DNA from: Chlamydiota bacterium
GTDB taxonomy: Bacteria; Auribacterota; JACPWU01
Direction: 5' to 3'
Length of the DNA stretch: 18,578 bases
Assembly: GCA_016196885.1 (NCBI GenBank)
Contig: JACPWU010000001.1
Location: 1-18,578, forward strand
A program made the translations under genes and the position numbers. This document shows, in pieces, positions 1-18,578 of the stretch (position 1 is the stretch's first letter; the number at the start of each line of letters is the position of its first letter). The notes below the pieces were generated by a model, which did no database searches, was not told where the DNA came from, and saw nothing but the letters and a program-made list of their open reading frames with translations.

Positions 1-680
1 CTGATTCCAATTTCTCTGGCAAGATTTGCGACAACGCCGAGAGATCCCTGGTTTTGCGCAAGCATGTATAGGAGGGAGTTGAAGGCGCGGACATTTTCTT
101 CCTGGATCAACGCTTTGATGTCTTTGGTTAGGTAAGTGCTTACAATGTTGTCCAGGAGTTCTGCTTTTGACGGGAGTGAGTTTCGATGGATTAGTCCTGG
201 CATGCCACCCCACTGGCAGTAAGTCTCTAGTTTAAATGAAGGAATTTGTTGGAGTTCTTCGAAAGAAAGGGGATAAATCATGGTTTTCTTAAAACGTCCA
301 ACCAGACTTTCTTTTAGGTGTTTATGAATTTCAATCGAAGAAGATCCTGATGCAAATATTTTTACCTTGGAGTTGCTGTCATATATGGCCTTAAAAATTT
401 TAAAGGCATTTTTCAAATAATGAAACTCATCGATGAATACGATTTGAGCCGCTGAGGAAAGTTTTTCAAAAATCTCCTTCTCGTTTCCAGCCAGTTTTTC
501 AAGATCCGAAGCGAGTTCTAAATTGTAAAATTGGGTCGAATATCCCTTTCCTTTTGCTTCTTTTTCAAGTTGTTTGAGAAGAGTAGATTTACCCACTTGA
601 CGCGCTCCAAGCAGGACGGAGATTTCTGGTTCTGAGATTTCATGCTGTAACTGGTTGAAGGCACGTCGCTTAATTTCCAT
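1..680 (-). CDS. AAA+ ATPase, DUF4143-type ATP-binding protein (5' part; gene runs off the left edge)
   Basis: Not in the ORF track because there is no stop in the window. Hand translation from ATG (complement of 678-680) gives MEIKRRAFNQLQHEISEPEISVLLGARQVGKSTLLKQLEKEAKGKGYSTQFYNLE...AQIVFIDEFHYLKN... It has a Walker A (GARQVGKST) and a Walker B-like motif (VFIDEF). The frame stays open to position 1. Confidence 0.75.
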   Translation of the reverse strand, partial: MEIKRRAFNQLQHEISEPEISVLLGARQVGKSTLLKQLEKEAKGKGYSTQFYNLELASDLEKLAGNEKEIFEKLSSAAQIVFIDEFHYLKNAFKIFKAIYDSNSKVKIFASGSSSIEIHKHLKESLVGRFKKTMIYPLSFEELQQIPSFKLETYCQWGGMPGLIHRNSLPSKAELLDNIVSTYLTKDIKALIQEENVRAFNSLLYMLAQNQGSLGVVANLAREIGI

Positions 681-750
681 GGAACCATTCTAGCATGGGG
701 TGATGGAATAGTTCCAGTTGATTTTTACAGGTATTTTCTCTGATAAGTGT

Positions 751-780
751 TTGACATAACATTTTGATAGAACGTATGAT
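751..780 (+). promoter_or_regulatory. candidate sigma70-type promoter for mazG (TTGACA-N18-TATGAT)
   Basis: Perfect -35 TTGACA at 751-756 and a 5/6 -10 TATGAT at 775-780, about 40 bp upstream of the mazG ATG at 819. Sequence inspection only. Confidence 0.35.
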
Positions 781-818
781 GTGTAGAAATAAACAATTTG
801 TTCAGTCGAGTGAATAAA

Positions 819-1622
819 ATGCAAAAAAACAGGAAGGCCAAAAATTGGGTTTTAGAGTTGGAAGAAATTATGTCCCGTTTGAGAGCGAAAGGGGGGTGCC
901 CCTGGGATCGGGAGCAGACGCATGAAACGCTTAAGAAGTATTTAATTGAGGAGGCGTATGAATTAATGGATGCCATTGATGATCAGGATACGCATGCGAT
1001 GGCAGATGAATTGGGGGATGTTCTTTTACAAGTGGTTTTCCATTCTCAAATGGCCAAGGAAAAGAAGAAATTTGATTTACAGAAAGTGGCCAGGCTTTGC
1101 TGTGAAAAACTGATACGTCGACACCCACACGTTTTTGGAGATGTGAAGATTAAAGATTCATCGGGAGTCAAGAAACAGTGGGAAGAGATTAAGAAGAAGG
1201 AAAAAAGTGGGCTGTTGCGTTCATCTCTTTTGGATGGGATTCCTAGGTATCTTCCTGCCTTGAGTCAGGCAGAAAAAATTCAAAAGAAAGCAGCAAAAGT
1301 GGGTTTTGATTGGAGAGAGGTGGATGCAGTGGTGGCAAAAGTAGAAGAAGAATTTCAGGAGGTAAAAGAAGAATTGAAGCGAGGGAATAAGAAGGCGATT
1401 CGAGAAGAGATTGGGGATTTGCTTTTTTCAGTGGTGAATTTATGCCGCTTTCATGAAGAATCTCCTGAAGAAGTTTTACGCGATACGGTGAAGAAATTTT
1501 ACAAGCGGTTTGGATTTATTGAGCAAGAAGCGAAAAAAACGGGAAAGAAAGTAGAAGAATGCTCGTTAGAGCAACTTGAGAAGTGGTGGGGGAAGGCTAA
1601 GAAAAAAGGTTCAAAAGTTTAA
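819..1622 (+). CDS. mazG: nucleoside triphosphate pyrophosphohydrolase MazG
   Basis: ORF 798..1622. Hallmark MazG sequence is GGCPWDREQTHETLKKYLIEEAYELMDAI...ELGDVLLQVVFH, with a second EEIGDLLFSVVNL repeat. The longest ORF starts at TTG 798, and the first ATG at 819 is the more likely start. Confidence 0.9.
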   Translation: MQKNRKAKNWVLELEEIMSRLRAKGGCPWDREQTHETLKKYLIEEAYELMDAIDDQDTHAMADELGDVLLQVVFHSQMAKEKKKFDLQKVARLCCEKLIRRHPHVFGDVKIKDSSGVKKQWEEIKKKEKSGLLRSSLLDGIPRYLPALSQAEKIQKKAAKVGFDWREVDAVVAKVEEEFQEVKEELKRGNKKAIREEIGDLLFSVVNLCRFHEESPEEVLRDTVKKFYKRFGFIEQEAKKTGKKVEECSLEQLEKWWGKAKKKGSKV

Positions 1623-1654
1623 AGGTTCAAAAGTTCAAAGGTTCAAAAGTTTTG
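1607..1654. repeat. 16-bp tandem repeat x3 (AGGTTCAAAAGTTYAA) between convergent mazG and UDG
   Basis: Copies at 1607-1622 AGGTTCAAAAGTTTAA, 1623-1638 AGGTTCAAAAGTTCAA and 1639-1654 AGGTTCAAAAGTTTTG. The repeat contains the stop codons and last codons of both flanking genes. Confidence 0.9.
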
Positions 1655-2286
1655 GACTCTTTCCCTTTTTGCAATCCCAAAAAATCCCTCAACTTTTTTA
1701 CATGCTTCCACATGGATTCTTTTTTACGGGGGTCGTAGAGCAGGTAAGCAGGGTGATAGAGAACCATGAACTGAATGCCTGGATAATTTGGATGAATAAA
1801 AAAATTTCCGGCTTCTTGCTCCATGGAAAAATTTTTCTTCTCCGGAATCATATGTTTGAGCGCGGTGGCTCCTAAAAGTAAAATGATTTTGGGTTTCACA
1901 AGCTCTATTTGGAGGTTTAAATAAGGACGACAGGTTTTAGCTTCTGCTTCTACAGGCGCCCTGTTATTGGGAGGACGACATTTCACTACATTGATAATAA
2001 TCATGTCTTTGTTGGTATCGAGGTTAATGGAGGCCATGATTTTATCTAACAACTGACCCGCTCGTCCGACAAAGGCTTTTCCTTGTAAATCTTCTTGTTC
2101 TCCAGGGGCTTCGCCGATGACTAAAATTTCAGTTTGGGGATTGCCTCGGTCAATGACGAGATGGGTTCTTCCCTCATGAAGACCACATTGGGTGCAGCCT
2201 ACCTCCAGAAATTTCTTGCGAAATTCCTCGTAAGAATTTGCGGCTAAAACGGTGTTTTGGGCTTGGTCAAAGAGGTCAAATTGCAT
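1627..2286 (-). CDS. uracil-DNA glycosylase, family 4 (Fe-S type)
   Basis: ORF 1627..2286. Motif A is GEAPGEQEDLQGKAFVGRAGQLL and motif B is HPAYLL. Cys residues (CTQCG, VKCRPP, KTCRPY) are typical of family-4 UDGs. Confidence 0.9.
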   Translation of the reverse strand: MQFDLFDQAQNTVLAANSYEEFRKKFLEVGCTQCGLHEGRTHLVIDRGNPQTEILVIGEAPGEQEDLQGKAFVGRAGQLLDKIMASINLDTNKDMIIINVVKCRPPNNRAPVEAEAKTCRPYLNLQIELVKPKIILLLGATALKHMIPEKKNFSMEQEAGNFFIHPNYPGIQFMVLYHPAYLLYDPRKKESMWKHVKKLRDFLGLQKGKESKTFEPLNF

Positions 2287-2292
2287 GGGAAA

Positions 2293-2334
2293 AGCGTACA
2301 GCGTTTAGCGTTCAGCGTACAGAAAAAAATAATA
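2293..2334. repeat. heptanucleotide array AGCGTNN x4 + A7-TAATA tail
   Basis: AGCGTAC AGCGTTT AGCGTTC AGCGTAC AG AAAAAAA TAATA. It starts 7 nt from the UDG start codon. Related arrays lie at 7770 and 8538. Confidence 0.85.
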
Positions 2335-2377
2335 GGCATATGCACTCGATATCTTGGGTTCAAGACGTTAAGGAAAG

Positions 2378-2436
2378 TTGTAGTCGCCCCATTTATGGGG
2401 CATGCATGGATTGCCCGATAAATCGGGCGACTACAA
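2378..2436. repeat. REPIN-like inverted doublet of GTAG-headed palindromic units (copy A)
   Basis: Left unit TTGTAGTCGCCCCATTTATGGGGC (2378-2401), 11-nt spacer, right unit GCCCGATAAATCGGGCGACTACAA (2413-2436). Each unit is itself a hairpin, and the same doublet recurs at 12822 and 17896. Confidence 0.8.
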
Positions 2437-2447
2437 GTGCAAAAAGC

Positions 2448-3566
2448 TTAGCTCTCAAGCAGTTTTAGGATGCTTTTGGGTTCGAGGGGGGCGTGGAGGG
2501 TTTCTAAATTTTCTTTGAGGTGTTCATGCAATTTCATGCCGACCAGGGCAACAGTGATTCCGGGAGTGGAGCGGACAAATTGAATGGCTTTTTGGGCAGG
2601 GGTGGGAAGGGTGTCGAATAATTCCTGAATGGAATGGGGGATTGCCTGTGAAAGTCTTCCTTGAAAGAGAGAGGCGCTGGACATGACCATCATCCCCAGT
2701 GATTTTGCAGCTCCGAGAATGGAAATCCAAAGGCCATTTAATTCTTGATTTCTGTGAACGGAGGCTTCGGGGAGGATGAGATTGTAGGGGAGTTCTAGGG
2801 CTTTGAAATGATGGTTTTCTCCGGCAAGGTCTTTCGCGATTTGGATCAATTCCATTAAACTGAGATAGTCTTGCGATTTTGGATTGGCTCGGAAACCGTT
2901 CCATGTGGCCAGGCCATAATATTGAATTTTTCCTCTTTCGACATTTTCTTCTAATTGCTTAAAGGCAGACTCAATTCTTTTGTAAAATTGACTCCGAGAA
3001 ATGGCGCTCAATTGAATTTCAGGATTGTGGAGGTAATAGATGTCAGCGGTTTTCAATTGGAGGTTGGCCAGACTGGTATCAATCTGGTTTTGAATGTAGC
3101 GAGGGCTCATGCAATGACATTCTTCGACCAGTTCTTCTTCGAAAGCCAAGCCTTGTTCCACAAAGTTTTTCCGAAAATAGGCGACAGGGTCTTGGGGTGG
3201 ATGTTGATCGAAGGGAAGAAATCCTCCCTTGGTTGAAATCAGGATTTCTTCACGTCGAATTTTCCCTTGAGAGGAGAGGTACGTGAGGGCTTTTCCAATC
3301 GCTCGTTCGGACCTTTGAAAGCGGTAATTGATGGCGGTGTCAATGACATTGATGCCATTCGCAGTCGCTTCCTGAACTATTTTTTCAACTCTTTGATCTG
3401 TTTCAGTGTCTGCTTCACCCAGGTAAGTCCCTAATCCTAAGGAAGAGAGAAAGAGGGGAGGGAGAGGGGAAGCGAGTTTGCGAAAATGATCCGGATGCAT
3501 TTTTTTCTGAAATTTATCCCGGTATTTTTGAGTGCCTTCAGGCGTGGCAAATCCAACGATGTTCAT
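2448..3566 (-). CDS. aldo/keto reductase family oxidoreductase
   Basis: ORF 2448..3566. AKR-like segments include GLGTYLG...INVIDTAINYRFQRSERAIGKAL...ISTKGG...YYLHNPE. Confidence 0.85.
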   Translation of the reverse strand: MNIVGFATPEGTQKYRDKFQKKMHPDHFRKLASPLPPLFLSSLGLGTYLGEADTETDQRVEKIVQEATANGINVIDTAINYRFQRSERAIGKALTYLSSQGKIRREEILISTKGGFLPFDQHPPQDPVAYFRKNFVEQGLAFEEELVEECHCMSPRYIQNQIDTSLANLQLKTADIYYLHNPEIQLSAISRSQFYKRIESAFKQLEENVERGKIQYYGLATWNGFRANPKSQDYLSLMELIQIAKDLAGENHHFKALELPYNLILPEASVHRNQELNGLWISILGAAKSLGMMVMSSASLFQGRLSQAIPHSIQELFDTLPTPAQKAIQFVRSTPGITVALVGMKLHEHLKENLETLHAPLEPKSILKLLES

Positions 3567-3627
3567 ACAGGTTGTCCATTCAGTTTTAAATAGTATATCA
3601 TGATTGCTTTTAACCTTGGGGGTGTTG

Positions 3628-4068
3628 ATGCAATCTCAGTGGAAAGGGCCGTATCAATTTTATCAATGTCCAAGGGCGTGTCCTTCTTGCGGGCATGGAT
3701 TGGTGAGTTCAAAACGGCTGGATTGGCATATCCTGAAAAAGATTTACCATGATTTAGGCGAGACCTGTCATTGTGTGTCTTGCAATATCCGTTTTCGAGC
3801 TTTTGGGACGGTGTCTTTTCTTAAGATTTTTATTCTTGTGGCGATTTGGAGTTTTCTGGGATGTGCTGTGATTCTCTTTCTTGCTTTTTGGATTTTTAAG
3901 GTGCTGTGGATCCAATGGAGTGGGGTCGCTCTTTTTCTCTTGTATTTGGCGCGTGCACATCGGATTTTATTTTCCACGGCAGCAAGGCTGTGGTGGAAAG
4001 AGACAAGGCTTGAGAGAATACTGCTTTATGAGGGTGAGATCCCTCGTCGCCAAGACTCCTCGGGATGA
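3628..4068 (+). CDS. hypothetical membrane protein with N-terminal Cys4 zinc-ribbon-like motif
   Basis: ORF 3604..4068, where the TTG is the longest start. The ATG at 3628 is preceded by GGGGG at SD distance. It has CPRACPSCG...CHCVSCN followed by hydrophobic helices (FLKIFILVAIWSFLGCAVILFLAFWIF, VALFLLYLA). A strong terminator overlaps the stop. I recognised no family. Confidence 0.5.
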   Translation: MQSQWKGPYQFYQCPRACPSCGHGLVSSKRLDWHILKKIYHDLGETCHCVSCNIRFRAFGTVSFLKIFILVAIWSFLGCAVILFLAFWIFKVLWIQWSGVALFLLYLARAHRILFSTAARLWWKETRLERILLYEGEIPRRQDSSG

Positions 4069-4107
4069 CCCAGGCTGTCCTATTCGGACAGCCTGGGTCA
4101 TTTTTTT
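4065..4107 (+). terminator. rho-independent terminator
   Basis: Perfect 16-bp stem ATGACCCAGGCTGTCC / GGACAGCCTGGGTCAT (4065-4080 / 4086-4101), loop TATTC, then a T7 run (4101-4107). Confidence 0.85.
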
Positions 4108-4108
4108 C

Positions 4109-4137
4109 TTGATTTGAAAAGGCTTTTTCAATACCCT
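4109..4137 (+). promoter_or_regulatory. candidate promoter for the aldolase-OFOR operon (TTGATT-N17-TACCCT)
   Basis: -35-like TTGATT at 4109-4114, 17-nt spacer, -10-like TACCCT at 4132-4137, directly after the terminator. This is a weak call. Confidence 0.25.
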
Positions 4138-4174
4138 GAAGGCCAGGTTTTTTTGGACGAGGGAGGAAGTGAGT

Positions 4175-5128
4175 ATGATGACAGAAGTGAATGACAAAGT
4201 TGCTCAAGCCAAGGGAGTTGGGAAAAAGGGATCTTGGCTTTCTTTGGAAGATATGGATTTACCCACCGGTAAAAAGGTGCGGTTGCATCGTTTGCTTTAT
4301 GAACACGGTCCCAAAAATGGGACTTTGATGGTATTGCCCATTGATCAGGGTCTGGAACATGGTCCCCGTGATTTTGCGACTAATCCTCCGAGTGCGGATC
4401 CAGAATTTCAGTACCGTTTGGCCCTTGAAGGAGGCTACTGTGCCATCGCAGTTCAGGTCGGCTTGGCTGAGAAATATCAGAATAAATATGCTGGAAAAGT
4501 TCCCCTTATTTTAAAATTGAATGGTAAAACAGAAGTTCCTCCGGATGATGAGGCCTTTAGCCCTCTCAACGCCTCTGTGGAAGATGCGGTGCGGTTGGGA
4601 GCAGATGCGGTGGGCTATACTATATATGTAGGGTCTCCCTCCCAAGATCGAGATTTTGCTCAGTTTCGAGGGGTGCGCCAAGATGCCCAGCGTTATGGGA
4701 TTCCTGTGATTGTGTGGGCCTACCCCCGCGGTCGAGAAATGGATAGGGACAAGGGGGGGCGTGAGAGTATTTATGCGGTGGATTATGCGGCCCGCGTGGC
4801 TTGTGAATTGGGGGCCGATGTGGTGAAGGTGAATTTTCCTAAAATTGATGAGAAAAAGCAGGCCCAGTATCCCAAGCCGTATGACACGATGAAGGCAACA
4901 GAGTTGGAATTGATGAAGAAGGTGGTCGAGTCGGCAGGCAAGACTTTGGTCCTTTTGTCTGGCGGAAGCAAGGTGGGAGACGAAGAGCTTTTGCGCAAAA
5001 TTAAAGTCGCCATGGATGCAGGGGTGGTAGGTATTATCTTTGGCCGCAACATGTGGCAGAGAAAATATGAAGATGCCATTCGAGCTTCGAAGAAAGTGAC
5101 GGAACTTTTAAAGGGGTATGCGAGATAG
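4175..5128 (+). CDS. fbaB: class I fructose-bisphosphate aldolase, DhnA/FbaB family
   Basis: ORF 4169..5128. The ATG at 4175 follows SD GGGAGG (4161-4166). It is collinear with the E. coli FbaB motifs I recall: LPIDQGLEHGP, LKLN, VGYTIYVGS, VIVWAYPRG, DVVKV, LSGGSK, GIIFGRNMWQR. The related ADH-synthase (AroA') activity cannot be excluded. Confidence 0.8.
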   Translation: MMTEVNDKVAQAKGVGKKGSWLSLEDMDLPTGKKVRLHRLLYEHGPKNGTLMVLPIDQGLEHGPRDFATNPPSADPEFQYRLALEGGYCAIAVQVGLAEKYQNKYAGKVPLILKLNGKTEVPPDDEAFSPLNASVEDAVRLGADAVGYTIYVGSPSQDRDFAQFRGVRQDAQRYGIPVIVWAYPRGREMDRDKGGRESIYAVDYAARVACELGADVVKVNFPKIDEKKQAQYPKPYDTMKATELELMKKVVESAGKTLVLLSGGSKVGDEELLRKIKVAMDAGVVGIIFGRNMWQRKYEDAIRASKKVTELLKGYAR

Positions 5129-5137
5129 GAGTTTTCA

Positions 5138-6901
5138 ATGTTAGAACATGAGATTACAGTAGGAATTGGGGGGGCGGCGGGTGATGGAATTGCTTCAACA
5201 GGAGATACACTTTCTAAGAGTTTTTCTCGTGCGGGCATAGATATTTATGTCTATAACAGCTATCAGTCTGTGATTCGAGGGGGTCACGTGTGGTTGAGGC
5301 TTCGAGCCTCCCAAGAGAAGGTGTCTAATCATGGGGATCATCTGGATGTTGTGATTGCCCTCAATCAAGATACGGTAGATCAGCATGCCTTAGAAGTAGA
5401 GCCCGGCGGTGGAATTATTTTTAATTCGGATCGTATCAAGATAGACGAGGCCCATCTTAAAGCGGGTGTTAAGGCTTTCCCCATTCCAGTTCTTGAACTT
5501 CTAAAATCTTTTCCTGACAAAAATCCCATTTATCAAAACATTATTGATTTGGGTGCTCTTTTGGCCTTAACCGGTATGGATTTTCAAGTGACGGCCGATT
5601 TGATCAAAGAAACCTTTGAAAAAAAGGGTGAGAAAGTCATTGAAACCAATATCAACATGCTCAAAATGGGCTATGACTATGCGAAGAAAAATTTTCAGCC
5701 CCTGAGAAAAGCGCTCAAAGGCGATTCTAAGAAACGCATGGTGACGACCGGCAATGAATTGATTGCCATTGGTGCAACGGCGGCCGGTTGCAAATTTTAC
5801 AGTGCCTATCCCATGACTCCTGCAACTTCTATTCTTCAGTGGATGGCCAATCGGGGCACCCAGTATGGTGTGGTTGTGAAACAGGCTGAGGATGAAATTT
5901 CAGTCGTTAACATGGCGATTGGTGCGGGTCATGTGGGTGTAAGGTCTATGTGTGGAACGTCGGGCGGTGGTTTTGCTCTCATGACGGAAGCGGTCGGTGC
6001 AGCTGCAATGACAGAGACGCCTGTTGTGATTGTGAATGTCATGCGAGGGGGTCCTTCTACAGGTCTTCCCACCAAAACAGAACAGGGCGATTTAAATCAA
6101 GTTCTCGGAGCTTCACAAGGTGATTTTCCTCGGGCCATTATTGCCCCTACCCATATTGTAGATTGTTACAATGTAGCGGTTGAGGCCCATAATTTGGCAG
6201 AAATTTATCAATGCCCTGTTTTGATTCTTTCAGATCTTTTGGTTTCGGAACATCATGAAACGGTTTATCTGGATGATATTAAATTTGATGTTCCCATTGA
6301 TCGAGGTCAGGTTGTTTCAAAGTGGGATGAGTCAAAGGGCCGCTTTAAGAGATATCAGTTTACAGAATCAGGCGTTTCTCCTCGAGCCTTGCCAGGTACA
6401 GAGGGTACCCTTTTTGTGGCTGCGACGGACGAGCATGACGAAGACGGAGTTTTGGTCAGCGATGTTTTCACCAATCCTGTCATTCGTAAGCAAATGATGG
6501 AAAAGAGAATGAGAAAGCTGGATGAAATTGTAAAGCGCTTTCCCCTTCCCAAAATTTGGGGTGCTCAAGATGCTGAGACTACCTTGATTGGATGGGGTGC
6601 CAGTGGCGGTGTTATTCAGGAAGCGATTTCGCTTTTAGCCAAGGAAGGAATTAAGGTCAATCACCTTCAGTTTAAATATTTGTATCCTTTCCCAGGAGAG
6701 GCTGTTTTAAAAATTTTGGAGAAATTAAAAACCACCTATATTGTGGAAGCAAATTATACCGGGCAGTTCGCTCGCTATTTAAGGGGAGAAACAGGTTTTA
6801 AACCCACCGGACAGATTTTAAAATATGATGGTGAGCCCTTTGAGCCTCTACATATTGTAAAAGAAGTAAAGGAGAAGAAAGCTTATGCCAGAAGTCGCTG
6901 A
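5138..6901 (+). CDS. korA: 2-oxoacid:ferredoxin oxidoreductase, alpha subunit (fused gamma+alpha domains, KorA-like)
   Basis: ORF 5138..6901 with SD AGGAG upstream. The N-terminal gamma-like domain is GIGGAAGDGIASTGD...SVIRGGH, followed by an alpha domain (FYSAYPMTPATSI, GTSGGGFALMTEA, GPSTGLPTKTEQGDL). Substrate (2-oxoglutarate, pyruvate or broad) cannot be determined from sequence. Confidence 0.9.
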   Translation: MLEHEITVGIGGAAGDGIASTGDTLSKSFSRAGIDIYVYNSYQSVIRGGHVWLRLRASQEKVSNHGDHLDVVIALNQDTVDQHALEVEPGGGIIFNSDRIKIDEAHLKAGVKAFPIPVLELLKSFPDKNPIYQNIIDLGALLALTGMDFQVTADLIKETFEKKGEKVIETNINMLKMGYDYAKKNFQPLRKALKGDSKKRMVTTGNELIAIGATAAGCKFYSAYPMTPATSILQWMANRGTQYGVVVKQAEDEISVVNMAIGAGHVGVRSMCGTSGGGFALMTEAVGAAAMTETPVVIVNVMRGGPSTGLPTKTEQGDLNQVLGASQGDFPRAIIAPTHIVDCYNVAVEAHNLAEIYQCPVLILSDLLVSEHHETVYLDDIKFDVPIDRGQVVSKWDESKGRFKRYQFTESGVSPRALPGTEGTLFVAATDEHDEDGVLVSDVFTNPVIRKQMMEKRMRKLDEIVKRFPLPKIWGAQDAETTLIGWGASGGVIQEAISLLAKEGIKVNHLQFKYLYPFPGEAVLKILEKLKTTYIVEANYTGQFARYLRGETGFKPTGQILKYDGEPFEPLHIVKEVKEKKAYARSR

Positions 6902-7766
6902 ACTTCCCGTATCCCTTTATAAAAGCGAGACCAAGCCGGATTGGTGTCCGGGTTGCGGAGACTATGGTGTTTTGAATTGTCTTCAAAAAGCGGTTTCTAA
7001 ATTGGGGATTTATCCAAAAGATCTTTTGATTGTTTCTGGCATTGGATGTTCCTCCAATTTACCAGGTTTTATTCATACGTATGGTTTTCACAGCCTTCAT
7101 GGCCGTGCGGTTCCTGTCGCAACGGGTGCAAAGCTGGCAAACCCGGATTTAAATGTTGTCATCACAGGCGGTGACGGAGATGCCTATGGTATTGGTTTGG
7201 GGCACTTTTTGCATGTGGCTCGAAGAAATATCAATTTGACTTACATTGTGATGGATAATCAAATCTATGGATTAACCACAGGTCAGGCTTCTCCCACATC
7301 CCGAAAGGGACATAAGACAAAATCTACACCTGCTGGCAATATTGAAACTCCTTTGAACCCATTGGCTTTGGCGATGATTTCAGGCGCTACTTTTGTGGCC
7401 CGTGGTTTCTCAGGGGATGCCAATCACCTTTCTGATATTATGGCTCAGGCGATTGCCCATAAGGGATTTTCTCTGGTGGATGTGTTCAGTCCTTGTGTCA
7501 CCTACAATAAGGTGAACACGTATCCTTGGTTCCGAGAAAATATTTACAAGCTTGAGGATGTAAAACACGACCGCAGTGATTATGAAGCAGCACTTAAGAG
7601 AGCCCACGAATGGGACACAAAGAAAATCCCAATTGGTGTTTTCTATCAAACCATTGCTCCAACTTATGAAGAGGAAGACGTCACTTTGAAGAATGTTCGT
7701 CCTCTCAAGCAGAAGTTGGGACTCACTTCCCAGCAGGCTCAAGAGATTTTGAAAGAGTTTATTTAA
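6885..7766 (+). CDS. korB: 2-oxoacid:ferredoxin oxidoreductase, beta subunit (TPP-binding, KorB-like)
   Basis: ORF 6885..7766. It overlaps korA by 17 nt and has SD AAGGAG. Motifs are CPGCGDYG, GIGCSS and the TPP motif GGDGDAYGIGLGHF...MDNQIYGLTTGQ. Confidence 0.9.
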   Translation: MPEVAELPVSLYKSETKPDWCPGCGDYGVLNCLQKAVSKLGIYPKDLLIVSGIGCSSNLPGFIHTYGFHSLHGRAVPVATGAKLANPDLNVVITGGDGDAYGIGLGHFLHVARRNINLTYIVMDNQIYGLTTGQASPTSRKGHKTKSTPAGNIETPLNPLALAMISGATFVARGFSGDANHLSDIMAQAIAHKGFSLVDVFSPCVTYNKVNTYPWFRENIYKLEDVKHDRSDYEAALKRAHEWDTKKIPIGVFYQTIAPTYEEEDVTLKNVRPLKQKLGLTSQQAQEILKEFI

Positions 7767-7769
7767 GTA

Positions 7770-7810
7770 AGCGTTTAGCGTACAGCGTTCAGCGGTCAGG
7801 AAAAACAAAT
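7770..7810. repeat. heptanucleotide array AGCGKNN x4 + A-rich tail
   Basis: AGCGTTT AGCGTAC AGCGTTC AGCGGTC AG G AAAAAACAAA. It starts 4 nt after the korB stop and uses the same unit set as 2293-2322 in a different order. Confidence 0.85.
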
Positions 7811-7869
7811 CGGCTCCTTTAACTGCCTGCCGCTATCGTCCTGGCTTCATACAAACTTCAACCTTCTCT

Positions 7870-8529
7870 TTGATCTTGAAAAAAAATCTTGAGGGCTATT
7901 CTTCCTTTTTTTCTGATCTTCGACCTGAAGAGGTTCATCGTCTGGCCCAAGTCGCTCAAGAAAAAAATTATAGTAAGGGCGAACTTGTTTTTTCCCGTGG
8001 GGAACCCGGAAATGCTGTTTGGATTCTGAAGGAAGGACGAGTTCATCTTCAGAATGTTTCCTACGATGGTAAAGTCATTACTTCTTGTATTATGATTGCT
8101 GGAGACGCCTTTTGTTGTTTGCCTGCCTTGGATGGAAAACCCTATACGTCGGATGCGGTGGTGATAGAACCTTCTCTTGTGTTGCGTATCCCCTCAGATT
8201 TTTTTAGACAGTTGGCCCGGGAAAATCCGCGTTTTTCTAATAAAGTGATGTGCACCTTCTGTGATCGTCTAAGAGACATGGAAGGGAAAGGCTGCCAGGC
8301 TTTTGATCCTGCTGAACTGCGTATGGCCAGACTCCTTCTTACTCTTGGAGAGAAATTCAAGGGAGAGATTCCGCTCACCCGTCAGGAAATGGCCGAAATT
8401 GCAGGTCTCACCGTTGAAACTGCTATTCGAATTTTAAGCCAGATGAAAAAAGAGGGCATCATTCGATCTGGCCGAAAGATGACGAAGGTTGTTAATCTCC
8501 AGAAGCTTAAAGAGAGGGTGGTGGAATAG
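7870..8529 (+). CDS. Crp/Fnr family transcriptional regulator (paralogue 1)
   Basis: ORF 7870..8529, starting at TTG with no convincing SD. It has a cNMP-binding-like beta-roll (ELVFSRGEPGNAVWILKEGRVHL) and a C-terminal HTH LTRQEMAEIAGLTVETAIRILSQMKKEGII. There is no FNR-type N-terminal Cys cluster. Confidence 0.85.
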   Translation: MILKKNLEGYSSFFSDLRPEEVHRLAQVAQEKNYSKGELVFSRGEPGNAVWILKEGRVHLQNVSYDGKVITSCIMIAGDAFCCLPALDGKPYTSDAVVIEPSLVLRIPSDFFRQLARENPRFSNKVMCTFCDRLRDMEGKGCQAFDPAELRMARLLLTLGEKFKGEIPLTRQEMAEIAGLTVETAIRILSQMKKEGIIRSGRKMTKVVNLQKLKERVVE

Positions 8530-8537
8530 AGACAGTG

Positions 8538-8641
8538 GTGAGGGGTGAGTCCGTGAGGGGTGAGTAAAAAAATAATACCTTCAAAACTCACAACAGACGA
8601 CTCACACTGCTTTTACTCACGACTCACCCCTCACGACTCAT
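8538..8641. repeat. inverted arrays of GTGAGNN / NNCTCAC heptamers forming a long imperfect hairpin
   Basis: The left arm GTGAGGG GTGAGTC c GTGAGGG GTGAGTA + A7 TAATA spans 8538-8577. The right arm holds ACTCACN units at 8586-8606 and 8614-8641. GTGAGGGGTGAGTC (8538-8551) is perfectly complementary to GACTCACCCCTCAC (8621-8634). Confidence 0.8.
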
Positions 8642-8652
8642 AACTGTTCTCT

Positions 8653-8666
8653 ATGATTTCAATCAT
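8653..8666. promoter_or_regulatory. Crp/Fnr-type palindrome, box 1 (cTATGAT-TTCA-ATCATAc) upstream of paralogue 2
   Basis: Perfect 6+6 palindrome TATGAT N4 ATCATA centred at 8659.5. TGt-TCCAAT (TG 8686-8687, hexamer 8689-8694) starts 29.5 bp downstream of the centre. An alternative -10, TACAAT, lies at 8666-8671. Confidence 0.5.
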
Positions 8667-8709
8667 ACAATGAAGTCCTAAGATTTGTTCCAATAGATGG
8701 GGAGATAAT

Positions 8710-9387
8710 ATGGAACAATTCTTGAGCCAGATCGGTCCTTTTCAGGTTCTTTCGAGAAAAGAGCTTTTAAACCTTTCAGATCAAACCCACGAGAAGGTTT
8801 TTGAAAAAGGAGAGATTGTTTTTAGAGAGGGGGAAAAATCCTCTTTTGTGTGGCTGGTGAAAACAGGCTGGGTGCATTTAGTTCGTCGCAGTTCTTTGGG
8901 TCATCTGGTCATCCTCTTTACCATGACGCCTCGTGAGATTTTGTGCGGTGTTTCAGCCTTTGACCAAGAACCTTACGCAGCCGATGCTATTGCCGCGACT
9001 CAATGTGTTTTGCTTCAGATTCCAACGCCTCTTTTCGTTAATCTCCTAAATCATCATTCAGATTTTTGTCGTGAAATCCTTTCGATCTGTTCCAAAAGAA
9101 TTCGTTGTATGGCTCAAAAATTGGGAGGTGCGATGGACCCTGTTTCTCACCGAATGGCCAGACTCCTTCTTGCCTCCTTGGAAGATTTTGGAGATGAAAT
9201 TCCCTTTACCCATCGCGAGATGGCTCAAATGGTAGGGTCTAGAATAGAAACCTCTATTCGAACTTTTCGTCCTTTAAGAGAAAGGGGATTGGTAGATGTG
9301 AAGAGGTCTTGCATTAAAATTATTCAGCCTCTGCGGCTTATTTCAGAGCTGAGTCGCTGGTTAAAAATGGATAAAACAGCTCTATGA
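8710..9387 (+). CDS. Crp/Fnr family transcriptional regulator (paralogue 2)
   Basis: ORF 8710..9387 with SD GGGGAG. The beta-roll is EIVFREGEKSSFVWLVKTGWVHL and the HTH is FTHREMAQMVGSRIETSIRTFRPLRERGLV. Confidence 0.85.
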   Translation: MEQFLSQIGPFQVLSRKELLNLSDQTHEKVFEKGEIVFREGEKSSFVWLVKTGWVHLVRRSSLGHLVILFTMTPREILCGVSAFDQEPYAADAIAATQCVLLQIPTPLFVNLLNHHSDFCREILSICSKRIRCMAQKLGGAMDPVSHRMARLLLASLEDFGDEIPFTHREMAQMVGSRIETSIRTFRPLRERGLVDVKRSCIKIIQPLRLISELSRWLKMDKTAL

Positions 9388-9408
9388 GATAGATCATAGA
9401 GCTGTTTT
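9376..9408 (+). terminator. hairpin terminator after Crp/Fnr paralogue 2 (also contains box 2)
   Basis: 12-bp stem ACAGCTCTATGA / TCATAGAGCTGT (9376-9387 / 9394-9405), loop GATAGA, then TTTT. The T-tract is short, so termination may be partial. Confidence 0.55.
9383..9398. promoter_or_regulatory. Crp/Fnr-type palindrome, box 2 (TATGAG-ATAG-ATCATA) upstream of the kinase operon
   Basis: Centre at 9390.5. An extended -10 TGtTATCCT (TG 9417-9418, hexamer 9420-9425) begins exactly 29.5 bp downstream. SD GAGGA (9444-9448) and ATG 9456 follow. Confidence 0.45.
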
Positions 9409-9455
9409 CTGGGTCTTGTTATCCTCTTACTGGGTAGCAGAATGAGGATAGGGTC

Positions 9456-10415
9456 ATGCACATTTGTACGAAGTGGAAACTGGCTTTTTTAGGTTTGGTC
9501 CTAAGCTTTGGAAGCCCACTCGGATGGTTGTTGATACAATGCTATTCACAGGGGATAGATGGTTTTCCGCAATCTCTTCTTGATCAATGGGATGTATCAG
9601 AACCGCTTTACCTTTACCTCACTTTCGGAACGAGTTTTTTCTTCTCTGCCTTTGGTTATTTTGTAGGGCACCTTCTTGAACAAATCATAGAAAAAGATCG
9701 CCTCTTAGAAATTAAAACCCAAGATTATATGAGAATTGTTGGGCTTGTCGCTCATGAACTGAAGACCCCTTTAACTTCTGTCAAGGGTCGTTTGGATCTT
9801 ACTTTGGGAGGACATTATGGGGTTTTGGGGGATGCGTTGAAGAATGCTCTTCTAAAGGCCGTCATTGCATGTGAACAGATTAATCAGATGATTTCTTCTT
9901 ATCTCAATCTTTCGAGAATTGAACGAGGTGAGTTAGATGTTCATTTGAAGAAATTGAATTTATTAAAAGAGGTGATTGAGCCTGTGACTGAAGAGATGAG
10001 AGGAATCCTTGAGAATGATCAGATGACATCTCAGATTCAAAAAAACTTTCGGGGTGATTGTATGATGAGTGGAGATATTCAGTGGCTAAAGGTTATTTTT
10101 AGAAATCTTTTAATGAATGCAGTGAGATATGGGCTTTCACATACGGTGATTGAGATTCGTTTGAGTGAATCTTTTGAAAAGTGGCGGGTAGAGGTTCTTA
10201 ACCAGGGTTGTGGAGTTCCAGAAGAATATCGGGAAAAGATTTTTGGGAGATTTGAGAAGGTCCCTCGCTCAGAAAAAATGGCAGAAGCCGGTTCTGGCCT
10301 GGGTTTGTATATTGTGAAGCAGATTATAGAACAGCATAAAGGGGATATTCATTGCGAAAGCGAAATAGGGAAATGGGCCAATTTTATTGTGAGTTTTCCA
10401 AAGATCGTTTTGTGA
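9456..10415 (+). CDS. membrane sensor histidine kinase (2 TM, no obvious extracytoplasmic domain)
   Basis: ORF 9456..10415. It has two N-terminal hydrophobic helices, H-box VAHELKTPLTSV, N-box NLLMNAVRYG and G-box GSGLGLYIVKQIIEQHKGDI. No response regulator is present anywhere in the window. Confidence 0.85.
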   Translation: MHICTKWKLAFLGLVLSFGSPLGWLLIQCYSQGIDGFPQSLLDQWDVSEPLYLYLTFGTSFFFSAFGYFVGHLLEQIIEKDRLLEIKTQDYMRIVGLVAHELKTPLTSVKGRLDLTLGGHYGVLGDALKNALLKAVIACEQINQMISSYLNLSRIERGELDVHLKKLNLLKEVIEPVTEEMRGILENDQMTSQIQKNFRGDCMMSGDIQWLKVIFRNLLMNAVRYGLSHTVIEIRLSESFEKWRVEVLNQGCGVPEEYREKIFGRFEKVPRSEKMAEAGSGLGLYIVKQIIEQHKGDIHCESEIGKWANFIVSFPKIVL

Positions 10416-10439
10416 GTCAATTTTGGAAAGGATAAATCT

Positions 10440-11417
10440 ATGGGATATCTTTTTGGGCCTGTCTATTCTTCTCGTTTGGGATGGTCTTTGGGGGTGGATG
10501 TGATTCCTCATAAGATTTGCAACTTTGATTGCATTTATTGTGAATGTGGGAAGGGAACGCTTTGGGTCAATCGAAGGGGGCACTTTGTTCAGTTGGGAAG
10601 GTTGATAGAGGAATTTGAGAATTATTTAGAAGAGCAAGGAAAAAATTATTTTAATGTGGTGACGATCACAGGCTCAGGAGAACCCACGTTAGAGATTCAA
10701 CTGGGCAGAGTCATTGACGAGATCAAGAAGAGGCTTTCTAAACCAGTGGCCGTTTTAACCAATGGCTCATGGATGAGAAATGAGGATGTTCAGAAAGATT
10801 TAGCCTTGGCAGATATAGTGCTTCCTTCTTTAGACGCTGTGAGTCCGGAGGTTTTTAAGAAAGTAGATCAGCCTTGTTCCGGAATTGAAGTGGAGTCCAT
10901 TATTTCTGGAATGATTGATTTTCGTCAGAAGTATGCAGAGATTCAATTTTGGTTAGAAATTTTAATGGTCTCGGGCGTTAATGATTCTCCAGAGGAAATT
11001 CACTTGCTTAAGAAAGTGATTGATCGAATTAAGCCGCACCAAGTACATGTGGGGACTGTGACTCGTCCACCCGCGTATCCTGAAGCGAAACCTCTTTCTC
11101 AAGAGCGTTTGAGAGAGATTCAAGCTTTTATAGTCCCTTCGGGACAGCAATTCCTCTGGCCTGTGTCTCTATTTTCTGACGCTCAGGAAAGAAGCTTCCC
11201 AAGGTGTAAACAGGATAGGACAGGGCATGATGTAAATTTTCAAATGGTTCTGGAAACAGTGAAGAGAAGGCCTTGCTCATTGAATCAACTGGTATCCTTG
11301 ACTCATGGAAGTGAAGATGACCTTTTGCAAGAGCTTAATCGTTGGTGTGAAGAAGGAAAATTGATCCGAAAAAAATACGAGGGACAAGAATTTTTTGCAT
11401 GGCCGTTTAAACCCTAA
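10440..11417 (+). CDS. radical SAM protein (small COG0731/Tyw1-like type) with C-terminal winged-helix-like tail
   Basis: ORF 10440..11417 with SD GGAAAGGA. The N-terminus is GPVYSSRLGWSLGVDVIPHKICNFDCIYCECG (CxxxCxxC), followed by a GSGEPTL glycine-rich motif. Confidence 0.8.
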   Translation: MGYLFGPVYSSRLGWSLGVDVIPHKICNFDCIYCECGKGTLWVNRRGHFVQLGRLIEEFENYLEEQGKNYFNVVTITGSGEPTLEIQLGRVIDEIKKRLSKPVAVLTNGSWMRNEDVQKDLALADIVLPSLDAVSPEVFKKVDQPCSGIEVESIISGMIDFRQKYAEIQFWLEILMVSGVNDSPEEIHLLKKVIDRIKPHQVHVGTVTRPPAYPEAKPLSQERLREIQAFIVPSGQQFLWPVSLFSDAQERSFPRCKQDRTGHDVNFQMVLETVKRRPCSLNQLVSLTHGSEDDLLQELNRWCEEGKLIRKKYEGQEFFAWPFKP

Positions 11418-11431
11418 AAAAGGAAATTTTC

Positions 11432-12772
11432 GTGCCCAGTTTTAAAGATAGATTTCATTTGTTTTGTGAAGATCCTTATCGGCTTTTTTTCCCCTTGGCC
11501 ATTGTTATGGGGATGGTTGGGGTAGGTCATTGGCTTTTTTTTGCGCTTGGCTGGACTTCTTCTTACTCCGGTTTTTTTCATTCCTCTATTCAAATGCAAG
11601 CTTACATGGCTTCGTTTGTAGTGGGTTTTTTACTCACGAGTTTGCCACGATTTGCCTCTCTCCCCCATGCAACGGCGGGAGAGCTTTTCACTTTTGCTCT
11701 TCTCATTATTCTGGAATGGTTTTTCGCTAGGCATGGGTGGTGGTCTCTTTCTGAGTCTTGTTTTCTGGGTTTGCTGATGACGCTTGGATTTTTTGCCTTC
11801 CGAAGATTTTCCAAAAGACGTCTGACAAATCTTCCCCCTGTAGAATTTGTTTGGATTCCGATTGCCTTACTTCAGGGTGCGATCGGTGTCATCTGTTTAA
11901 TTTTGGGACGAAGGGGCTGGGGTCCTCTTTTTTTACTGAAGGTGGGAAAGCCGATGTTAGATCAGGGTTTTCTGATGTCTATTGTTCTGGGAGTAGGGGG
12001 ATTTCTTGCGCCTCGTGTGATGGGGAATTTTAGGCCCATGGTGAATGCTCAGGAGATGTTTTTAGGGCAAGGGAAAAAGATGCGGCATCGAAATATTCGC
12101 CTACATTTGTTTCTTGGTTTTTGCATGTTCTCGAGTTTTTGGTTTGAGGCCATTTCTTTATCCAGGGTGGCGTATCTATCAAGAGCGGTGATTGTAACTT
12201 CTTCATTCTTTTTGAGCCGCTCTTGGAAATTTCCTAAAGCAAAAGACTTTTTTCTTTGGCTTTTATGGATTTCCATTTGGATGGTGATTTTAGGAAGCTG
12301 GGCCATTCCTCTTTTTTATCGCTACCGCGTGGAAATGCTTCATATTGTCTTTATAGGGGGATTTAGTCTGATGACCTTTTCAGTTGGGACGATGGTGGTT
12401 TTGGGACATGCAGGTGAATCCCAAAGGTTAAAAAAGCCTTTGCCCGTTTTATGGGGTGTGGCGATTGCTTTAGCGATGGCTCTTGTTCTGAGAGTGGTAG
12501 CGCCTTTCTATCCAAAGTTTTATTTTCAAATTTTAGGACTTGCCTCTTTCTGTTGGATTTCTGCCGCGCTCTCTTGGTTCGGTTTTATCTTGCTGCGTGT
12601 TTTCCGTTTTGTCTCTGTGCATACGTTTGAAAAATTTCATGAAGAGGCTAAGCAAGAATCGCTTGAGCACACAGAGAAATCATCTTTTCATACTGTAAAG
12701 TATGCCTCGCATGGCGCGGAGCGTCTTCCTCGCATCCAATCCTCCTTAGGCGGCCTAGCTCAAGAAATCTGA
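11432..12772 (+). CDS. nnrS: NnrS family polytopic membrane protein
   Basis: ORF 11432..12772, GTG start 6 nt after SD AAGGA. It has about 12 hydrophobic helices. The N-terminal FRLFFPLAIV...GHWLFF and H..IQ..AYMASFVVGFLLTSLPRF segments resemble the NnrS HxxxxFGF..GFLLTA.PNW region as I recall it. The hydrophilic C-terminal extension is about 60 aa. Confidence 0.65.
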   Translation: MPSFKDRFHLFCEDPYRLFFPLAIVMGMVGVGHWLFFALGWTSSYSGFFHSSIQMQAYMASFVVGFLLTSLPRFASLPHATAGELFTFALLIILEWFFARHGWWSLSESCFLGLLMTLGFFAFRRFSKRRLTNLPPVEFVWIPIALLQGAIGVICLILGRRGWGPLFLLKVGKPMLDQGFLMSIVLGVGGFLAPRVMGNFRPMVNAQEMFLGQGKKMRHRNIRLHLFLGFCMFSSFWFEAISLSRVAYLSRAVIVTSSFFLSRSWKFPKAKDFFLWLLWISIWMVILGSWAIPLFYRYRVEMLHIVFIGGFSLMTFSVGTMVVLGHAGESQRLKKPLPVLWGVAIALAMALVLRVVAPFYPKFYFQILGLASFCWISAALSWFGFILLRVFRFVSVHTFEKFHEEAKQESLEHTEKSSFHTVKYASHGAERLPRIQSSLGGLAQEI

Positions 12773-12821
12773 TGAGAAACAGACATGACTGTCCGTCAGA
12801 AAGGGGGATGAAAATCACCCT

Positions 12822-12870
12822 TTGTAGTCGCCCCATTTATGGGGCTGCCCGATGAATCGGGCGACTACAA
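12822..12870. repeat. REPIN-like inverted doublet (copy B, 1-nt spacer), core of composite repeat 12803-12925
   Basis: TTGTAGTCGCCCCATTTATGGGGC t GCCCGATGAATCGGGCGACTACAA. It is flanked by GGGGGATGAAAATCACCC upstream and a ~55-nt tail that is about 80% identical by eye to the flanks of copy C. Confidence 0.85.
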
Positions 12871-13042
12871 GTCATCATAACTTATTGTATAAGAAAGAGT
12901 AAAGACTGTTTTCAGATAAAATACGGGCTAGCAAAAATCAAAACCTGATCTAAATCATGTTTTTATTCTAAAGGATCTGTCACCGTCACAATGGGGTTGT
13001 GTGAATTTGAAAGGCTTTCGGTCCAAAAGGGGGGAGGCGTGT

Positions 13043-14155
13043 GTGCTTGACTCGTCTTACTTTTCTACCCTTTTTGAATGGATCTCGGATGGGGTTGCCA
13101 TCTCAGATTTGGCGGGGGATGTTCTTTATTTGAATCCTGCGGCTGAAAAAATAACGGCGTTTTCTCGGGAGGCATTAAAGGGTAAAAAATTATGTGAGGC
13201 GCTGTGCGGGCATCTGTATGGTTCGGATCCAAGAGATTTTGCTTTGTTCTGTCCCTTGCGCAAGGGGCAATCGTCTGAATGTAGCATTTGCTTTAAAGGA
13301 GTTTATCAACCTAATAAAGATTTAAAGGCTCGACATCTTCGAATTCATTGTTTTAGGCCGCCTGTATCAGAAGGGGGCGTGGAAGAGGAAGGTAGACATT
13401 TGACCTTGATGGAAGATATCTCCTCAGAAACAGAGCTTGAGGAACATAAAAAGGATTGGCAGAATATGGTGGCGCATGATCTGCGCAGTCCCCTGAGTAC
13501 TATTTTGGGGGCCCTTCAGTTGTTTCCAACCCTGCATTCCTTTTCTTCGGACGAGAAATATTGGATAAATGTAAGTTTGAATGCTGGAAAAAGAATGATC
13601 AAGCTTTTGAACCTTTACCTGGATATTTCAAAACTTGATGCGGGTTTAATGTTGGTTCACTTTGAATCATTTCCTTTATCCCCATTAATTCAAAATTATG
13701 TTGATGAAATCATGCCTTTGGTGCGCTCCCGTCAAATGACTGTGCTTGTGAATATTTCATCTCAGTTGGAGGTGTATGCCGATCGCGATCTTTTGTTGCG
13801 CGTGGTTCAAAACCTGATAGACAATGCGATTAAATATACATCTGAGGGCGGATGTGTTATTGCCTCCGCAGAACATCTCACTCATCATAGAGGAGTCCGA
13901 CTCTCCGTGAAGGATACGGGTTCGGGTATTTCACCTCAAGATCTTCCTCATGTTTTTGACCGTTTTTATCAGGCTCGCGTGCGTCAAGAAGGGGGCACTC
14001 AGGGAACGGGGCTGGGACTGACCTTTTGCAAAGAGGCATTGAAGGCGATGGGGGGAACCATTGAGGTTTTTTCCAAACAAGGAGAGGGGACGGAATTCTT
14101 GGTTGAGCTTATGACAAAAATCGAAACCCCACTTCCTTTTTTCACAGTTGGATAG
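13043..14155 (+). CDS. PAS-domain sensor histidine kinase with Cys-rich PAS insertion
   Basis: ORF 13001..14155. I prefer the in-frame GTG at 13043 because it follows a strong SD (GGGGGGAGG, 13029-13037). The PAS-like N-terminus is [28 protein letters not shown], the H-box is [12 protein letters not shown], the N-box is [10 protein letters not shown] and the G-box is [20 protein letters not shown]. Confidence 0.85.
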
Positions 14156-16892
14156 AGGCTTTGACAAGTTCTCCCAAAGAACGGGTCAGATCAAACCCCA
14201 GTTTTTCACAAATATGCTGCATCATGTGATTATCTGGAAGGATTTCGGCGGCGAGGCGGTGGATTTTTTCACAGCGCGCTATTTCAAGGAGTTTTTTCAG
14301 GAGCTCTGTTCCTAATCCCTGGTTTTGATAAAAATCATTCACTAAAACAGCAAATTCTGCTTGAGAGGGATCGCGTAATTTACTGAGACGTCCCACAGCC
14401 AGAATTTCGTGATTTTCTGTTTGAGAATTTTTCAAATCTGCAACCAGCGCCATTTCGCGGTCATAATCAATAAAACATCGGTGAATCATACGTTCATGGG
14501 TAGTACGTTGGTCTAGTTTGAGGGATTCAAAAAAGCGTGAGTAGACGCTTCTTTCTGAAAGTGTTTGATGAAATTGAACCATCAAGGGTTCATCCTCAGG
14601 ACGGATCGGGCGAAAGGTGATGGCTTGACCCTCTTTTATTTTCCACTGGCTGATATATTGAATGGGATAAGGGCGGATGGCAGTCAAAACTGTTTTTGAA
14701 GAAGATGACAAATCTTGAGGACGCAGAATGATTCGGGCGTCTAGAGCAATGATTTGATCAGGGCTTGCAAGTAGGGGATTGATGTCGATTTCCTGAATAG
14801 AGGGTTGTTCCATAACCAGTTGACTAAATTGGACTACAATTTTTTCAAGCTCTCCTAGATTAATGGCCTCCTCCCCTCTGACTCCTTTGAAGGCAGAAAA
14901 TATTTTGGTTCTTTCCATCATGAGTCGGGCCAGGGTGCTGTTGAGGGGAGGAAGGGAGAGGGAATGGTCTTTGAAAATTTCCACCCATTTTCCTCCCAGA
15001 CCAAATAAAATAACAGGTCCAAATTGGGGGTCGAGGCTGCTGCCCAGAATAAGCTCAAAACCAGCAGTTTGAATCATGGGTTGAACGGTAACCCCTAAAA
15101 AGTGTTTTGCTCCTCTTTTACGAGTGACAGAATTTTGGATGCTGTCGAAGGCGCGTTTAACCTCTTCGCTGTTTTTAAGATTCAGCTGAACCCCACCTAC
15201 ATCTGTTTTATGTGTGAGGGTCTGGGAATGAAGTTTGAGAACAACGGGGTAGCCCATTTCCTGAGCGATTTGAGAGGCTTGCTCTGGATTTTGCGCGTGT
15301 CGTGTTTGAACAGTTGGAATTTGATATTCCGATAAAATTTCCTTGGCCTCTAACTCTGTTAACAAGGTTCTATTTTGTCGATAGATTTTTTGAATCATTT
15401 TTTCAATTTTTGATTTTTGAGAAGACATTTTATCTGTTTCGAGAGAGAAGGTAGGTGTTTCATAAAGATTTTTAAGATGCTGTTGATGTTGCCACATGTA
15501 GTTAAAAATTCGTACAGCTGTGTCTGGATAAGAAAAATGAGGAATATGGGCCTCACTTAGAATGTTTTGTCCTTTTGCAACATCCACACCTCCCATCCAA
15601 CTGGCAAGAATAGGTTTGTCTATTTTGGGAAGATGATCTTTGATCTGTTGTGCTGTTTGCGTAGGTTCTGTCATGGCCTGGGGGGCTAGGATCAGAAGAA
15701 GTCCATCGCTCTCTTTATCTTCTGCCGCGATTTCCAAGGCCTGCCGATACTTTTCAGGGCTTGCATCGCCTAAAATATCAATGGGGTTTGCATGGCTCCA
15801 GTGAGGTGGAAGAATTTGATTAAGCTTTTGCAAGGTGTTTTCAGAAAGGGGAGCTAACTTTCCTCCTCCCCAGATCAATGCATCTGTTGCAATCACACCC
15901 GCTCCGCCCGCATTGGTTAAAATGGCCAATCGAGGGCCTGTGGGAAGGGGTTGTTTTGCTAACACCTCGGCCATGTAGAAAAGATCTGCAATGCGTTCAA
16001 CGCGTAAGACCCCGGAGCGGCGAAACGCAGCGTCTAGAACTTCATCGCTTCCAGTCAGAGTTCCTGTGTGGGAAGACGCGGCTTTTGAGGCTTCTTCGGT
16101 TTGACCTACTTTTAAAACGATAATGGGTTTAGTGAGGGCCACTTCTCGTGCGGCTGATAAAAATGATTTTGCATCTCCAATGGACTCCATGTAAATGACA
16201 ATACTATGCGTGTTTGGATCATCGCCTAAGTAGTTAATCATGTCCCCCCAGTTGATGTCGAGCATGGATCCTAAAGAAACGAAGGCGCTAAATCCGAAAG
16301 ACTCTTTCAGGCTCCAGTCCAGAATGGCTGTGCATAAAGCACCGCTTTGGCTGATAAAACCGACATGTCCTGGTTTCGCTAGGGTTCTGGCAAAAGTGGC
16401 GTTGAGTCCAGAAATAGGATTCATGACTCCCAGACAATTGGGACCGATGATACGCAAGGAACTCTCTTTTAAATATTTTTGGATTTCATGCTCAAGTTGT
16501 ATACCCGGAGCACCACATTCTTTGAAACCGGCTGAGATGATGATGGCTCCTTTAACATTTGCATTCACACATTCTTTGACAATAGGAGGGACGGTCGAAG
16601 CTGGAGTCACGATAATGGCGAGATCTATTGGGTCTTGAATGGAAGAAAGTGTCGGGTAAGCTTTAATGCCCATGACACTTGGGCGTTTCGGATTTACCGG
16701 ATAAATCGTCCCTCCAAAAGGATGGCTTAGAAGATTTGACAAGAGGGTGCGTCCCACGCTTCCTTCCTTTTCTGTGGCTCCAATCAAGGCGACATGACGT
16801 GGAGAAAAGATCGCATCCAGGGGGTGATCTCGATACCCCAGAAAGTCATGTGAGGGATCGTGAAGGGAGGATATTTTTAACGTTTTAGTCAT
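14142..16892 (-). CDS. Pat/PatZ-type protein: NDP-forming acyl-CoA synthetase-like domains fused to C-terminal GNAT acetyltransferase
   Basis: ORF 14142..16892, 916 aa. The N-terminal CoA-binding fold is [21 protein letters not shown]...IYPVNPK and the ligase-CoA region contains [11 protein letters not shown]. An ATP-grasp segment ([12 protein letters not shown]...GYPVVLKL) and a C-terminal GNAT ([23 protein letters not shown]) follow. The 3' end overlaps the convergent kinase by 14 bp. Confidence 0.9.
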
Positions 16893-16904
16893 GTCATGAA
16901 TCTT

Positions 16905-17162
16905 TCACTCATCCGATTTTTTGTCAAATTCAGGCGCCTTAACATCCGAAAGATTTTCGTGACAGTAAATGCTAAACCCGCAGGAGTCAGATTGCAGCAT
17001 GTCTTGGGAAAGCGTTTCGTGAACAGCCTTCCTTATTTTTTCCTTGGACTCAGGCTTCAGATGATGAGGCGTTCCTTCGCCTAGAATATCCTCGATCTTT
17101 TCCACAATCTCATTTAACAGATTGTCCAACGTTAAATCTAGTTTCAAGAGAAATCTAGCCAT
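16905..17162 (-). CDS. small acidic hypothetical protein (85 aa) immediately upstream of the Pat-like gene
   Basis: ORF 16905..17189, where the GTG is the longest start. The ATG at 17160-17162 is preceded by SD AAGGAG, giving MARFLLKLDLTLDNLLNEIVEKIEDILGEG... The stop lies 12 nt before the Pat ATG. I recognised no family. Confidence 0.5.
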   Translation of the reverse strand: MARFLLKLDLTLDNLLNEIVEKIEDILGEGTPHHLKPESKEKIRKAVHETLSQDMLQSDSCGFSIYCHENLSDVKAPEFDKKSDE

Positions 17163-17209
17163 ATTTTTCTCCTTTCTTTGAGAGTTCACATCTCCATCCC
17201 CATGAGAAC

Positions 17210-17254
17210 ATTATAAATGGGAAAGACCTTCTCTTTTTATGATCTATATCATAA
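17210..17254 (-). promoter_or_regulatory. Crp/Fnr-type palindrome, box 3 (TTATGAT-CTAT-ATCATAA) plus consensus -10 for the small-ORF/Pat operon
   Basis: Perfect 7+7 palindrome at 17237-17254, centre 17245.5. On the minus strand a perfect TATAAT (17215->17210) begins 30.5 bp downstream of the centre. The predicted TSS is near 17203, about 41 nt upstream of the ATG at 17162. Confidence 0.5.
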
Positions 17255-17312
17255 TAGTTCGGGACAAAAATAGAACTGGATATAAGAATAAAAGGGAAGT
17301 AGACTTTCACCT

Positions 17313-17711
17313 ATGGGAAGTTTTATCCATACTGGTTCTAAAATGAGAAAGTTTGTGATAGATTTTCTCGCGGGGGTCTTTGTTCTCTATTCCCTGGTAG
17401 GGTATGTGGATTTTCGTTGTCCAGAGCCAGGGAAGAAACAAAATCCAGATGAGGTCAGGGCGATTGTTTCTGCCTTATGCTCGGTTGGACATCCTCATTG
17501 TGATCCCTCGCATTCTCCCATTGAAAAGGCCATCGTTCTAAAAAATAATACGGCTCTTGAAAAGCACAAAAGAATATTTCCCTCCTTTAAAGAAGCGGGA
17601 CATCTTTTTGAGTACTTAAGAAATGATTGGAAAGTGACTGAGCGGTCTCCTCCAAAAAATTTTTCCAGCTGTTTCCATTTATTTATTCCTCATTCTTCTC
17701 TCCTGATTTGA
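17313..17711 (+). CDS. hypothetical membrane-anchored/secreted protein with Cys/His-rich motif
   Basis: ORF 17313..17711. It has an N-terminal hydrophobic segment FVIDFLAGVFVLYSLVGYV and then CPEPG...CSVGHPHCDPSHSP. The start is uncertain (ATG 17313 or 17343; neither has a good SD). No family recognised. Confidence 0.4.
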   Translation: MGSFIHTGSKMRKFVIDFLAGVFVLYSLVGYVDFRCPEPGKKQNPDEVRAIVSALCSVGHPHCDPSHSPIEKAIVLKNNTALEKHKRIFPSFKEAGHLFEYLRNDWKVTERSPPKNFSSCFHLFIPHSSLLI

Positions 17712-17895
17712 AATTCAGGCAACGTCCTTTCTTTGCCTGGATTCTTCTATTCTTGTAAGTCTTTTTGTCTCATTTTTCGAATTTATTAGAGTGGTTTCAT
17801 AAGGAGTTATAAGTGTTTCTACCCCACGTGGCCTTCTCTTGTTATGAAACATTCATGCCGACTGAGGTCGACACAAAGGGGGATGAAAATCACCC

Positions 17896-17956
17896 TTGTA
17901 GTCGCCCCATTTATGGGGCCGTTGCATGGACTGCCCGATAAATCGGGCGACTACAA
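17896..17956. repeat. REPIN-like inverted doublet (copy C, 13-nt spacer), core of composite repeat 17878-18010
   Basis: TTGTAGTCGCCCCATTTATGGGGC cgttgcatggact GCCCGATAAATCGGGCGACTACAA. The spacer shares TGCATGGAYT with copy A and the flanks match copy B. Confidence 0.85.
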
Positions 17957-18038
17957 GCTATCATGAGTCATTGTATAAGAATGACTAAAGACTATTTTCA
18001 GGTGAAAACGCTCCAAATAACCACACAGGAGAGAATAT

Positions 18039-18578
18039 ATGTTTTTAATTCGAAATTCTTTAAGAAATCCTTATGGCGTGATTGTGATGGGAATCGCCAT
18101 TTTTGTCTTGGGCCTGACCGTGATGGGCCGCATTCCGACAGATCTTTTGCCGCAGTTTAAGACACCCGCCGTCCAGATTGTGACTTTTTATCCCGGAATG
18201 CCGGCTGAAACCATTGAGCGGGATATCTCTACTCGATTGCAGCGTTGGACAGGACAGTCGGTTGGAATTGAACATCAAGAAGCCAAGTCCATGCTGGGGG
18301 TGAGCATTGTAAAAGATTTTTTTCGTTAGGGGATTGATCCCAATTTGGCGATGACGCAGGTGACATCGTATGCCATGAGCGATCTTTATTATCTCCCGCC
18401 GGGAACGATTCCTCCGATGGTGATGCCCTTTGATCCGACGGCCTCGATTCCCCTTTGTTTGATGAGTGTGAAAAGCGATATTTATAATGAGACTCAACTT
18501 TATGACATTGCGTATTTTCAGCTTCGCAATCGCCTGCAGTCTATTCCTGGAGTGATTGCCCCTGCGGTCTATGGCGGA
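18039..18578 (+). pseudogene. RND (AcrB/HAE-type) efflux permease, 5' part, interrupted by an in-frame TAG at 18327-18329; runs off the right edge
   Basis: ORF 18039..18329 with SD AGGAGA gives MFLIRNSLRNPYGVIVMGIAIFVLGL...LLPQFKTPAVQIVTFYPGMPAE...GVSIVKDFFR*. The same frame continues open to the window end as GIDPNLAMTQV...LPPGTIPPMVMPFDP...LRNRLQSIPGVIAPAVYGG. It is collinear with the AcrB N-terminal region (..TLTFESGTDADIAQVQV..). This could be a nonsense mutation, a sequencing error or readthrough. Confidence 0.6.

Follow-up and report, generated by a model that had tools for sequence, protein, structure and literature searches.

The best-described operator of this kind is the FNR box, TTGAT-N4-ATCAA, which is used by E. 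coli FNR, ANR, FnrL and FixK. At FNR class II promoters the box is centred about 41.5 bp from the transcription start site (TSS) and there is no -35 element. CRP uses a different palindrome, TGTGA-N6-TCACA, and in E. coli the protein acetyltransferase gene patZ/yfiQ is under cAMP-CRP control. Regulators of this type can also work in pairs, and the ANR to DNR cascade in Pseudomonas is a precedent from N-oxide respiration and stress. Other two-regulator cascades are FixK2-NnrR (PMC6710368) and HcpR1/HcpR2 of Desulfovibrio (PMC5701242).

We analysed 18,578 nucleotides of DNA (the window) from an environmental member of the Chlamydiota, which itself is an uncultured metagenome-assembled genome (MAG). 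The window carries two adjacent genes for Crp/Fnr-family proteins, crp1 and crp2, and four intergenic copies of the 16-bp palindrome TATGAT-N4-ATCATA. The palindrome shares the 5-N4-5 arrangement and the identical TGAT/ATCA core with the FNR box. Three of the copies also share with FNR class II promoters a centre about 41.5 bp from the predicted TSS, the missing -35 element and a presumed binder with a cNMP domain and HTH_Crp. However, just outside the core the palindrome has A where the FNR box has T (ATGAT, 26 of 30 training half-sites), and a further conserved T extends the half-site to TATGAT. The 4-bp spacer sets it apart from the CRP site. It is also unlike the HcpR motifs of Rodionov et al. 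2005 (TGTGA-N6-TCACA, TTGAC-N4-GTCAA and GTAAC-N4-GTTAC; PMC1274295) and the TTGCG-type boxes of the NnrR study (PMC6710368), and in comparison with the motifs of these two papers it matches no published recognition motif of HcpR, HcpR2, NnrR or DNR. Literature searches with ATGAT-N4-ATCAT, ATGATnnnnATCAT and like spellings returned classical FNR-box papers only.

The locus resembles the two-regulator cascades in having two paralogues, one of them Cys-rich, with a box before the second, and in its targets (NnrS, DUF1858, cytochromes c, nitrite-reductase neighbours). It differs from them in that the genes are in tandem and the host is an environmental chlamydia. As at patZ/yfiQ, a Crp-family site lies near the predicted -41.5 position before a Pat-type gene (NDP-forming acyl-CoA synthetase plus GNAT). 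The box is conserved, and the Crp/Fnr-type regulator next to it is the candidate protein that docks there; it would add one more case to a textbook mechanism.

Boxes and promoter geometry

The boxes, scored with a position weight matrix (PWM), and the -10-like elements next to them are:

8652-8667: box S1, TATGATTTCAATCATA, 5' of crp2, 22.2 bits, conserved in eight genomes
8686-8694, plus strand: extended -10-like TGtTCCAAT, hexamer 21 nt past S1, predicted TSS about 8701
9383-9398: box S2, TATGAGATAGATCATA, one mismatch, 5' of the histidine kinase-radical SAM-NnrS operon, 18.6 bits
9417-9425, plus strand: extended -10-like TGtTATCCT, hexamer 21 nt past S2, predicted TSS about 9432
12944-12959: box S4, CCTGATCTAAATCATG, weaker, 5' of a PAS histidine kinase gene (13001-14155), 15.3 bits
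17210-17215, minus strand: TATAAT, 22 nt past S3, predicted TSS about 17203
17238-17253: box S3, TATGATCTATATCATA, in a divergent intergenic region, assigned to the minus-strand operon, 25.2 bits

The three palindromes reported in the initial annotation (S1-S3) were all present, and the coordinates given there were right within one base, allowing for a narrower or wider span at S1 and S3. The site list was short by one, since the fourth intergenic box, S4, had not been included as a site. The TGAT-N4-ATCA core occurs five times in the window against 0.67 expected, which agrees with the earlier hand count (five against about 0.5), and none of 200 shuffles reached five. The fifth core is intergenic and belongs to S4 (12946-12957, cCTGATCTAAATCATg). 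The cores at 1992 and 14326 lie in coding DNA without the outer TA and are probably due to chance.

The PWM was trained on 15 sites from relatives only, each entered on both strands, with the window excluded. It gave four matches of at least 15 bits in the window, S1 to S4, against 0.02 expected from 100 Markov shuffles. In the training half-sites TGA and TCA are invariant, and the outer T is kept in 29 and the A in 26 of 30. The box is two-fold symmetric, about 14-16 bp long, with conserved half-sites of 5-6 bp, as Crp/Fnr operators are. Rfam at the gathering threshold matched nothing in the window, and the palindromes therefore correspond to no known RNA element. S1 and S3 were also considered as RNA structures and rejected, since their folds are not more stable than those of shuffled sequence (z = -0.15 and +0.06).

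Direct counting reproduced exactly the distances first claimed between the box centre and the -10-like hexamer: 29.5 bp at S1 (centre 8659.5, TCCAAT from 8689), 29.5 bp at S2 (centre 9390.5, TATCCT from 9420) and 30.5 bp at S3 (centre 17245.5, minus-strand TATAAT from 17215). The hexamer is preceded by TGt at S1 and S2, and TGn stands in the same place at the sites in L001, L003 and L004, three of the related genomes. On direct reading no TTGACA-like hexamer was seen at the -35 position; at S1, spacings of 16-18 bp offer TAcaat, ATAcaa and Acaatg. At none of these three sites did a consensus promoter scan report a sigma-70-type promoter reading towards the downstream gene. A functional -35 hexamer is therefore absent, as at class II activator-dependent promoters. 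S4 is arranged differently. The closest -10-like hexamer there is TATTCT; its offset of 5 places it about 13.5 bp from the box centre, and this geometry is not class II.

The box before crp2 was found in all eight related genomes (the window, L001, L003, L004, L006, L007, L008 and L009), with a -10-like hexamer exactly 21 nt after it in each. The flanks of the aligned promoters have diverged, and no column is invariant other than in the box and at the T's of the -10. The proposal that crp2 lies under such a box is supported by this conservation and by the constant gap. A point against it is that the hexamers stand no more than 6-32 nt before the start codon, which implies very short leaders or none; at S1, transcripts begun at 8701 would have a truncated Shine-Dalgarno sequence (GGGGAG). 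The palindromes are also kept in orthologous regions before the Pat gene (L001 and L004), while S2 is variable.

A scan keyed on the crp2 recognition helix yielded 80 loci, and 74 helices across all loci read GTTVETSIRT. Over 555 kb, 80 boxes with at most one mismatch were counted where shuffles give 1.8, and a box is present at 55 of 84 loci; since the metagenome loci are phylogenetically related, these counts are not independent events. Of 76 non-redundant boxes, 58 have TAnnnT at offset 21 on one side or both, and only 6-11 have it at offsets 19, 20, 22 and 23. TATGAT itself fits TAnnnT, and tandem boxes were considered as the cause of this peak. They were rejected because their spacing of 34-36 bp would give offsets of 18-20.

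The regulators and their likely targets

The genes and features discussed in this section are:

7870-8529, plus strand: crp1 (paralogue 1), Crp/Fnr family, helix VETAIRI, cNMP_binding and HTH_Crp_2 (Pfam)
8534-8638, plus strand: long imperfect crp1-crp2 intergenic hairpin of inverted GTGAGGGGTGAGT repeats, with an RNA fold of -45.9 kcal/mol (z = -5.9)
8710-9387, plus strand: crp2 (paralogue 2), Crp/Fnr family, helix IETSIRT, cNMP_binding and HTH_Crp_2 (Pfam)
9456-12772, plus strand: candidate target operon of histidine kinase (9456-10415), radical SAM (10440-11417) and NnrS (11432-12772) genes (Pfam)
14142-17189, minus strand: candidate target operon of a 94-aa ORF (16905-17189) followed by Pat (14142-16892)

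Both paralogues combine an N-terminal PF00027 domain with a C-terminal Crp-type HTH (PF13545), so a regulator of the fitting type lies next to the boxes. In NCBIfam, both are far below the cut-offs, with 25-54 bits for Fnr, FixK, FnrL, FtrB and CRP against cut-offs of 211-300. The Fnr model gives 49.9 bits for crp1 (cut-off 228) and does not match crp2, and the CRP model gives 37-38 bits (cut-off 266). The best PDB matches are generic Crp/Fnr proteins only (E about 1e-16 to 1e-17), and no exact-protein match was found for crp2. Relatives were collected through degenerate scans and homologue look-ups, and more than 1,300 sequences match the family at E <= 1e-20.

In crp2 the residues E180, T181, S182, I183, R184 and T185 are invariant across 18 aligned homologues, and Cys79 and His168 are invariant as well. 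Alignment with E. coli FNR shows its recognition-helix Glu and Arg retained, which fits with the TGAT/ATCA core common to the FNR box. The helix has Ile where E. coli FNR has Ser212. Unlike FNR, neither has an N-terminal Cys cluster; crp1 has another, internal pattern of six Cys (C73, C82, C83, C128, C131 and C142) which is conserved in its aligned orthologues. Compared to CRP, with its R-E-x-x-x-R recognition helix, Ile or Val occupies the Arg180 position, and the Arg-Ser pair for the cAMP phosphate is absent by eye (Tyr-Ala and Tyr-Thr in the paralogues). Therefore, cAMP is unlikely as a ligand.

A second lineage helps to pair the box with its binder. Its boxes typically lie in a divergent promoter beside the regulator gene, with genes for a DUF1858 protein and a small COX1-like membrane protein, and its regulators, two of them from sources labelled Nitrospirota and Betaproteobacteria, share the ETSIRT helix. 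These are single regulators with the crp2-type and not the crp1-type helix. In the two locus sets examined, no gene family other than that of the regulator was seen in both. The comparison of helices favours crp2 as the binder of the box, and crp1 may bind it as well.

Taken together, the boxes, TATGAT-(yTAr)-ATCATA, are probably operators of a dimeric Crp/Fnr regulator from an uncharacterised subfamily, arranged at S1-S3 as class II activator sites, and crp2, with its ETSIRT helix, is the best candidate. A dimer bound at S1-S3 would reach across the -35 position and bring in RNA polymerase by direct contact. This would lead to positive autoregulation of crp2 from S1, activator-dependent expression of the histidine kinase-radical SAM-NnrS operon from S2, and activator-dependent expression of the small ORF-Pat operon from S3. 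The hairpin at 8534-8638 may insulate or terminate transcription, and crp2 would then possibly depend on its own promoter.

The assignment of S3 to the Pat operon, as first proposed, is supported by comparison. Pat is an NDP-forming acyl-CoA synthetase fused to a GNAT acetyltransferase (Pfam, NCBIfam), and its orthologues in L001 and L004 have a box upstream. The spacing is looser than at crp2, with offsets of 20 (L001), 21 (L004) and 22 (window). We rejected the plus-strand ORF at 17313-17711 as the gene served by S3; on that side there is only TATAAG at offset 27. L003 retains a homologue of this ORF (80% aa identity) and has no box there.

The genes found under boxes encode NnrS, hemerythrin, DUF1858 and cytochromes c, the last of these in L003 and L007; hcp, nor and nir were not seen at the loci examined. 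The gene string of L006 includes NrfA and NrfH. In Bradyrhizobium, the genes that depend most strongly on NnrR include one for a DUF1858 protein (PMC6710368). Because the boxed genes are those for NnrS, hemerythrin, cytochromes c, DUF1858 and the acyl-CoA synthetase/acetyltransferase Pat, we infer that the stimulus is nitric oxide, nitrite or anoxia.

Alternative readings of the boxes

A closely related reading, which overlaps with the activator model, is a two-tier cascade. Here a constitutive, Cys-rich crp1 would be the primary sensor and switch on crp2 through S1, and crp2 would then serve the other boxes. We regard this as a reasonable possibility, with chances somewhat below even. As the initial annotation had stated, crp1 has no box of its own: at a PWM threshold of 8 bits nothing was found in 7767-7869, and no box precedes crp1 in L001, L003 or L004 either. 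In L001 and L009 crp1 is instead preceded by an extended -10, TTTGATATAAT, which looks constitutive. This is the only conserved motif common to these two upstream regions, which share no palindrome. The crp1 helix, VET(A/T)IRI, keeps the V/I, E, I and R positions of crp2, the tandem order is kept in six related loci besides the window, and the six conserved Cys could be a set of Fe-S ligands. Paired sensors have precedents in HcpR1/HcpR2 (PMC5701242) and FixK2-NnrR (PMC6710368). However, there is no crp1 in the 6 kb around the boxed crp2-type gene of L007. In the second lineage, the single regulators carry ETSIRT and not the crp1-type helix, and the Fe-S cluster of crp1 is only guessed at from how its Cys are placed.

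The S2 region can also be read differently:

9373-9408: perfect palindrome with 15-bp arms, AAAACAGCTCTATGA-GATAGA-TCATAGAGCTGTTTT, enclosing S2 at the 3' end of crp2

S2 overlaps the crp2 stop codon TGA (9385-9387), and a terminator scan and an inverted-repeat search both pick up the enclosing palindrome, which folds at -21.9 kcal/mol (z = -6.6) and is followed by UUUUCU. S2 is therefore also a terminator-like hairpin. As in intrinsic (rho-independent) terminators, a stable stem-loop right after the stop codon precedes a T-run, but the stem is AT-rich (5 of 15 pairs are G-C), the T-run has only four T's before a C, and the operator palindrome itself makes up the stem next to the loop. It is unlikely that S2 is only the intrinsic terminator of crp2, with an incidental likeness to the box and a kinase operon that is not box-regulated. 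This would explain the perfect arms and the unboxed position in L001 and L004, where no counterpart of S2 was found; the crp2-kinase-radical SAM gene order is kept in L001, L004 and L006. Against it, the site scores 18.6 bits with a matrix built from other genomes, where 0.02 such sites are expected in the window, and TGtTATCCT follows exactly 21 nt on, the same architecture as at S1. Moreover, L006 has a weak, half-conserved counterpart in the same position (1323-1338) with TACACT at offset 21, and NnrS is boxed in L001 through another promoter, behind a hemerythrin gene. L003 has no kinase gene altogether. The earlier proposal that S2 controls the kinase/radical SAM/NnrS operon is supported by the box that NnrS has in L001, and has against it the absence of S2 from L001 and L004 and the hairpin, which also explains the site. 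Under the activator model, transcription reading on from crp2 would end at the hairpin, and the operon behind it would need the activator.

We find it improbable that the boxes are operators of a repressor which occludes the -35 region until a signal releases it. A site overlapping -35 is able to repress, and HcpR2 of D. desulfuricans has been modelled as a repressor (PMC5701242). Two boxes sit between -35 and -10, as a repressor site might, namely S4 (offset 5) and a weak box upstream of crp1 in L009, at offset 7 from TATAAT. However, the rigid 21-nt phasing (58 of 76) is required by contact between activator and polymerase and not by occlusion, there is no recognisable -35 hexamer to occlude, and weak -10 elements aided by TGn, as here, are typically found at promoters that depend on an activator. 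S4 on its own, if functional, more likely represses. Finally, the boxes are most unlikely to be chance AT-rich palindromes or sites of an unrelated transcription factor: the pattern with up to two mismatches is only weakly enriched when taken alone (4 in the window against 0.82 expected; 3 of 200 shuffles reach 4), but the strong enrichment overall, the conservation across genomes, the fixed -10 phasing and the co-occurrence with one regulator subfamily in the second lineage effectively refute chance already.

Implications for regulation in environmental chlamydiae

The value of these results lies in annotation and hypotheses and not in a new concept. The loci assign a DNA motif to a family of regulators that is very large and uncharacterised, and the motif can be used directly for annotating regulons in MAGs. 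It can also pick out candidates for the sensing of NO or anoxia, among them NnrS, DUF1858 and the small COX1-like membrane protein.

More speculatively, an undescribed ETSIRT subfamily might run a nitrosative or anoxic response in environmental Chlamydiota and a large second lineage, and might have duplicated in the chlamydiae, with crp1 as a Cys-rich sensor feeding an autoregulated crp2 and, through it, NnrS, the cytochrome/Nrf genes and Pat. We hold this only tentatively and think it rather doubtful. If it is true, redox or NO sensing would be tied to acetate-forming energy metabolism or to protein acetylation.

The chlamydial lineage is otherwise known for very few transcription factors, and its regulation has been studied almost only in pathogens. 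For anaerobic environmental chlamydiae, the loci described here offer a concrete regulon that can be tested, with an operator, a promoter geometry and target genes.

Palindromic boxes and genes in the window

The palindromes that the initial annotation had placed at S1, S2 and S3 are all present there, and our gene calls agree with its own (tandem regulators, histidine kinase-radical SAM-NnrS, Pat).

Box sites and genes of the window
8652-8667: box S1, TATGATTTCAATCATA (direct reading)
9383-9398: box S2, TATGAGATAGATCATA (direct reading); overlaps the crp2 stop codon
17238-17253: box S3, TATGATCTATATCATA (direct reading)
7870-8529: crp1 (paralogue 1), Crp/Fnr-family regulator, in tandem with crp2 (gene call)
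8710-9387: crp2 (paralogue 2), Crp/Fnr-family regulator, in tandem with crp1 (gene call)
plus strand: histidine kinase, radical SAM protein and NnrS (gene calls)
minus strand: small ORF, then Pat (14142-16892), a 916-aa NDP-forming acyl-CoA synthetase-GNAT acetyltransferase fusion (Pat type)

The TGAT-N4-ATCA core occurs five times in the window against 0.67 expected, which bears out the earlier count, and 0 of 200 dinucleotide shuffles reach five. Two of the cores are intragenic and without the outer TA, and chance probably explains them. The fifth (12946-12957), which was not among the sites listed initially, is intergenic, lies 5' of a PAS histidine kinase gene and forms part of a weaker box, S4. 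We scored the sites with a PWM trained on 15 sites, all from relatives, so that the window was independent of the training. S1, S2, S3 and S4 reached 22.2, 18.6, 25.2 and 15.3 bits, and four matches of at least 15 bits were found in the window against 0.02 expected from Markov shuffles. The box spacer is non-random, with yTAr preferred. The box is of the FNR-box class, yet it is not the FNR consensus, and it matches neither the HcpR motifs of PMC1274295 nor the TTGCG-type boxes of the NnrR study (PMC6710368). ATGAT-N4-ATCAT was not found in the literature by text search.

The window contains two histidine kinases (9456-10415 and 13001-14155) and no response regulator gene in its whole 18.6 kb. 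The PAS kinase and Pat genes are convergent and their 3' ends overlap by 14 bp (14142-14155). Over 9.1 kb, the window and contig JACOUD010000002.1 (GCA_016178005.1, a MAG with the NCBI label 'Chlamydiae bacterium') are 100% identical; the contig stops within crp2. The alignment with this public contig (L005 2476) falls into two segments sharing 50 bases of the window (2405-2454), with the coordinate offset shifting from +22 to +71, which points to a short repeat that differs in assembly or copy number.

Promoter geometry at crp2

The box lies directly 5' of crp2 in all eight genomes compared, namely the window and its syntenic loci: L001 from the genome scan (crp2 66% identical to the window copy), L003, L004 and L006 from homologue look-ups (90%, 68% and 57%), and L007-L009 from the metagenome scan (43-45%). 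When the regions 5' of crp2 are aligned, full invariance is confined to the box and the terminal T's of the downstream hexamer. By direct count, this -10-like hexamer (TCCAAT, TCCAAT, TCTAAT, TATTCT, TAAGTT, TATATT, TATCCT, TAGACT) starts exactly 21 nt past the palindrome in 8/8 promoters, and TGn precedes it in four. The box centre is therefore 29.5 bp from the first -10 base, which matches the class II (-41.5) geometry proposed in the initial annotation.

Our preferred mechanism is class II activation, in which a dimer at about -41.5 would stand in for the missing -35 contact. The outcome would be positive autoregulation at crp2 and activator-dependent expression of both the kinase-radical SAM-NnrS genes and the small ORF-Pat genes. 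The data show that the motif is enriched, conserved between genomes, held at a fixed distance from -10-like hexamers and associated with one regulator subfamily; from this we infer the binding, its direction of regulation, the transcription start sites and the signal. The distance from the -10 hexamer to the crp2 start codon is 6-32 nt, implying that the predicted crp2 mRNAs would be leaderless or have very short leaders.

An inverted repeat, AAGATTTGTTCCA / TGGAACAATTCTT (8680-8723), pairs the predicted crp2 -10 with the first crp2 codons and may be due to chance. The crp1-crp2 spacer (8534-8640) carries GTGAGGGGTGAGT direct repeats and inverted copies (ACTCACCCCTCAC) and folds as a long hairpin (-45.9 kcal/mol, z = -5.9) that lacks a T-run. 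The spacer could act as a terminator or insulator, or could be a small repeat element. The spacer of L003, the closest relative, is AT-rich and unrelated. The first histidine kinase (9456-10415) is a conserved crp2 neighbour in L001, L004 and L006.

Sites S2, S3 and S4

S2 has the same architecture as S1, with TGtTATCCT at offset 21 (nt from box end to hexamer). A perfect palindrome (9373-9408, 15-bp arms; -21.9 kcal/mol, z = -6.6) encloses it and is followed by UUUUCU, and the folding analysis found no comparable RNA fold at S1 or S3. We conclude that S2 is both a putative terminator-like hairpin for crp2 and a candidate activator site for the downstream operon. Conservation of the palindromes in orthologous regions, as raised initially, stood for the crp2 box and for the Pat boxes of L001 and L004 but not for S2, which is missing in L001 and L004. 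In L003 the kinase gene is deleted and the radical SAM gene lies directly 3' of crp2, and L006 has a half-conserved box at the S2 position (PWM 9.6, TACACT at offset 21). In L001 a hemerythrin gene with its own box (TGtTAGTCT at offset 21) precedes the NnrS orthologue (52% identical), so predicted regulon membership is kept even where the promoter differs.

The inverted repeat TATCCTCTTACTG / CAGAATGAGGATA (9420-9450) pairs the predicted kinase -10 with the kinase Shine-Dalgarno region (GAGGA). It could mask the kinase ribosome-binding site in crp2 read-through transcripts; a transcript from the predicted start near 9432 would be without its 5' arm. Downstream of NnrS, a strong hairpin, GTAGTCGCCC...GGGCGACTAC (12823-12870), lacks a T-run and could be where the operon ends; the 81-nt region there gave -40.7 kcal/mol (z = -6.6).

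S3 has a minus-strand TATAAT at offset 22, and the Pat orthologues of L001 and L004 are boxed at offsets 20 and 21. The plus-strand ORF adjoining S3 is kept in L003 (80% identical) with no box there. On these two comparisons, S3 is assigned as the predicted site of the small ORF-Pat operon. With the acetate-CoA ligase alpha-subunit model, Pat reaches 538.6 bits, near the cut-off of 567. It may therefore be a GNAT fusion of a working ADP-forming acetyl-CoA synthetase and not just a protein acetyltransferase. Such a role would fit the neighbouring 2-oxoacid:ferredoxin oxidoreductase genes. S4 lacks class II geometry, since its nearest -10-like hexamer is at offset 5, and the PAS kinase gene downstream is absent from the relatives' loci.

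The predicted binding paralogue, its relatives and the possible signal

The recognition helix is invariant in the crp2 subfamily (ETSIRT) and reads VET(A/T)IRI in crp1 orthologues. In our alignment with E. coli CRP and FNR, both paralogues presumably carry V/I, E, I and R at the equivalents of CRP 180, 181, 184 and 185. The Glu and Arg, which we take to be common to FNR, fit the common TGAT core, and Ile, presumably in place of FNR Ser212, may explain ATGAT instead of TTGAT.

A metagenome scan keyed on the ETSIRT helix yielded 80 loci. The regulator found in most of them shares about 30% identity with either paralogue, has the helix GTTVETSIRT and belongs to a very large family, which exceeds 1,300 sequences at E <= 1e-20 and for which the sources name Nitrospirota and Betaproteobacteria and no other taxa. 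The box co-occurs with this one regulator subfamily: across 555 kb the loci, which are related so that counts are not independent events, contain 80 boxes with no more than one mismatch, where shuffles give 1.8, and 55 of 84 have at least one box. TAnnnT stands at offset 21 on one or both sides of 58 of the 76 non-redundant boxes, against 6-11 at offsets 19, 20, 22 and 23. Tandem boxes were rejected as the source of this peak because they would yield offsets 18-20. The boxes are usually paired, 34-36 bp apart, in a divergent promoter beside the regulator gene (L054 7160-7560 and about 50 other loci), flanked on one side by a gene for a DUF1858 protein of 70 aa and on the other by one for a membrane protein of 137 aa that weakly resembles COX1. 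By direct reading, each box in L054 is 21 nt from its own gene's -10-like hexamer. The DUF1858 protein has a CxxC motif, the membrane protein resembles haem-copper oxidase subunit I in its His-rich helices, and in L054 the DUF1858 gene is followed by another small ORF that is rich in Cys (7557-7690).

The exact ETSIRT match with the other lineage's regulators favours crp2 as the predicted binder. L007 points the same way: its crp2-type gene is boxed, and no crp1 lies within 6 kb of it. Paralogue 1 may bind as well. A cascade from a crp1 sensor to a crp2 effector is a live alternative, since crp1 has no box of its own upstream, as had been noted initially, is preceded by a constitutive-looking extended -10 in L001 and L009, and conserves six Cys. 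FixK2-NnrR (PMC6710368) and HcpR1/HcpR2 (PMC5701242) are known two-regulator models. The crp1 residues (C73, C82, C83, C128, C131, C142; CxxC in the dimerisation helix) differ from the FNR Cys pattern and may form a different Fe-S or redox site; crp2 has invariant Cys79 and His168 instead. Neither crp1 nor crp2 reached a curated NCBIfam cut-off or had a close relative among solved structures. We regard the regulators as a putative Crp/Fnr subfamily, so far uncharacterised, that has a box variant of its own.

The candidate targets, namely NnrS, hemerythrin, cytochromes c, DUF1858, NrfA/NrfH and the acetyl-CoA synthetase-type enzyme that adjoins 2-oxoacid:ferredoxin oxidoreductase, suggest nitric oxide, nitrite or anoxia as the stimulus. 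The genes that depend most on NnrR in Bradyrhizobium include one for a DUF1858 protein (PMC6710368). The locus cargo differs between genomes and the regulators are constant: L006 has NrfA and NrfH (cytochrome c nitrite reductase) downstream of crp2 in the same gene string (3341-5107), and L003 has, also downstream of crp2 and behind a box, genes for a cytochrome c and for an NrfH-like multihaem protein of 508 aa, both unannotated (11749-15629). The interest of the finding is that it supplies a candidate regulon for anaerobic environmental chlamydiae and a candidate motif for the uncharacterised regulators of a very large family.
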